Shown one piece after another: positions 1-64,000 of a DNA stretch of 64,000 bases. Both the position numbers and the translations under genes were made by a program. Numbering within the stretch: position 1 is the stretch's first letter; every line of letters begins with the position of its first letter. The notes under the pieces were generated by a model. That model was not told where the DNA came from. It did no database searches and was given only the letters and a program-made list of their open reading frames with translations. Source of the DNA: Candidatus Nomurabacteria bacterium (GTDB lineage Bacteria; Patescibacteriota; WWE3; UBA101185; UBA10185); contig JACKGU010000001.1 of assembly GCA_020631855.1 (NCBI GenBank), positions 363,118-427,117 of the forward strand, given 5' to 3'.

Positions 1-33
1 TGATTAAGATCGAAAATTTGCTAAAATAATTGT

Positions 34-1020
34 GTGGATAGACAAATTATCATCTCAATAAAAACCATACTTCTTGTAGCTGCGGGTATAGCAACAACGT
101 TCATTGTTTATCAAATGAGAGGGATATTTTTAATCCTACTCATTGCCCTGCTTCTTGTCATATCTCTTGAACATGCGGTTTTATTTTTTCAAAAACAAAC
201 TGTGCTGAATAAACCCGTTCCCAGAAGCTTGGCCGTGATAATGGCCTATTTAAGCTTTGTACTAATAATTTTGCTGGCGGTTACAGTTGTAATGCCGCCT
301 GTGTTAATTCAAACTCAAATCTTGATTTCAAAAATATCGGGACTAAGTTTTCAGGTACAAGGAACGGAATTTAAATTTCAAAACCTAGTTCCTGACTCAG
401 CAACACTCTCCTCTCAACTTTTTAACAGGTCGCGCTCCTTATTTACCAATCTCGCAAATATTATGAGCGTTCTTATCTTGGCACTATACATTTCCTTAGA
501 CTGGGAAAACATGAAACGAAGAGGCATCTCGTTACTTAACGACCCGTATAAAACTTTAGTCAAGAATATTATATCTGAAATTGAGGTAAGCATAGGGCAG
601 TGGGTTAAGGGTCAGGCCATACTAATGTTAACGATCGGGTCAATAAGTACAGTCGGCCTGTTGATATTGGACGTTGATTATGCGATACCTCTGGGAATTG
701 CTGCAGGCATGCTAGAGGTCGTACCTTTGTTGGGACCGATTGTTGCAACGGTACTAGCCGGAATTGTCGGCTTCACAGACAGCTATACTAAAGGCCTGGC
801 TGTCACAGCCATGTTTATAATAGTACAGCAGCTTGAAAACAACCTTCTAGTGCCCAAAATAATGCACAAAGTCTCCGGTTTCAGTCCATTGGTCATTCTA
901 ATGGCAATGCTTATAGGAACTGACTTGCTGGGGGTTGTGGGGGCTTTACTGGCCATACCAATGATGATGATAGGGGTAATTGTATTCCGAAGAGTAGCAA
1001 AATATCCCGTTAAGTCCTAG
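34..1020 (+). CDS. AI-2E family (PerM/YhhT-like) polytopic membrane transporter
   Basis: 328 aa with about 8 hydrophobic helices; overall pattern matches the AI-2E/UPF0118 permease family; stop TAG at 1018-1020. Confidence 0.5.
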   Translation: MDRQIIISIKTILLVAAGIATTFIVYQMRGIFLILLIALLLVISLEHAVLFFQKQTVLNKPVPRSLAVIMAYLSFVLIILLAVTVVMPPVLIQTQILISKISGLSFQVQGTEFKFQNLVPDSATLSSQLFNRSRSLFTNLANIMSVLILALYISLDWENMKRRGISLLNDPYKTLVKNIISEIEVSIGQWVKGQAILMLTIGSISTVGLLILDVDYAIPLGIAAGMLEVVPLLGPIVATVLAGIVGFTDSYTKGLAVTAMFIIVQQLENNLLVPKIMHKVSGFSPLVILMAMLIGTDLLGVVGALLAIPMMMIGVIVFRRVAKYPVKS

Positions 1021-1029
1021 AAGGAGGCT

Positions 1030-1368
1030 TTCGCAGAAAGCCCGTAAGCCGGATTCTGTATTATGTAGCCATCTATCTACGCCCCATCTTTATACCTCGC
1101 CGAGTAAGCTATAGCGGTAAATTCGTGGGTTGCTGCAGGTGGGATTGCCCGTTTCAACTTAAACCTTATGCAAGCACTTAGGCTCAAGCTCGTCTCTGTT
1201 GCTCTCAAAGAATGTCGATTCACTCTCTGTTCTATTAACTTTTCAATTAACAGACACCAGCGCTTTTCCCGCAAGCGGGATTATACGTCGGGGCTTGCGC
1301 CCCGTCCCCTACTCTGTGCAGTCCGGACTTTCCTCCTTTGTTAAAAGGCGACTACTAGGCTTTCTGCA
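1030..1368 (-). ncRNA. rnpB: RNase P RNA (bacterial type A)
   Basis: On the minus strand: GGAGGAAAGUCCGGACUGCACAGAGUAGGG (universally conserved P4 region), CGCAAGCGGGA, and the 3' ACAGAAUCCGGCUUAC box. The 5' GCAGAAAGCC pairs with the 3' GGCUUUCUGC to form P1. Three ORFs of the track (1077..1274, 1199..1420, 1309..1605) lie inside this RNA and are rejected. Confidence 0.8.
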
Positions 1369-1416
1369 TCGATTATTGTACCAAATTTTGGCGCAATATG
1401 TTAACATAACTCTGTT

Positions 1417-2493
1417 ATGAACACAGATCTGGATCCATCTAAGTACCATGTTATTAGCGTCCAAAAACTTAAGAAAATAGTTTTTTTCAGCCTCATCGGC
1501 ATAGCTATTATCGGTCCGCTTGTTTCCTACGGATACTATAAGTTTGCAGTTACCAGGCCTTCTCAAACCGACAAGGAAGTTACCTACAGGGTTGAAAAGG
1601 GTCAAAGTGTCGCAGATATCTCAAACGAACTGTACAGTGCCGAAGCTATAAATTCTGCTTTCCTGCTAAAGCTATATATCGTAATAAATAAACTTCAAGA
1701 CAATATTCAAGCCGGAAACTATATAATACCTGCCGGAAGCTCGGTAGCTGAAGTCGCTAACCTTCTTCAGCACGGGAAAGATGACGTAGATATAACTTTC
1801 ACCGAAGGTATGAGGGTAGAGGAATACGCTCTTGCTGCAAGCAAAACATTTAAAAATATAGGATACGAAAACTTTATCGAACTTGCTAAATCATACGAAG
1901 GAACTCTTTTCCCGGAGACATACAGATTTAATATAGAGGTGAAAGAAAATGAAATTATAGATCAAATGAGAGAAACTTATAAACAACGCACAGCTTCTAT
2001 CTTAACTCAAGAAAACATATTAAAAACGGGACTTTCAGAAAAAGAGATATTAATTTTAGCATCAATTGTTGAGAGAGAGGCATCTGATCCTGCTGAAAGG
2101 CCCGTAGTTGCGGGAATTCTAATAAACAGATTCAAAGAGGGGGAACTTATAGGAGCAGACGCTACAACCCAGTATGCAATTGCGGCAAAAAGATATGGAT
2201 GTGATACAAACTCTCCGGTGGTGTGCCCTAATAAAACCCAGGCAGAAGAGGTGAACTGGTGGCCACACGATCTTACCGTAGACGAGCTTAAAGACCAAAG
2301 CCCCTACAATACTAGGGCGATCGTAGGGCTTCCGCCTGCACCAATTTGCAGCCCCGGCCTTGATGCAATAGAAGCAGTAATTAACTACACACAAACCGAC
2401 TATAATTACTATCTCAATGATTCACAAGGAAAAACTCATTACGCCAAAACCTTAGAGGAGCATAATATAAACGTATCTAAATACCTACGATGA
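1417..2493 (+). CDS. mltG: endolytic murein transglycosylase MltG (YceG-like)
   Basis: N-terminal TM anchor; motifs ITFTEGMRVEE, ASIVEREA and GLPPAPICSPGLDAIEAV match the YceG/MltG family. Confidence 0.8.
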   Translation: MNTDLDPSKYHVISVQKLKKIVFFSLIGIAIIGPLVSYGYYKFAVTRPSQTDKEVTYRVEKGQSVADISNELYSAEAINSAFLLKLYIVINKLQDNIQAGNYIIPAGSSVAEVANLLQHGKDDVDITFTEGMRVEEYALAASKTFKNIGYENFIELAKSYEGTLFPETYRFNIEVKENEIIDQMRETYKQRTASILTQENILKTGLSEKEILILASIVEREASDPAERPVVAGILINRFKEGELIGADATTQYAIAAKRYGCDTNSPVVCPNKTQAEEVNWWPHDLTVDELKDQSPYNTRAIVGLPPAPICSPGLDAIEAVINYTQTDYNYYLNDSQGKTHYAKTLEEHNINVSKYLR

Positions 2494-3081
2494 ATTAATC
2501 GCTGATTCCAACAATTCTTTGGTAATTTTAATACCTGCTTCTTCCACAACCTTAGGGCTTAATAATATAGGCACATTTAGCTGATAAGATAAACAAAGCC
2601 CGTCAACAAGATCAATCAAAATCTCGGCAGTTTCAGAGGCAGAGGCATGTGTCTCTTTATACAGATCTTCGGGCCCGCCTTTGTCTGCAAAGGCGGGCCC
2701 CGGAACAACAAAAGAAGACAATTCCGAGCCACTACCCGCAACATCGGTGCTGCCAGGCTTGAAAAATGTTTTCAAGCTGTTACAAGATTGCCCCGAACAC
2801 GATAACACCACATAGGAATAAAGGGCGTTGTCTACAATTTCTGAGATGGAAAAGTGAAGTAAATGGATATTATAATAGCAAAGAACGCGTTTTACAGTGT
2901 CCCAGATAGTTGGGGATGCTGCGGGTTCTTTTTTCATTGCCTCAAGCAAAACTAAACCACGAGTATAAGATTCTTCTATTGGCACTAGTACTTTCTCAGC
3001 TTCATCAAAAAGGTAGATAGTACAAGAATCCGGATTATCATTATTTCTGGTAATATATTTTACTGAATATCTTCCATACAT
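2485..3081 (-). CDS. hypothetical protein
   Basis: 198-aa ORF with no recognisable motif; it contains a 12-bp perfect GC-rich inverted repeat at 2671-2700. Confidence 0.35.
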   Translation of the reverse strand: MYGRYSVKYITRNNDNPDSCTIYLFDEAEKVLVPIEESYTRGLVLLEAMKKEPAASPTIWDTVKRVLCYYNIHLLHFSISEIVDNALYSYVVLSCSGQSCNSLKTFFKPGSTDVAGSGSELSSFVVPGPAFADKGGPEDLYKETHASASETAEILIDLVDGLCLSYQLNVPILLSPKVVEEAGIKITKELLESAINSS

Positions 3082-3083
3082 AG

Positions 3084-3116
3084 TTGTATGAATATATTAA
3101 GCTTTTAGGGTATAAT
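3084..3116 (+). promoter_or_regulatory. candidate sigma70-type promoter (-10 TATAAT at 3111-3116) upstream of 3128 CDS
   Basis: Perfect TATAAT lies 12 nt upstream of the ATG; the -35 is weak (TTGTAT/ATGAAT). Confidence 0.25.
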
Positions 3117-3127
3117 ACTATTAAAGT

Positions 3128-3544
3128 ATGCTTGCCCAGCTTAAAACCATATACTCAAGAATCGAGGCTCTAAAAGGGCCCAAACTCCTAATATTGCTAT
3201 TTGGAATCTTTTTGCTGTTTTTTGCAACAGGAGGACTCCTTAATTACTTTATCGATAAAAAATTAATAAATGATGAACTTTTAGTAAGCGGCCAACCTGA
3301 ACCACAAAAGGTTTCCATAAGCTACACAGGAAAGATAGTCTTTGCGGGAGAGCTGTCAATGCCTGACGAAAAGATTAAATATAAATTATTGGATGAGGAT
3401 AACAACGATATTATCTATCTTTATGCTAAAGACCAAAAGCTTGAAGTATCAGAAGGTCTATACGCTACAGTAGAGGGAACTATTTTCAAAACGCAAGACG
3501 GCCAAGATGTGTTAGAAGTATATAAAATTACACTAAAAAGGTGA
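3128..3544 (+). CDS. small membrane-anchored protein (hypothetical), first gene of ftsEX cluster
   Basis: 138 aa with one N-terminal TM helix; it abuts ftsE with a 1-nt gap. Confidence 0.45.
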   Translation: MLAQLKTIYSRIEALKGPKLLILLFGIFLLFFATGGLLNYFIDKKLINDELLVSGQPEPQKVSISYTGKIVFAGELSMPDEKIKYKLLDEDNNDIIYLYAKDQKLEVSEGLYATVEGTIFKTQDGQDVLEVYKITLKR

Positions 3545-3545
3545 T

Positions 3546-4232
3546 ATGAGCCAAATAGAATTTTTTAATTTAACTAAACAATACGAAAATGGCTTTTACG
3601 CGGTCAAAGACGTGTCCTTCGCAGTATCTAAAGGTGAATTTGTATTTATAGTAGGATCTTCCGGAGCCGGTAAATCAACTCTGGTGAGATGTCTCATAAG
3701 AGAAGAGGAGCCTACGGCGGGGCAAATACTTTTTAACGGAAAAAACGTGATAGAAATACCTAAAAAAGAGCTACCGGAACTAAGAAGACAAATAGGTGTA
3801 GTTTTCCAGGACTTTAAAGTCTTGGATACAAGAAATGTTGCCGACAACGTAGCAGTTGCACTAGAGGTTGTAAACACACCTGCCGAAGTAAAAAACGAAA
3901 TAATACCAAACGTATTAAACATGGTAGGGCTTCAAGATAAATCTAATCTGTTTCCATACCAGCTTTCGGGAGGCGAAAAACAGCGCCTGTCTATTGCAAG
4001 GGCACTGGCGCACGAGCCTGATGTGCTAGTAGCAGACGAACCCACCGGCATGATAGACCCCAAAGCTACATGGGAAGTTATGGAAATTTTGGAAAAAATT
4101 AACACGCTGGGAACAACTATTTTAATGGCTACCCACGATCAAAGTATAGTGGATAAGTTGAGAAAACGGGTTGTCAGAATTGAAAAAGGCCAGATAGTTT
4201 CTGACGTAGAGAAAGGCAAATATGAAGAATAG
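3546..4232 (+). CDS. ftsE: cell division ABC transporter ATP-binding protein FtsE
   Basis: Walker A GSSGAGKST, ABC signature LSGGEKQR and Walker B LVADEPT are present, and the gene is fused in an operon with ftsX. Confidence 0.85.
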   Translation: MSQIEFFNLTKQYENGFYAVKDVSFAVSKGEFVFIVGSSGAGKSTLVRCLIREEEPTAGQILFNGKNVIEIPKKELPELRRQIGVVFQDFKVLDTRNVADNVAVALEVVNTPAEVKNEIIPNVLNMVGLQDKSNLFPYQLSGGEKQRLSIARALAHEPDVLVADEPTGMIDPKATWEVMEILEKINTLGTTILMATHDQSIVDKLRKRVVRIEKGQIVSDVEKGKYEE

Positions 4233-5091
4233 CTTTTACAAAAAAGAGAAACTGCTAATTGCAACAAACATAATATCTGTAACTATAACCTTTTTATTGC
4301 TTGGGGGGCTTGCCTTTGTAATAGCTTTCACACAAACAGGAATAAGAAAGCTTGAAGAACAAGCACAAATAACTATTTTTTTTGAAGATGCCTATCCTGA
4401 GTCATCAATACTCAACCTTGCAAACGAGCTAGAAAACGACCCTCAAGTAAGTAACGTGAACTACGTTTCAAAAGAAGAGGCCTATAGCATATTTACCGAT
4501 TTAAACAAGGACGAGCCTGTTCTTTTAGAATCAATAACTCCGGACATACTTCCGGCCAGCCTTGAGATAAAAACCAAAAAACTTGCCGATATGAACGATA
4601 TCTCAGAGAGACTATCGAACATGGATGGGGTTGAAGAAATAAAATTTTACAAAGATGTGATTGAACGCTTTACTTTTTGGACCAATGTTTCCTATGCTGT
4701 GGGAATAGCCCTCGTGTCATTGTTCTTGATAGTTTCGTATGCAATTATTCTCATAACGCTGCGCATAAACATAGGGTACATCGGCAAAGAACTTGAAATT
4801 CTAAAGCTAGTTGGTGCTTCAGATGCTTATATAAAAAATCCTCTAGTTAAGCAGGGGGTGAGTCTGGGATTAATTTCAGCATTTATTTCGGGAGCATTGC
4901 TACTTTCCTTTGCCCTGATCGTTCAATTTGCTCATCTTATTAACACAAACATTAAATTCGGCTTTATTCCTGAAATAGAAATAGCTTTGCCGATTTTCGC
5001 ACTAATTATAAATTTTGTACTTGTTGCTTCAGGTGCTGCACTAGGCTACATTGGTAGCGTTTCAGCAATTCAAAAATATATAAACCACTAA
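4222..5091 (+). CDS. ftsX: cell division permease FtsX
   Basis: TM1, a periplasmic domain and three C-terminal TM helices; it overlaps the ftsE stop. Confidence 0.75.
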   Translation: MKNSFYKKEKLLIATNIISVTITFLLLGGLAFVIAFTQTGIRKLEEQAQITIFFEDAYPESSILNLANELENDPQVSNVNYVSKEEAYSIFTDLNKDEPVLLESITPDILPASLEIKTKKLADMNDISERLSNMDGVEEIKFYKDVIERFTFWTNVSYAVGIALVSLFLIVSYAIILITLRINIGYIGKELEILKLVGASDAYIKNPLVKQGVSLGLISAFISGALLLSFALIVQFAHLINTNIKFGFIPEIEIALPIFALIINFVLVASGAALGYIGSVSAIQKYINH

Positions 5092-5093
5092 AA

Positions 5094-6305
5094 ATGAGGA
5101 TAACAAAAATACTACTATCGACAACTTTTCTTCTGGGCGCGCTATTTTTTATAGGAAAAACTTCTATTTTAGCGCAATTAGAAGAAGGGCCTATCTATGG
5201 AGCAACAGAGGGTGGCGACGATTTCGACAAAACAATGAAAGAGCTGGAAAAAAAGAAGCAGGAATATGAAAAGAAAATTAAAGACCTCCAGCAGGAAGAA
5301 AATTCTTTGCAGAAACAGATTGATACAGCAACCACACAAATATATTTAACACAAACTGAAATTAATATTAAACAACAAGAGATTGCAGAAACCGAAAAAG
5401 AGATACGGGAGTTAGGGGAAGATATAAGCGACCTTAAGAATAGAATAGCAAAGCTTAAGAAAACTATAGCGATACAACAAGATTACTTATCAGAGAGAAT
5501 GCGCGCAAGATATAAAACGGGAGAAAATTCATATGTAATAATGGTTTTTGGGTCAGATAAGTTCAATTCACTTTTACAAAAAACAAAATTCTTAAAAGTA
5601 ATGGAATACCAAGATAAAAAGCTTATTGCTGAAATGGACGCCACAAAAGCCGCCTACAACGACCAAAAAGATATTGCCGAAGACAAAAAGAAAGAAGCCG
5701 AAACACTACAAGATCAGCTGGAAAGGCAGCAAAACGAACTTGCAGCGGCCCGAGCGGAGCTTGACAGGCAAAAGGCAGATAAAGAAACTTTGCTCCGAGA
5801 AACTCAAAATGACGAGCAAAAATACCAATCCTTGCTCGCACAAGTAGAATCGGAAATGGCAGCCCTCAATATGGCTATAAACCTCCCTGAGGGGGGAGAA
5901 GAGGTGAAAAAAGGCGACATAATAGGTTTAATGGGAAATACGGGATGTTCCTCCGGACCGCACGTACATTTTGGCTTTATTAAAAACAGCAAAGCGGTCG
6001 ATCCTCTCCCCTACCTTAACGACGGCCATCTAAAGTGGCCTGTCAGTGACTGGCAGATAACCCAAGGGTTTGGCGCAAATTACTGGTTCTACATGAACAA
6101 CTTTGGGATTCCCGGACACGATGCTTTAGATATTGTCTCAAGAGGTCAGTGGTCAGGCGCGCCAATTAAGGCGGCCCGTGATGGAAAGTTACGCTATGCT
6201 CAAGATGCAAGAGTCTACTGCCCGTGGCTAAACAACTCCATCGGCAAGGGCGCGATTATTGACCACGGAGACGGAGAGAAAACTATCTACTGGCACCTGC
6301 AGTAA
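5094..6305 (+). CDS. coiled-coil M23 (LytM-type) peptidase, EnvC-like; M23 domain apparently circularly permuted
   Basis: N-terminal signal/TM and a long coiled coil (residues about 40-250). This is followed by GDIIGLMGNTGCSSGPHVHF...VDPLPYL (the C-terminal third of an M23 domain, with HxH), and only then by GHDALDI...(HxxxD)...GAIIDHGDGEKTIYWHLQ, which is the N-terminal two-thirds of the domain. Confidence 0.75.
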   Translation: MRITKILLSTTFLLGALFFIGKTSILAQLEEGPIYGATEGGDDFDKTMKELEKKKQEYEKKIKDLQQEENSLQKQIDTATTQIYLTQTEINIKQQEIAETEKEIRELGEDISDLKNRIAKLKKTIAIQQDYLSERMRARYKTGENSYVIMVFGSDKFNSLLQKTKFLKVMEYQDKKLIAEMDATKAAYNDQKDIAEDKKKEAETLQDQLERQQNELAAARAELDRQKADKETLLRETQNDEQKYQSLLAQVESEMAALNMAINLPEGGEEVKKGDIIGLMGNTGCSSGPHVHFGFIKNSKAVDPLPYLNDGHLKWPVSDWQITQGFGANYWFYMNNFGIPGHDALDIVSRGQWSGAPIKAARDGKLRYAQDARVYCPWLNNSIGKGAIIDHGDGEKTIYWHLQ

Positions 6306-6423
6306 AATCTTAATTCTTTATTGGCGAAAAAATGTAATGCCAAGGCCAAAATCAAAAAGGCATAAATCTATCCTACTTGTAATAGACACTTTTGCGCAAA
6401 GTTTTATATTAGCAATATAGAAT

Positions 6424-6915
6424 TTGATCGTGGGTATTTTCACAGCAACAAAGATTCTAAAATTTTTTGTATATCTCGCTACCTCTTTTTGTCTACTAAA
6501 AGCAAACGTGGCCGGTGCCCGAACTTTAAATTTTTATATCAAATCAAAATTTTTTGAAAATAGTACACCTATTATACTGAGCACAGACTCTGGCAAGGTC
6601 TTAGATGACAGAGTAATTCTATACAACCTAAGCACCTCAAACGGGACTGTAGAATATTACTTGGAGAAAGAAAAGAGATGGATATTTCCTGCGATAGATG
6701 AAGTGAAATTAAACGAGAAAGGCGAGATAAAGCTACGGCTTAATGTGGGCAATTCCTTTAGTACTATAGTGACAATAACAGTAGTGGACAAAAGAACAGG
6801 CGCCAATCTAGGTACTACACAATTTAAAATTTATAATAAGAAATATGCTATGTACTATATCCAACGGCTGAGCTCGTACTTAGAGAAACAAAAAGAAACG
6901 ATAAAAAATAACTAG
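6424..6915 (+). CDS. hypothetical secreted protein
   Basis: 163 aa with an N-terminal hydrophobic segment. Confidence 0.4.
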   Translation: MIVGIFTATKILKFFVYLATSFCLLKANVAGARTLNFYIKSKFFENSTPIILSTDSGKVLDDRVILYNLSTSNGTVEYYLEKEKRWIFPAIDEVKLNEKGEIKLRLNVGNSFSTIVTITVVDKRTGANLGTTQFKIYNKKYAMYYIQRLSSYLEKQKETIKNN

Positions 6916-6948
6916 AACACCAAGGTAAATATCGTGTAAAATTACTAG

Positions 6949-7326
6949 GTGAAAAAAAATAAAAAACTACTACGATGGTTGCCCTCAGTAATAGTTGCAA
7001 CAATAATTTTTGCGGCATCTACCATACCCGGAGATCAGATACAAGCTTCGGGGTATGGGCAAGAAAAGTACCAAATAAACGCCCATTTCGTCTTATACAT
7101 GGCATTAGCCGGGGCAGTTTATTATGCATCACAAAATCCAAAAAGAACAGTGCTGATTTGTTTTGTTTATGCACTATCTGATGAATTTCATCAGGTATTT
7201 ACGCCACAGAGATCTCCGCAGATCTTTGACATAGCTGTAGACATGGTCGGTGTTATAATATCTACATTGCTATGGAGTACAATATTACCGAAATTTCGCA
7301 AACACAAAAACTTGCCGAAAAAATAG
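6949..7326 (+). CDS. VanZ-family membrane protein
   Basis: TM helices plus the C-terminal motif DEFHQVFTPQRSPQIFDIAVDMVGVII, typical of the VanZ-like family. Confidence 0.55.
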   Translation: MKKNKKLLRWLPSVIVATIIFAASTIPGDQIQASGYGQEKYQINAHFVLYMALAGAVYYASQNPKRTVLICFVYALSDEFHQVFTPQRSPQIFDIAVDMVGVIISTLLWSTILPKFRKHKNLPKK

Positions 7327-7706
7327 CCAAAGAAATCAGCGAAAATACCGTAATTTTACTTTTCGGAGACCTTGGATCCGGTAAAACAACCTTTAGTAGA
7401 TTTTTCTCTATAGCCATGGGAAGCGAAAACAGGGTTCAAAGCCCCACTTTTGTAATACATCGCCAATACATTGCGCCGAATAACGAAAATGTTCAAAGAA
7501 TAAACCACTACGACTTGTATAGAATAACAAATAAAGCAGAACTGGAGGATTTGAGCATCTACGAAGCGCTTAACGAACCGGAGCAAGTAAGTTTAGTTGA
7601 ATGGCCGGAATTATTAGAAAAAACACAAATTACAGCTAAAATAATAAGTATAGAATTTGAAGATAATAATGGAAAAAGAATCGCAAAAATTAACACTAAT
7701 AATTAA
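7272..7706 (+). CDS. tsaE: tRNA t6A biosynthesis ATPase TsaE (YjeE)
   Basis: P-loop GDLGSGKTTF, SPTFVI, HYDLYRI and the LVEWPE motif. The start is uncertain because it overlaps the preceding ORF by about 55 nt. Confidence 0.7.
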   Translation: MEYNITEISQTQKLAEKIAKEISENTVILLFGDLGSGKTTFSRFFSIAMGSENRVQSPTFVIHRQYIAPNNENVQRINHYDLYRITNKAELEDLSIYEALNEPEQVSLVEWPELLEKTQITAKIISIEFEDNNGKRIAKINTNN

Positions 7707-7995
7707 CGCCTCCGATAGATACAGCAAAAAAATAACGCTGTGGTCAGAAACCGGAAGTATAGATGAAATAGAAGGAGATATAGACATCGTCTTTGAAATG
7801 CATAACATACTTATTAGAAACGGTTTAGATATTTCTGACATCATCGAGATAAAGAGCTTTCCCGGACCCGGGTCCTTTACCGGCTTGAAGATAGGGGCAG
7901 TTATAGCAAACGTTCTTAACTGGGCTTTAAATAAGAAAAATCTAGAACAGCTAGAATATCCTGCTTATGGCAGTGAGCCAAATATTCAGAAATAG
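7657..7995 (+). CDS. tsaB: short TsaB (YeaZ)-like protein
   Basis: GPGSFTGLKIG motif of the Kae1/TsaB family; only 112 aa; adjacent to tsaE. Confidence 0.5.
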   Translation: MKIIMEKESQKLTLIINASDRYSKKITLWSETGSIDEIEGDIDIVFEMHNILIRNGLDISDIIEIKSFPGPGSFTGLKIGAVIANVLNWALNKKNLEQLEYPAYGSEPNIQK

Positions 7996-8096
7996 TAACT
8001 TCCGCACTAACAAATAACGGTTCTTACAACTACCCCGCGGCTTTCTCTTCTAGAGCGGCAATTTACGCACACTATAAAATACTGTAAAATATACGT

Positions 8097-9071
8097 ATGA
8101 AGATTTTGGTAACAGGGGCGGCAGGATTTATAGGTTCCAACTTATGCGAGTTTTTACTTTCAAAAGGCCACCAGGTTATAGGGCTGGACAATTTTAACGA
8201 TTACTACAGCCCAAAGGTCAAAAGATTCAATATAGAGTCATTTGAAAAAAATGCAAATTTTCAACTTGCTGAAATAGATATACTAAATGTTGAGGGCCTT
8301 GAGAGCATGTTCACGACTCATAGACCTGAAGCAATAGTCCATCTAGCAGGTTGGGCAGGAGTAACTTACTCTGTATCAAATCCAAAAATTTATCTTGAAG
8401 TAAATATAGTCGGAACAAACAACCTAGCGCAAATGGCCACAAAACACGGAGTAAACAGTTTTGTTTTTGCTTCAACGTCATCAATATACGGAAACACAAA
8501 TCCGGTACCTTTCAACGAATCCATGGACTCAAGCAAACCTGCGTCTCCTTACCCAGCATCTAAAAAAGCTGCAGAAGTTCTTCTTTGGACATATAAAACA
8601 AACTTTGACCTAAATGTAACAATATTTAGATTTTTTAATCCTCTTGGACCAAAATTAAGGCCCGACATGGCGCTGCCTAAACTTGTAAAAGCCGCAGAAT
8701 ACGGACTTGAATTTCCATTATATATGTTAAATATTCAAACAGCTGCTAGAGACTATACTCACATAGTTCCAATGCTGGAAACAATGGAATATGTATGTGA
8801 GAATCCTTTATCTTATGAGATTCTAAATTTAGGAAATTCTCAACCGATAGAACTTGCCAATCTAATTCAAATGGTAGAGCGAGTAACAGGAAAATCTATT
8901 AAGATAGTAAAAAAACCTCTTCCGGGACAAATGGAAGTTACATATGCTAACGTAGAAGCCGCAAAGAAAATTGCAAACTACAATCCAAGATTTTCTGCTG
9001 AACAAGCTGTTGAAGAATATTATCAATGGTTTTTAAAACAACCTGAATGGTACAAGAAAGGAGAATACTGA
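8097..9071 (+). CDS. NAD-dependent nucleotide-sugar epimerase/dehydratase (GalE/UDP-glucuronate 4-epimerase family)
   Basis: Rossmann motif VTGAAGFIGSNL, catalytic YxxxK (YPASKKAAE), 324 aa. Confidence 0.8.
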   Translation: MKILVTGAAGFIGSNLCEFLLSKGHQVIGLDNFNDYYSPKVKRFNIESFEKNANFQLAEIDILNVEGLESMFTTHRPEAIVHLAGWAGVTYSVSNPKIYLEVNIVGTNNLAQMATKHGVNSFVFASTSSIYGNTNPVPFNESMDSSKPASPYPASKKAAEVLLWTYKTNFDLNVTIFRFFNPLGPKLRPDMALPKLVKAAEYGLEFPLYMLNIQTAARDYTHIVPMLETMEYVCENPLSYEILNLGNSQPIELANLIQMVERVTGKSIKIVKKPLPGQMEVTYANVEAAKKIANYNPRFSAEQAVEEYYQWFLKQPEWYKKGEY

Positions 9072-9117
9072 TCGGAGCAAGCTTGCCTCAAGGCACGCAT
9101 AACTCGAAGAATTAAAT

Positions 9118-10092
9118 ATGACAAAAAAGGAAAATAAATTTATATCAATAGTTATACCTTGCAGAAATGAAGAAGGTAACATGGTGGAGAATATAAGGGG
9201 TATTTCAAAAGTTCTAACTGAAGCCCAATACAGACACGAGATCATCTGTATTGACGACGGGAGTAAAGATAAAACATGGGAAAAAATACAAGAACTCTCT
9301 AAGAAATATACCGAGCTCAAGGGCATAAGATTCATGAGAAACCACGGAATGACGCAGGCTTACTCCGCCGGCTTCGATTCCTCTAAAGGAGATTACGTAA
9401 TCACTATGTCCGCCGACATGGAGATACCAGCAAAAAACCTATTAAAAGTGATTGAACTACTAGACGAGGGGTACGACTTTGTTAACACTAACCGCGAAGG
9501 AAGGTGGGGAAATGCCGACAGGGCGCTCCCAAGCAAAATTGCTAACAATATTATTGGAAAAATCTCAGGAGTTTACATGAAAGATACCGGTTCGGGAATG
9601 AAGGGTTTTAGAAGAGTGCTTATAGATAACTTTTCTTTATACGGTGAGATGCACAGGATGATCCCGGCTTATTTAAGTTCTTTTGGGGCTAAAATGACTG
9701 AATTCGATGTTGAGTTCAAAGATCGTACATACGGAACATCTTCCTACGGTGGGCTAAGCAGAACTTTTAAGGTTTTGTTGGACATTATAACAATGGCATT
9801 TATGATAAATCTAACTAAAAAGCCTTTCATGGCAATCCCGGGAAGATTATTCGGAGCAACCGGGGCGTTGATTTCGGGAATGGGCGGTCTCATAGCTTTT
9901 TATCTTCTTATACTAAAGCTTATGGGACAAAGTATAGGGGGGAGGCCGTTATTTTTTGTATCTATATTCATGATAGTAATAGGTTTACAATCTTTAATGA
10001 TCGGCATGATAGGAGAACTGCTCATGAGAACTTACTTCGAGGCCTCAGGTAGAAAAACCTACACTATCAGGGAAAAAATAAACATAGCCTAA
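9118..10092 (+). CDS. GT2 polyprenyl-phosphate glycosyltransferase (DPM1/GtrB-like) with C-terminal TM helices
   Basis: ISIVIPCRNEEGN, a DDGSKD acidic motif, and two C-terminal TM helices. Confidence 0.75.
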   Translation: MTKKENKFISIVIPCRNEEGNMVENIRGISKVLTEAQYRHEIICIDDGSKDKTWEKIQELSKKYTELKGIRFMRNHGMTQAYSAGFDSSKGDYVITMSADMEIPAKNLLKVIELLDEGYDFVNTNREGRWGNADRALPSKIANNIIGKISGVYMKDTGSGMKGFRRVLIDNFSLYGEMHRMIPAYLSSFGAKMTEFDVEFKDRTYGTSSYGGLSRTFKVLLDIITMAFMINLTKKPFMAIPGRLFGATGALISGMGGLIAFYLLILKLMGQSIGGRPLFFVSIFMIVIGLQSLMIGMIGELLMRTYFEASGRKTYTIREKINIA

Positions 10093-10163
10093 GTAAGCAA
10101 AAGCACACAACGGGAAACATTTACTTTCATACTCAGTGCCAATCTCGTGGTAATAAAGGAAGG

Positions 10164-10239
10164 TGGTGGGTGATCCTGGGCTCGAACCAGGGACCACTCG
10201 TGTATAAGACGAGCGCTCTACCAACTGAGCTAATCACCC
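10164..10239 (-). tRNA. tRNA-Ile (anticodon UAU), CCA encoded
   Basis: A manual fold gives acceptor GGGUGAU/AUCACCC, a GCUC/GAGC D-stem, and an anticodon stem CUCGU/ACGAG with loop CUUAUAC (anticodon UAU). The T-loop is UUCGAGC and the 3' end is ACCA. Confidence 0.8.
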
Positions 10240-10261
10240 ATATACTAAAAGTTAGTGACCT

Positions 10262-10285
10262 AGTATAGCAAAAAAAGGCGCCTTT
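10262..10285 (-). terminator. intrinsic terminator (AAAAAGGCGCCUUUUC palindrome with flanking A/T runs), downstream of hpf
   Basis: GC palindrome GGCGCC flanked by an A7 run and a T4 run. On the minus strand the hairpin is followed by UUUUUUU. Confidence 0.4.
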
Positions 10286-10389
10286 TCAAATGCCGGACAC
10301 AAACCCTTAACGTATCTAGAATTTAACAGCCGACCTAAAAAGTTGACCACCTGTAAATGCCGAAAAGGCGCCAACAACCTTAAACTATT

Positions 10390-10746
10390 CTAAAGAACCA
10401 GATCGTCTTCCGATACTACTTTCGCATCTCTAACGCGATCCCATTTTTCAGACCTGTCAGTATCTTTTAGCACACTACGTTCAACTTTATTTACTGCAGA
10501 CACCAAGGCTTCTTCAAAGCTATAGCCAATTCCGTCGGCATAATATATCTCACCTTTAACGTTGGCTTCGATCTTGACCTCAAATTTCGTGTCAGCTCCC
10601 GGGGCACTATTTAAAACTACCCTTATATTAGTTAGATCTTCCTCTATTCTTCCCCACAACTTCTCGAGTTTGCCCATTTTGGACATTACCAAATTTTGCA
10701 TACTTGCAGTCACCTGCATATTATCTGACGTAATTTGATATTTCAT
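10390..10746 (-). CDS. hpf: ribosome hibernation promoting factor (HPF/RaiA, sigma54-modulation protein family)
   Basis: MKYQITSDNMQVTASMQ...KLEKLWGRIE...FEVKIEANVKGEIYYAD matches the YfiA/HPF fold signature. Confidence 0.8.
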   Translation of the reverse strand: MKYQITSDNMQVTASMQNLVMSKMGKLEKLWGRIEEDLTNIRVVLNSAPGADTKFEVKIEANVKGEIYYADGIGYSFEEALVSAVNKVERSVLKDTDRSEKWDRVRDAKVVSEDDLVL

Positions 10747-10811
10747 ATTTATATTTTACCATTTTAAGGACTCGCTGGGGGCTAAGTTCACTGACCTTAT
10801 AATTTTTTATG

Positions 10812-11132
10812 TCAGTTGTCTTTGGGGAATATTTTATTACCATCTTTATCGTATAAAATAATAGCGGCAGTGGGACAAGATTGAGCAGCCATTAATAATT
10901 CATCATCGCTTATTTTCTCTCCGTTTTCTTTAACAACTGCTATGCTATCATCGTCCATCTCAAAAGCCTGGGGTGAAACCACTACACAAGTTGTCGCCCC
11001 AATGCAAAGCTCTCTCACAACCTCAATTCGATGTATTAATTTTGTCTTTGGATCCGATGAAACATCTTTGCCCAAAACTAGATTTTTATTTTTTTGAGCA
11101 TCGGGTACTTTTTTCGACATATCACTCTTCAA
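10812..11132 (-). CDS. small ferredoxin (3-Cys CxxAxxC...CP cluster motif)
   Basis: CIGATTC plus SCPTAAI resembles single-cluster ferredoxins (CIGCGAC...CP) with the second Cys replaced by Ala. It is the last gene of the suf operon. Confidence 0.5.
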   Translation of the reverse strand: MKSDMSKKVPDAQKNKNLVLGKDVSSDPKTKLIHRIEVVRELCIGATTCVVVSPQAFEMDDDSIAVVKENGEKISDDELLMAAQSCPTAAIILYDKDGNKIFPKDN

Positions 11133-11370
11133 AATTTATAACTTCATTTACTCTTTCTATTAATTCAGCGATCTCTTCGTCGCCCATCCCGTGTATCTTT
11201 GCGCCCATCTCTATTGTGTCAAAGGTATTAGCAAAGCACCCTACACAGTGTAACCCGTAATCCAGCAAAACCTCTGCAGCCTCGGGGTACTCCATAACAA
11301 GCTCTCCAAGATTTGTTTCTTTAGTTACCTTAGAGTGGGATAGCGTCGACGTATCCGCAGTATTAGCCAT
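11122..11370 (-). CDS. DUF1858 (hybrid-cluster-protein-associated redox disulfide) domain protein
   Basis: LGELVMEYPEAAEVLLDYGLHCVGCFANTFDTIEMGAKIHGM matches DUF1858. The start was moved to the internal Met (MANTAD) to avoid a 47-nt overlap with sufU. Confidence 0.5.
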   Translation of the reverse strand: MANTADTSTLSHSKVTKETNLGELVMEYPEAAEVLLDYGLHCVGCFANTFDTIEMGAKIHGMGDEEIAELIERVNEVINFEE

Positions 11371-11425
11371 AACATCTTTTCCCACCTTATCTGCAGGAGC
11401 TGGTTTTATACTATTTTTATTTTGT

Positions 11426-11806
11426 TTAATCTTTTTTGTCATATGATTGTAATGCGACCTGCAGGGCATCAAGTATCAAAGTCGCACATTTAACCCTACT
11501 GGTAGTTAAATCTATCGACAATAAATCCAGTATATCATTCTTAGTAAAGCTTCGAATCTCAGATATCGACCTTCCTATTAAAAAATCCAGTACTAAAGAA
11601 GCGGCTATAATACTAACCGCGCAGGAGTCTCCGGTAAAACCGGCGTCTATAAGCTTGCCCTCTGCAAATTGTAATTCGAGATCAAGACTATCTCCGCACA
11701 TTTCATTACGAACACTTGTACTTACGGTAGGGCTTTTTATCTTTGCCCTGTGCATAGGATTTTTATAAATCTCTAATAAATCTTCTCTGGTGTATATGTC
11801 TGCCAT
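11426..11806 (-). CDS. sufU: Fe-S cluster assembly scaffold SufU (NifU-like)
   Basis: MCGDSL, GDSCAVS and a C-terminal Cys provide the three conserved cysteines of SufU/IscU. Confidence 0.7.
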   Translation of the reverse strand: MADIYTREDLLEIYKNPMHRAKIKSPTVSTSVRNEMCGDSLDLELQFAEGKLIDAGFTGDSCAVSIIAASLVLDFLIGRSISEIRSFTKNDILDLLSIDLTTSRVKCATLILDALQVALQSYDKKD

Positions 11807-11840
11807 AGTTTATATGAATTTAAACAGTAAAATTAAGTAA

Positions 11841-13070
11841 CTAAGCTCCCCTAAGTAATTTTATAGCTTTTAATATGGCGTCGCACAGCGCGTCAATGTC
11901 TTCCTTTGTTGTATATATTCCAAAGCTTGCTCTTATTGTTGAATTTACCTGAAGCTTATCGTGCAAAGGCATGGTGCAGTGCTGGCCGGATCTTACCGCT
12001 ATACCCTCCGCATTTAACACCGCCGCAACATCGTGAGAATGTAAACCTTCAAGAGAGAAAGAAACCAGGGCCCCGCGCTCAGCTGCTACTTTCGGACCAT
12101 ATATGAACATGCCGTCAATCGAACTCAGCCTATCAATAGCGTACCCGGTAATCTCTTCACCATGCGAAACAATAGAATCCATACCAATAGAATTGATGAA
12201 ATCTACAGCAATACCTAAACCATAGGCACCGGCAACATTTGGGGTTCCAGCTTCATATTTTTCGGGAGAGGGGGCCCAAGTAGAAGAGTTCAAACTTACT
12301 GTTCTTATCATGCCGCCGCCAAATTCAAACGGAGGTATTAAATCGTGCAACGACTTCTTTATATAAAGAGCCCCCACTCCCATGGGACCATACATTTTGT
12401 GAGCAGAAAAACTATAAAAATCGCACCCTAAAGAAACGACATCTACAGGTATGTGCCCCACTGCCTGGGCACCGTCGACACTAATTACCGCCCCTCTAGA
12501 GTGTGCCAACTTCGCAAGTTGTTTAATTGGATAAATATTGCCAAGAACATTTGATACATGAGCGAGAGAGATAATTTTTACTCCCGGAGTAAAATATTTT
12601 TCAACCTTTTTTAAATCAAGCGAGCCATCTAATTCAAGGGGTAAAAAAATTAATTTAAGTTTTAGGATATTTGCTATCTCCTGCCATGGAACAAAATTGC
12701 TATGGTGTTCGGAATCCAACAGCAAAATGGAATCTCCCTCCTTGAGTGCTGAAACCGCATAGCTCATCGCAACTCTATTTAGACCTTCGGTAGCTCCTTT
12801 AGTAAAAATAACTTCTGTGGAAGATTCTGCATTCAAAAATTTTTGAACCTTTATTCTTGCTTGCTCGTATAAGTCGGTAGACTCATCTGATAAAAAATGC
12901 ACACCTCTGTGAACATTCGCATTGTGTAGAGAGTAATACTCAGTTTGAGAATCAATAACTGAGTAGGGTTTTTGACTTGTTGCTGCAGTATCCAGATAAA
13001 CTAAAGGCTTACCGTTGTAGATTCTTTTAAAAATAGGAAAATCATTTTTGACGGTGTTTATATCTTTCAC
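11841..13070 (-). CDS. sufS: cysteine desulfurase SufS (class V aminotransferase)
   Basis: PLP lysine context SAHKMYGPMGVGALY, active-site Cys in RSGQHC, 409 aa. Confidence 0.85.
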   Translation of the reverse strand: MKDINTVKNDFPIFKRIYNGKPLVYLDTAATSQKPYSVIDSQTEYYSLHNANVHRGVHFLSDESTDLYEQARIKVQKFLNAESSTEVIFTKGATEGLNRVAMSYAVSALKEGDSILLLDSEHHSNFVPWQEIANILKLKLIFLPLELDGSLDLKKVEKYFTPGVKIISLAHVSNVLGNIYPIKQLAKLAHSRGAVISVDGAQAVGHIPVDVVSLGCDFYSFSAHKMYGPMGVGALYIKKSLHDLIPPFEFGGGMIRTVSLNSSTWAPSPEKYEAGTPNVAGAYGLGIAVDFINSIGMDSIVSHGEEITGYAIDRLSSIDGMFIYGPKVAAERGALVSFSLEGLHSHDVAAVLNAEGIAVRSGQHCTMPLHDKLQVNSTIRASFGIYTTKEDIDALCDAILKAIKLLRGA

Positions 13071-13669
13071 TTTTCCCCAATTCCGAGCAAAGGCTCTAAA
13101 TAATTCTTGACAGAGGCTTCTTTAATGTTACCAAGTACCGACTCAAAGAAACCTCTTACAATTAAACCTTCAGCTTCGTTTCTGGTCAATCCCCTACTTT
13201 CCAAGTAGTACAGCATACTCTCGTCAACTCTGCCGGTAGTCGAGCCGTGCGATGCCTTTACTTCATTTGCTTCTATCTCTAAAATCGGGTCGGAGCGAGT
13301 GTGCGTACCTTTACCCACGACAAGAACCGCATCGTCAAGAAAAGAGCTTGTATCAATTGCAGTTTTTTCAATTTTTATTTTACCTAAATAATCAGAAAGA
13401 GAATTGTCACGGAGAACTGCACGAACAACAGTGTTACAAGAAGTTGATCTTGCAACATGTCTCGCTGAAGTTCTCAACTTCACTGGAGAAAGCTCGTCAC
13501 AGCTATATAAAGCTATTATCTCCGAAGTTACTCCGGGAGTATTAAATAAAAACTCTACTTCAACAACATCCTGCCCTTTCAATAGCTTAGGATCAAAAAC
13601 ATACTGCGCCGAGCTTGAAACCTCAATTATATTTTTAGACGGTATTTTATCAATTAATATAGTGCGCAT
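13067..13669 (-). CDS. sufD: short SufD-like Fe-S assembly protein
   Basis: The C-terminal SufB/D beta-helix region shows similarity to the SufB C-terminus (GSTTGRVDESMLYYLESRGLTRNEAEGLIV). The gene is 200 aa and sits between sufB and sufS. Confidence 0.6.
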   Translation of the reverse strand: MRTILIDKIPSKNIIEVSSSAQYVFDPKLLKGQDVVEVEFLFNTPGVTSEIIALYSCDELSPVKLRTSARHVARSTSCNTVVRAVLRDNSLSDYLGKIKIEKTAIDTSSFLDDAVLVVGKGTHTRSDPILEIEANEVKASHGSTTGRVDESMLYYLESRGLTRNEAEGLIVRGFFESVLGNIKEASVKNYLEPLLGIGEK

Positions 13670-15069
13670 TAACCAACCGATCCTTCCATTTCAAGCTCAA
13701 TAAGCCTATTCAACTCTACCGCGTATTCAAGCGGAAGCTCTTTTACAATGGGCTCGATGAAACCCGAAACAACAAGCCCCATCGCCTCGGCTTCAGTTAA
13801 ACCCCTGCTCATAAGATAAAAAAGCTTTTCTTCGCCAACCTTACTTACAGTAGCCTCGTGTTCGATCTGAGCAGTATCATTATCTATCTTCATTGTTGGA
13901 TAGGTGTCTGATGCCGATTCCGCATCTAGTATAAGCGCGTCGCATTCAACTCGGCACTTTGCATTGTTTGCCGTAGGAGTAACAGACACCAAACCTCTAT
14001 AGCTGGACCTGCCGCCAAGCACACTAACAGACTTTGAGATAATTGTAGAAGAGGTATTAGGAGCTAAATGAACCATTTTGGCCCCTGCATCTTGGTGCTG
14101 ATGCTTGCCTGCATACGCTATGGATAGTACTTCTCCATGAGCACCCTCGCCCACTAAATAACACGAGGGGTATTTCATAGTAAGACGCGATCCCAAATTG
14201 CCATCAACCCACTCCATAACTCCGTTTTTTTCTACACGAGCTCTCTTTGTTACAAGATTGTAAACATCGTTCGACCAATTCTGAATAGTTGTATATCTAA
14301 AACGCGCGCCCGGCTTAACAATTACTTCAACAACAGCAGAGTGCAAAGAATCTTTTGAATAAACCGGTGCTGTACAACCCTCAACATAATGTGCGTAACT
14401 TCCCTCATCGGCAATTATTAAAGTTCTTTCAAACTGCCCCATATTCATAGCATTAATTCTAAAATATGCTTGCAAAGGTCTTTTAACATGTATGCCTTTT
14501 GGAATATAAACAAAAGAACCGCCCGACCAAACCGCAGTATTCAACGCGGCAAACTTATTATCTGCGGCAGGGATAACGGTACCAAAATACTGTTCAAAAA
14601 TTTCAGGGTATTTTTTCAGAGCATCATCAGTGCCTAGGAATATAACTCCCTGCTCCTCCAACTCAGCCATCAAAGAACCGTAAATAACTTCAGAATCAAA
14701 CTGTGCTTTTACTCCGGCCAAGTGCTCTCTTTCAGCTTGAGGAATTCCTAGCCTTTCAAACGTGTCTTTAACTCCTTGAGGAACATCGTCCCAGCTTTTT
14801 TCTTCTTTATCGGCCGGCTTTAGATAATAATAAATGTCATCATAATTAATTTTGCTCAAATCTCCTCCCCAAGTAGGATTTGGTTTAGATAAAAAAATTG
14901 AATATGCTTTCAAGCGCAACTCTCGCATCCATTCGGGTTCGTGTTTCATTGCAGATATTTGAGAGACTATATCTTCATTTAACCCTTTTGGGGTTTTGAA
15001 AACAAAATCCTCTTTTACATTAAAGCCGTACTTGCTTTTGTAATTTGAATTAAGTTTTATATCTTGCAT
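13669..15069 (-). CDS. sufB: Fe-S cluster assembly protein SufB
   Basis: 466 aa with a conserved SufB core (…[26 protein letters not shown]…FYLMSRGL…). Confidence 0.85.
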
Positions 15070-15082
15070 AATTTAATTATTC

Positions 15083-15817
15083 CTACTCGCCAAAAGGAGC
15101 GTACCCCTTATCTTCTAGTTCCTGCGCTAACGAACTATCTCCTTCTTTTACAATAATGCCCTTTCTCATAATGACAACTTTATCAGGCTCTAAATACTGC
15201 AACACACGGGTGTAGTGGGTGATTATTAAAACTGCCATTCCCTTTTCCTGCCTTAGATAACTCACGGCCTTTGCGACTATTTTTAAAGCATCAATATCGA
15301 GTCCGCTATCAGTTTCGTCCAACACAGCGAGCTTAGGTTCAAGAACCAACATTTGCAGCATTTCCATTCTTTTTTTCTCACCACCAGAAAAACCTTCATT
15401 AAGATATCGGGACATAAAATCTTCAGGCATTTCTAGAATAGATAGTTTTTCTTTTAAAATCGTTCTAAACTTTGCCGGAGAAATCTTAGTGTTATTTTTC
15501 TTATTGTAAATTAATCGCAAAAAATTAGAGATTGTTACGCCTGTAACCTCACTGGGATACTGAAAAGATAAAAATAAACCTAAATTCGACCTTTCATTAG
15601 CTTCCAAAGAAAACAATTTTTGAGAATCAAACAAAGCATTTCCGTCTGTTACAGTGTAAGCAGGGTTTCCCATTAGGGTTTGAGCTAAGGTACTCTTGCC
15701 GGAGCCGTTGGGGCCCATTAAAGCTACGACCTCCCCTTCACCAAGCTTCAAAGTAATACCTTTCAATATTTCTTTATCTTCAATAGAAACTCTAAGATTA
15801 TTTATTTGCAATAACAT
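15083..15817 (-). CDS. sufC: Fe-S cluster assembly ATPase SufC
   Basis: Walker A GPNGSGKST, signature FSGGEKKR, Walker B LAVLDETDSG. Confidence 0.85.
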   Translation of the reverse strand: MLLQINNLRVSIEDKEILKGITLKLGEGEVVALMGPNGSGKSTLAQTLMGNPAYTVTDGNALFDSQKLFSLEANERSNLGLFLSFQYPSEVTGVTISNFLRLIYNKKNNTKISPAKFRTILKEKLSILEMPEDFMSRYLNEGFSGGEKKRMEMLQMLVLEPKLAVLDETDSGLDIDALKIVAKAVSYLRQEKGMAVLIITHYTRVLQYLEPDKVVIMRKGIIVKEGDSSLAQELEDKGYAPFGE

Positions 15818-15820
15818 TTG

Positions 15821-16147
15821 TTATTTTTCCTTAAAATTACTGACTGTAATATTTTTCATAACACAAGGGGCGTTAATTACAGGGCAAGTTTCGCTTATGC
15901 TATAGAAGGCCTCCTTGCCTACCTTGGATCTATTTAGTAATCCCGATTGCTGCATTTGTTGCAGATGGTGTGTAACTGTAGGCTGAGACAACTTTAGCAT
16001 TTTGGCTAAGGTTTTAACATTTGCCCTACCTTCAGTTTGAAGGTAGCCATATATAGTATATTTGGCCTCCACACCTAAGTTTTTAAAGCATGCTGTACAT
16101 TGAGGTGCTGAAACACTATCTCTATGCCCTGAAGATGAATTTTTCAC
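15821..16147 (-). CDS. ArsR/SmtB-family winged-helix regulator with Cys pairs (SufR-like candidate)
   Basis: HTH LKLSQPTVTHHLQQMQQSGLL and Cys motifs CTAC / CPVINAPC. It is the first gene of the suf operon, with a GTG start. Confidence 0.55.
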   Translation of the reverse strand: MKNSSSGHRDSVSAPQCTACFKNLGVEAKYTIYGYLQTEGRANVKTLAKMLKLSQPTVTHHLQQMQQSGLLNRSKVGKEAFYSISETCPVINAPCVMKNITVSNFKEK

Positions 16148-16182
16148 ATATAGATACTAATCTATATGTGCCTAAAAGTCAA
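16147..16182 (-). promoter_or_regulatory. suf operon promoter (-35 TTGACT, 17-nt spacer, -10 TAGTAT) with overlapping 9-bp inverted-repeat operator CATATAGAT-acta-ATCTATATG
   Basis: On the minus strand: TTGACT (16177-16182), a 17-nt spacer, and TAGTAT (16154-16159). A perfect palindrome at 16147-16168 overlaps the -10 and the predicted start. Confidence 0.4.
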
Positions 16183-16203
16183 AGTCTTTTAAAATCAGTT
16201 TCT

Positions 16204-16348
16204 AGCCGGTGGGTTTTACGCAGCAATCAAACACCACCGGTCTACGCAGGTGGTTTATTGTAATTTATTTGAATTGCAAAGCCCAACAGGTTAGATGACG
16301 ATGTCTACTAGCTTACGCAAGCAGTTCAAGTAACGAAATTATAAAAAA
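16204..16348 (-). repeat. copy C of a 120-nt intergenic repeat family (inverted relative to copies A/B)
   Basis: The reverse complement aligns at about 75% with 26808-26930 and 37944-38180. Shared blocks: TTTATAATTTCGTTACT, AAGCTAGTAGA, GTTGGGCTTTGCAA, AAACCACCTGCGTA..GGTGG. Confidence 0.6.
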
Positions 16349-16349
16349 A

Positions 16350-19300
16350 CTATCTCTCCGCTCGGCTGCTGGTTACAGCTTGATACCACCTATATGCCGC
16401 CGTTGCAGATCCCATGCGAAACCATTGATCAAAAGGACCTATTAAATCCTCCCCGTCGGGACCTGTCGGGGGGTCATTATTATAATTAATCTCGGGTTCA
16501 ATTGGACAAATATCTACGTAATTGCCAAAATCCGGGTGGAAACCGCAAGACATAAGCCCCATGTTGCTGTGTTCTGAATCAATAAGGTTTAAAGGCAGGT
16601 TGTCGTAGCCTTCGTAAGGAAGAGGGTCGCTGCAATACTGTGCAAACCCCGGATACACTACGTATGGGTCATTGTATTGAGTAAGTTTGTGTCCACAATT
16701 TTTATAAAATGGCGATGTATATCTAGAAAATGCTCTCACAGAAGAATAGTAATCAAGATTTGAAGCTGAAGTCCCGGAATGCGCAATAAAAATTCTTGCG
16801 GCATCAACGCCCGATTCATAAAGGCCCGGAAGACAAGATTCAAATGTTGTATCTCCTTCCTCGCAAGGGGGATAAGTTTTACCAACATCAGGTTCGTTCT
16901 CGCCTAAGACCCTACCACTTATAATTGAACGGTTAGGGGCGTTTGTGCCGCCTGTTTCGTTATAATGAAGACCCGCAAATATCTCGCATGCTAAACCTGT
17001 AACATCCTCAAGCGCGGCATAAACGCCCTCAACCTGGGGGGAAACATTCGGCACATCCGATGTTGTCGGAGATAAATTCGGAGCATTCTTCAAAAAAGTA
17101 CTGGCAAAAACAGAACCGTTGCATTTACCATCAAAGCCTGGAGGTGGGGGCGTAGTCCCGGTACCATCGTCACCTTTATCAACAAGTTCGGGAGCTTCCA
17201 TTCCGGAGTATGATGTTGAATTCGGCACCTTCACATATGAGCTGACGTTTTGCAAGGTTGTCACACCACTACCGCCACTGTTCATGGCATAACGTTCTTT
17301 GTCGTAGTCGGAAAGCAAGTTTTGAGGATCAATATCGTGGAATGTCATACTGCCTGTTCTGTAGGCTTCTTGAGACGGCAGTCTAAAAGTCAGAGCAGCT
17401 AACTCAGTTGCCGCAGAGATCTCTTTAGGATGAGTCGGGTCTTCAGGAGCATACATTATGCCAGTGTATGGCCCGACAATATCCCCCCTGCACTGAGAAA
17501 GCCCGTCGGGATTATACACAGTGGCCTTTCTAAATATACACTGATACGAAGTTGCAGGAGAGATGCCCGTGCAAACAGCATCCCAACCGTATGTGTCACA
17601 GGCGGTCTCAGGAACACTAGTGCATTGAGAAACCTCACACCAATCCTCCCTTATATCACAAGATTGGCCTGCCGCCATATCTACAAAAGGCAGACACTCA
17701 CTTCCTATCATTGAAGGATCCCAATTATCCATAGTTGGCCCGCCGAACTTCGAAACAACATCAACGTACTCGGTAGAATAAGCTCCCAGGGCTCCTTGGC
17801 CACTCACAGATCCGGCAAAATCAATTTTTTCTTGGTCTGCAAATAACGTGTGGAACGTAATTAAAAAGAAAAATCTCTGTAACCACGAAATAAGCGACGG
17901 ATCTTTTGTTAAATACCTGTAACCAGAAGTAAAAGGGCTCTTTACATCTCCTTTTGTCTTGGAGTCCCACTCATATAATTTTTCTTCGCATGCACCATCT
18001 ACAAAATTGCAGCTACAAAGCAGGTAGGGCTTGCCAATCTGGTAATGTCCTTTTCCTGATCTTATAATTCCTGTATCCGGGCCGGGCATTAATTGAGGAA
18101 TACGTACCCCGTTTTCATCCAACCCAAAAGGAAGACCCGGCAACAAACGAACTGCCCCCAAAGGCCCTTTTAATCCCATGTCTTGAGCAACTTTTTCGCT
18201 AGCGTACATTTCCGAAGCAAATAAATTGGTCTCGGGAACACCTGACGGAATTATAGGTAACATGTTATAAGATTTCATATCTTGTTCCACTTCGTTATCA
18301 TCAAGACGAGCTTTTCTCGAACACGCTATATCAGGATTTCCATCGGTTAAAATACAATCCGCAGAGTCTTTAGTATTTTCATAAAATGCCTGTCCATAAA
18401 CTGTTGTGTCTATTGCAGATAAAACAGCCAAAACAGGATATTCGCTAAACGAAGAAGACGGAACTCCGTCATCAAAAGGATTTGGGAAGTCATTATAATA
18501 TTTATAATTTGTACCATCTTTGCAAACTGCAGGATTAGCTATTTTAGCTACCTCATGCAAACTTTCTAAAGCATTAGGGAGCTGCATTGTAACCGAATAG
18601 TTGTAACACGTATTCATACTTTGAGAAGGTTTTTCATTTGTTTCTGGAATTACAAGACGATTACAGGCCTCAATATTTTCACATAGGGGTAACTTGGCGA
18701 GCCTCTCTTCTTCCGTGCCTTCAACAAAAGGATCAACCTGCCTATCTTCTTCTCCTCGATACGAGCCGAAGGGGTTTTCAGTCACCTTGGCCCCTAGCCC
18801 AGTAGTACTGTCTCGGCCCTCTAAATCTTCTTTCGAGGGTTGGACGGAATAAGGCAAGCGAGTTGGCACGCCGTTTACAAACCCTACATCTTTATTGTCA
18901 TAAGAACCATCAGCTCCTTCTCGTCCTACATAAGCCTCGCGCCTGTAACCAAGGGCTATTTCAGAAGACCCCGATAAATTAAGTTCGGCCGGAGTACTGT
19001 TCTCATCTCCAAAACAAGCTAGTGGTTGTTTCTCGTTGTAAAGTTTTTGCAAAGAAAAAGTTAACGGAGCAACAGCGGGACGATCGTAATTTAAATCGGA
19101 ACAAGAAATTTTATGGTTCATTTCAACAACGTTGTTACTTAAGTCAACAGACCAGGCATCAACTACCTGATCGTCTTCTTCACACGTCAGCAGTAAATAA
19201 ACCGAGTTATTAAAAGAGCCTCCATCAGCCTTTCGCGTACATTGAATTTCATAATTTCCATCTCCATCGGTTGTAGTGGAGGCATCCCAATCAACAAAAC

Positions 19301-20516
19301 CGGAGACATTGCCGGACTCTGTATCCCAAGTGCCTTGATAACAATGCAAACCTACGCCTCTAATGGGGGCGTCTACCTTCATTCTATTTCCGTCAAGTGT
19401 GTCACGAACCGGATTAAGGTTTGTAACCTTTCCCCTTATAGTTACTTTTACATCAAATGGGTCGGTCTTCACCATACAACCATTTGGAAAACAGTCTCCG
19501 TTAATATCCCACCAACACTCCGATTCGGGCTCGTTAGGCCCGGCTATTGCATAAACCGTACCACTGGCTCCGGCGTTCACCAACTCCAAAAAAGCCAGAT
19601 ACTCCTCGGGGGTTTCAAAAGCCGAGCCGGTCAGATCTCCAATTCTAATTATTGGCGTAGCGCCCTTAGCTATTGCAGCATTTACAGCTTGAATTGTAGA
19701 AGACGCATCTGCGTCCGTTGAAATTTCGACAGTATAACCTAAGCCTGCCGACCCTACACCGTCATAAAAATAGCTCGGGGCTGGGGTGTAAGCGGCTGAG
19801 TGCGCTCCAACCTTCGAACAATCCTCATTTCCGTCTGGCCCGGGACACAATGACCTTACCGCCTCGCCCGTAACACCTCCATTGCTACCTACTGACCCAG
19901 TCGACAAAGAATGATAGAAGAAGCCCTCCGGATAACTTGCGGCGTTGCCGGTATTAAAAATGTTAAATAAAATAGTAGCCTCAATGATTGGATCTCCCTG
20001 AAGCTGAACTAGCTGCTGCTGCAATTCAGCTATAGTTTCTGGCCTATCTCTAACCTGTCTAAGGGGCGGATACCAGCCTGCCTCGGTGATAATAATCCTT
20101 TTATTTGGAACAAGACTTTTTAAACGTCCCACGTATTCCGTAATTGTACCTTGAAGCTCAGCCCCTGAATTGTATGTGTTGTATGCGTTGCCCGACAGAG
20201 CGTAAAAATCATTTAAGCTGTAGGGGGCAAGGGATGCATCCATTTCCAAAACAATAGATTGTAATAAACTTTCAGGAGCTGTTAAATTAAATGTAGGAGA
20301 TAGTAACTCAATATTATTCAGCTGACCTGCATTTTTAGCCGCCAACAAAGGCTTAGCAAAACTTGCGATTCCCCTGCCTACACACTCTGCTGTAGCAGTA
20401 GACACATTTCCGCCCGCATTAGACCTTAGGGCACCAAACCAAAAAGAAAAACCCAGCGAAGTAACAAATATAAGGGTTAATACTAACTTGTTTTGTAAAA
20501 ATTTGAGCGCAGCCAT
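16350..20516 (-). CDS. giant secreted/surface protein (1388 aa), Cys-rich C-terminal two-thirds; N-terminal region carries glycoside-hydrolase clan GH-A-like motifs
   Basis: Signal peptide/TM at the N-terminus; IIITEAGW (TExG-like) at about residue 147 and GPNEPE (NEP-like) at about residue 330; more than 60 Cys in the C-terminal region. Confidence 0.7.
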   Translation of the reverse strand: MAALKFLQNKLVLTLIFVTSLGFSFWFGALRSNAGGNVSTATAECVGRGIASFAKPLLAAKNAGQLNNIELLSPTFNLTAPESLLQSIVLEMDASLAPYSLNDFYALSGNAYNTYNSGAELQGTITEYVGRLKSLVPNKRIIITEAGWYPPLRQVRDRPETIAELQQQLVQLQGDPIIEATILFNIFNTGNAASYPEGFFYHSLSTGSVGSNGGVTGEAVRSLCPGPDGNEDCSKVGAHSAAYTPAPSYFYDGVGSAGLGYTVEISTDADASSTIQAVNAAIAKGATPIIRIGDLTGSAFETPEEYLAFLELVNAGASGTVYAIAGPNEPESECWWDINGDCFPNGCMVKTDPFDVKVTIRGKVTNLNPVRDTLDGNRMKVDAPIRGVGLHCYQGTWDTESGNVSGFVDWDASTTTDGDGNYEIQCTRKADGGSFNNSVYLLLTCEEDDQVVDAWSVDLSNNVVEMNHKISCSDLNYDRPAVAPLTFSLQKLYNEKQPLACFGDENSTPAELNLSGSSEIALGYRREAYVGREGADGSYDNKDVGFVNGVPTRLPYSVQPSKEDLEGRDSTTGLGAKVTENPFGSYRGEEDRQVDPFVEGTEEERLAKLPLCENIEACNRLVIPETNEKPSQSMNTCYNYSVTMQLPNALESLHEVAKIANPAVCKDGTNYKYYNDFPNPFDDGVPSSSFSEYPVLAVLSAIDTTVYGQAFYENTKDSADCILTDGNPDIACSRKARLDDNEVEQDMKSYNMLPIIPSGVPETNLFASEMYASEKVAQDMGLKGPLGAVRLLPGLPFGLDENGVRIPQLMPGPDTGIIRSGKGHYQIGKPYLLCSCNFVDGACEEKLYEWDSKTKGDVKSPFTSGYRYLTKDPSLISWLQRFFFLITFHTLFADQEKIDFAGSVSGQGALGAYSTEYVDVVSKFGGPTMDNWDPSMIGSECLPFVDMAAGQSCDIREDWCEVSQCTSVPETACDTYGWDAVCTGISPATSYQCIFRKATVYNPDGLSQCRGDIVGPYTGIMYAPEDPTHPKEISAATELAALTFRLPSQEAYRTGSMTFHDIDPQNLLSDYDKERYAMNSGGSGVTTLQNVSSYVKVPNSTSYSGMEAPELVDKGDDGTGTTPPPPGFDGKCNGSVFASTFLKNAPNLSPTTSDVPNVSPQVEGVYAALEDVTGLACEIFAGLHYNETGGTNAPNRSIISGRVLGENEPDVGKTYPPCEEGDTTFESCLPGLYESGVDAARIFIAHSGTSASNLDYYSSVRAFSRYTSPFYKNCGHKLTQYNDPYVVYPGFAQYCSDPLPYEGYDNLPLNLIDSEHSNMGLMSCGFHPDFGNYVDICPIEPEINYNNDPPTGPDGEDLIGPFDQWFRMGSATAAYRWYQAVTSSRAER

Positions 20517-20661
20517 TCACAACTATTATACATCAAAGCTCGTGCGTGGAGTAAAAATACTAAGAAATAATTTTTATGTTAATATTGTTAGCATGAGACC
20601 AAAAACTTTTGTCTACACTTTCATAAAATCAATATTTAATTTGCAATACTATAACGACATA

Positions 20662-21456
20662 ATGAAAGCAAAAGTATCCTTTTCAATAAGATACTACTTA
20701 ATGCTTACCCTTTTATTGTCTTTGGGATATGCTGTAGTTACAACTACAAATACCGGACCGGTAGTAATTGAAAAATATTACGAAGTACGTAACGAAGCTT
20801 TAAAATACTACCCCGATGATTTATCTATAATAGGGGAAGACGGGGTTGTCACGACAAATCAGGGGGATCCTTACTTCTTCCCGCTTCCTAAAGAAATAGA
20901 ACTTGGAGACGGCGAGATGCTTAAAAATGCGATAGTTTTTTCTAAACAAGGAACAATCGAAGACATATTCAACTATGAAAGCTTCGCACTGGTTAACAGT
21001 AAAAATATAATCTACCGAAGTAGCCCCGGTACAAATAACAAACTTGAAATAGAACCCACTAAAAACTTAGGTAATTTTACATTTACGAAGGCCGACTTAG
21101 AGAAAGCGGCTCAATACGTAGATACCTACATAAAATACACCTACGCAATAATTGGAGTAAGTGTTTTTATAGCATTCGCTTTATTTATGTTGCTATGGAT
21201 AATGACAGGAAATGTTATTTTATCTGCAATAATGACCGTGGCAAGCAAACTTATGAACAAAAAACTACCATTTGAAAAAGCCTTTCAAATTGCACTTCAT
21301 ACGGCCACACTTCCTCTTATTGTGGGGGCTCTTATTGATGCCTTTGGAATATGGATGCCTATAAGTTTCTGGTTTTCGGGACTGCATTTTCTTTTAGCAT
21401 TGATAATAATATTGAATTTAAAAGAAGAGGCACAAACTTCGCCTGCGCAAGCTTAA
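20662..21456 (+). CDS. hypothetical membrane protein
   Basis: The start is taken at the internal Met (MKAKVSF) preceding the first TM helix. The track ORF begins at 20488 inside the divergent promoter region. Confidence 0.45.
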   Translation: MKAKVSFSIRYYLMLTLLLSLGYAVVTTTNTGPVVIEKYYEVRNEALKYYPDDLSIIGEDGVVTTNQGDPYFFPLPKEIELGDGEMLKNAIVFSKQGTIEDIFNYESFALVNSKNIIYRSSPGTNNKLEIEPTKNLGNFTFTKADLEKAAQYVDTYIKYTYAIIGVSVFIAFALFMLLWIMTGNVILSAIMTVASKLMNKKLPFEKAFQIALHTATLPLIVGALIDAFGIWMPISFWFSGLHFLLALIIILNLKEEAQTSPAQA

Positions 21457-21634
21457 AAGAAATAATCGAAAATAAGAGATTGATATAGGTGTTTAAAGGA
21501 GAAAATCTCAGATCTTTTGTGAAAAGGGCACTGCATTGAAAAACATAACAACAGTGTGTTAATATTCTGTACAGTTTTGAACACTCGGCCCGTACGTAAC
21601 AACTACACAAGGCCGCAAAAAACTTTACGAGCGG

Positions 21635-21709
21635 TCCCCTGTAGCTCAATGGTAGAGCGCCCGGCTGTTAACCGGTAGGTTGGTGGTTCGAGTCCACCCG
21701 GGGGAGCCA
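21635..21709 (+). tRNA. tRNA-Asn (anticodon GUU), CCA encoded
   Basis: U1-A72 acceptor (UCCCCUG/CGGGGGA), D-arm GCUC-AAUGGUA-GAGC, anticodon loop CUGUUAA, T-loop UUCGAGU, and a G discriminator followed by CCA. Confidence 0.8.
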
Positions 21710-22945
21710 AGTAGAATCAGTAGGCTCAGAAACACCATATTTAGCTGTGACAGCAACTAAATCCACTGGTTCTAACCGTCTATTTTTCACATATTCAGGA
21801 TTTTTACCCTCCTTGAATATCAAGAAGGGTTTTTCCAAGTCAATACACAGTTTTCTGTTATTAAGCATGAGGTTCTGACCAAGTAAAGATAAGATTTCTC
21901 TTTTAACAGTAAGTCCGCCATTTTCAAATCTCTCACGAACACTTGTAGCAAAGTTGAATACATCTTCAATCTTTTTGAGATATGCCTCTCTATTTTGTTC
22001 ATCTGCACTTAGTTCATCTTTAAGCTCGTCTCGTTTAGCTTTTACTTCAACTTTAATGTCTAGGTACTCTTCGCTAGAAATCTCATTATTCATACGCATG
22101 GTCAACAAATCTGCCAACTGCTTCTCTAGTCTTTTATATTCTTTTTGTTTTGATTCCAAGATTTGAAGAGAAGTTTCAGATTCGGTTTTACTCTTTTCAG
22201 TGAGGTATTTAACCGCCCAATCACGAAACTCAATTGGTATTTCGATTGATGACACCAACTCTATTATCTGCTCTTCTAAATCTAATAATGTTATAGATTT
22301 TTGCTTGCATTTAACGTGGGGTTTTCTTTTGGAACAATGATAGTAATCATATATGCCTATATTGCCCGTTTTAGGATAGTGCTTTTCCTTATGTGTTGCC
22401 GTTATAGCACACCCACATTCAGCACAATGTATCAGACCCGTATAAAGATGTACGTGTGTCTTTGGTTTTCGTTTAAGCTTTCTGCTCAGGATTTCTTGCA
22501 CCGAGTTAAATTCCTTTTTGGTCACCATTTTGGGGTGTTCACCTTTCCGTAACTGACCCTTATACCTAAAGTAACCATAATAAAAGGGGTTACTGAAAAT
22601 GTCATATAATCCTGATTTAGATATAGGTTTGCCACCAGATTTTTTTCTCTTAATAGAGCGGTAATTCCATTGGTTATTAGCAATTTCAAGTATTTCAGGA
22701 ACTGTATATGCTCCTGTAAGCATCAAATCCCACATTTTCCTTACCAAATCGAAGCGTTCTTGGTCTTTAATGATGGTGTTTTTACCTTTTTCCTTATACA
22801 TTGTGTTTAGATAACCCGCAGGAGCAACAGAAGGTAACCACCCTTTTTCAACTTTGGATTCTAGACCATCTGCAACTCTTTCCCCTTTTACATCATTCTC
22901 AAATTTAGCATTAAGCATGTTGTATTGGAGCATTAAGATTCCCAT
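21668..22945 (-). pseudogene. 5'-truncated large serine recombinase (lacks catalytic resolvase domain); C-terminal 14 codons antisense to tRNA-Asn
   Basis: It aligns with residues from about 150 onward of the intact recombinase at 60434..62047 (GWLPSVAPAGY vs LSPTPKYGY; FSNPFYYGYF vs FRDPFYYGVL). Zn-ribbon cysteines CAECGC...HC and a coiled coil are present. The resolvase domain and its catalytic serine (conserved RSxE/DQ context) are absent. Confidence 0.65.
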
Positions 22946-24755
22946 TGGCGTGGCTTCAATCGCCTTTTTAGTATCAATAGGATACGGGCTTCAAGATTTG
23001 GTAATTTCACGAGTAGCGCGATTAGACGAAATGCAACAAGCTGAAATCTACTCCCCTCCAGCAAGTAATACAAAAATAAACGACGAGTCAATAGCAAAAA
23101 TAGCAAATGTCCAAAATGTAGAAAAAGTTTTACCTCTTATTACTCTAGTAGCGAAAGTTAACTATAATAACTCAATTTCCGACATGGCGGTATACGCTGT
23201 AACAAGCGACTATCTTGAACAATCTGCAATAAAACCTGTTAAAGGAAAAATATTCGACAACGATTTAACAAGCTTTAATCTCACTGAAGAAGATGAAAAT
23301 AAAGAGGAAGTGGCCGGGGCATCGAGCTCCCGTCAAGGCGGTGAACAGGGTGGAGAAATTTCTGCATCTCAAAACAATAATCTTAATGAGGGTCTGACGA
23401 ATATTGAAGTCGGAAAAAGAATTACAGAAGCAGAAATTTCAATATTTCCTGAAACTTGGGTTAGAGTGAGAGAAAAACCTTCCTTAGACAGCAAAATTTT
23501 AGGCTACACTAAAAGACCCGAAGGAAAGCAAACAGGCTACGAGGTCTGGGGAAACTCCTACCCGGATAATATAAACGGAACAATACAGGCTGCTGACGGC
23601 AAGGTATACGGCAAATGGGTTGAATCAAAAGTATTTTTATGGGAAGAAAAAAATAACGGCTATATTCAAGTTATTGATGAGCAAGGAAGTCAAGTACAAA
23701 AAACAGGATTTATGGCCGAAGTTAATTTAGGATTGCAGCGTTATACTCTGGAAAGACAGCCCGAAGTACTTGCAGAGGCCGACACAAGGGCCGTAACTGA
23801 TTCTACGGAAACACAAACAGATTCGCAAATAACTACAGGCACCGGGCAGGCTGCGGCAGAAGATGCAACTACTTACGAGGATTTAAAATTTGACGGAACA
23901 GACTGGATACTAATAGAAGAAGGGAATAAGACTGAACAGATTGAGAGAGTACAAGTTTCCGAAAAGGCCACAAGAGAAGCAGTAGCTAATACTGCGATGT
24001 TAGATGTTTTGGGACTAACAGAGTCCGAGGCAATAGGAAAAGAAATAGAAGTTTCTTTTATTGTTACCGCATCATTATTAGAGCCGGGGGCGGCTAAAAT
24101 AGAGTCTGTACCAACTAAATATAAAATTATTGGGGTCGTACCCCAAAAAGATGCACCATATTTTTATGTACCTTTTATAGATATTAGAAGCCTGGGAGTA
24201 ATGAATTATTCACAAGCAAAAATAATTGTGCAGGATCAGCAAAGCCTTACAGATGTAAGGAAAAAGATTGAGGCGATGGGTTTTGAAACCACATCAGTTG
24301 TAGACACAGTAGAGCAAATAAATACACTTTTTGCGACACTTAGAAAAATGCTGGCGCTTGCAGGAACCGTGGCACTAAGCGTTGCCGCACTGGGGATGTT
24401 TAATACTCTAACTGTTTCTCTTTTGGAAAGAACCAGGGAAATAGGACTTATGAAAGCAATGGGAATGAAATCTTTTGAAGTTAAGGAGCTGTTTTTAACA
24501 GAATCTATGATAATGGGAGTTTTCGGAGGAATTATAGGCGTATCCTTAGGCGCACTCGCCGGAGAGTTACTTGGGTTTATCATTTCAATATTTTCTATTT
24601 CGAAAGGTTTGGGGTATATTGATGTAGCATCAATGCCCGTCGGATTTACGCTGTTTGTGCTTTCCCTTTCATTAATAGTTGGGACTCTAACAGGAATCTA
24701 TCCCGCCCGCAGAGCCACAAATATATCAGCACTTAACGCAATGAGGTACGAATAG
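22917..24755 (+). CDS. ABC transporter permease, FtsX/MacB-like with large extracytoplasmic domain
   Basis: N-terminal TM IPIGVASIAFLVSIGYG and a long periplasmic region. The C-terminus has 3 TM helices (LAGTVALSVAALGMFNTLTVSLLERTREIGLMKAMGM...). The start was moved to the internal Met, which overlaps the recombinase fragment by 29 nt. Confidence 0.65.
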   Translation: MLYWSIKIPIGVASIAFLVSIGYGLQDLVISRVARLDEMQQAEIYSPPASNTKINDESIAKIANVQNVEKVLPLITLVAKVNYNNSISDMAVYAVTSDYLEQSAIKPVKGKIFDNDLTSFNLTEEDENKEEVAGASSSRQGGEQGGEISASQNNNLNEGLTNIEVGKRITEAEISIFPETWVRVREKPSLDSKILGYTKRPEGKQTGYEVWGNSYPDNINGTIQAADGKVYGKWVESKVFLWEEKNNGYIQVIDEQGSQVQKTGFMAEVNLGLQRYTLERQPEVLAEADTRAVTDSTETQTDSQITTGTGQAAAEDATTYEDLKFDGTDWILIEEGNKTEQIERVQVSEKATREAVANTAMLDVLGLTESEAIGKEIEVSFIVTASLLEPGAAKIESVPTKYKIIGVVPQKDAPYFYVPFIDIRSLGVMNYSQAKIIVQDQQSLTDVRKKIEAMGFETTSVVDTVEQINTLFATLRKMLALAGTVALSVAALGMFNTLTVSLLERTREIGLMKAMGMKSFEVKELFLTESMIMGVFGGIIGVSLGALAGELLGFIISIFSISKGLGYIDVASMPVGFTLFVLSLSLIVGTLTGIYPARRATNISALNAMRYE

Positions 24756-24790
24756 TACCTCTCTAAGAAAATTTATTGGAGGGGCTAAAA

Positions 24791-25360
24791 TTACTCCCCT
24801 AAAATTATGATGGCAACTTTCCGGGCCAGCTCTTTCAACTGCTCGTTGTCTGCAGTGTTTGGCGTTCTATCAACACGCACAAACTTGTTCGGCGTCATTA
24901 CTAAATAAATAGCGTTAATATTTCCGTCATCTTGCATTGCAATAAAATGTTCCATAGGAATGGAGGAGTCTGTTTCGATAGATCTTCCAGCAATCTTGTG
25001 TCCTTCTTTTTGAGTGTCTGCAGACAAGTAAGAAACTTGAACGAGGATGTGTTCATAACGTGCTTTGTTTGTGAAATATGTGCAACCCGTGCCTGTACTT
25101 GTAGAGGAATCAGACACTTCCTGAATCGGTATGCCAATAATATCTGAAACCAGTTCTGAAGGAACTTCTTCACAAACCGAAAGCCCAAAAGAATCTTGGC
25201 CATCCATAGGTCTTTTAGCTACGTATTTTTGCGAACCTAATTGCTGTTCTTCAATTGTTACTGAGGTATTATTTTTTGGGGTTTGGCTAGTTTTAGAAAG
25301 TACAATAAGACCGAAAGATACAGCAACTAAAACTGCCCCCACGAGAATTATTTTTTTCAT
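24791..25360 (-). CDS. hypothetical secreted/lipoprotein-like protein
   Basis: 189 aa with N-terminal signal MKKIILVGAVLVAVSFG. Confidence 0.4.
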   Translation of the reverse strand: MKKIILVGAVLVAVSFGLIVLSKTSQTPKNNTSVTIEEQQLGSQKYVAKRPMDGQDSFGLSVCEEVPSELVSDIIGIPIQEVSDSSTSTGTGCTYFTNKARYEHILVQVSYLSADTQKEGHKIAGRSIETDSSIPMEHFIAMQDDGNINAIYLVMTPNKFVRVDRTPNTADNEQLKELARKVAIIILGE

Positions 25361-25407
25361 ATTCTGATTATATGCCGTTAATTTAAAAAAATATAGCGAG
25401 ACCGATT

Positions 25408-26775
25408 TTAGGGCTTTGGAAGTAATAGTTGATCTAGATCTTCAGGTGTCGGATTCTTGTAGTTAATTAGAACATACTGGGAAGGAGTGAACATATTTTC
25501 GTCCGCCACCCAATCTTCACATAAATTTTCTTGATCTTTAATAGCTGCTATCTCTGCATCAACGATTGATGCTACAGAAGAATACTGCGATTGAGTTTCT
25601 GCGGTATATTCTTCAGATGTTAATTTCCACACATAACTACCTGTTGCAGGAAGAGTTTCAAACTCCTCCCATATAAAATAGTCATCATTTACGTGCAGAA
25701 TATTTCTTGTAGGTCCGGAGTTAATATTACCGCCAATCGAAGAGACGTAATAGAAATATTCACCTGCTTCATGGTACTCAAAACTTTTATTGTTAGTACA
25801 AAGAAGGCCATTTTCGGGCATATTAGAAAAATCTATTTCATAGATTACAACATCCTCTTCACCAATGAGACTTGAGAATACGGATCTTTTTGGTTCTGTT
25901 TCATTCAAGCTTTTTCGATCCTTGTCACCATTCTCTCCGCCTAAATTCTGCTCCTCACTCATAACAGGCATTTCGGAAGTTTGCTGTTTCTTAGAATCAG
26001 ACCTTTCTTGCCAATAAGGAATAAGGGCCTTTGCAGATAAAAATCCTGCAGTAGTCATTAATAAAGCCAACAAAACTGCCCCCGCAATTGTAAATGCTTT
26101 TTTAATTGAGAAGCCTTCTTTATAAACTCCAAGCTCTACTTCGTTCTTTTCTTTAGGCCCAGGCTCTTGTTCGAAATTTCCTGCATAAGTATCTTCTGAC
26201 GTAAGCAAAGGTTCGCGATGTACCTCTTCTTCAGCGAGCGTGTTTCCCTGCTCCCCCTCAAGCTCGTCTTTCCCTTCTGTTGCCTCAGGACTTAACTCAA
26301 ATTCAGGTGCCGACTGAGTTTCTTCTGCGCCAACCTCCTTATTGTCTTCTACTCCGACGTTATTTTCAGGGGCATTTTCGAAATTATTATTATCGACACC
26401 GGGCTCAATGTTTGAGGCAGCTTTTTCATGTGGCTCAGTCTCAGGGTATTGAGGCCGTTTTGCAGAAAATTCTGCGTTTGGCGAAAAATTGTTGCGGTTT
26501 TCTACGGGCCCACTACTACCGTTGCTGAAGCCATCTCTTGTTATTGGCGGAATAGAGTTCTCCGAGGCTGTTTCTTGACGTGAAGTTAAGGGGTCGAATC
26601 TCTCGTTTGGAAGACTTGTTTCAGGAAAAACTCCGCCCTCACCTTGTAAAGAATGTGCTTCTGAATCTGGACTGGGCGACATAGCCGAGCTCTCCGAATT
26701 TGCTCCTAGTGGGGCTTCGAGATTTTTGTTTGGGCCCTCATTTTCCGGAACTATGATGTCTTCTTTTTCAGCCAT
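25408..26775 (-). CDS. bitopic membrane protein with disordered acidic/Pro-Ser-rich N-terminal half and extracytoplasmic C-terminal domain
   Basis: Low-complexity residues 1-220, a single TM (AFTIAGAVLLALLMTTAGFL), and a C-terminal globular region. Confidence 0.45.
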   Translation of the reverse strand: MAEKEDIIVPENEGPNKNLEAPLGANSESSAMSPSPDSEAHSLQGEGGVFPETSLPNERFDPLTSRQETASENSIPPITRDGFSNGSSGPVENRNNFSPNAEFSAKRPQYPETEPHEKAASNIEPGVDNNNFENAPENNVGVEDNKEVGAEETQSAPEFELSPEATEGKDELEGEQGNTLAEEEVHREPLLTSEDTYAGNFEQEPGPKEKNEVELGVYKEGFSIKKAFTIAGAVLLALLMTTAGFLSAKALIPYWQERSDSKKQQTSEMPVMSEEQNLGGENGDKDRKSLNETEPKRSVFSSLIGEEDVVIYEIDFSNMPENGLLCTNNKSFEYHEAGEYFYYVSSIGGNINSGPTRNILHVNDDYFIWEEFETLPATGSYVWKLTSEEYTAETQSQYSSVASIVDAEIAAIKDQENLCEDWVADENMFTPSQYVLINYKNPTPEDLDQLLLPKP

Positions 26776-26807
26776 AAATTAATTCTAACATAAATAAGTG
26801 CATTAAT

Positions 26808-26930
26808 TTTTATAATTTCGTTACTAAAACTACTTACATAAGCTAGTAGATGTGGTTTACCCAACATGTTGGGCTTTGCAACGCAAAGAAGGTACGGCAA
26901 ACCACTTGCGTAAGCTGGCAGTGTTTAATA
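26808..26930 (+). repeat. copy A of 120-nt intergenic repeat family
   Basis: TTTATAATTTCGTTACT...AAGCTAGTAGATG...CCCAACATGTTGGG (perfect 14-bp palindrome)...GCAAACCACTTGCGTAAGCTGG. It sits between the stop of 26942..28624 and the start of 25408..26775. Confidence 0.6.
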
Positions 26931-26941
26931 TCAGCAGAAAA

Positions 26942-28624
26942 TTACTGATTCTGAGGAAACTTGTAACTAACTGTTTCCAATAATTCGGAGAAAACCTCAT
27001 CCAGCTTTCCCGGAACTTCTTCACTTTTTACAAGTACCACAACTCGATTTGAATCCGAAATATAACTAAAATAAATCTCTCCCCACCAAGCATAATTAGT
27101 TAAATGAGTCCAGACAAAACCGTTTACTTCAAAAGTCTCATCTGAAACTTCCGGTTCAATTCCTACCACAACCCTATACTCCTCTTTTAGAAGTTCTTTT
27201 TGTTCGGCCATAAAACTTTCGTACGTCTCATCGTTTTTTAAGGTAAGTGAATAAGCAGCAAGGCCGTTGAAAACAGCCTGGTCATCTTCGCCAATACTTA
27301 ATGGGTCCACCGCTACAAAATACTTTGTAACCTCGCCTGCAATTGGCCCCCTAAGATTACAACACGTATCGTCCCAATCAGAAGGATAGCTAACAGCAAG
27401 TTCCGGATTGCCATGGACAATCTTTGTCCAGGTATCTTTTGGCTCAGGAGCAATTATGTTTGTAAATTTAAAAGCCTCGCGAATTAGGTCCGTCTGTGCC
27501 TGATAGCGCTGTTTAAAACCAACATCGCCTCTGTATGCTTGGGCAATTTCATACATGTTTGATCCCTTTATTAAGAAGGTTTCAACATAATTTACATTAC
27601 AATTATCCACAACAAAAGTTTTAGCCGGTTCTCCGGAAATCACAGCATCTTTGATATCTCCATATTCAGCAGTTGCAGGGCACAAACTTAGATAGCCCGA
27701 TCGCTTATTAAGTGCGATCTGAGCTAAATCGGTATTTAAAACATTTTTATACATTGTTATTTTTACCAAATAACCATCAGAGATATCCGTAGCCGTAGTT
27801 ATAGCTTCGTCTTGCTTTTCTCCCGCATAAGTTATCGTGTAAGTAACTGATTGTGCCGCCATATCAGAAGGTAACTTAAATAGAGTTTCTTTGGGGTAAT
27901 CTATTTGAAATTCGTATTCTCTGTTTACATAGGTCTTCCAGTCAGGATCGGGTTTGGAAGGAGTTTCGATTACAACAGGGGTTTCAGGATTTTCTGTCGG
28001 CAAGGGCTCGACGGCCCCCGGCTGTAGACTGGAGTTGTTATATAGATATACTAGAGACGACCCTAGACCAATAACAACAAAGGAAATTAGTAGAAATACG
28101 TATAGAGTTCGATTTGGCATAAAGCTGAATATTCTTCGGGATGGCTTGTTTTTTGATGTGGTTGTGGCGGCCGGCGCCCCAACAGCCCCCTCCCCATCTG
28201 CAGGAACGTATGGATTTTGAGCTTGAAAAGAAGAGCCTCCGTCGCCGGCCGCCGGATCTTCTTCACTTACCGTATCTAAAAAATGTGGGGCAACAGTACC
28301 ATCCTCAGAAACCTCTTCAGACAAAGCGCTGCCCCCTTCCAAAACCTGAGAAACAGGAACATCCTTACCCTCGTCACTAGCAGTACCGCTGTCTACTACA
28401 GGCGGCTCTTGCAATTTCGCACCTTGATCTTCAACAGAAATATTTTCAGCAACAGGGTGCGGGCCAGAATCTTCTGGTCCGGAAACCGTTTGGTCAACAA
28501 CGTTTTCTGGGATATTTTCTTGCTTTGCCGTACTACCCGAACGGGTAATTCCAGGATTATTGTTATCCGAGCTACCATCATCAAGAGGCTGGATCGGTAT
28601 TATATTGGGCTGTTCATCACTCAT
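26942..28624 (-). CDS. bitopic membrane protein with disordered N-terminal region and large extracytoplasmic domain
   Basis: 560 aa; acidic/Pro-rich N-terminus; a single TM (LYVFLLISFVVIGLGSSLVYLY). Confidence 0.45.
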   Translation of the reverse strand: MSDEQPNIIPIQPLDDGSSDNNNPGITRSGSTAKQENIPENVVDQTVSGPEDSGPHPVAENISVEDQGAKLQEPPVVDSGTASDEGKDVPVSQVLEGGSALSEEVSEDGTVAPHFLDTVSEEDPAAGDGGSSFQAQNPYVPADGEGAVGAPAATTTSKNKPSRRIFSFMPNRTLYVFLLISFVVIGLGSSLVYLYNNSSLQPGAVEPLPTENPETPVVIETPSKPDPDWKTYVNREYEFQIDYPKETLFKLPSDMAAQSVTYTITYAGEKQDEAITTATDISDGYLVKITMYKNVLNTDLAQIALNKRSGYLSLCPATAEYGDIKDAVISGEPAKTFVVDNCNVNYVETFLIKGSNMYEIAQAYRGDVGFKQRYQAQTDLIREAFKFTNIIAPEPKDTWTKIVHGNPELAVSYPSDWDDTCCNLRGPIAGEVTKYFVAVDPLSIGEDDQAVFNGLAAYSLTLKNDETYESFMAEQKELLKEEYRVVVGIEPEVSDETFEVNGFVWTHLTNYAWWGEIYFSYISDSNRVVVLVKSEEVPGKLDEVFSELLETVSYKFPQNQ

Positions 28625-28635
28625 GTAGTTATATT

Positions 28636-30507
28636 CTAAATCTTTCCTAGAGTTTTTGCTAGTTCTGTTGCTTTCGCTAAATCATTTGAGATCTTCGCCA
28701 AACCTAAATCCCAAACCTCTCTTTTAGTAATATCAATGCCAACGGTTAAAAACGCATCTTTTGGCGAAACAGAACTACCTAGAGAAAGAATATGTTTAAA
28801 ATCATCTATAAACCTAGGGTCTAGTCGAACCCTTTCTTGAAGAGCTTTGGAAATTAACAAACCACTTGCATATGAATAAACGTAAAAAGGTCTTCTAATA
28901 TGTGACCACATTGCCCAGTGCCTGCCTGCTCCTTTTGAATTCTTGCCCAGATACAAACTCATCTTTTCTTCAAATATTTCCCCTATGAGCTCTTCTGGCA
29001 GGTAGTTTTCTTTTGTGTATGTGTCGTAAAGCGCAAGTTCAAAAATATAACAGGCTATCTGTCTGTGAACAGTGGATATATCGTCATCTAATTTCAGCAT
29101 TTTATAAATCAGTTGCTCTTCGAGAGTTAACTCTTTAACCAAAAGCGCATTAGCAAAATCTTCCATAAAAGTGCTCGCCACCTCGGCTATACCCATAGGA
29201 TAGTCGGCATTTAATGCATTTTGTGCACTTGAAGATATAAAATGATGAATAGCATGGCCCATCTCATGAGCCAAGGTCGAAACATCTCTAAATTCGTTGT
29301 TATAGTTTAGCAGTATATAGGCAGGATAATCATTTGTTATAGAGACACAGAAAGCACCTCCCGACTTCCCCTTCTTTGGAAAGAAGTCTATATTACCGCC
29401 ACACAGCATGGACTCGAAATATTCCCCAAATATCGGGTCTAAGGACATGAAACAGTCATGAACTACCTCGACTGCTGTAGCAACATTAATTTCATGTTTT
29501 AATTTTCCATATTCAATGTTTCTTTGATTGTAAGTGAGGACTTTTTTACCCAATAATTTTGCCTTTAAATCATAAAATTGGGCGGAAACACCAAAATTCG
29601 CCGACACTGCTTCAATTAGAACGTCAATTGTGGCGGCGTCCATATCTTCACTCAACAAGCGACGCTCATCGGCTCGCTTAAAGTTTCGTAGCTTATTTAA
29701 AGTTTTTAGATAGTATAAAATGGCATTTATCTCTCGTTCCGCTGTTTTAATATGCTTCTCTAAAACTTGCTCCAAAGATTTAGATGCATACTTCTGTACT
29801 TTATCATCCGAACTTTTCAAGTATTTTGAAATTTCCGAAATAGAAATTGTGATTTTCTCGTGTCTTTCGTTTAGAACTTTTACTGTTTCCAAAGAATAGA
29901 AGGTACTCACCATGTCTACCCAGTCACCATAGGCACCCTTTGAAATCAAATTCAATAGTTGCTCCTCTTTTTCCGACAAGTCGTGCTTTGCAGAAGCAAA
30001 AAGCTGTTCTAAGTAATGTTTGTAATCTTGTAGGTCATGATGAGACAGAAACTCTTTTTGCTTTTCTTCAGGAATTTTACCTAATGTGAGTGCGAAAAAT
30101 TCAAGTTCATTATATTTTTCTGTCAAAAACTCGTTTAAAGAATTTAACTTCGCCTTAATTTTGTTATCAGCTGAATCGAGACTGGAACGCAAGTAAAAGT
30201 AAAAACCGGCCCTCCCCCCTACAGAAATTAACCTTGAAAGCTTCTCATACTCGTCTAGTGCGTTTTTTAAGGCCGGAGCAGAAGTTAAATAGTCTTTTGA
30301 CTCTCTGTGCTTTGAAACAAACTGCTCTACTGATTTAGCGATTTCCGTTCTCTCAAGATCCTGCGCCGCATCTTCATCAGATTTCATAAGCACCGATAAA
30401 TCCCATTGAGAAGGAAACTCCCAAACAGCAGGGCTATTTGAAAAAGTTACTTTTATTTTCGGTTCTTTGGGGTCTGCTTTTTTGGGACTATCTTTCATAG
30501 CTTTCAC
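28636..30507 (-). CDS. pepF: oligoendopeptidase F (M3B family)
   Basis: HEMGHAIHH zinc motif; 623 aa; M3-family pattern downstream. Confidence 0.8.
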   Translation of the reverse strand: MKAMKDSPKKADPKEPKIKVTFSNSPAVWEFPSQWDLSVLMKSDEDAAQDLERTEIAKSVEQFVSKHRESKDYLTSAPALKNALDEYEKLSRLISVGGRAGFYFYLRSSLDSADNKIKAKLNSLNEFLTEKYNELEFFALTLGKIPEEKQKEFLSHHDLQDYKHYLEQLFASAKHDLSEKEEQLLNLISKGAYGDWVDMVSTFYSLETVKVLNERHEKITISISEISKYLKSSDDKVQKYASKSLEQVLEKHIKTAEREINAILYYLKTLNKLRNFKRADERRLLSEDMDAATIDVLIEAVSANFGVSAQFYDLKAKLLGKKVLTYNQRNIEYGKLKHEINVATAVEVVHDCFMSLDPIFGEYFESMLCGGNIDFFPKKGKSGGAFCVSITNDYPAYILLNYNNEFRDVSTLAHEMGHAIHHFISSSAQNALNADYPMGIAEVASTFMEDFANALLVKELTLEEQLIYKMLKLDDDISTVHRQIACYIFELALYDTYTKENYLPEELIGEIFEEKMSLYLGKNSKGAGRHWAMWSHIRRPFYVYSYASGLLISKALQERVRLDPRFIDDFKHILSLGSSVSPKDAFLTVGIDITKREVWDLGLAKISNDLAKATELAKTLGKI

Positions 30508-30552
30508 CTAATTTCTTTCCACAATATAACAAATTATGGCACAATATAATAG

Positions 30553-31869
30553 ATGAGCCCACTCGCCCAAGAACCAATTTCAATAGCTGAAGATAATAAT
30601 TTAATAATTAACAATACCGACGAAGTTCGGGAGAGCTTAATAGATCAACTTATTTACTCTGCAGTGTTCGGCTCGGGCAAGAAAAAGGGCGACGCTAGGT
30701 GGATAATAAAAAAAATTGGCCAAAAACTAGGAGTAAACTTTGCTTCAATAAACGTTTTTTACAAGAAACGTGCTAAAGAGAGCTCGATAAAACCATTCAC
30801 AGTTCCGGCATTTAATATTAGGGGTCTTACATACGACACGGCTCGCACACTTTTTAAAACCGCAAAAAAATTAAATACGGATGCTTTTGTTATAGAAATA
30901 GCAAGAAGCGAAATGAACTACTCTAAACAAAACCCCGAAGAATTTGCGACATGCGTTATAGCAGCAGCAATTAAAGAAAACTACACATGGCCAATATATC
31001 TACAAGGAGACCACTTTCAGGCAAAAGCTAAATCGCCCGGCATTGCAGATGTAGGTGAAATGGAAGCCTTAAAAAAATTAATTTCTGAGGCAGTTGCTGA
31101 AGGATTCTACAACATAGACATCGACACCTCCACCCTAGTAGATCTTGGACAAAAAACAATACAGAAACAGCAACTGCCGAACATACTAGCCACAGCCGAA
31201 CTCACCGACTTTATTAGAACAACCTACACCTCACCAAATTACCCAACAATTTCAATAGGCGGGGAAATTGGCCATATAGGAGGTAAAAACAGCACCGCAG
31301 AAGAATTTGAAATATTTATGCAAGGAGTAGAATCTGAAACTCAAGGAGCTGCGGGCTTAAGCAAGATAAGCATACAAACAGGAACCAGTCATGGGGGAAT
31401 GGTAGACGACAATGGAAATATCTTAGATGTGGAGGTAGACTTCGCATTACTTAAAAATATATCCTTGATAGCGAAAAATAAATTTAATATGGCCGGAGCC
31501 GTGCAGCACGGTGCCTCAACACTACCCGACAACTTATTCAGGATGTTTCCTAAGAATCTTACTGCAGAAATACACCTAGCAACAGGAACACAAAATATAA
31601 TATTTGACCATCCCCTATTTCCGGAGACGCTAAAAAAAGGCATGGATTCTTGGGTTCTACAAAATCTTCAGAAAGAAAGAATGCCCGGATGGAACAACGA
31701 ACAAACTATTTATAAACTACGCAAAAAAACTTGGGGCCAATTTAAAAAAGATCTATGGGAAATAGACGCAAACACAAAAAAAGCCATCTTTGCTGACCTT
31801 CAAAAAAGGTTCATTTTTTTATTTGCTGAGCTTGGAATTTCAGACGTTAAAACACAAAGCCAAAACTAA
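30553..31869 (+). CDS. class II fructose-bisphosphate aldolase family protein (FbaA-type, long form)
   Basis: VPAFNIRG, FVIEIARSE, YLQGDHF, SIGGEIGHIGG, QTGTSHGG and AVQHGAS align with the E. coli FbaA motifs LPAVNCVG, PVIVQFSNGG, LHTDHC, ELGCTGGEEDG, FGNVHG and FHGGSG. Confidence 0.6.
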   Translation: MSPLAQEPISIAEDNNLIINNTDEVRESLIDQLIYSAVFGSGKKKGDARWIIKKIGQKLGVNFASINVFYKKRAKESSIKPFTVPAFNIRGLTYDTARTLFKTAKKLNTDAFVIEIARSEMNYSKQNPEEFATCVIAAAIKENYTWPIYLQGDHFQAKAKSPGIADVGEMEALKKLISEAVAEGFYNIDIDTSTLVDLGQKTIQKQQLPNILATAELTDFIRTTYTSPNYPTISIGGEIGHIGGKNSTAEEFEIFMQGVESETQGAAGLSKISIQTGTSHGGMVDDNGNILDVEVDFALLKNISLIAKNKFNMAGAVQHGASTLPDNLFRMFPKNLTAEIHLATGTQNIIFDHPLFPETLKKGMDSWVLQNLQKERMPGWNNEQTIYKLRKKTWGQFKKDLWEIDANTKKAIFADLQKRFIFLFAELGISDVKTQSQN

Positions 31870-31895
31870 CAAACATCCTATACTAAATAGTATTT

Positions 31896-32300
31896 TTGGT
31901 TTATTATCTAAATATGACAAACACAACGAAGCAAAAAACAGAGCCCGAACAAATCAGTAAAACACTTACCGAAGTGGTGCAAGACGAAAAAAGCCTTGCA
32001 ATAATAGCGCACATAGGAGGGATATTCTTTGGGATTATAGCTCCCCTTATTATATGGATTCTTCAGAAAGATAAACCAAACGCGTCATTCTCAACCCATC
32101 ATGCCAAAGAAGCACTAAATTTCCAAATATCAGTACTACTAGCAAGTGCGGTAGCGGGACTTACAACCATAGTATTAATCGGATTCTTGTTCCTACCAGC
32201 TGTTATGGTAGCGAACGTAATATTTTGTATATTAGCTGCCATAGAAGCTAATAAGGGCCTACCTTACAACTACCCCTTCTCTTTGAGGTTAGTGAAGTAG
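31896..32300 (+). CDS. small membrane protein (hypothetical)
   Basis: 134 aa with three hydrophobic helices. Confidence 0.4.
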   Translation: MVYYLNMTNTTKQKTEPEQISKTLTEVVQDEKSLAIIAHIGGIFFGIIAPLIIWILQKDKPNASFSTHHAKEALNFQISVLLASAVAGLTTIVLIGFLFLPAVMVANVIFCILAAIEANKGLPYNYPFSLRLVK

Positions 32301-32338
32301 GATCTGGTAAGTTTAAGGATTTGAAAGGTACTTAAAAT

Positions 32339-34024
32339 ATGGAAGAAAATGAAGCAGTAATTCAAAACAAAGATTTGCCCTCCGAAGCAGAAGATCAGAA
32401 AAACTCTCGCATAAATAAACTTAAGTTTAGAATTAATGGGAAAAAGTTACTAATTCTTGGGGGTGCTGTTGTTTTAATTCTTCTTCTAATCTCTGCCGTT
32501 TTAGTTAGTAATAGTAAATCTAAAAAAGTCACGCCAAGCACTGCAAACGAATCACAAGAGACTATGAAACAAAAGCCAATAAAAAGTTCAGAATACAATC
32601 CTTCAACAGAAGGGGAAGTAGTTTTGCCTTGGACACCAAACAATATAAATACTTCTCATGATACATATTATTTATTCGGTGAGGTTAAAACAGACGGTGA
32701 CCTATTTCACGTTGATTTATTCACAAATGGGGAGCTTGTTGATGATTATACGATTGGGGTAAATAATTACCTGCTAGGGTTGAATTTCGGCCTAAGCAAC
32801 AGTGGTTTCGTCATCGAGAAGGGTAGAGCTCACAAAAATTTTTATTTTCCTATTAGAGATTTAAAGGTTGGCGAAAACAATGTATCAATTAAACTTTACA
32901 CAGACGATACTAAAGAAAAAGTATTAAGTGAAAAATCGGTTATTATCACAAGATCGGATACAACCTACAATTCAGAAGTGACTTTATACAACAGCCCGAG
33001 AGAAGTTAGTGCTGAAGAGATTTTCAATAAAGCGGGCATAGATTTTGAGAACGAGAAGTTATGGGAGTACTTTCATAATCAACCGTCTTGGTTCTTAGAC
33101 AACAAAAGTAACGATTTCTTCTACGGCAAGGCTGGGGATTGGATCGACTACAAAATAGAGGCTATGGGAGAAATAGGCATTAAAAATGAAAAAACATCTT
33201 TGTACAGATTCCTTTACACTCATCCAGGCGAAGGTCCGGGTCCTAGCGCATACAATAACTCGATATACTTTTACATTGTTAACAACCAAGCATATTTCGT
33301 AACAAACACACTTGTATCAGACGAGTATTTTGCTCCAATTTACCTTTTTTATATGCAACCTTCACCTTATATATTTGAGGATACGGTGGCTGAACTGGAA
33401 GAAATTTCTATCAATGAGAATAATACCCTAATTCCATCTGCTACCGGTGTTGGAGTACTTAGATATTGTGACCCAGCTAAGATTGAGGGGGAAAAGATTT
33501 ACACCTATCAATCATTTTCTGTATATGAAAACTTTGATGTATACGACCAATACGGGAATTGTAAAAACTTTAGATTGGTTCCTAGCTACTTTAGAGACGA
33601 TACATACGGCACATACCCCGGTGCCAGTGATTGGAATGACGGAGTAACCCCAGATTTTAATAAAATGACTGTTAATCTTGATGATGGTAAAAGTCTAGAC
33701 AGTTTTTATAACCCTTATTGGTATTGGTGTGCTCGTTCCCGTGGGTACAGAACCATAGATAGCAGTAATTACTTGGAAAAAGTAGGTAAAACTTCAACAG
33801 GAGAAGATGTTTATATATACAGTACTAATATGCCGTTCCCAAAGGACAGCCATCTACTGCCCTCTTCCACAAAAGAATATCCATACTACACAGCCTCTGA
33901 GGAAAATTGGCAAGAATTTCTAAATAATCAAAAAGAAACTTACCCGGTTTTAGTAATCAAAAATGTTTTTGGTGAATGGGTGGTGTACATAAATGCCGAT
34001 TATCTTTTTGCTCCGGGTTGCTAG
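32339..34024 (+). CDS. hypothetical membrane-anchored extracytoplasmic protein
   Basis: 561 aa; N-terminal TM (LLILGGAVVLILLLISAVLV); Tyr/Asn-rich beta-type composition. Confidence 0.45.
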   Translation: MEENEAVIQNKDLPSEAEDQKNSRINKLKFRINGKKLLILGGAVVLILLLISAVLVSNSKSKKVTPSTANESQETMKQKPIKSSEYNPSTEGEVVLPWTPNNINTSHDTYYLFGEVKTDGDLFHVDLFTNGELVDDYTIGVNNYLLGLNFGLSNSGFVIEKGRAHKNFYFPIRDLKVGENNVSIKLYTDDTKEKVLSEKSVIITRSDTTYNSEVTLYNSPREVSAEEIFNKAGIDFENEKLWEYFHNQPSWFLDNKSNDFFYGKAGDWIDYKIEAMGEIGIKNEKTSLYRFLYTHPGEGPGPSAYNNSIYFYIVNNQAYFVTNTLVSDEYFAPIYLFYMQPSPYIFEDTVAELEEISINENNTLIPSATGVGVLRYCDPAKIEGEKIYTYQSFSVYENFDVYDQYGNCKNFRLVPSYFRDDTYGTYPGASDWNDGVTPDFNKMTVNLDDGKSLDSFYNPYWYWCARSRGYRTIDSSNYLEKVGKTSTGEDVYIYSTNMPFPKDSHLLPSSTKEYPYYTASEENWQEFLNNQKETYPVLVIKNVFGEWVVYINADYLFAPGC

Positions 34025-34245
34025 TTGAGGGTTTGAAGAGTAAGAAAAAGGGCATGGCGGGATAGAAGATTGATTGGCTGATATCTCCAATCCACAGAAT
34101 ACCACGAAGCAAGCTTACTAATAGCCCCTGCGCCTGCAGAGAGGCCCATTAAATAAATCTCAGGTTTGTCGTAGCCGCAAATTTCTTTTGAATGTACTAT
34201 TGCATAGTTAAGCATATTTCTTAAAAATGTATCCAAATTACCCAC
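34021..34245 (-). pseudogene. fragment of an alpha/beta-hydrolase (GxSxG nucleophile elbow YLMGLSAGAGA)
   Basis: A 74-aa ORF that contains only the nucleophile-elbow segment typical of esterases/lipases. Confidence 0.3.
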
Positions 34246-34371
34246 ACATGAGCTGCCTTTTATTAGAACTGCTGCTAAGACTTGTTCGACATATCAAGAC
34301 CCTCGAAATTTAGACACTTTTAGCCACTGGTTTCAAGGTAATTAGGGAATTTGCTTCTGTTGAATCTTCTT

Positions 34372-34390
34372 TGGTGACCCCACGGGGAAT
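34372..34390 (-). repeat. 19-bp direct repeat of the tRNA-Glu 3' end (TGGTGACCCCACGGGGAAT)
   Basis: Identical to 34507-34525 (the tRNA-Glu 3' end including CCA) and lying 117 nt downstream of the tRNA. Confidence 0.55.
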
Positions 34391-34459
34391 AAGCAAAGCT
34401 TGCATTTGTCTTCGACAAAAGTCGAACCTAGCTTCGCTATAGCTCTCTCATACCAGCAG

Positions 34460-34486
34460 CATCACATGAACAAAAACCTCCACCTA
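34460..34486 (-). terminator. intrinsic terminator downstream of tRNA-Glu (CUCCACC-GGUA-GGUGGAG + GUUUUUGUU)
   Basis: 7-bp stem with a 4-nt loop, followed by a U-rich tract on the minus-strand transcript. Confidence 0.45.
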
Positions 34487-34506
34487 CCGGTGGAGAACTT
34501 TGTTCA

Positions 34507-34581
34507 TGGTGACCCCACGGGGAATCGAACCCCGATTTACAGACTGAGAACCTGCCGTCCTAACCGTTAGACGATGGGGCC
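34507..34581 (-). tRNA. tRNA-Glu (anticodon CUC), CCA encoded
   Basis: Acceptor GGCCCCA/UGGGGUC, D-arm GUCU-AACGGUUA-GGAC as in bacterial tRNA-Glu, anticodon loop UUCUCAG, T-arm CGGGG-UUCGAUU-CCCCG. Confidence 0.7.
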
Positions 34582-34697
34582 ATAAACTCTAGAGCATAAG
34601 AGAATGGCGGTTTGGTAACCGAGAGATAACACATAAAGCCTTTCTCAATAGCCAAAGACTATAATTAAAGCTTTTTGTTTTCGACTCTAACCAAACG

Positions 34698-35327
34698 ATG
34701 AAAGCATTATACCAAAACTTCACATTTGCTCAACAAAACAATATAATAAGTATAATGACCCCAATGTTTAAAAGAAAATCCCGTACTTCTAATAATTTTG
34801 TAGAGCAAGGTGCGCAGCACCCCAACGCTTTGCCCAACCATAAAAGCAAAAAACTCAATAAAGCTACAAAGCACGTTACAAAAATACTTATAGCGTGCCT
34901 GTTTCTACTGGGGGCGGTTTTTTCATATTACTTCTTTAATTTAGAAAAAAGTGTAACCAGAACTTCAATAGATTCTGAGGTCATGGGGATTTCGAAAAAA
35001 ATTAACTCGGGAGAGACTGATACCACTTCTCTTTATTTTGAGGATAAAGTATTACACGTGCCCTCGGACGCTAAGCTTTTGAGCTCAATTCAAAATTTTG
35101 TAAGTGTGGGTAAAACTTATGAAACCAGTCTTAAACCAATTGAAATATTTGATTTCTACGCCAATAATCTTGGAAATGCGGGTTGGGAAGAGGTCAAAAG
35201 AATAACCCCGACTGATACAGAATACTATGCAACATACAGACTTGATAGAACAGAAACAACCATAAAAGTAACTTATGAACCTAGCCTACAAAAGTCAATA
35301 CTTAGTGTAACTTTATCTAGAGAGTAG
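34698..35327 (+). CDS. hypothetical membrane-anchored protein
   Basis: 209 aa; basic N-terminus then a TM (ILIACLFLLGAVFSYYFF). Confidence 0.4.
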   Translation: MKALYQNFTFAQQNNIISIMTPMFKRKSRTSNNFVEQGAQHPNALPNHKSKKLNKATKHVTKILIACLFLLGAVFSYYFFNLEKSVTRTSIDSEVMGISKKINSGETDTTSLYFEDKVLHVPSDAKLLSSIQNFVSVGKTYETSLKPIEIFDFYANNLGNAGWEEVKRITPTDTEYYATYRLDRTETTIKVTYEPSLQKSILSVTLSRE

Positions 35328-35331
35328 GTTT

Positions 35332-37266
35332 TTATTTTGTACCAACCAAATAAACAGCCCTCCACGGCTGGTACCTGGTTACAAAAGTGTCTTCAATTAT
35401 TTTTTTATCATCTTTATATACTATTCTGTTAAAACTGGCCGTTGCTCCCCAAGCAGCAAAATCTACCTGTTTAACTACACCCTTCGGCAAAGTTGGGTCG
35501 TCTTGATATAACGCAGGGGGAGGAGGAGATTGATTGGAAACAACTGGTTCCGAAATTTCAACTTTCCGACCGTCGGGAGTTCCATATAATTTAAAAGTTA
35601 AGGAATATTCGACTTCGTTGGGAACTGCTTCTATTAAAATAAAGTTTGGCGTATCATTTTTAAATTCAAAATCAAGCGATGGCTGATATATTGAGGCGTC
35701 AACTCCAACGGGCGATTCAATTTCGTAGTAACCGACACGATAGGCATGGGGGTGCCTAGTAACAATGGGTAAGCCCGAATTTAGCGCTGCGCGAAACAAA
35801 GTTGTGGATGTTTGGCACACTCCCCCACCGTCTCCCAAAACAGTACGACCGTTAGATATAACATAGGCCGTAGCATATCCGGTAGAACTACTTATTTTCC
35901 CAACCGAAGTATTAAATGAATAAATCTCTCCGGGCGGTACAAGAACTCCGTCGGTTCTCTTGGCCGCCAAAAGCAAATTATGAATTCGGGAAGGGGCTGA
36001 TCCGGTATATTTGGAAGTTCCCTCGCCAATAAGTTTGTAGATGCCGTACTTTGAGGGATCTGCCGCACCTTCTATTTTATTAAAGGTCAAAACAACAGAA
36101 GTAGGTTTTTTCTCTTCTAGACCAATATCATCAACAGGAGTTTCCCATAACAACGCGTCTTTTAAGTTTCTCTCGAATGATTTTTTTTCAAGTTCGTAGC
36201 CGGGCTCAACGAACTCAAACTCTGTTACGATATCGTTTGAGATAGCGGTTATTTTCCCTCGCGGTAATGTATTTACCTCCTGAGCAATAGCCGAGGTGTA
36301 GGCTTCGAACTGAGGTTTATTTATGACCAGGCTGTACGAATCGTCAACTTTGGAAACTTCTACCAAACTAAGCTTTTCTAAATCCGATAAAATAATAGGC
36401 TCAAAATTTGGAAAATTTGAAACACTTTCACTCCCTAACTTGCTATTACCGTTTTTCGACTCGGGATCCTTCTCGTCATCTTTGGTGACTTTTATTTTTT
36501 CTTGCGTTTCGCCCTCGCTATTGTTGCTTGCAGGTACTGCTTGAGGAACTAAAGTTATTTCATTTTTTAAAAGGGCTTTTATTTTTGGCTCAAACAATTT
36601 AAGTGCGACGGTGTTAACCTTAGGATACACTTTTTCTACTAATAAAATTTTTTGAGTAAAATCAAAATTATTTAGTGACCACAAAGACTGATCATATAAA
36701 TTTTGGTGGTCTACCTTAAAGCCAGCGGAAGATTCTACAAGAGACAAACGGCCTTCTTCATCAAGGCTAAAACGGGCGTCTTTTGCCTGCACATCAAGAG
36801 TTCCAACTATTACTGCGAAAAAGTTGTTTAAAGCCTTTTCATCATGAGTTAAAGAGGCAGGTACAGTTAACTTTTTACCTATTAGGCCGGCAATTTTGTC
36901 TTTGGTGTCTATGTAAAGATTTCCGGTGCGCCCAACTTGCAAAGCTCGTTGGACAGATTGTGACGGATTGTAAGTAATATCTAAATCAGACAAAGAGGTT
37001 GTGTAAACATTATCTTCAAAAACAAAAGATAGCTCAGAAGGCAAAGAACTTATTGTATCCGCGAGTTTTTTCTCGGCATCACCATAAGTTAAACCCCCTA
37101 CATCAACAACACCAACATATACTCCAGGAATAATTTTGCGACCAAAAAAAACATGGTAGGCTGCAAAAAATGCAAGCAAAGCGCAAAGTAAATAAAAAGC
37201 TACCAAGCCAAGTCTAAGCCGACTAAACATTTTTGAACTTAGTAATAAAAATTTGCGAAATAGCAT
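35332..37266 (-). CDS. VanW-family protein with N-terminal TM anchor
   Basis: C-terminal GGGVCQTSTTLFRAALNSGLPIVTRHPHAYRVGYY matches the VanW domain signature. Confidence 0.65.
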   Translation of the reverse strand: MLFRKFLLLSSKMFSRLRLGLVAFYLLCALLAFFAAYHVFFGRKIIPGVYVGVVDVGGLTYGDAEKKLADTISSLPSELSFVFEDNVYTTSLSDLDITYNPSQSVQRALQVGRTGNLYIDTKDKIAGLIGKKLTVPASLTHDEKALNNFFAVIVGTLDVQAKDARFSLDEEGRLSLVESSAGFKVDHQNLYDQSLWSLNNFDFTQKILLVEKVYPKVNTVALKLFEPKIKALLKNEITLVPQAVPASNNSEGETQEKIKVTKDDEKDPESKNGNSKLGSESVSNFPNFEPIILSDLEKLSLVEVSKVDDSYSLVINKPQFEAYTSAIAQEVNTLPRGKITAISNDIVTEFEFVEPGYELEKKSFERNLKDALLWETPVDDIGLEEKKPTSVVLTFNKIEGAADPSKYGIYKLIGEGTSKYTGSAPSRIHNLLLAAKRTDGVLVPPGEIYSFNTSVGKISSSTGYATAYVISNGRTVLGDGGGVCQTSTTLFRAALNSGLPIVTRHPHAYRVGYYEIESPVGVDASIYQPSLDFEFKNDTPNFILIEAVPNEVEYSLTFKLYGTPDGRKVEISEPVVSNQSPPPPALYQDDPTLPKGVVKQVDFAAWGATASFNRIVYKDDKKIIEDTFVTRYQPWRAVYLVGTK

Positions 37267-37293
37267 CCGAACTCCAAAAACCTTATTGGATAA

Positions 37294-37884
37294 CTAGGAC
37301 TTATCATTCTTTGCAGCCCCTGCATTATTCTTGGGCTTAGGCTCAACCCCTTTTGGAATAAAAGGAATACGAGGCTTTCTAATTATGTATTTCTTTGGAT
37401 CCGCACACATATCAATGACATCGTCAGCCTCGTCAAACAACTTGGTTGAACCGGTTTTGCTAAACGCTACAACCTCTGTTCGAACGCCTTGACTTTTTGC
37501 ATACTGCAACAAGTGAATGTAGTCACCATCGCCTGATATCAAAACCATAACATCTATTTTTGGAAGCATTCTAACAACATCCATGCATAGACCAACGTCC
37601 CAGTCACCTTTTTTTGAACCATCTATAAAAATTTGGAGCTCCTTTGCCTTAACCTCATACCCGCGCTGGGTAAGAGCATCAAAAAACTCCTTTTCTAAAC
37701 CAACATCTGCTTTGATAACATAAGCAAAAGCCCTAACTAAACGGCGGTTTCCCACAGACTCAGTTAAAATTCGGCCAAAGTCTACCTTTCCCGAATATAG
37801 GTTTTTAGCGGAGTAATACATATTTTGTACGTCAGCAAAGATCGCAACTCTCTGTTCCGGATGTTTTGTTGTGTCAGCATTCAT
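37294..37884 (-). CDS. NYN-domain (LabA-like) protein
   Basis: VAIFADVQNMYY, DVGLCMDV and VLISGDGDYIHLL motifs of the NYN/LabA family. Confidence 0.65.
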   Translation of the reverse strand: MNADTTKHPEQRVAIFADVQNMYYSAKNLYSGKVDFGRILTESVGNRRLVRAFAYVIKADVGLEKEFFDALTQRGYEVKAKELQIFIDGSKKGDWDVGLCMDVVRMLPKIDVMVLISGDGDYIHLLQYAKSQGVRTEVVAFSKTGSTKLFDEADDVIDMCADPKKYIIRKPRIPFIPKGVEPKPKNNAGAAKNDKS

Positions 37885-37943
37885 ACGGTCATTTTAACAG
37901 AATTACTCTAAAGATGCGAAAAACTACTTAAAGCAACTGAGAT

Positions 37944-38180
37944 TTATAATTTCGTTACTTAAACCTACTTACCCGAGCTAGTAGATGTAGTTTACCCAAC
38001 ATGTTGAGCTCTGCAAGGCAAAGAAATTACAGCAAACCACCTGCGTAAGCTGGTGATAGTTGATAATTTCGTTACTTAAACCTACTTACCCGAGCTAGTA
38101 GATGTAATTTACCCAACATGTTGAGCTCTGCAAGGCAAAGAAATTACAGTAAGCCACCTGCGTAAGCTGGTGGTAGTTGA
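37944..38180 (+). repeat. two tandem copies (period about 118 bp) of the 120-nt intergenic repeat family (copies B1, B2)
   Basis: 37944-38062 and 38064-38180 are about 95% identical to each other and about 80% identical to copy A. Confidence 0.7.
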
Positions 38181-38351
38181 TAGCCATATGCAAGGATACG
38201 TATTACAATACAACTGCTACTGTTTGAAACAAACGACGATCTGCCTACATAAAGACAGCTTGCAACTTCCCAACTACGGGCCGGTCAGTGTTAAAAGTAG
38301 TAACTAAAAAAGGTACAAAAAACCATATATAAATAGAAGGGAGGCGAAAAA

Positions 38352-38594
38352 ATGCTAAATAAAATAAAGGATCTACTTAAAATAGGAGATAAAAAATCTT
38401 GTTGCGGAGGGGCAAAAGACGATTGTTGCCAAAACCACGAGGATTCTTGTTGCGGCGGACATTGCTCGCCCGAGGACACAGAGAAAGGCTGCTGTTGCAA
38501 CGGTAACGGACAGTGCAATTGCTCTAAAGACGAATGCTGCTGCGAATGCAAAGAGGACGAAACTTGCGAATGTAAATGCCATACAATAGAATAA
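38352..38594 (+). CDS. Cys-rich small protein (19 Cys in 80 aa), metallothionein-like
   Basis: A GGGAGG RBS lies 8 nt upstream of the ATG. The sequence is SCCGG..DCCQNHEDSCCGGHCSP..GCCCNGNGQCNCSKDECCCECKEDETCECKCH. Confidence 0.55.
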   Translation: MLNKIKDLLKIGDKKSCCGGAKDDCCQNHEDSCCGGHCSPEDTEKGCCCNGNGQCNCSKDECCCECKEDETCECKCHTIE

Positions 38595-38611
38595 CTGCCC
38601 AAAAACAAAAG

Positions 38612-38640
38612 AAAAAGCACGCCGAAAAGGGCGCTTTTTG
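38612..38640 (+). terminator. weak intrinsic terminator after Cys-rich gene
   Basis: CGCC-gaaaag-GGCG stem followed by a T5 run. Confidence 0.3.
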
Positions 38641-38735
38641 GAAAGTTGATAGCCGTAGTATCTCCGGATATACGGAAAGAGAAGGTACGAAGAAGTTAAC
38701 AAACTAGCTCGCCCGCGATATAATGTCGGGCACAT

Positions 38736-38809
38736 TGGGGGATCGTCTAATGGTAGGACACTGCACTCTGGATGCAGGAATTGGGGTTCGAATCCCTGTC
38801 CCCCAGCCA
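38736..38809 (+). tRNA. tRNA-Gln (anticodon CUG), CCA encoded
   Basis: U1-A72 pair (UGGGGGA/UCCCCCA), the Gln hallmark; D-arm GUCU-AAUGGUA-GGAC; perfect anticodon stem CUGCA/UGCAG with loop CUCUGGA; T-loop UUCGAAU; ends GCCA, as in E. coli tRNA-Gln. Confidence 0.8.
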
Positions 38810-38867
38810 AGGAAAATATCCCTAAGCCTGAGAGGTTTGCGGATGTTTTTCTTTAACGGTTTAGACA

Positions 38868-39341
38868 TTAAAGTTCTCTAATTGCTATTGCTTGAAAAAC
38901 TGAACTTTCAGAATATCCCCATGTTTGGTAACCGTGAATTTCTACTTTTTTATCTATGTATTTTTCTAAATCATAAAAGTCCTTGCTATTAGGTCGTAAC
39001 ACTTGTATTTTATCAATATATAATGGCAATCCGGAAGCATTATTCATCAATAGATAGGGCTCCTCAAAATATATCCAGTACCAATAATCTCCCAACTCCA
39101 GCTCATCAGGAATATTTTCTTTTTTTAACGTGCCTTGTAAAAAAATTGGATTATCTTCCCCAGTAAATTCTATAACTCTATCTTGATCTTTTTCAACGTC
39201 CTTTGTAAAAGAGTCATTAACTACCGAGTATTCAATCTGCTTATTTATCTTTTTGATGGAATAAAAATAATAAGCAAATAAAATATTTATAAATAACGAA
39301 AGTGCTAATAAAGTAGATAAATATTTTTTAAACATAAACAT
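38868..39341 (-). CDS. hypothetical membrane-anchored protein
   Basis: 157 aa with an N-terminal TM helix. Confidence 0.45.
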   Translation of the reverse strand: MFMFKKYLSTLLALSLFINILFAYYFYSIKKINKQIEYSVVNDSFTKDVEKDQDRVIEFTGEDNPIFLQGTLKKENIPDELELGDYWYWIYFEEPYLLMNNASGLPLYIDKIQVLRPNSKDFYDLEKYIDKKVEIHGYQTWGYSESSVFQAIAIREL

Positions 39342-39434
39342 ATTTTACTACTTTATGGCAGTACGAAATAGCATATATGTGCAATTGACTTAAAAAATGG
39401 GTTTATATTTTTATAAGTACCAATTTGTGACCAT

Positions 39435-39512
39435 ACGGCCAGCCATATAGCCTTAAGAAACTACGTACAAGATAGAACTACCTTTTTGATGCTAGACCCA
39501 TATGCTCAGCCA
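39435..39512 (+). repeat. cassette-junction repeats J1a (39435-39478) and J1b core CTAGACCCATATGCTCAGCCA (39492-39512)
   Basis: J1a matches 44646-44687 (ACGGCCAGCCATATA...AGAAAC...ACA.GATAG). J1b matches the cores at 40455, 41168 and 43588. Confidence 0.55.
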
Positions 39513-39514
39513 GG

Positions 39515-39551
39515 AATTTGGCAATCAGCCTGAAGGGCTGGTTGCCAAATT
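39515..39551 (+). repeat. 16-bp near-perfect inverted repeat AATTTGGCAATCAGCC-tgaag-GGCTGGTTGCCAAATT
   Basis: 15 of 16 positions are complementary (one U-G in RNA); it lies between junction repeat J1b and the attR-like copy. Confidence 0.5.
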
Positions 39552-39640
39552 ACTTGTTGAGAGCGAAAGGATTCGAATGGCGCAGGCACGACGGTGCCGA
39601 GCCGAGGTCGGGCAAAAATTCAGCAGAATTTTATGCGTGA

Positions 39641-39661
39641 CCGAATCCCTGTCCCCCAGCC
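39641..39661 (+). repeat. exact 21-bp copy of tRNA-Gln 3' end (attR-like)
   Basis: Identical to 38789-38809. Confidence 0.7.
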
Positions 39662-39730
39662 AGGGTTTCTCCCTATAACAACAATCCCAAATATAGGCCA
39701 TCAGGTAATTCGAACTGATATAATGTTCTT

Positions 39731-40402
39731 ATGAAACTAATTTTGGGCGGAGGCGGGGATGAAAACACCTCCATACAATCACATAAACGCTTTTTTGATC
39801 TTCTGAAAAATTCTAGAAAAGTCTTATACATCCCAATAGCAATTCTTTCAGATAAATATACACCAGAAGGGTGCCTTTCTTGGTTTTCAGGAGCTTTTAA
39901 AAATATGGGAGATCTAGATATCGAAATGGTCACTAGATTTGAGGATATCGATAGTGACTTAGGCAAGTATGCTGGTATCTATATTGGTGGTGGAAATACC
40001 TATAAGTTACTTCATGAGATGAAAAAATCTGGTATCGATGAGAGATTAGATACATATAAGGGAGTAGTCTATGGGGGCAGTGCTGGAGCTATCATATTTG
40101 GTAAAGATATATCTACTGCTGAACATGCGGATATAAATAATGTTGGTTTAAAAGATATTTCTGGGTTAAATTACCTAAAAGGTTATAACTTGTGGTGTCA
40201 CTATAAAGAAGAAGATATTCCCCTAATAGATCGGCTAGTAGAAAAGGGGCAGAAAATTATATCTATTGAGGAAGATTCGGCAATTTACATCAATAATACA
40301 CATATAATTCAAAGTATTGGTAATAATGTAAGAATTCATATACAAGGAAAAGATACTTTCAAACTTTTACCAAAAGAACAGTTCGAACTTCTTCCCCGAT
40401 GA
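39731..40402 (+). CDS. peptidase S51 (dipeptidase E/cyanophycinase-like) family protein
   Basis: IYIGGGNTYKLL and VYGGSAGAIIF (Ser nucleophile) align with the PepE motifs IIVGGGNTFQLL and IGWSAGA. Confidence 0.7.
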   Translation: MKLILGGGGDENTSIQSHKRFFDLLKNSRKVLYIPIAILSDKYTPEGCLSWFSGAFKNMGDLDIEMVTRFEDIDSDLGKYAGIYIGGGNTYKLLHEMKKSGIDERLDTYKGVVYGGSAGAIIFGKDISTAEHADINNVGLKDISGLNYLKGYNLWCHYKEEDIPLIDRLVEKGQKIISIEEDSAIYINNTHIIQSIGNNVRIHIQGKDTFKLLPKEQFELLPR

Positions 40403-40454
40403 ACAACCAAATGGCCTGGATACGCATCGTACAGGATAGAACCCTATTTTAGTA

Positions 40455-40500
40455 CTAGACCCGCATGCTCAGCCAAATATCCTGGAGAAACTGTGAATGG
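40455..40500 (+). repeat. cassette-junction repeat J2: core CTAGACCCGCATGCTCAGCCA + tail AATATCCTGGAGAAACTG
   Basis: The core is shared with J1b, J3 and J6; the tail is shared with 42961-42985 and 44659-44687; it is flanked by the inverted pair CAGGATA/TATCCTG. Confidence 0.6.
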
Positions 40501-40522
40501 GATATAGTGATATTATAATATC

Positions 40523-41158
40523 GTGAAAGAATTCGAGAACATAAAAAAATATATAGAATTTATTAACTCATTAGATTTAACTTTCGATAAAAATCCGGAA
40601 GAATATGGGTACAAAAACCCAGTAATACTCTTGATGGACGCAACCCTTTCAATAAATAGACAGTACAACAAATTTGTTCTTCCAAGAATTGAATATTTTA
40701 AACAGAGTTTTCCTAATATAAATACTCTTGAGAAACTTAATAATTTGATAAAAGAGACGGGTATAAATGACTTCGAAAACGTGTGGAATTATAATCATCC
40801 TAAGAGGGTGGAAATATTACAAAACCTAGCTAAGTTTTTTCTCGAATATAAAACTGAAAATTCTATCAAGGATGATTTAGAAAGTATGAAACATTGGGCT
40901 AAGAGTGTAGATATAAATTCTGGAAAAATATTACCAATAGATGGAATGGGATTTGCAACAAGCCAATATATAAGAAAGATGTTAGGCGTTGATTCTGTGA
41001 AACCAGATGTTCATATAAAAAGATCTATTATTGAAGGGATAGGAGAAAAAATGTCTGACAAAAAAACTGTGATGTTTATAGAAATTGTTGCAAAGGAAAT
41101 GGGTATTACTCCAACAGCTCTAGACCATGCTATTTGGAAACATTACTCCTTGAAATAA
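40523..41158 (+). CDS. HhH-GPD-like (DNA glycosylase superfamily) protein
   Basis: GMGFATSQYIRKMLGVDSVKPDVHIKR resembles the helix-hairpin-helix Gly/Pro-rich loop plus Asp of HhH-GPD proteins. It has a GTG start. Confidence 0.4.
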   Translation: MKEFENIKKYIEFINSLDLTFDKNPEEYGYKNPVILLMDATLSINRQYNKFVLPRIEYFKQSFPNINTLEKLNNLIKETGINDFENVWNYNHPKRVEILQNLAKFFLEYKTENSIKDDLESMKHWAKSVDINSGKILPIDGMGFATSQYIRKMLGVDSVKPDVHIKRSIIEGIGEKMSDKKTVMFIEIVAKEMGITPTALDHAIWKHYSLK

Positions 41159-41167
41159 CGTTTGGTG

Positions 41168-41188
41168 CTAGACCCGTATGCTCAGCCA
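41168..41188 (+). repeat. cassette-junction repeat J3 core CTAGACCCGTATGCTCAGCCA
   Basis: 20 of 21 identical to the J2 core; it lies about 40 nt upstream of the RyR gene ATG. Confidence 0.6.
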
Positions 41189-41229
41189 ATAGCTTGGAGA
41201 ATATAACTCTATATCTGTATAATTACGGA

Positions 41230-41445
41230 ATGAATTTCAACAAAGAGATGTTAGAAAGACTTGCCGAACTAGAACATAGACAATGGGCCACTTGGATGAA
41301 GTATATGCTAAAAAATCTTACATCTGAAAATATAGAAAAGTGGAAAAAGCAAGCTGATACCCCATACAAAGATTTAACCGAAAAGGAAAAGGACAGCGAT
41401 AGAAATTGGGCTAAAGAAGTGCAAAAAATACTTAATGGTTCTTGA
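41230..41445 (+). CDS. small RyR-domain protein
   Basis: LAELEHRQWATWM...TPYKDLTEKEKDSDR matches the bacterial RyR (ryanodine-receptor-like) domain pattern EHERW...PY..L.E.EK..DR. The start is taken at the internal Met MNFNKEM. Confidence 0.45.
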   Translation: MNFNKEMLERLAELEHRQWATWMKYMLKNLTSENIEKWKKQADTPYKDLTEKEKDSDRNWAKEVQKILNGS

Positions 41446-41462
41446 CCTGCTTGCTCAGCCAA
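41442..41462 (+). repeat. cassette-junction repeat J4 (TTGACCTGCTTGCTCAGCCAA)
   Basis: Shares GACC...GCTCAGCCA with the other cores; it lies 45 nt upstream of the HD gene. Confidence 0.5.
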
Positions 41463-41506
41463 GGCAGTAACTATTATTTTTAATAGTAGTAACGTAAAAT
41501 ACTCTT

Positions 41507-42142
41507 ATGAATACTTCGGAAATAGTCTCGTTCATTACATTCTCTGAAAAATTAAAAAAATTAGAAAGATTTAAAGGACAATTCTACTGGAAGGACTATC
41601 CCACGTTACCAAGATATGAGTCTGTAGCGGATCATTCTTGGCGATTATCTTTATTGATTTACGCTTTTGAAAAAAAACTTTCGCACCCCATAAATATTGA
41701 AAAAGCACTAAAAATGACAATTATTCACGATTTACCTGAAATTATTTCTGGCGATGATAGTCCAATGGGAAAAGATGGAACTGGTAAAGATTCGCATGCC
41801 TATAACGGTGATGTTCAAAAACAAAGACACGAAAGAGAAAAAGATGCTGCAAAGGAACTGTTCAGCAAACTTCCAAAAGATATTGGTGAGGAAATGTTTA
41901 ACTTGTGGGTTGAATATGAATCTCAGGAATGTTTTGAAGCAAAAGTAGTTAAAGCACTAGATAAAATTGAATGCTTGCTACAAGTACTTGAATATAGTAA
42001 TGGGAATTTGTTTAAAGACCATCTGGAATTTAGTATTAGTTATGGATTAAAACATGCGAATATCGATCCTGCCATTAAAAGCTTTGGGGAAGAAATTGCT
42101 CAAGAGATGAGAAATTCTTATAAGGAATACGTAAATGAATAG
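41507..42142 (+). CDS. HD-domain phosphohydrolase (YfbR-like 5'-deoxynucleotidase family)
   Basis: ESVADHSWRLSLL (H motif) and HDLPEIISGDD (HD motif) align with E. coli YfbR ENVSEHSLQVAMV and HDASEVLTGDL. Confidence 0.65.
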   Translation: MNTSEIVSFITFSEKLKKLERFKGQFYWKDYPTLPRYESVADHSWRLSLLIYAFEKKLSHPINIEKALKMTIIHDLPEIISGDDSPMGKDGTGKDSHAYNGDVQKQRHEREKDAAKELFSKLPKDIGEEMFNLWVEYESQECFEAKVVKALDKIECLLQVLEYSNGNLFKDHLEFSISYGLKHANIDPAIKSFGEEIAQEMRNSYKEYVNE

Positions 42143-42297
42143 TGGGTGAAAGTTTAAATAGCGTACAGTACGAACGGCCAAATTGAAAAAACACTACTTT
42201 CCTTTATAACCGCAAGTTCCAAAACACGCTAAAAAACGTAGGCCAATTTGAACTTTGGAACTTGCAGAATGTATGCAATAAAATGGTATCGTCTCTT

Positions 42298-42762
42298 CTA
42301 AAAGAAAAAACCTTTGGATTTAGATTTTAAGAAGTGTTTTAATTCGATCAAAAACTCTCGCACTTCTATAGGAAGCCTGCTTAATCCGTTTGTTTTTCCA
42401 TCCAACCAAGATATATATTTCTCATAAGAGACTTTACTATCAATGTAATAACTGTTTTTTGCTAACAAAGTATTTATTACAGGTTGAATTTTATCCATTA
42501 AGTAAACGGATTCAGATTCTGGGCTACTCTTGTTCTCATACTCTTCAATAGAAGTGTGTAAACCGTCAAAATCTTGCCATCTCTCTTTTATATTATTAAG
42601 TGCTTCCTGTTCTCTATCGAATTTATTGTTCTTTTGCTCTTCTGATGCGTTATGAGAGTCCGTATCACCGGCTTGAATTTCTACTAAATCATGCGTAAGG
42701 GCATACTTAAAGACCTTTAATAAATCCAAATTTAGGTTAAATTTCTCAATAAGATACAGCAA
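42298..42762 (-). pseudogene. degenerate HD-domain (YfbR-like) paralog lacking the N-terminal His motif
   Basis: It retains LTHDLVEIQAGDTDS (the HD motif), but the upstream region has an in-frame stop where the ExxxEHS motif should be. The ORF has a TTG start. Confidence 0.35.
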
Positions 42763-42943
42763 GTAATCGCTAGTTTGAAACTATGCTCTGGGTCTGTTTC
42801 CATTTGGTCTCGTCCACGGATAGGTGCTTTTCGATATATCTGGTCAAAATCATGTAAATAATCAATGAGGGAACAAAGCGCGTTATGTTATCCATATCAT
42901 GATTAAAACATTCCACAACTTATAAAAGTTCCAACCAAATCTC

Positions 42944-42985
42944 AACTGCCCAGTCATTAAACCTGGAGAAACTGCTTACAGGATA
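42944..42985 (+). repeat. cassette-junction repeat J5 (…CCCAGTCATTAAACCTGGAGAAACTGCTTACAGGATA)
   Basis: The tail is identical to the J2 and J7 tails; the core is degenerate. Confidence 0.5.
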
Positions 42986-42989
42986 ATAA

Positions 42990-43541
42990 TTATCTCCTTC
43001 TAGCCACTAAAATTTCACGTTCTTGGTTCATACCTGATTTAGTTCCACCTATTACTTTGTCGTGTAACAACACATCCCAGGATTTATATTTATTGACTAG
43101 ATAGTCTCCAACAAAATAGCATTTTTTATGGTTAATATTAAATTCACCTTGGTCTGTAAAACCAACGATTATATTTATTCCATCTGTTGCAGTATGTTCC
43201 TGTATCGAATCTATGAGTTTGTCTCCGGACGAAAGTTTTAAAAAATGAAAAGTAAAGAAGGAAATGATGTCATCATAAGTGTCGTTTATAATATAGTTAT
43301 TAAGATCTGCTCCTTCGGTATGTATGTTTAGATTGTTTTCATTTGCAAATATTTTTAAGTCATTAAGCGCTGCGTTATCCTTATCTATATTCATAACTTC
43401 AAACCCATTTCTTGCAAGAAAAATTGCGTTTGTTCCATCTGATCCGCCTAAATCCAAAACCTTTCCAGTCTTTAAATCAGCTAAATATTTTACCAATAGT
43501 TTATTAGGCTCCTTTGACCATCGTGAATTAATCACAGTCAT
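42990..43541 (-). CDS. class I SAM-dependent methyltransferase (TehB-like)
   Basis: Motif I VLDLGGSDGTNAIFLARNGFEV; 183 aa. Confidence 0.65.
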   Translation of the reverse strand: MTVINSRWSKEPNKLLVKYLADLKTGKVLDLGGSDGTNAIFLARNGFEVMNIDKDNAALNDLKIFANENNLNIHTEGADLNNYIINDTYDDIISFFTFHFLKLSSGDKLIDSIQEHTATDGINIIVGFTDQGEFNINHKKCYFVGDYLVNKYKSWDVLLHDKVIGGTKSGMNQEREILVARRR

Positions 43542-43587
43542 ATCTTTCAGTTTAACATCAATTTCTACACTAGATAATAAGTTGGTT

Positions 43588-43619
43588 CTAGATCTATTTG
43601 CTCAGCCAGTGTTTTCTCC
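43588..43619 (+). repeat. cassette-junction repeat J6: CTAGATCTATTTGCTCAGCCAGTGTTTTCTCC
   Basis: Core plus CAGCCAGTGTTTCTCC, which matches the attR flank CAGCCAGGGTTTCTCC at 39656-39671 at 15 of 16 positions. Confidence 0.6.
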
Positions 43620-43682
43620 TTGTCAAAACAACATAAAACAACCCATACCCAATAGAGATTAGAACTAAGGTATACTTTATGT

Positions 43683-44612
43683 ATGGAAAATAACTTTACC
43701 GACTTTCTAATAGAATTAACAAATATCTCACCTAGACGAGGTATTAACGAACAAAAAGCAGCCCAATCAATTAAAAAATATTTAACAGAAGCAGGTGTTG
43801 ATTTTACTACTCAAGAATTTGAAACGATAATCCCTGATATAAAAAAAGCTGAATTATATGCTGATGGTGAAAAAATTCCTTGTTTAGGAGCATCCTTTGT
43901 TAGCGGACATATAGACAACAAAGCAACTATAGTTAATGCAACAGGACCTAATGTGCAAAATCCCATGATAATTTTTAATCCGGTGTCGTTAGGTGTGTGT
44001 TTACAACAGTTTAAAAAATACCCTGCAGTTACTATAAATAGAGATTCAGTTATTCAATTAATAATGGCCAACAATATCAAGGGTGAGGTTATTGTAGAAG
44101 ATTTTAAATTTATATCCCAAAATATTTTAGTCGGTAACACGAGTAATCCTGAAAATATTGTTTTTGCTCATTATGACTCTTTAATAGGTGGTGCCTTAGA
44201 TAATGGAGGAGCTGTAGATGTTTTATACCAATTAATAACTGATGATAAAAATTTATTAATCAATAATCTTTTTGTTTTTATTGGTAGTGAGGAAGAATCA
44301 ACTTCAAGTGAAGATGGCTTATGGGGTTTTAATATTTTCGACAAAAAATATCATGAATTACTATTAAGCTGTAAAAAGGTTATAGTTCTGGATGGAGTAG
44401 GTATCGGAAAACCCAAATTTGTGTCTAACCATATTGATTGGGTTTTTGGAGTAGACCGTGATATGGATAAAATTAGTCCTAAAGTACTTTGGATGCAAAA
44501 CGATCAAACAATAGTTATGAAATACTATCATTCTGACTTGGATACAATATCAATCTTAAAAACCGAACATCTAAATGAAGCTAAAGAATTATTATTAAGT
44601 GAAATAAGTTAA
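43683..44612 (+). CDS. M28-family metallopeptidase-like protein
   Basis: FAHYDSLIGGALDNGGAVDVL...FVFIGSEEES matches the H-x-D / D / EE metal-ligand pattern of M28/M20 peptidases. Confidence 0.55.
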   Translation: MENNFTDFLIELTNISPRRGINEQKAAQSIKKYLTEAGVDFTTQEFETIIPDIKKAELYADGEKIPCLGASFVSGHIDNKATIVNATGPNVQNPMIIFNPVSLGVCLQQFKKYPAVTINRDSVIQLIMANNIKGEVIVEDFKFISQNILVGNTSNPENIVFAHYDSLIGGALDNGGAVDVLYQLITDDKNLLINNLFVFIGSEEESTSSEDGLWGFNIFDKKYHELLLSCKKVIVLDGVGIGKPKFVSNHIDWVFGVDRDMDKISPKVLWMQNDQTIVMKYYHSDLDTISILKTEHLNEAKELLLSEIS

Positions 44613-44645
44613 ATTTGAGTAAATATAGTTCTAACTTCGCAAGCT

Positions 44646-44687
44646 ACGGCCAGCCATATATCCTGTAGAAACGGCTTACAGGATAGA
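44646..44687 (+). repeat. cassette-junction repeat J7 (ACGGCCAGCCATATATCCTGTAGAAACGGCTTACAGGATAG)
   Basis: Matches J1a and the J2/J5 tails; it contains the inverted pair TATCCTG...CAGGATA. Confidence 0.55.
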
Positions 44688-44823
44688 GATTCTTTATGGT
44701 ACTACATCCATATACCCAACCAAAGTGAACACATCCATGACCGTGATTTGTGAGAAGTCTTAAACATCTTTGTTATTTTGAAGTTTTGCTATTGAGATTC
44801 GGACCGTTTTTGGCTTGTGGTTA

Positions 44824-45597
44824 CTAATCGATCTTGAAAAGATAAAATTTATCTTTTAGTTGAAACCCATTTTTTATCAATCCTTTATAAGACCCTGTTG
44901 CTTCCTCGGCTATTGAAATGAATTTATTAACGCCATGATTTACACCGAAATTACATCGTTCGTCCACGAGTGCGGTGTGCAGCCCCCTTCTTCTGTGATC
45001 TTTTACCACACCTGCGTTATGAAGGTAGGCCAATCCCAAACTTGTATCTACTATAACTGATCCTGCACCTATAATTTCTTGTTTATGTTTTGTTACAATA
45101 GTTTCGAATTTGCGATCCTCTTGGCCTTCCTCTTTATATTTTTCATAAAGTCTACAATAATATGATTCCCCAGGCCAACCAGGATGACAGCTCTCAAGGA
45201 CTTTTATGACCTCATTTAAGCTATATTCATTTGACAGATAATAGTCTGTCGGAAGGTTTGGATTTGTCTGTTTCCCAATCTCTTTAACTAGGTAGCTATC
45301 AGAGCCCAATTTTTCACCTCCATATTTTTTCACGAAAGGTAAATAGTTATCTTTTAATTTTTCGTTAACATAAAAGGACAGCTTTTTCCCTTCCGATTTA
45401 CTCTTGTGTATGATCTGGTCGATTAAGGATATATTTAGCTTTTTAGGATCAGATAGTTTTGGAACAACAAAGTTGTACCACTCATCTTTAAAATGAGAGT
45501 CAACATAAAAAAAATCGTTATACTCTATAAAACGAATCGAATTTGTGCCAAGAAATATTCTCATAATATCGGTAAAAATCGCACTAAAGTAATTCAT
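44824..45597 (-). CDS. GNAT-family N-acetyltransferase domain protein
   Basis: The C-terminal IGAGSVIVDTSLGLAYLHNAGVVKDHRRRGLHTALV matches GNAT motif A (acetyl-CoA binding R/Q-x-x-G-x-G/A). Confidence 0.55.
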   Translation of the reverse strand: MNYFSAIFTDIMRIFLGTNSIRFIEYNDFFYVDSHFKDEWYNFVVPKLSDPKKLNISLIDQIIHKSKSEGKKLSFYVNEKLKDNYLPFVKKYGGEKLGSDSYLVKEIGKQTNPNLPTDYYLSNEYSLNEVIKVLESCHPGWPGESYYCRLYEKYKEEGQEDRKFETIVTKHKQEIIGAGSVIVDTSLGLAYLHNAGVVKDHRRRGLHTALVDERCNFGVNHGVNKFISIAEEATGSYKGLIKNGFQLKDKFYLFKID

Positions 45598-46338
45598 GAT
45601 GAAATTATACTATAACAGTAACTAATAATTAGAATTTTTAAATCCTCGAAGTAAAATGGTTTTGTTATGGATATAGGGCGGAAGTTCTTACGCAACATTT
45701 TTGACTCGGCCGAAAAAATCTATACTATTATACATATATGCATGGCTTTAAAACACATGAACTTAAGAGTTATTATAGAACACATATTAAGCTGGGCCTT
45801 AAGATTGCTATTTTTAGCCTTTTTATAATAACAAGCAACAACAAATCTTATGCCGCAGAAATTAACCTAACATCTTCAGAATATCACTTCAGGATAGACG
45901 GCGCTGCGGCAAAAGACTTCCTAGGCATTACAACATACCTTAATATTTGAATTTTATTCTTAAAATTAAGTTCCGGATATTTGCAAATAGTTGAAGCGAT
46001 TGAGTTACTTCTTGATAATAGCAACATAAAAACCAGGTGATTTCTCTTGCAGCATTTCCGCATGCCTAAAAGATACAAGCCTAGTGGTACAGATTTGGTT
46101 GGAAAAGATAAACATGCCATAGATAAAATGTTGAGCTTTAACGCCCCTGCTTACAATGAGAAAGAAACAATTTCCATATATAACACTTTAATCAATTCAA
46201 ATGTTACAAACTCGAATAGTCGCAAGAACAATAATGTAGAGGTAAAATAATACGTAGAAACTAATTAAATATACCTTTTTACAGTATCCTATTTCTTGAA
46301 AAATTATTCATAAATCGCCTTTTATAAAGTAGTATCTA

Positions 46339-47949
46339 GTGTATATGATATTTGCTATCAGTGTAGTGATTACTTGGGTATATTATTTTTTTCTTTTTCA
46401 GTCATGGGGAATTCTTCTATTACAAATACTCAATAGAAACCACACGTCTAGGAAAGAATACCCCGTGCTTCGTATAACCACCACAAACATTCTAGGCATG
46501 ATATTTCTGACAGCTTTAATTTCAGTATTAAATATTTTTTTTAAAATTGATTTTCCCATTAGACTGCTGGTATCTTTGAACATAGCTATTTTTTATAAAT
46601 CGCTGTATAGAACTGCGCTGATTATAATTTCCGAAATTAAATATTTATTAAAAAATAGACCAGTTTTATTTTGTTTCTTTACAATCCCTGTTTTTCTCCT
46701 CTTAACTTCCTTGTCAATGCCTATACTCACTTACGATACAGGTTTATATCATGCCCAAAGTGTCAAATATATTACTGAATTTAAATTAATTCTAGGATTA
46801 GCGAACATACATTGCAGGCTTGGGTTCAATTCGAATCTATTTGTATTACAAAGTGCCTTAGTAATTATAGATTATAAATACATTATCAATTCCTATTTGA
46901 TACTTCTACTTTCATTAAATACAGTGTTTCATGCAAATAAAAGGAATAAGTCGCTCTTTCTAGCCAATATAGCTTCGATTTGTTTTATATTTTTATTCTT
47001 TTTTTTCAACATAAATGGTTTATCTAATGATGTTTTCGCAACTATTTTAGGCGTCATTTTAATAGATCTTTTACTTACTAATGAAAAAGATTATTCATTT
47101 AATAACCAATTACCCATACTGATTACTTCCTATCTAATAACTATAAAGTTAAGCGCAGTAGTTTTCGGAATTTTAATAATTTATCTGCTGGTTAAAAATA
47201 GGAATAAACTTATATATGGCATGTTACTTTCCGCTTTAATAATTGCACCTTGGCTAGTTAGAAACATAATGATAAGCGGCTACCTTATTTTCCCATATCC
47301 TCAAGTTGATTTATTTAATTTGCAATATAAAGTTCCAAAAGAGACAGCTTATGAAACTTTTTACGATATTAAAAATTGGGCCAGAACAGGTACCACTATG
47401 TCAATGCCATTTATTGAATGGGTAAAGACATGGTCTTCAAATTTTCAATATATAGATATAGTAAGTCTTTTAAGTTTATCGCTGCTTTTTTTAGTTATTT
47501 TTCATATGATTATTTACAATAGAAAAAACCACGATTTTTTGATCTACTGTTGTATTGGAGTTGTTGGTATATTTTTTTGGTTCTTTACAGCACCCGATAC
47601 TAGATTTGGAATGGTATATTTTGTTTACTCAACTTACTTATCTACCTACTATATTTTCAAAAATATACGTAAAAGTAGCGATGTCAAAATAGTGTATACA
47701 TTAACTCTAGTTAGTTATTTTTTAATTTCATTAATATCAGATGTGGGCATATGGAATCAGTATAGAAATGAGAACATAAATTACTATCCTGAGGTATATA
47801 CGGAAAGTTTGAGTAATGGCATCTCCATAAATGTATTGGAAAAAGGAGATCAGTGCTGGTACACACCCCTACCATGCACTTACAAAGTAAATACTGGTTT
47901 AAAATTAATTGGTACCACACTAGAAGATGGATTTAAAATTGATAAATAA
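46339..47949 (+). CDS. AT-rich polytopic membrane protein (about 12 TM; possible GT-C/O-antigen-polymerase-like)
   Basis: 536 aa, extremely Phe/Ile/Leu/Asn-rich and very low GC, with a C-terminal soluble tail. The functional family is not resolved. Confidence 0.5.
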   Translation: MYMIFAISVVITWVYYFFLFQSWGILLLQILNRNHTSRKEYPVLRITTTNILGMIFLTALISVLNIFFKIDFPIRLLVSLNIAIFYKSLYRTALIIISEIKYLLKNRPVLFCFFTIPVFLLLTSLSMPILTYDTGLYHAQSVKYITEFKLILGLANIHCRLGFNSNLFVLQSALVIIDYKYIINSYLILLLSLNTVFHANKRNKSLFLANIASICFIFLFFFFNINGLSNDVFATILGVILIDLLLTNEKDYSFNNQLPILITSYLITIKLSAVVFGILIIYLLVKNRNKLIYGMLLSALIIAPWLVRNIMISGYLIFPYPQVDLFNLQYKVPKETAYETFYDIKNWARTGTTMSMPFIEWVKTWSSNFQYIDIVSLLSLSLLFLVIFHMIIYNRKNHDFLIYCCIGVVGIFFWFFTAPDTRFGMVYFVYSTYLSTYYIFKNIRKSSDVKIVYTLTLVSYFLISLISDVGIWNQYRNENINYYPEVYTESLSNGISINVLEKGDQCWYTPLPCTYKVNTGLKLIGTTLEDGFKIDK

Positions 47950-48185
47950 TCCCATTGAAATATATTTAATATTTTCAGATGTAATAAGGAAACTTTCAGA
48001 ATATAGTATGGGATTTTTTTAAACACTCCTACAAACAGGTACTACAACTAAACCTTATAGCTAGAGGATTGATAGGATTTTAAGCAGGCGTTGTAGTATA
48101 AACAATTGTTATTTGCGAATTAGTATTATAAGTCAAGAGATAATAACAAAAAAATATAGATAAAAAGGTAGTATATAATACTTAT

Positions 48186-48947
48186 ATGAAAAAGCTTGTA
48201 ATAGTTGCGGATGATTTTGGAACCCTACCCTCAATAAATAGCGGGATAAGTTTCTTATATAAAAATATACCGACACTTGAAATTTCAATGGTTACTAAAG
48301 CGAAATACTCAAAAGAGGCGGCAACCATGGTGAAAGAGCAAAGTATTCAAAACATTGGTATACATATGGAATTGTTAGGCTTAGAAGATCTAGGTAGACC
48401 AGTTACTGCAAAAGATTACATCAAACTATTTAAAGAAAAAACTTATGAGGAGATTGAAAAAATTGCTTCAGAGGAACTAAAGGCTTTTGAAACAACTATT
48501 GGCAAGCCACCAACACATATTACATCACACAAAGGAATTCATGGAAACTTCAAGCTCTTGAATTTTATTATTGCATATGCAAAAGAAAAAAATATCCCAA
48601 TTAGAAAACCAGTTACTGCTTTAAATGTTGAATTGGGAAACCAAAATTATGCGGCAGAGATTTCTTTATCCAGGGCTAAATTAAAATCAACAAATTATCT
48701 TTTTGCCCATATGTTGGGAAATAACCTAGACAAAATTAAAAACGCATTCATAACAGACCTTGAAAAAGTAAATGAGGGGGAGACAGCTGAAATAGTAATA
48801 CACCCTGCATTTTTTGATGAAAGATTATTAAATTATTCATCATTAAATTATTTACGCACAAGAGATATAGATTTATTTACAGATCAAAATTTTATAGACC
48901 AAATAAAAAAAATGGGGTTTAAATTTTGTACTTACAAACAAATATGA
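48186..48947 (+). CDS. YdjC/ChbG-family carbohydrate deacetylase-like protein
   Basis: N-terminal VIVADDFGTLPSINSGI matches the YdjC motif ADDFG..xxxNxGI. Confidence 0.6.
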   Translation: MKKLVIVADDFGTLPSINSGISFLYKNIPTLEISMVTKAKYSKEAATMVKEQSIQNIGIHMELLGLEDLGRPVTAKDYIKLFKEKTYEEIEKIASEELKAFETTIGKPPTHITSHKGIHGNFKLLNFIIAYAKEKNIPIRKPVTALNVELGNQNYAAEISLSRAKLKSTNYLFAHMLGNNLDKIKNAFITDLEKVNEGETAEIVIHPAFFDERLLNYSSLNYLRTRDIDLFTDQNFIDQIKKMGFKFCTYKQI

Positions 48948-49768
48948 ACACAAAAATAACAAAAAAAAGAGTGGTATTTACGCTACATGATTTTGGAAAG
49001 TCTTTCTCTGTAAACGATGGGATTGTGTTTGCAATGAATCATGCTGAAAACATAGCAACACAGTATTCATTATTACCTAACGGCATTGCAAGCAACCAAG
49101 CCGCGCAAATCGCAAGAGAAAGAACCGATCTGTCTTTTGACTTGTGTTTTACTTTTACCGATTTCAAACCAATAGGTAAAGGGTACAAAACACTAACAGA
49201 CTCAGATGGGTACTTCTTAAAAGCAAACACCGCACAATGGGACTTTTCTGTTTTAGACAATTATAATTCTTACGAGATAGAGAAAGAGATTGAAGAACAA
49301 TATGAGTGGTTTCTAACTAATGTAGGAAGAAAACCTACGGCGCTAACAACCCAGAAATCAGAACATGGGGACCCTAAGATTTTAATACCAATAACAGACC
49401 TTGCAAAAAAAGAAAATATTCCGTTAAGAACTCCGGCGTGGCAATGGTTTAGTAATTATGCGGCGCAGTCGTATGTGGAAGACCTTGGCTTGACATTCTC
49501 TAACAGTGTTTTTGTGGCAACCAAAGACTGGAAGGGCGAACATGGATATAGCTTGGAAGAAGATGTTGACTTACTGATATCTGATATAAAAAATACAGAA
49601 GGCATTTCAGAAATAGTTGTACTGGCTGGTTTTGTGGATCAGGAACTATTCGACATGAGTTCTGTAAGTTGGCAAAGAGGAGAATACCTTAATCTACTAG
49701 TAAGAAAGCCTGAAATCTTAAAAAGATACGCCACTGAGTTTGATATTATAAGTTATTCGAAAATATAG
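48926..49768 (+). CDS. divergent YdjC-family paralog (ADDFG changed to LHDFG)
   Basis: VVFTLHDFGKSFSVNDGIVFAM parallels the upstream paralog; the two genes are tandem and overlap. Confidence 0.45.
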   Translation: MYLQTNMNTKITKKRVVFTLHDFGKSFSVNDGIVFAMNHAENIATQYSLLPNGIASNQAAQIARERTDLSFDLCFTFTDFKPIGKGYKTLTDSDGYFLKANTAQWDFSVLDNYNSYEIEKEIEEQYEWFLTNVGRKPTALTTQKSEHGDPKILIPITDLAKKENIPLRTPAWQWFSNYAAQSYVEDLGLTFSNSVFVATKDWKGEHGYSLEEDVDLLISDIKNTEGISEIVVLAGFVDQELFDMSSVSWQRGEYLNLLVRKPEILKRYATEFDIISYSKI

Positions 49769-49961
49769 TTCCAGATTTTTTAACTGTCAGAAATCCTGCT
49801 GGTATTTTCTGGGCCATATAGTAGTAATTTATCTACTTGTATTCATAAGAGTCGTAAGTTAAGTCAAAAAGCAATAACTTCTCCATAGCTATACCTCTGG
49901 GGCACCATACTAAGTCAGATAAACATCGGGCCTCTGCCCTAAATTGTAGTGAAGGAGAGCA

Positions 49962-49990
49962 TTGACAACGCAAAATTGTACAACTATTAT
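49962..49990 (+). promoter_or_regulatory. sigma70-type promoter (-35 TTGACA, 17-nt spacer, -10 TATTAT) predicting a leaderless mRNA for the FG-GAP gene
   Basis: TTGACA at 49962-49967 and TATTAT at 49985-49990. The ATG at 49999 lies 8 nt after the -10, and there is no SD between them. Confidence 0.4.
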
Positions 49991-49998
49991 TTGATATA

Positions 49999-51834
49999 AT
50001 GCAAAAAAATGCAAAAGTTCTTTCCATTATAATTTCTGTCACTTTAATTTTTAATTTTTTCCTTCAGCCAATGGCGGCTTTCGAACAAAATACCAGCTTG
50101 GCCGACTCCGACGCATCTTTTGCAGCAAACGTTCTTGGAGATAATGTTGGGAATGCCCTATCAAGCGCAGGAGATGTAAACGGGGACGGTTATGACGACT
50201 TTCTATTAGGCGTACGTTACGGCGGGGATATAGAGGCCGGCGCAGTTTATCTGATACTAGGAAAGGCAGAGGGCTGGGCTATGGGAGCAGATATAGACGA
50301 TGCAGACGCTTCTTTTGAAGGCGAAGAAGCTTACGACAACGCTGGATACTCAATCGCCGGCGCAGGAGATGTAAACAACGATGGTTATGACGATTTCTTA
50401 ATCGGTGCCCCAGATGCTGATTCCGGACTAGGTAAAACGTATCTGATTCTTGGTAAAGAAGAGGGTTGGGCTATGGAAACAAGCCTAGCTGACGCAGACG
50501 CTTCTTTTGTGGGAGAGTACGAATCTGATTACTCGGGCTCCTCAGTCTCCGGAGCAGGCGATGTAAACAACGATGGTTATGACGATTTCTTAATCGGTGT
50601 CTCAGATGCTGATTCCGGAATAGGTAAAACGTATCTGATTCTTGGTAAAGAAGAGGGTTGGGCTATGGAAACAAGCCTAGCTGACGCAGACGCTTCTTTT
50701 GTGGGAGAGTACGAATCTGATTACTCGGGCTTCTCAGTATCCGGAGCAGGTGATGTAAACAACGATGGTTATGACGATTTCTTAATCGGTGCCCCAGATG
50801 CTGACTCAGAAACAGGAGAAACATATCTGATTCTTGGTAAGGACGAAGGCTGGGCAGCAGAAACAAGCCTGGCTGATGCAGACGCTTCTTTTGTGGGAGA
50901 GTACGAATCTGATTACTCGGGCTTCTCAGTCTCCGGAGCAGGTGATGTAAACAACGATGGTTATGACGATTTCTTAATCGGTGCCCCAGATGCTGACTCA
51001 GAAACAGGAGAAATATATCTGATTCTTGGTAAAGAAGGGAGTTGGGCTATGGAAACAAGCCTAGCTGACGCAGACGCTTCTTTTGAAGGCGAAGAAGCTT
51101 ACGACAGCGCTGGATACTCAATCGCCGGCGCAGGAGATGTAAACGATGATGGCTATGATGATTTTCTATTAGGATCTCCGTGGTATAACGAAACAGAGGA
51201 CGCATACGAAGGAAAATCCTATTTAATACTGGGCAAAGAAGGGGGTTGGGCTATGGAAACAAGCCTGGCTGACGCAGACGCTTCTTTTATAGGAGAATAC
51301 ATATACGATTATTCAGGGCAAGCAGTCTCGGGTGCAGGAGATGTGAACGGGGATGGCGCAGATGACATACTTATAGGGGCTCCCGGAGATGGTGAAGATG
51401 AAAACCTATACGGAAGGGTGTATCTACTACTAGGCACTCCTTCGGAAGAGGATCCCTCCGAGGACATAATAACTAACGATAACAACAACCCCACCCCAAA
51501 AAACACATTCAAAAAAGATGCCAAATGCCGATGGCAAGATCCTAACGAACTCACGTGGGTTTTGCTAGAACCAATGGACAAAAACGGAGTGTCAGGAATC
51601 AATCTTACATGGGTACAGTATGGTGCCGATAAAATTAATATTAAAATAGACGACGGCACAGGCAGCTACCCCTGGAATATAACAGAAATTTCAAACGATG
51701 GGCAAGAGTTTCTTCCAAACGTATTTGCATGGCAAAATATAAAAGTGCAGGCGGTGAACCACTGTAACAAAGGTAAGTGGAGCCAAGAATTTTCTTACAC
51801 TTCCTATCCTGAGGGCTGGTATAACGTTAAGTAG
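49999..51834 (+). CDS. FG-GAP repeat (integrin-alpha-like 7-bladed beta-propeller) secreted protein with C-terminal beta-sandwich domain
   Basis: Signal peptide; seven repeats of GDVN(G/N)DGYDDFLIGAP...YLILGKEEGW...ADADASF. Confidence 0.75.
   Translation: MQKNAKVLSIIISVTLIFNFFLQPMAAFEQNTSLADSDASFAANVLGDNVGNALSSAGDVNGDGYDDFLLGVRYGGDIEAGAVYLILGKAEGWAMGADIDDADASFEGEEAYDNAGYSIAGAGDVNNDGYDDFLIGAPDADSGLGKTYLILGKEEGWAMETSLADADASFVGEYESDYSGSSVSGAGDVNNDGYDDFLIGVSDADSGIGKTYLILGKEEGWAMETSLADADASFVGEYESDYSGFSVSGAGDVNNDGYDDFLIGAPDADSETGETYLILGKDEGWAAETSLADADASFVGEYESDYSGFSVSGAGDVNNDGYDDFLIGAPDADSETGEIYLILGKEGSWAMETSLADADASFEGEEAYDSAGYSIAGAGDVNDDGYDDFLLGSPWYNETEDAYEGKSYLILGKEGGWAMETSLADADASFIGEYIYDYSGQAVSGAGDVNGDGADDILIGAPGDGEDENLYGRVYLLLGTPSEEDPSEDIITNDNNNPTPKNTFKKDAKCRWQDPNELTWVLLEPMDKNGVSGINLTWVQYGADKINIKIDDGTGSYPWNITEISNDGQEFLPNVFAWQNIKVQAVNHCNKGKWSQEFSYTSYPEGWYNVK
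50173..51400 (+). repeat. seven tandem 192-bp intragenic repeats (FG-GAP blades); units 2-5 nearly identical at nucleotide level
   Basis: GATGTAAAC recurs at 50173, 50368, 50560, 50752, 50944, 51136 and 51340. Units 50368-51135 are more than 90% identical. Confidence 0.7.
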
Positions 51835-51919
51835 AAACATAAAAGTTACACTTAAAAGTTCGAGAAATAGGCACGGACAAACAATACTCCCCAACAACCT
51901 TATAGTGTAAAATAAAAAA

Positions 51920-53116
51920 ATGAATATATCTTTGGAGAATCAGATTAAAAACTATATTGACCTGCTAGACATTCCTGCTGAAAGATTACAAAAAAGCGGC
52001 TATTCGAAAGAGAACCTTGCGCAAGAATTACTTAAAAAATTGGAAGAGATTAAGAGCGAACTTTTAGAAGTAGATAAAAAACTTAGCAAGAAAATAAATG
52101 TAGCCATAATATTTGCGATGTGGGGAGAGCAAAACCGACTGATGCCAAAATCTTCCAGCAATCCTTCAGGCGAAAATGCGCTTCGAGAAAAATATAATCA
52201 ACTTAGCGGTCTTTTTGAAAATACAAAAAACTTTTCATGGACACTTTATCCTGTAGACGATGGGTGCCCTCATGACAGCTTTGGTGTTGCACAGAAGATT
52301 GTCGCTCAGAATAAGCTAGAAGACCATGTAAAAGTTATTGCTCTGCAAGAAGGGGTAGATAAATCTTTTAAAGGCCTGTCCTCGGTAGACGAATCAAGAA
52401 AAGGCGGCTCAATAGCTTATGGAGCCTCGAGGGCGATTGAGGATGGCGCAAATATAATAATCTATACAGACACCGACCTGTCAGTTCACTTAGGACAAGC
52501 CGGCCTATTATTAACTGCTCTCCTGACCAACCCATCTCTTGTAGCGGCAATTGGAGACAGAAATCTTCCGGGCTCAATTAAAATAAAGGACGGAGTAAGG
52601 TGGGGTAAGGGCGTAAAGTTTTTTAGACACATACAAAGAATGGTGGGTAAAGAAATATTTTCAATAGGCATCACAGACACCCAAGCGGCTTTTAAAGCTT
52701 TTACTGCTAAGGCGGTTAAAGAGCTAATAGCTAAACAAAAACAATTTGACTTCGCCTTTGACACAGACTGGCTGCTTAATACAATTCAAACTTTCGGCCA
52801 AAGTTCTATTAAGCAGGTGCCGGTTGTTTTTATCGACTCCGACCGCGAATCGACATCAATACAGCAGGAAGCAGACTACCCGGGCATGAAAACATGGGAA
52901 CAGTTACTAAAAGGCATAACTCAAACCGTAAGTTCCAACCCTAACACACTGGATAAAGATTTAGTTGAGACAATTATGGGGCTGGATGCCTTGAAACTCG
53001 CAAAACTAGTTACAATAGTGCCCCCTCAGTTAGAAAATGTACGAAACGAGGATCTTGGAAAAATAGAAACAATGTCTCCAAAGGATATAGTAAGATTTAT
53101 AAAGGAGCATGAATAA
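51920..53116 (+). CDS. GT-A fold glycosyltransferase (GT2-like)
   Basis: VAIIFAMWGEQNRL, a DxD-like IIIYTDTDLS motif, and ITDTQAAFKAF. Confidence 0.5.
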   Translation: MNISLENQIKNYIDLLDIPAERLQKSGYSKENLAQELLKKLEEIKSELLEVDKKLSKKINVAIIFAMWGEQNRLMPKSSSNPSGENALREKYNQLSGLFENTKNFSWTLYPVDDGCPHDSFGVAQKIVAQNKLEDHVKVIALQEGVDKSFKGLSSVDESRKGGSIAYGASRAIEDGANIIIYTDTDLSVHLGQAGLLLTALLTNPSLVAAIGDRNLPGSIKIKDGVRWGKGVKFFRHIQRMVGKEIFSIGITDTQAAFKAFTAKAVKELIAKQKQFDFAFDTDWLLNTIQTFGQSSIKQVPVVFIDSDRESTSIQQEADYPGMKTWEQLLKGITQTVSSNPNTLDKDLVETIMGLDALKLAKLVTIVPPQLENVRNEDLGKIETMSPKDIVRFIKEHE

Positions 53117-54632
53117 ATATTTAAAAACAGCGGCAGGCTTATACTCAAGACCTGTATCAAAAATAAGCAGAATAAAAATTATTAATATACTTATTATAAT
53201 TTCGCTGCTCTTTTTTGGAGGTTTTTTAAGATTTTCAAACTTAGGGTATTCAGAATTTCAAGATGATGAGAAGAAAGCAGTTGTAAGAAAAATAAACGGA
53301 GAAACAACAGCTGAATTTTTACTTAACCAAAGAAAGGGGCCTCTGCAATTTGCTGTTACCTCAGCTACACTCCTTATTAATCAAAATAAAAGCGAGCTGG
53401 TTTTAAGAGCTCCCTTCACTTTTCTAAACCTTCTGTCCATAGTCGTTGTTTATTTTCTATTAAAAGAAATCACCGGCTCCAAAACCGCAGGATTTTTTGG
53501 AGCGTTCATCTTTTTGACAAACGGTTTTATAGTGGGTTTTTCCAGAATAGCGCAATACCAAAACTTAAATATATTCTTCTCTTTGTTATCATTACTTTTT
53601 TATAGAAATCTTGTCACAAAACAAACAAAACTTGCACTTTATTCGGTTCTTGGAACAATTTGCTTTTCCTTATCTGTCTTAGCACACTGGGATGCAGTTT
53701 TTTTTATTGTACCAATCGTCTACTTTTACATTGTATTTTTAATAAGGAAAGATATAACGAAACGAAGTAAATTGATTATTACCAGTATAAATTTTCTAGC
53801 TGGAAGCTTTGTTATACTACCTTTTCTTCTACCCTATTTAAATAATCTGTCAGCAAACTCAGGAAACTTAGAATACTTTGACAAAAGAATGGGACTACTC
53901 GCCTACCCTTTAAGCAGGCATAAATATATTTTTGAACTATATAATCCGTTTTATGCGCTATATTTTATTGGGGCATTAAGTGCTATAGCAATTTTTAAAA
54001 TTAAACAGAGCTGGCCTTATATGATGTGGCTGATCATAAATTTTGCGGGGATTTTTATATTCATGGAAAAACCCGGAACACATATTTATAACTACTTTAT
54101 ACCCGCGATTTTTCTTACAAGTTTTGGAATAAGCGCGCTTGCTAAAAATAAACACATTTTTATTCTTTTCCTTCTGCCCCTAGCACTGTCGGTATCATTT
54201 TTATACTTACAATCATATAAAATATTTGTTGATCATAAACAAGAGTATCCTTGGGATAGTAAAACAATAATCACTCTTTTTGGTACTAAATACGACACCA
54301 AAATTTATGACGATAAAGAAGTACTAACTTTTGGATTCCCTCATTTCAGAAATTGGAAAGAGGTGAACGAAATAATTAAGTCTGACAAGGATGGGTGTTC
54401 ATATATTACAAACGAGGGAAAAGAAATTTCACAAATATATGTTGAAGAGAAATACGGTATTCTAAACTCGAGGAGATGCTACTATATAGTTCAAGTTGTT
54501 AAACCTTTTATTACAAGGGGTAACGGGGCTAAGTTTGCTAAAATCTCGGGAAAGTCTCCGGTGTATACCTATAAAAAAGACGGCGAAACGCTTTTAAAAA
54601 TGTACAGGATCGATAATAAAAACTTTAAATAA
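53109..54632 (+). CDS. GT-C membrane glycosyltransferase (PMT/ArnT GT39/83-like)
   Basis: About 11 TM helices; a first extracytoplasmic loop with the acidic motif SEFQDDEKK; a C-terminal soluble domain. It overlaps the upstream GT-A gene. Confidence 0.5.
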   Translation: MNKYLKTAAGLYSRPVSKISRIKIINILIIISLLFFGGFLRFSNLGYSEFQDDEKKAVVRKINGETTAEFLLNQRKGPLQFAVTSATLLINQNKSELVLRAPFTFLNLLSIVVVYFLLKEITGSKTAGFFGAFIFLTNGFIVGFSRIAQYQNLNIFFSLLSLLFYRNLVTKQTKLALYSVLGTICFSLSVLAHWDAVFFIVPIVYFYIVFLIRKDITKRSKLIITSINFLAGSFVILPFLLPYLNNLSANSGNLEYFDKRMGLLAYPLSRHKYIFELYNPFYALYFIGALSAIAIFKIKQSWPYMMWLIINFAGIFIFMEKPGTHIYNYFIPAIFLTSFGISALAKNKHIFILFLLPLALSVSFLYLQSYKIFVDHKQEYPWDSKTIITLFGTKYDTKIYDDKEVLTFGFPHFRNWKEVNEIIKSDKDGCSYITNEGKEISQIYVEEKYGILNSRRCYYIVQVVKPFITRGNGAKFAKISGKSPVYTYKKDGETLLKMYRIDNKNFK

Positions 54633-54667
54633 CCAGCCACCGCCAACTTTACGCAGGTAAGCCGCTA

Positions 54668-56482
54668 TTATTTCCTTCGTGCGGCCCTGACACGCTGAGT
54701 GGTATCTAATATTTTCTTTCTTAAACGCAGGCTTTTTGGTGTAATCTCAAGAAGTTCATCTTCTTCAAGAAAACTTAAGCTTTGTTCTAAACTCATGTTT
54801 TGAGGAGGAGCTATTGTGATAGCCTCCTCGCCCAAAGACCTGACATTACTTAAAGCTTTACCTTTACAAACATTAATTTCCAAGTCTTTATCTCTACTGT
54901 TAAGGCCTACTATCATGCCTGTGTACACATCTGTACCGGGACCCACAAAAGTTATTCCATTATCTTGAGCTACTCTTAGGCCGTAGACAGTGGTTGACCC
55001 CGTATCGGAAGATATTAATACGCCCTTACGCAACTTATCCATACCTGCCGACATTTTTTGGTATCTTAGAAAAATAGTGTTTACAACAGCTGTGCCTTTT
55101 GTCTGCGTACTTAAAACTCCTACTAAACCAATAATGCTTTTGGTCGGAAGTTCAAATATCATTCGGGCGGTATTTGAGCCTAAATCTTCTTGAAAAACCT
55201 GTATTCCGCGCCTCCGGCCAAGTTCGCTTTTAACAGCACCGTCATAATCATTAGCAACATCAATTGTAACTTCTTCTATAGGTTCCATAACTACCCCATC
55301 CACTACCTTTGTTATAACCCTAGGCTGCCCAACCTCAAGCTCGTACCCTTCGCGCCTCAAAGTCTCTAAAAACACGGAGATGTGCAATTCCCCTCGTCCC
55401 GAAACAACATACTGCCCGGAAGAATCGATATTAAATTTCATGGCAATGTTTGTTTGTATCTCTTTCTCAATGCGAGCTAAAATTTGCCTACTATTGACAA
55501 AATCCCCCTCTCTTCCTTTAAAGGGAGACGTATTAGCTCCTATGGATACACTTAAAGTTGGTTCCTCTAAGTCAAGGTCCGGCAATCTTTCTGGGGAGGA
55601 CGGATCAGCAAGAGTATCTCCTATATCTGCATTTTTAATACCGGATATTGCCACTATATCCCCCGCCTTGCCTTCTTCAATATCAACTCTTTTTAATCCT
55701 TCTGTCATATAAACCTTATCTACAACACAATCTTCTTGAGAACCGTCATGTTTCAGCAACAACACTTTCTGACCCGCAACAACCTTGCCTCTATTAATTC
55801 TTCCCAAAGCATATTTCCCTTTATGGGTATCCCACGCCAGTGTTGTCACCTGAATTTGAAAAGGCCCTGTCGGATCTAAATTCGGCTCCGGGATAAAAGA
55901 TAAAATCGCATCAAAAACCGGAGACAGATCTGCTGGTAACGAAGGGTCGTCGGGTATTTTGGTCCATGCTTTGGCCTCACGACCAATTGCATATATTATA
56001 GGGAATTCCAGTTGACTCTCGTCGGTAGCTAGATCAAGGAATAAATCATAAACCCTCCCCACTGTATGATCTATATCAGCGTCGCGTTTGTCTATTTTAT
56101 TAACAACTACTATAGTTTTCAATCCCAACCCTAAGGCTTTTTTCAAAACAAATTTTGTTTGTGGCATAGGGCCTTCTTGAGCATCTACCAGAAGCAGGGC
56201 ACCGTCTGCCATATTTAAAGTTCTCTCAACTTCTCCCGCAAAGTCCGCATGGCCGGGAGTATCTATAATATTTATTTTTACACCTTTATATTTTACGGAA
56301 GTGTTTTTAGCCAATATTGTTATACCACGCTCTCGCTCCTGCTCATTGGTATCCATAATCAAATCCTGAGTCATGTAAGACTCGTGTTCTTGAAAAGTCT
56401 TGGATTGCTTTAATAAACCGTCAACTAGTGTGGTTTTTCCGTGGTCCACGTGTGCAATTATGGCTATATTTCTTAAATTCAT
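54668..56482 (-). CDS. typA: translational GTPase BipA/TypA
   Basis: G1 AHVDHGKTT, DTPGHADF and NKID, domain order as in EF-G/LepA, 604 aa. Confidence 0.85.
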   Translation of the reverse strand: MNLRNIAIIAHVDHGKTTLVDGLLKQSKTFQEHESYMTQDLIMDTNEQERERGITILAKNTSVKYKGVKINIIDTPGHADFAGEVERTLNMADGALLLVDAQEGPMPQTKFVLKKALGLGLKTIVVVNKIDKRDADIDHTVGRVYDLFLDLATDESQLEFPIIYAIGREAKAWTKIPDDPSLPADLSPVFDAILSFIPEPNLDPTGPFQIQVTTLAWDTHKGKYALGRINRGKVVAGQKVLLLKHDGSQEDCVVDKVYMTEGLKRVDIEEGKAGDIVAISGIKNADIGDTLADPSSPERLPDLDLEEPTLSVSIGANTSPFKGREGDFVNSRQILARIEKEIQTNIAMKFNIDSSGQYVVSGRGELHISVFLETLRREGYELEVGQPRVITKVVDGVVMEPIEEVTIDVANDYDGAVKSELGRRRGIQVFQEDLGSNTARMIFELPTKSIIGLVGVLSTQTKGTAVVNTIFLRYQKMSAGMDKLRKGVLISSDTGSTTVYGLRVAQDNGITFVGPGTDVYTGMIVGLNSRDKDLEINVCKGKALSNVRSLGEEAITIAPPQNMSLEQSLSFLEEDELLEITPKSLRLRKKILDTTQRVRAARRK

Positions 56483-56590
56483 GCGGAGTGATTATACATA
56501 AATAAAGAGAAAATACATAACAACTGGACCAAAAAACTTTTAACATGGTCGGGTTTTGCCCCCGGCCTTGAAGCAATAGAATAGTCTGTG

Positions 56591-57792
56591 CTAAGAGTCT
56601 TGTTGCAGAGTAGGGGCACTTAAAGCATATAATATGCTTCCAAGTTCCTTCTTCTGCTCTTCATTTAATAACATCTGTGGTTGTTCTTCAGGGTAGACGT
56701 TTTCAAGACTTTTAAGAAGTCCTAGTGCCTTCTGCAAGGGCAGTCTTGCCTCCAGATCTAAGATTACTTCGTTAAAACGAGTCCGCATTGGAAGCAAATT
56801 GTTGATTACTTCCTCTGAAAACACAGGAGAGAGAGAGCAGCCCAAAGTCTAGGACCTGCTACCATCTCTAGAAACCCACGCTCCCCCAAAGACATGCCTT
56901 GTACTGCTCTTAAAAACTCGACGGTGTCTTTTGCTGAGTAGTTCGTCGAATTAGCAAAAGTAATAAAATCGGGACGTGTTTCCCAAAAATGTCGGAGTGA
57001 CGAGGAGATTCTTTCTTCGATTTTATTAGAAAAAACTCCTCCTAGATCAGCGTAAACTGCGCAGGCAACTACCTGAGGCAAAACTGGTATGTGCGTCCCA
57101 GAAGCACACACCGCGTCAACTAGATCTTGGGCATCAATTATTTTTGTACGAGTAAGAGCGGCTGGCCAAGATCCTCCAACAAGATCCTCGGTATGTATTC
57201 TCAAGTTAGTTGCTGCGATAGTCCCCACAGCTACAAGCACAATAGCTTCATAGTCTAGGATTTCATCCCGTGAATTTTCGTTTATTGCGTTGGCCGAATA
57301 TAACATAGCCGCTATGGACTCGGTTTCGTTGCTGAGGCTAAAATTAGGACCTCGGCCATGTAGAAAAACGATCGAATCGTGGTATGCCATGCCCATTAAA
57401 AGTCCGAAGATTTGTTCCTTAGTGAGGGATTCTTTACATAAATCCGTAACTGTAGACAACCTCTCTATAGTTTGAAGAGTGTGAAGCTCGTCGTGATAAA
57501 CCCTATGATGAGCCTCTGATCCCTCTAACCTATATACTTCTGGAAACCAAATTCCATTTAACACTAAGTGTTGTAGGGAATTTTGAGCGTGCCCACTAGT
57601 AGCACAAGCTATAACATTACTAGAAATAAACCCTTCTACTGTTTTGGCCGCCGGTACACTCAGCCCCAGGCCTACAAATCTACTAAAAAGCTCTTCGCTA
57701 GAAAAGGCTACATCAAGCCTCCACCTTTTGTCTCCAGATGCAGCCCTTGCAATGCCTCCATCTTCAGGTTTTGGGCCTCCTTTGGTCGCCAT
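56591..57792 (-). pseudogene. hypothetical protein split by a frameshift (56806..57792 + 56591..56845), GC-richer than surroundings; possible HD-like motifs
   Basis: Two same-strand ORFs overlap by 40 nt in different frames. AHHRVYHD and MAYHDS motifs are present. The local GC content is visibly higher than the flanks. Confidence 0.35.
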
Positions 57793-57815
57793 ATAACTTT
57801 TCCTCTCATTAAATT

Positions 57816-59096
57816 TTATCTTGCAATAATGTTACTCAAATAATTACCAACTTTTTCGGCCACACTAACAAACTCTGCGTATGTTGTATTTTTACTCATT
57901 AAGCAAACTACAGCCCTAGCCTCAATTTGAGAGCTATCATACACTATACCGCAGTCGTGCCAAGATCCGGTATTTCCCCAACTTCCTATTTTATGCGAAA
58001 AAGAAAGTCCGGAATTTAGGCCGGAGCTTATTCTATCATCAAAATAAGTATTGAACATGGTTTTAATTATTGTAGAAGATCCATCGTTTCCTAAATAATA
58101 GTTCTTGTTAGAGCCAATGATCTGAAGAAAAAGATGTTCAAATATCGAGCCCACCTCGACAGGGGTAGTGATATTCTCTTCAAAAAAAATGCTTCCGGGA
58201 TTACCGGAAATGTTCGAGAACCCCTCTTCGATTTTAGAAAGGCCAATGTATCTGACAAGCATGTTTTGCGCAACATTGTCTGATTGTTTTAGTAATAAAT
58301 CCAGCAACTCCTTGACGGTAAATCTTGTCCCGTAAGGGTAAGTATTAATACTTCCTGTTCCTCCGTAAAAATCTATACGCAAATAAGAAACTTCGTCTTC
58401 TAGCGAAATTGTCCGGTCTTCAATTTGCTTTAGTACCGACACGGCAACGGGAACTTTGTACAAAGAAGCTCCAAAAAAACTTTCGTCAGCATTGTACTTA
58501 TACTCACTGCCCGAGGACAAATCTTTAATATATAAACCAAAAACACCTTGTGCTTGTTGAATCTCCTCAACAAGTTCTTCAAATAACTCTTTGTTGTTAA
58601 CACCGCCATTTAAACCTTCATGAAACTGCGTAAGTGGCTCCGGCGAGAAAGGCTTAGGCACTGTCTCTAAAGAAGGTTCTATTGTATTATCGTTATTGAA
58701 ATCCTCTCCTATTATTACAAAAGAATCGTTCGAAAGTGTTTGTACCTGATCACGATAAAAATCTAAAAAACTTTGTGCCGCAAACCAACCACGACTAACT
58801 TCTGAGGGCATGTTGTCTGAAACATATATCAGTTCTGCATAGGGCAGCGATTGAAAATCGGCAGAAAAATATGAGACTGAAAGTTCTTGGAAATTACTAT
58901 AAAAAAATGCAAGAATCCCGGCGCGATTTTCAATCGCCTTAAATCCTACTAAAAACAGGCAGCCGGCAAGAAAAAAGCCTGCAAGGCCCCACAATAAATG
59001 TGAAAGGAAAAACTGTACTTTTTGAATATACTCAAAAAAATGCTGGCTATCTCTCTCGTCCCACAAAACTTTATACTTAAAAAGACACTTATGCAT
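57816..59096 (-). CDS. membrane-anchored class A beta-lactamase-like serine hydrolase
   Basis: SxxK (GASLYK), SDN (KQSDNVAQNMLV) and a KTG-like HKIGSWG motif; N-terminal TM. Confidence 0.6.
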   Translation of the reverse strand: MHKCLFKYKVLWDERDSQHFFEYIQKVQFFLSHLLWGLAGFFLAGCLFLVGFKAIENRAGILAFFYSNFQELSVSYFSADFQSLPYAELIYVSDNMPSEVSRGWFAAQSFLDFYRDQVQTLSNDSFVIIGEDFNNDNTIEPSLETVPKPFSPEPLTQFHEGLNGGVNNKELFEELVEEIQQAQGVFGLYIKDLSSGSEYKYNADESFFGASLYKVPVAVSVLKQIEDRTISLEDEVSYLRIDFYGGTGSINTYPYGTRFTVKELLDLLLKQSDNVAQNMLVRYIGLSKIEEGFSNISGNPGSIFFEENITTPVEVGSIFEHLFLQIIGSNKNYYLGNDGSSTIIKTMFNTYFDDRISSGLNSGLSFSHKIGSWGNTGSWHDCGIVYDSSQIEARAVVCLMSKNTTYAEFVSVAEKVGNYLSNIIAR

Positions 59097-59159
59097 AATG
59101 TAATTTTATCACCCTGGCGTGTTTTTAGTCTCAAACATTAAATGTATAATTAAATTTAA

Positions 59160-60338
59160 ATGAGCCAACACAAAAAAATTTATATAGAAAAAAACTCACA
59201 TTTAAAAGCTTTTGCGGCTGTACTAATTTTAGGCGTTCTTATGTTCCTCGGAACCAACGCGCAAACAACCCACGCACAAAGCGAGTTCTACCCTCCGCAA
59301 TTAACTCAAACAGCAGTAAAGGGAATGGTTACTGAGGTAGTTAAAGAGCAGCTTATCCAGAACGAATACGCAAAATACACATATCAAGAACTAAAAATAA
59401 AACTGACGCAGGAACCATACCTAAATCAAGAAATTATAGTAAAAATAAACGAAACTCCTACATCTAACAGCACAAGATACGAAGTAGGAGATAAACTCAA
59501 TCTGCTTAGGGTGGAAGACGAAAACTCAAAGATCTCGTACTACATAACCGACTTCGATCGTACAAACGCTATTGTACTAATTTTTTTCGCTTTCATTATC
59601 TGCGTTTTATCGGTCAGTAGATTTTGGGGGCTTGCCGCAGTAATAGGAATGGTCTATTCCTTTGCGATTATTTTTAAACTCATGTTACCGCAAATTCTAA
59701 ACGGGCACGATCCCCTGCTCATAGCTATACTTAGCGCCTTTCTAATTGCGCCCGCCTCTTTTTATTTATCACACGGTATAAATAGAAAAACCACTATTGC
59801 CCTAATCTCAACAACAATTGCCCTAATAATAACCGGGATCCTCTCCATAATTGCAATTAACATGTCTAAACTCACAGGATTTGGCTCCGAAGAAGCATAT
59901 TTTTTGCAGCTTGCGAAACACGGCGAAATAAATATAAAAGGACTTTTATTGGCCGGCATAATAATTGGAACGCTGGGAATACTTGACGACGTAACTGTAT
60001 CGCAAGCCTCAATAGTAACTCAGCTTAAACACGCAAACAAAAGGCTATCCCAAATAGAGCTATATAAATACGCCATGCGTGTTGGGCACGACCATATAAC
60101 CTCAACAGTTAACACTCTTGTACTCGTTTACACCGGGGCCGCAATGCCACTACTTCTACTTTTTATTAATTCAGAAAAGAGCTTTACCGAGGTTATGAGT
60201 CTAGAAATTATTGCAGACGAAATAATTCGAACGCTTGTAGGAAGCATCGGGCTTATTCTTGCCGTACCCATAACAACATTCCTCGCCGTCAAGTTTGCCG
60301 ACGAAAACGACACATCTGCAGAACGACACTCTCACTAA
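59160..60338 (+). CDS. YibE/F-family membrane protein
   Basis: Signal/TM, an about 100-aa extracytoplasmic domain, then 7-8 TM helices, matching the YibE/F topology. Confidence 0.55.
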   Translation: MSQHKKIYIEKNSHLKAFAAVLILGVLMFLGTNAQTTHAQSEFYPPQLTQTAVKGMVTEVVKEQLIQNEYAKYTYQELKIKLTQEPYLNQEIIVKINETPTSNSTRYEVGDKLNLLRVEDENSKISYYITDFDRTNAIVLIFFAFIICVLSVSRFWGLAAVIGMVYSFAIIFKLMLPQILNGHDPLLIAILSAFLIAPASFYLSHGINRKTTIALISTTIALIITGILSIIAINMSKLTGFGSEEAYFLQLAKHGEINIKGLLLAGIIIGTLGILDDVTVSQASIVTQLKHANKRLSQIELYKYAMRVGHDHITSTVNTLVLVYTGAAMPLLLLFINSEKSFTEVMSLEIIADEIIRTLVGSIGLILAVPITTFLAVKFADENDTSAERHSH

Positions 60339-60413
60339 GTGGTATAATTGCTAAATAACTTCTAGCGAAATAAACTTGGATGAAAGCCCTAGGCCATTTC
60401 CACTAGAGTTCAT

Positions 60414-60491
60414 CGGGGTATAGCTCAGCTTGGCTAGAGCGCACGATTCGGGTTCGTGAGGCCGCAGGTTCGAATCCTGCTACCCCGACCA
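60414..60491 (+). tRNA. tRNA-Pro (anticodon CGG), CCA encoded
   Basis: Acceptor CGGGGUA/UACCCCG, D-arm GCUC-AGCUUGGCUA-GAGC, anticodon stem CACGA/UCGUG with loop UUCGGGU, T-arm GCAGG-UUCGAAU-CCUGC, ends ACCA. Confidence 0.8.
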
Positions 60492-62047
60492 TTGGATTTT
60501 TCCCTCTGTTTGAATAGGGTGTTGAATGGTTCTTTTAGTTGGTATGAAAGGATTTCGTCATCTCCAACATCGATGTTCAAGAATATAAATCGGCAAATTG
60601 CATCTTTTACAGCAGGACCGCCGTTTTTTACTGCTACTGGAGCGTTTTTCGATAAGTTCAAGAATTGTTCCAAACTTATCTCCTCTACCTCTGATTTTTC
60701 CAGCTTTTCATTTAATTTCTCCATTTCCATTTCCAATTCCTCTTGTTGAATTGATAAATTCTCGATTTCCTGTTCACCAACTTTTCTAGCCGTCTTGTTT
60801 GTGGATGACTTCAATACAGATAAGGACAATTCCTTTATTTGAGTTTTAACAAAGTTCAGAGAACCTTGCGTGCTATGCAACAAGGTCCTTAACTCAGCCC
60901 TTCTTTTATCGCTTATCTGCTTGAGGCTTCCGTAATAAGCGTTGTACTCCTTTTCAGTAAAATTGAGACCATCATCAAGTAGTTCATATATAAAATCCAT
61001 TACGAACTTCATCCTGACTGATTTTTTGATACCATTTGGGTTTTCTTCAGTCTCTTGGTAGCGTAAACAGCTCTTGTTATCACACCTTGCATACAGATTC
61101 CTCGTCACTTTATTTCCACTTAAAGAAGGTGCGATATACATATTCCCACCACAAAAAGCACACTTAACAATTCCTTTTAATGGATAGAAAGCTAGTCTCT
61201 GTCTAGTCCTGTAGGGGGTCTGATGGACTCTGGATTGTTGCTGTATGCGAAAGAAATCAGCCTCTGCAACCGCAGGGACAAAGTCATAAATTTCTCTCAA
61301 GTCCACGCTTTGGTTAGCCTGTACCAAAACACCATAATAAAAAGGGTCTCTAAACATTTCAGAAAGTTTCTGAGGTGTCATCTTTGTTTTCCTCCTAGTC
61401 TTTTTTATTTCTCTAAAATATCCAAAGGAATTTATAGTTTCAGAAATTTCTTCGTGGGGCTTTCCCTCTAGCTTCATACTCCATGCAGTTTTAATGAGTT
61501 CGTGGTTATCACCATCTGGTCTGTATATGCCATCCTCATTTTTGTAACCGTATTTAGGTGTTGGTGATAGACCCTTTTTCAGGTTATCTCTTACTCCTCT
61601 TGTGACATCCACTGATAGCTTGTCAGAATACTGTTTAGATAACACAAATGCTATACCTAATAGCATTTTTCCACTAGGCGTGTTTTCGAAGTGATGAGTT
61701 ACAAATTTCAGATCTACTATAGATCCCTCATCCAACATGTTTATTATTTCTCCTCCCTCCTTCATATTCCTTGCTAGACGGTCTGGGTGCCACGATAATA
61801 TGCCATCGTACTCTTTTCTTTTTAACTTACGTAATACTTCAGTAAACTTTTCTCGTTTCCCTGGAGATTTTGCGGAACCTTCTTCCTTTATTATCTCTAC
61901 GACATTAAGACCCTTATACTTAGCGAATTTTTCACAGACATCTTTTTGTTGAGGAATCGATTTCAACTGACCCTCATTGTCCTCTCGGGATCTTCTTAAA
62001 TACATTACATATTTTAACTTTGTAATATCCAATTGCTCATCTATCAT
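60434..62047 (-). CDS. large serine recombinase (integrase), full length; last 19 codons antisense to tRNA-Pro
   Basis: N-terminal resolvase domain YLRRSREDNEGQLKSIPQQ (catalytic Ser), a recombinase domain, a Zn-ribbon (CAFCGG...CDNKSC) and a coiled coil. The stop codon TAG lies at tRNA-Pro nt 21-23 on the opposite strand. Confidence 0.85.
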   Translation of the reverse strand: MIDEQLDITKLKYVMYLRRSREDNEGQLKSIPQQKDVCEKFAKYKGLNVVEIIKEEGSAKSPGKREKFTEVLRKLKRKEYDGILSWHPDRLARNMKEGGEIINMLDEGSIVDLKFVTHHFENTPSGKMLLGIAFVLSKQYSDKLSVDVTRGVRDNLKKGLSPTPKYGYKNEDGIYRPDGDNHELIKTAWSMKLEGKPHEEISETINSFGYFREIKKTRRKTKMTPQKLSEMFRDPFYYGVLVQANQSVDLREIYDFVPAVAEADFFRIQQQSRVHQTPYRTRQRLAFYPLKGIVKCAFCGGNMYIAPSLSGNKVTRNLYARCDNKSCLRYQETEENPNGIKKSVRMKFVMDFIYELLDDGLNFTEKEYNAYYGSLKQISDKRRAELRTLLHSTQGSLNFVKTQIKELSLSVLKSSTNKTARKVGEQEIENLSIQQEELEMEMEKLNEKLEKSEVEEISLEQFLNLSKNAPVAVKNGGPAVKDAICRFIFLNIDVGDDEILSYQLKEPFNTLFKQREKSNGRGSRIRTCGLTNPNRAL

Positions 62048-62342
62048 CTATTTAATTATAAAGGTGCAGATTAAACTTATAAACTGTTCAAGACATTCCA
62101 CGCTAATACTTTAAAAGTTGATTCGACCTCCATTATTATCACTCATTGAGGTTGCATTTATAGGCATTAATAACTGTTCATCAATGTTAAGCAAATATTC
62201 AACTAAACCTATTAGGTTTTTAGTTTGATTATTTACGGGGACTTTAGTCTCCTTTTGCTTAACTTTTTTAGCCATATATCTTGTTCGTAAAACATGTAAT
62301 TTTTTAGGTTATGAGGGATGTAGTTACACATCCCCCACACAT

Positions 62343-62855
62343 TTATCCTCTTTGCCAATTTCTAAGCTTTTCTGGTAAATTCTGTCCCAAAAGAAACTTT
62401 AGTTTCGCTTGAGGGTCGTCTCTAAACATTTCCAGTTTTCTTTCAAAAAGCATGTTCTCATCGATTTCCATGTTATCCAGCTCCCTAAGAGCCTCTAACA
62501 TCTTCATTTTTAATTCTGGTTCACTTGTTTCTTCTAGTCCGTCTTCTAATAAGTCCTGTACCTTCGCTTTCTTTCTCATGACCTCTGTTTCTTGAGTAAC
62601 CAAATCAGTAAGTAATTGTCTGATTTGTCCCAATGTATAGCCTTCTGACTTCAATACATCGATCAGCTCGAGATAGTCCACCATTGCTTCTGGGTAGTAT
62701 CCAGTTGACCCTACGCCTCCTTCTGGAAGCTTTTTCCTCAACATTCTAGGTAAAAGACCTTCTTTTCTTGCGGATTCAATGCTAGTACTTATGTTCCTAT
62801 TTAATATCTCTTTTTCCATCTGAGTTCTTGTTAGGTATTTCATTGTTATCACCAC
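62343..62855 (-). CDS. MerR-family HTH transcriptional regulator (phage-type)
   Basis: KEGLLPRMLRKKLPEGGVGSTGYYPEAMVDYLELIDVLKSEGYTLGQIRQLL matches the MerR DNA-binding domain pattern (GLL.P.R..g..R.Y......L..I..L...G.sL.eI..LL). Confidence 0.5.
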   Translation of the reverse strand: MVITMKYLTRTQMEKEILNRNISTSIESARKEGLLPRMLRKKLPEGGVGSTGYYPEAMVDYLELIDVLKSEGYTLGQIRQLLTDLVTQETEVMRKKAKVQDLLEDGLEETSEPELKMKMLEALRELDNMEIDENMLFERKLEMFRDDPQAKLKFLLGQNLPEKLRNWQRG

Positions 62856-63194
62856 CTTTAGTTGTTAAAATTTGCAACAAAAAAAGGAACTCGCCCACAA
62901 AGATTTGCAAATCCTCATGTTTGAATTCCTATTACTGATACTCGTTGAAAAAGTTATAAAAATATAACTTAGTAGATAGATTCTATTACAATTAAGAACA
63001 TGCGTCAACCACTATTTACTGTACCTAAAGCAAATTCCTTAGGCTTTCTACGAATTTTCAAGCCTTAAAATACCTTATAGTTGCGTTTGGGTAAGGACTT
63101 AAAAATACAAATACTTTAAGTACAACAAATATGGCAACTCGTTAAATATATTTAACGTTTATAAATTGATATTACTCGTTGATATAATACAAAC

Positions 63195-64000
63195 ATGGAA
63201 AACGAAATAAATGTAGAAGAACTAATTGCAAATATAGAAGATGCATCCTCCGACTATAAATACGATCACCAAATTGCCGATGCCTTCCGAAAGATTATCG
63301 AGGATAACAAAGAGAAACTGACGGATGAACAACATAAATACTTGCAGTGGGAATTCCTGCTTTTCAGATTAATGACAAAAAACAGATTTAACAACGACAT
63401 GATTAAGACACCTAGGTTTGTCCCGATGGCTACATTTACAGATGGAAGTATCTTTCCAGATCCCGACACATTCCCTAAAGAATCCTTTGAATATTTCAGT
63501 CGTAGAACTAAAAAAACCAAGAGTCCTATCTTTAAATCACGTTACTTGGACTTTCTCTGGGAAAAATCAGATCTGGAAAACAAACATCTATTTGCAATTG
63601 AAGCAATAGAGGAGTACCTAAAAGCAATAGATGCTTATGAAAATGAGGATGCAATAATAGAAAAACTAGATTGTATGCAACGAGCAGCAGAACTTGCGCT
63701 CATTTTAGAGAATTCTCTAGACGAAAAACCAAACATACTAAAGGTATCAGATAAAGTAAAGGAAATGATAACTGCAACTAGAGAATCTGGAAAACACAGA
63801 TGGCTGCTAGAACAGTTTGAGTTAGTCATTGCTCTGTCTGATTTCTTTTCCAGAGAAGAGATAGAAGAATATATTGGGTTAGTTGAAACCATAGTCAAAA
63901 AATATCATGCCGACGGTAATTTTCACTTGCAAAGAAGTTTCTTGGATATAAAGGGTAACCTAGCGACCCTACTTGAAGATAATAAGGATACAAAGAACAA
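63195..64000 (+). CDS. hypothetical protein, 3'-partial (runs off window); absent from ORF track because unterminated
   Basis: ATG at 63195 and no stop codon through 64000 (268 codons); MENEINVEELIANIED... Confidence 0.45.
   Translation, partial: MENEINVEELIANIEDASSDYKYDHQIADAFRKIIEDNKEKLTDEQHKYLQWEFLLFRLMTKNRFNNDMIKTPRFVPMATFTDGSIFPDPDTFPKESFEYFSRRTKKTKSPIFKSRYLDFLWEKSDLENKHLFAIEAIEEYLKAIDAYENEDAIIEKLDCMQRAAELALILENSLDEKPNILKVSDKVKEMITATRESGKHRWLLEQFELVIALSDFFSREEIEEYIGLVETIVKKYHADGNFHLQRSFLDIKGNLATLLEDNKDTKN

Follow-up and report, generated by a model that had tools for sequence, protein, structure and literature searches.

A serine recombinase gene overlapping tRNA-Pro as the probable integrase-side end of a 7,040-bp integrative element

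The tRNA-Pro locus and its neighbouring genes

The window (the whole 64,000-nt stretch of DNA that was analysed) contains an intact tRNA-Pro(CGG) gene with an encoded CCA end at 60414-60491 on the plus strand, as predicted by ARAGORN. On the minus strand, a gene for a large serine recombinase (LSR; 537 aa in the integrated state) lies at 60434-62047, supported by the ORF list and by Pfam and PHROG matches. The two genes overlap by 58 nt (60434-60491). The TAG stop of the LSR coincides with tRNA-Pro nt 21-23, its last 18 sense codons (GRGSRIRTCGLTNPNRAL) are antisense tRNA-Pro, and this antisense sequence encodes LSR residues ~522-537 (GSRIRTCGLTNPNRAL) plus the stop. A sequence-only reading of this DNA had described the overlap and had stated that the tRNA specifies the 3'-terminal codons of the recombinase; both points held, with the tRNA prediction and the ORF list in agreement.

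We compared the LSR with domain databases. Pfam detected a Resolvase domain (PF00239, 4.8e-20, residues 14-159), a Recombinase domain (PF07508, 2.5e-7), and a zinc ribbon (Zn_ribbon_recom, PF13408, 5e-5), the last scoring 24.0 bits, just below the 25.3 cut-off. In PHROG, the LSR matched an integrase family (phrog_95, 2e-52). In a 30-sequence alignment, Y16, R18, S20, and Q27 as well as four cysteines (296, 299, 322, and 327) were invariant, and the window LSR has every one of these catalytic and Cys residues. An AlphaFold model of the homolog P0075 showed an ordinary LSR fold with long paired helices (353-400 and 405-435). The earlier statement that all domains are present was therefore borne out by Pfam for the catalytic domain, the recombinase domain, and the zinc ribbon, while the coiled coil, which completes the domain set of a large serine recombinase, was seen only in the P0075 model.

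Directly upstream of the LSR, a 54-aa ORF (62111-62275, minus strand) encodes a candidate directionality factor or regulator. The small minus-strand ORF previously listed as possible at this position is thus real and is kept beside the LSR in relatives, with 80% identity in L110, 61% in L111, and 50% in L017. It also occurs in L019 and L014, always adjoins the LSR, and had no Pfam, PADLOC, or PHROG match. The next gene (62343-62855, minus strand) encodes a 170-aa protein with a weak MerR-type HTH. A match to PF13411 exists, as had been noted from the sequence, but it is marginal (1.3e-4, 22.4 bits over 33 residues, 51-83). When the ORFs of L110, L111, and L054 were compared with those of L001, the extended contig that contains the window locus, no blastp match to the 170-aa protein was found. 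It is probably an element regulator that is not conserved in related elements. The ORF that had been seen to run off the window (63195-64000, plus strand) could be identified as the 5' part of a DUF7380/DUF4209 cargo gene encoding 606 aa in the extended contig. Its product matched PADLOC PDLC05012 over the whole model (PDC-S39; 2.8e-49, residues 17-575 of 606), a candidate defence family, which gives it a putative role in defence.

A second tRNA in the window, tRNA-Asn(GTT) (21635-21709, plus strand, ARAGORN), is overlapped by an N-terminally truncated LSR of 425 aa (21668-22945, minus strand). This remnant retains the Recombinase and Zn-ribbon domains without the catalytic domain, overlaps the tRNA by 42 nt, and has its stop codon within the anticodon loop. 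Nothing else of its element is left, and a MacB/FtsX gene abuts it. The sequence-only reading had treated it as a decayed copy of the same geometry. A truncated LSR overlapping a tRNA is indeed present, but it belongs to a different clade, is only 24% identical to the tRNA-Pro LSR, and enters its tRNA in another frame. Other members of this second clade (L098, L100, and IMG/VR contigs) have, at the LSR end, the 3' half of a tRNA as far as the anticodon loop and lack a full tRNA.

Relatives at tRNA and tmRNA 3' ends

Family statistics were derived from 50 relatives, nearly all from Patescibacteria, that aligned over nearly the full LSR length. In 42 of the 50, the LSR overlaps the 3' end of a tRNA or tmRNA gene in antisense, and 41 of these 42 share one common reading frame. 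The overlapped target RNAs comprise 17 types. The overlap is far beyond chance. The suggestion that tRNA 3' ends are a recurrent target was thereby extended to a family-wide rule across Patescibacteria. IMG/VR relatives were distant, with at most ~30% identity over the full length. Most family loci are metagenome-assembled, and tRNAs are frequent assembly break points.

The position of the LSR stop within the target varied, lying in the T-loop in 20 of the 42 overlapping relatives, in the D-loop in 14, and earlier in 6. The ORF ends at the T-loop where this loop reads TTCAA or TTTAA (20/42), and it continues to the D-loop where the loop reads TTCGA, as in the window (14/42). The length of the tRNA-encoded tail is therefore accidental, as it is set by whether the T-loop supplies a stop. 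Alignment of homologs had been proposed as a check on the C-terminal residues; comparison of the relatives showed the overlap itself to be common and in one frame, with a tail of accidental length.

The window element belongs to this large family, whose members are small (~3-11 kb) serine-integrase elements with tRNA and tmRNA genes as targets. Some relatives do not fit the model simply. In L110, the LSR end contains 21 nt identical to the tRNA-Pro 3' end, and the intact tRNA follows 176 nt further on; L111 lacks any piece of a tRNA.

The far end, the crossover, and the detached C-terminal extension

The element is 7,040 bp long and extends from about window position 60,488 rightwards past the window end, which places attR at a virtual coordinate of ~67.5 kb. 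The attL core region (60484-60493) reads AATGGTCGGG on the minus strand and corresponds to tRNA nt 69-76 plus 2 nt. In L001, the far end lies 7,040 bp from the tRNA end and consists of AATGGTCGGG, then GGAGCGATAAATCTTGAAC, and then an open stretch of 46 codons (4515-4661). These 10 nt are all that attL and attR have in common. The partial tRNA-Pro 3' repeat that had been expected at attR is absent: no long direct repeat of this tRNA end occurs in the extended contig, and no match rose above background, the best 22-mer reaching 13/22 in 9.9 kb. Very short attL/attR identity around a 2-bp crossover, without long flanking direct repeats, is the pattern of serine integrases, and the proposal that a missing tRNA repeat would refute integration was badly posed for such an enzyme.

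Independent contexts support this far end. In L119, L120, and L121, homology to L001 sets in at 4511-4512, slightly ahead of the AATGGTCG core, and stops at the extension stop (4657-4661). Ten database ORFs with 78-91% identity to the L001 extension diverge just upstream of 'REGAINLEQ' (mostly 'GREGAINLEQ'). Across hosts, the far-end motif TCGARNRGGAGCGAWWRATCTTGAAC stays conserved while every local tRNA differs from it, which marks it as element-borne. Of 28 far-end sites, 26 have GAAC at offset 24 from the core and 2 have it at offset 25, whereas in the target RNAs (41 of 41) the offset of the T-loop GAAC is 19. For the LI integrase, the zinc-ribbon motif is shifted by 5 bp between attP and attB (PMC3783163); the GAAC shift between the far-end P arms and the tRNA/tmRNA B arms is the same, with the outer motif 5 bp further out in attP, the longer of the two sites. 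This uniform shift identifies the far end as a P-type half-site and not a displaced tRNA end. The far end is a conserved, element-borne half-site composed of a P arm and the detached ~45-codon end of the LSR ORF. The earlier placement of attP inside the 3' part of the recombinase ORF gained support from this arrangement.

The 5-bp offset of GAAC also suggests a crossover at tRNA nt ~71-74, probably within GTCG, a position bounded only by short identities (4-10 nt). In L116, attL and attR share GTCG/TAGTCG. We propose that the acceptor 3' strand and T-arm of tRNA-Pro form the B half-site of attB and attL. The tRNA-antisense tail of the window LSR is then most likely host DNA (the B arm) outside the element, and the residues read from it would be encoded by the host and would occur in the enzyme only while the element is integrated. 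An early model, based on L017, L054, L056, and L110, had set the crossover in the T-loop and assumed a duplication of 17-21 nt of tRNA. It was dropped for Pro-type elements because the far-end motif proved to persist across hosts at a 5-bp displacement. The attP reconstructed for L001 shows dyad symmetry (TTCAA...TTGAA), but that for L116 does not, and this feature was hence not used.

Downstream of the far ends, we found a conserved stretch of 44-54 codons, in frame with the LSR, mostly without a start codon, and ending in an aromatic-rich Y-x-Y/F. The LSR codon register was confirmed in the far-end pieces checked (L001, L006, L077, and both L116 junctions). In-frame ORFs of this size were counted in 38/267 cases; the other frames gave 15/267 and 8/267, and the reverse strand gave 14/225, so that the enrichment over controls is approximately three-fold. 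In the tandem arrays L116 and L117, the upstream LSR is fused to the extension of the next element (P0075, 554 aa; P0117, 577 aa). The same fused extension was present in P0038 (555 aa) of L118, a contig that is either a tandem array or a free form. The dN/dS of the extension was 0.10-0.42 in the closest pairs, with dS saturated for most pairs, and the extension appears to be coding. Part of its N-terminal conservation ('LE' = TTGAA) is a constraint on the DNA site, not on the protein. In the AlphaFold model of P0075, the extension had an uninformative pLDDT of 30-50, and any function it may have is hypothetical.

Mobility, mechanism, and comparison with known systems

To look for empty sites, we used copies of the neighbouring YibE/F protein. 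Among exact copies, every spanning contig has the element, and short contigs simply break inside the tRNA; the nearest YibE/F homologs are 54-63% identical and show no synteny. The element is present, with 99.7-100% identity, in each of the four host-species assemblies that cover the site. The predicted circular junction did not turn up in two viral-contig scans, and L111, L117, and L118 have no terminal overlap, so no free circle was seen among them. Neither an empty site nor a circular junction was found, and the window copy is therefore at most putatively mobile today. A metagenome scan with the 25-nt alternative left flank of contig L002 returned L002 alone. A breakpoint at 6297/6298 of L001 was once considered as the element end and is now read as cargo variation within the element.

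Three other explanations were weighed against integration with a C-terminal swap. In a classical tRNA island, the crossover would lie inside the tRNA, the far end would carry a direct repeat, and the integrase protein would be the same free and integrated. Some relatives point that way, with longer end identities in L056 (tmRNA, 18 nt exact), in L017 (20/22), and in the L110 duplicate described above, and with the tRNA 3' half at the LSR end in the second clade. We nevertheless regard this as quite unlikely for the window element, whose only recombinase is a serine recombinase and not a tyrosine recombinase, and whose best far-end match to the tRNA stayed at background while its ends share just the 10-nt core. 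The conservation of the far end between hosts and the uniform GAAC shift also speak against it, and the L017 site at 6204 has been superseded by a proper P arm and extension at 6380.

A fixed, immobile remnant that persists only through slow decay, or a domesticated LSR, with a tRNA overlap of no present function, would account for the presence of the element in every assembly and for the lack of empty sites and circles. Decay is common in the family: the tRNA-Asn LSR is truncated, a truncated second-clade LSR adjoins attR of the window element, and in L120 and L121 only the extension and one gene are left beside tRNA-Pro. However, the LSR ORF is unbroken and retains every invariant residue, the 54-aa partner ORF is also intact, and the 46-codon extension of L001 has no stops and is kept in ten other contexts. 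A 5,413-bp block is moreover 100% identical in two other samples, where its left junction differs, and we consider a remnant unlikely. That the LSR lies beside the tRNA by chance, with fortuitous read-through and an unrelated small gene as the 45-codon stretch, is suggested by the accidental, T-loop-dependent tail length. This is extremely improbable given the frequency, common frame, and target variety of the overlap, and given far-end ORFs that are enriched in the LSR frame, that for the most part have no start codon, and that tandem arrays join to LSRs.

The integration reading, which we consider probable, is that the locus is the integrase-proximal attL of a 7,040-bp element at the extreme 3' end of tRNA-Pro(CGG), and that the C-terminus of the integrase is swapped on integration. 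It agrees with the sequence-only view of the intact LSR as one end of an integrative element, and it builds on direct observations (the overlap, the family rule, the 5-bp-shifted far-end sites, the in-frame detached ends, and the tandem-array fusion). The enzyme would bind attB with the acceptor 3' strand as the inner half and the universal T-loop (TTCGAA/TTCAA) as the zinc-ribbon motif, and attP would bear the same motif 5 bp further out. With strand exchange at about tRNA nt 71-74, the tRNA body would remain host-encoded, and nothing but the discriminator, CCA, and trailer would come from the element. The integrase ORF would contain the attP core. In the circular form, this ORF would continue for ~45 codons into the other element end and yield a ~566-aa enzyme (...EGAINLEQLLPLAESIFENWDIEKFDEGLLTPVGAGVEHESIYKY); in the integrated form, it would run antisense through the tRNA to a chance stop, giving 537 aa here. 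Integration would thus replace a conserved extension with tRNA-encoded residues of accidental length. The predicted circular junction is ...GGGAAAAATCCAATGGTCGGGAAGGAGCGATAAATCTTGAAC... and the predicted empty site is ...GGCTGGTTTTTTAAATGGTCGGGGTAGCAGGATTCGAACC...

Serine integrases catalyse attP x attB integration, and excision requires a directionality factor. We tentatively suggest that the C-terminal swap might act as a state sensor that sets the direction of recombination, and that the T-loop motif might permit retargeting to any tRNA or tmRNA. Only the circular element would encode the full-length integrase with the ~45-aa extension, and this form would integrate, while the integrated gene would produce a tRNA-stub enzyme that is inert or, with the 54-aa partner, excision-biased. 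As the universal T-loop would serve as the zinc-ribbon motif, retargeting could then proceed by changing the inner acceptor-stem contacts alone.

Serine integrases are the main tools for large DNA insertion into genomes, and the control of their direction is an active structural question. A family that uses the universal T-loop of tRNA/tmRNA genes as half of its target would be new to the field, as would an attP inside the integrase ORF and hence a C-terminus that changes with the integration state. The family may offer a natural experiment on site recognition, with the same outer motif placed 5 bp apart and at least 17 kinds of target RNA, and possibly a factor-independent layer of directionality control. 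It also represents a widespread class of small mobile elements in Patescibacteria, some with candidate defence genes. Use of t(m)RNA genes by serine integrases was called previously unreported in 2020, with 14 of 297 predicted cases (PMC7192596), and the family bears on this published statistic that such use is rare. Our literature searches found no serine integrase described with attP inside its own ORF and a state-dependent C-terminus, and no description of such elements in Patescibacteria.

The phage-type serine integrases (A118/LI, Bxb1, phiC31, and SPbeta SprA) have the same domain set and short att sites with few shared bases. They are remote in sequence, the only PDB match being to the catalytic domain (6e-5), and unlike them the window LSR family targets tRNA/tmRNA 3' ends. 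The sublocation classes of Williams (2002) are said to include tyrosine-integrase islands that insert at the tRNA 3' CCA end. Those islands likewise occupy the extreme tRNA/tmRNA 3' end, with the integrase adjoining the tRNA and the element downstream, but they differ in recombinase superfamily, longer identity blocks, arm-type sites, and an integrase ORF that does not cross the junction. In the mycobacteriophages BPs, Brujita, and Charlie, attP reportedly lies within a gene and integration alters the protein C-terminus, in work attributed to Broussard et al. in 2013. There, integration alters the repressor, a tyrosine recombinase serves as the integrase, and the effect, loss of a degradation tag, was demonstrated; in the window element, the altered gene would be the integrase itself, with a hypothetical effect.

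The archaeal SSV-type 'suicidal' tyrosine integrases (SSV1, pTN3, and pT26-2) carry a tRNA-matching site inside the integrase ORF, and their integration parts the integrase gene between the two element ends as a compact integrase-site module (PMC8371274). The window element resembles them in that the core, as reconstructed from integrated copies, lies inside the free-form integrase ORF. In the archaeal systems, the gene of a tyrosine recombinase is split into inactive N and C halves. The window LSR, in contrast, is a bacterial serine recombinase in which only the last ~45 of ~566 codons would be detached, so that its catalytic and DNA-binding domains all remain in one ORF.

The recombinase gene and its overlap with tRNA

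The gene of the 537-aa large serine recombinase (LSR; ORF list, 60434-62047, minus strand) overlapped tRNA-Pro(CGG), detected by ARAGORN at 60414-60491 on the plus strand, by 58 nt. At the overlap, the minus strand reads AAT GGT CGG GGT AGC AGG ATT CGA ACC TGC GGC CTC ACG AAC CCG AAT CGT GCG CTC TAG, and the antisense tRNA encodes GRGSRIRTCGLTNPNRAL and the stop of the LSR, as the sequence-only reading had proposed. Its description of intact domains including the catalytic Ser also held: Pfam matched Resolvase (4.8e-20) and Recombinase (2.5e-7), with Zn_ribbon_recom (5e-5) slightly below its cut-off, and the catalytic residues Y16, R18, S20 and Q27 and four Cys were invariant when the LSR was aligned with 29 homologs. 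The sole PDB sequence match was to a catalytic domain (6e-5), and the LSR is remote in sequence from solved integrases.

Approximately 1,500 LSR homologs were detected in the protein collection at E <= 0.001, with C-termini resembling tRNA antisense in a single reading frame. A scan of species-representative genomes yielded 598 relatives, and the best 80 of these 598 loci were nearly all from Patescibacteria (Roizman-, Davies-, Gottesman- and Amesbacteria, Saccharibacteria, Peregrinibacteria, Paceibacterota and Gracilibacteria). Among the 50 loci aligned over almost their full length, 42 had an ORF ending within the antisense 3' end of a tRNA or tmRNA, in agreement with the suggestion that the family recurrently targets tRNA 3' ends. 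The target RNAs included Pro, Leu, Met, Lys, Asp, Ser, His, Gln, Gly, Ala, Ile, Val and tmRNA. Judging from these alignments, overlap with a tRNA or tmRNA is the rule for the family.

The T-loop triplet Y-G-A formed a single codon in 41 of the 42 overlapping loci. This codon (TGA/TAA) was the LSR stop in 20 loci, and the stop preceded it in six; in 14 others, including the window LSR, the stop was a D-loop triplet 39 nt beyond it. The window LSR reads on to the D-loop stop because its T-loop is TTCGA. From these stop positions, the systematic part of the overlap is at least 11-22 nt, and the further 12 residues of the window LSR are accidental read-through.

A candidate directionality factor is the 54-aa ORF at 62111-62275 (minus strand), which is conserved beside the LSR in elements of the Pro, Leu and Met types. 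The reported MerR-type regulator corresponds to a 170-aa ORF (62343-62855, minus strand) with a marginal MerR HTH match. The ORF running off the window (63195 onwards, plus strand) matched DUF7380 in Pfam, and the 606-aa DUF7380/DUF4209 protein matched the PADLOC candidate defence family PDC-S39 (2.8e-49).

Elsewhere in the window, a tRNA-Ile (10164-10239) has the anticodon TAT (UAU), an uncommon bacterial way of reading AUA. An FG-GAP repeat protein gene (49999-51834) has internal repeats that are mutually 77-86% identical, and the protein length varies among strains (483, 547 or 611 aa; L084-L087). The 328-aa ORF at 56806-57792 has a 399-aa gene as its counterpart in other assemblies of the species, or, in some, a 65-77-aa ORF together with a 328-aa ORF; this pattern looks like a frameshift or stop polymorphism.

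Far end and site geometry

The identical LSR protein was found on L001, a 79-kb contig that extends the window. The partial tRNA-Pro 3' repeat anticipated at attR, the far junction, was absent: no long repeat of the tRNA-Pro 3' end occurred in the 9.9 kb beyond the LSR, and the best match (13/22) was background. Instead, AATGGTCGGGAAGGAGCGATAAATCTTGAAC was located at L001 4515-4545, followed by an open stretch to L001 4661 that encodes ...NGREGAINLEQLLPLAESIFENWDIEKFDEGLLTPVGAGVEHESIYKY and a stop in the codon register of the LSR's ...NGRGSR. The other Pro-type loci (L006, L007, L011, L012, L054, L077, L110 and L116) had the motif TCGARNRGGAGCGAWWRATCTTGAAC and a similar 44-52-codon stretch 3.6-7 kb upstream of their LSR, and the motif also preceded truncated LSRs in L023 and L062. 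It was conserved between hosts but differed from each local tRNA, and is therefore element-borne. In three loci from independent contexts (L119, L120 and L121), homology to L001 began at 4511-4512, a few nucleotides upstream of AATGGTCG, and ended at the stop at 4657-4661. In ten database ORFs with 78-91% identity to the peptide of this far-end stretch (hereafter the extension), divergence set in immediately before 'REGAINLEQ' (mostly 'GREGAINLEQ').

Only AATGGTCGGG is common to both ends of the window element. The element measures 7,040 bp, and its far end would lie outside the window at coordinate ~67.5 kb. It was present in all four assemblies of this species spanning the site; no empty site, circle or free form was found in these assemblies, in homologous neighbourhoods or in viral-contig scans for the predicted junction. 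Most evidence comes from metagenome-assembled genomes, and the L110 and L111 junctions depart from the pattern.

Offsets were counted from the codon covering the CCA complement. The T-loop GAAC was at offset 19 in 41 of 41 target RNAs, and the far-end GAAC/AAAC was at offset 24 in 26 of 28 sites and 25 in two. In a Listeria integrase, the zinc-ribbon motif of attP lies 5 bp further out than that of attB (PMC3783163), the same relation as the uniform 5-bp outward shift of the far-end GAAC here. This match led us to read the T-loop, acceptor strand and far-end motif as half-site parts: the T-loop would be the outer motif and the acceptor 3' strand the inner motif of the B half-site, and the far-end motif would be the P arm. 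Crossover would fall inside G-T-C-G, at an inferred position of tRNA nt ~71-74; end identities bound it to 10 nt in L001 and to GTCG/TAGTCG in the tandem array L116. The tRNA body would stay host DNA, with the element providing only the discriminator, CCA and trailer.

Several sequences within or near such elements were also recorded. The 26-nt GTCGCTAATTATAGCTTATACGACAT was 100% identical in three related elements (L001 5430-5455, L110 2805-2830, L119 11346-11371) that are otherwise ~72-80% identical. The L001 copy falls beyond the window, at virtual coordinate ~66.6 kb; this copy and the one in L110 are intergenic, ~1 kb inside the far end, and adjoin an HTH_7-like gene. The sequence may serve as an operator, promoter or origin. 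Two other samples carried a 100%-identical 5,413-bp block (L001 6298-11710) with different sequence on its left (L002 1-25 vs L001 6273-6297), which suggests cargo-module variation within the element between strains; its right end coincides with the YibE/F gene stop codon. At L110 7761-7940, the LSR 3' end includes 21 nt that exactly duplicate the tRNA-Pro(TGG) 3' end, with the intact tRNA-Pro(TGG) 176 nt beyond and a spacer matching no other sequence compared; this could be a mini-insertion or a leftover of another element type. At L120 9345-10144 and L121 10018-10817, tRNA-Pro(TGG) is accompanied by a detached integrase extension and a single 186-aa gene, without an integrase; these loci look like a decayed element shrunk to ~0.7 kb.

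A proposed C-terminal extension across attP

At most far-end sites, the in-frame open stretch started 0-9 codons before the core, without a start codon. L116 and L117 are tandem arrays in which the upstream LSR runs on into the stretch of the next element; the fusion products are P0075 (554 aa) and P0117 (577 aa). P0038 (555 aa) was similarly fused in L118, which may be a tandem array or a free form. The extensions were always 44-54 codons long and ended in an aromatic-rich Y-x-Y/F. Their dN/dS was 0.10 (L001 vs L110), 0.23 (L116a vs L116b) and 0.42 (L006 vs L077), more distant pairs being saturated. Of 267 core matches upstream of the LSR, 38 were followed by an in-frame 44-54-codon ORF; the two remaining frames gave 15/267 and 8/267, and the reverse strand 14/225. 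Examples could be recognised for elements of the Leu, Met, Ser, His, Ala, Ile and tmRNA types, and the extension is a family-wide feature.

We infer that the enzyme encoded by the circular form would be longer (~566 aa here) and carry a conserved C-terminal extension, which integration would swap for tRNA-encoded residues. At the N-terminus of the extension, some of the conservation ('LE' = TTGAA) is that of the DNA motif. In an AlphaFold model, P0075 had a normal LSR fold to residue ~504 and a low-confidence extension of two helices (pLDDT 30-50).

A second clade and comparison with known integrases

The decayed copy described at tRNA-Asn (21635-21709) is a tRNA-side LSR without a catalytic domain: a 425-aa ORF (21668-22945, minus strand) with Recombinase and Zn-ribbon domains. 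However, it belongs to another clade, with only 24% identity to the tRNA-Pro LSR and a different frame. The C-terminal half of another LSR lay just outside attR (L001 3914-4543, outside the window). It was 31% identical to and colinear with the tRNA-Asn remnant, and its end is the tRNA-Pro-like piece making up attR of the 7-kb element. The site was therefore used earlier by the second clade, indicating successive occupation of one tRNA-Pro site by two integrase clades.

The second clade enters tRNAs in another frame and reads the CCA complement TGG as Trp. In L098 and L100, two contigs from IMG/VR, its LSR 3' ends contained a tRNA 3' half (acceptor, T-arm and some of the anticodon arm, as far as the anticodon loop) but neither a 5' half nor a full tRNA. 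These ends look like an attP carrying half a tRNA, and crossover in this clade may occur in the anticodon loop.

A 2020 survey noted that t(m)RNA gene use by a serine integrase had not previously been reported and found 14 predicted cases among 297 (PMC7192596). Within the incomplete coverage of full-text literature on serine recombinases with tRNA/tmRNA, Patescibacteria/Saccharibacteria or attP in a gene, no description of this LSR family was found. The enzyme has the fold and site geometry of an ordinary serine integrase; what is unusual here is the target class and the arrangement of the gene across attP.
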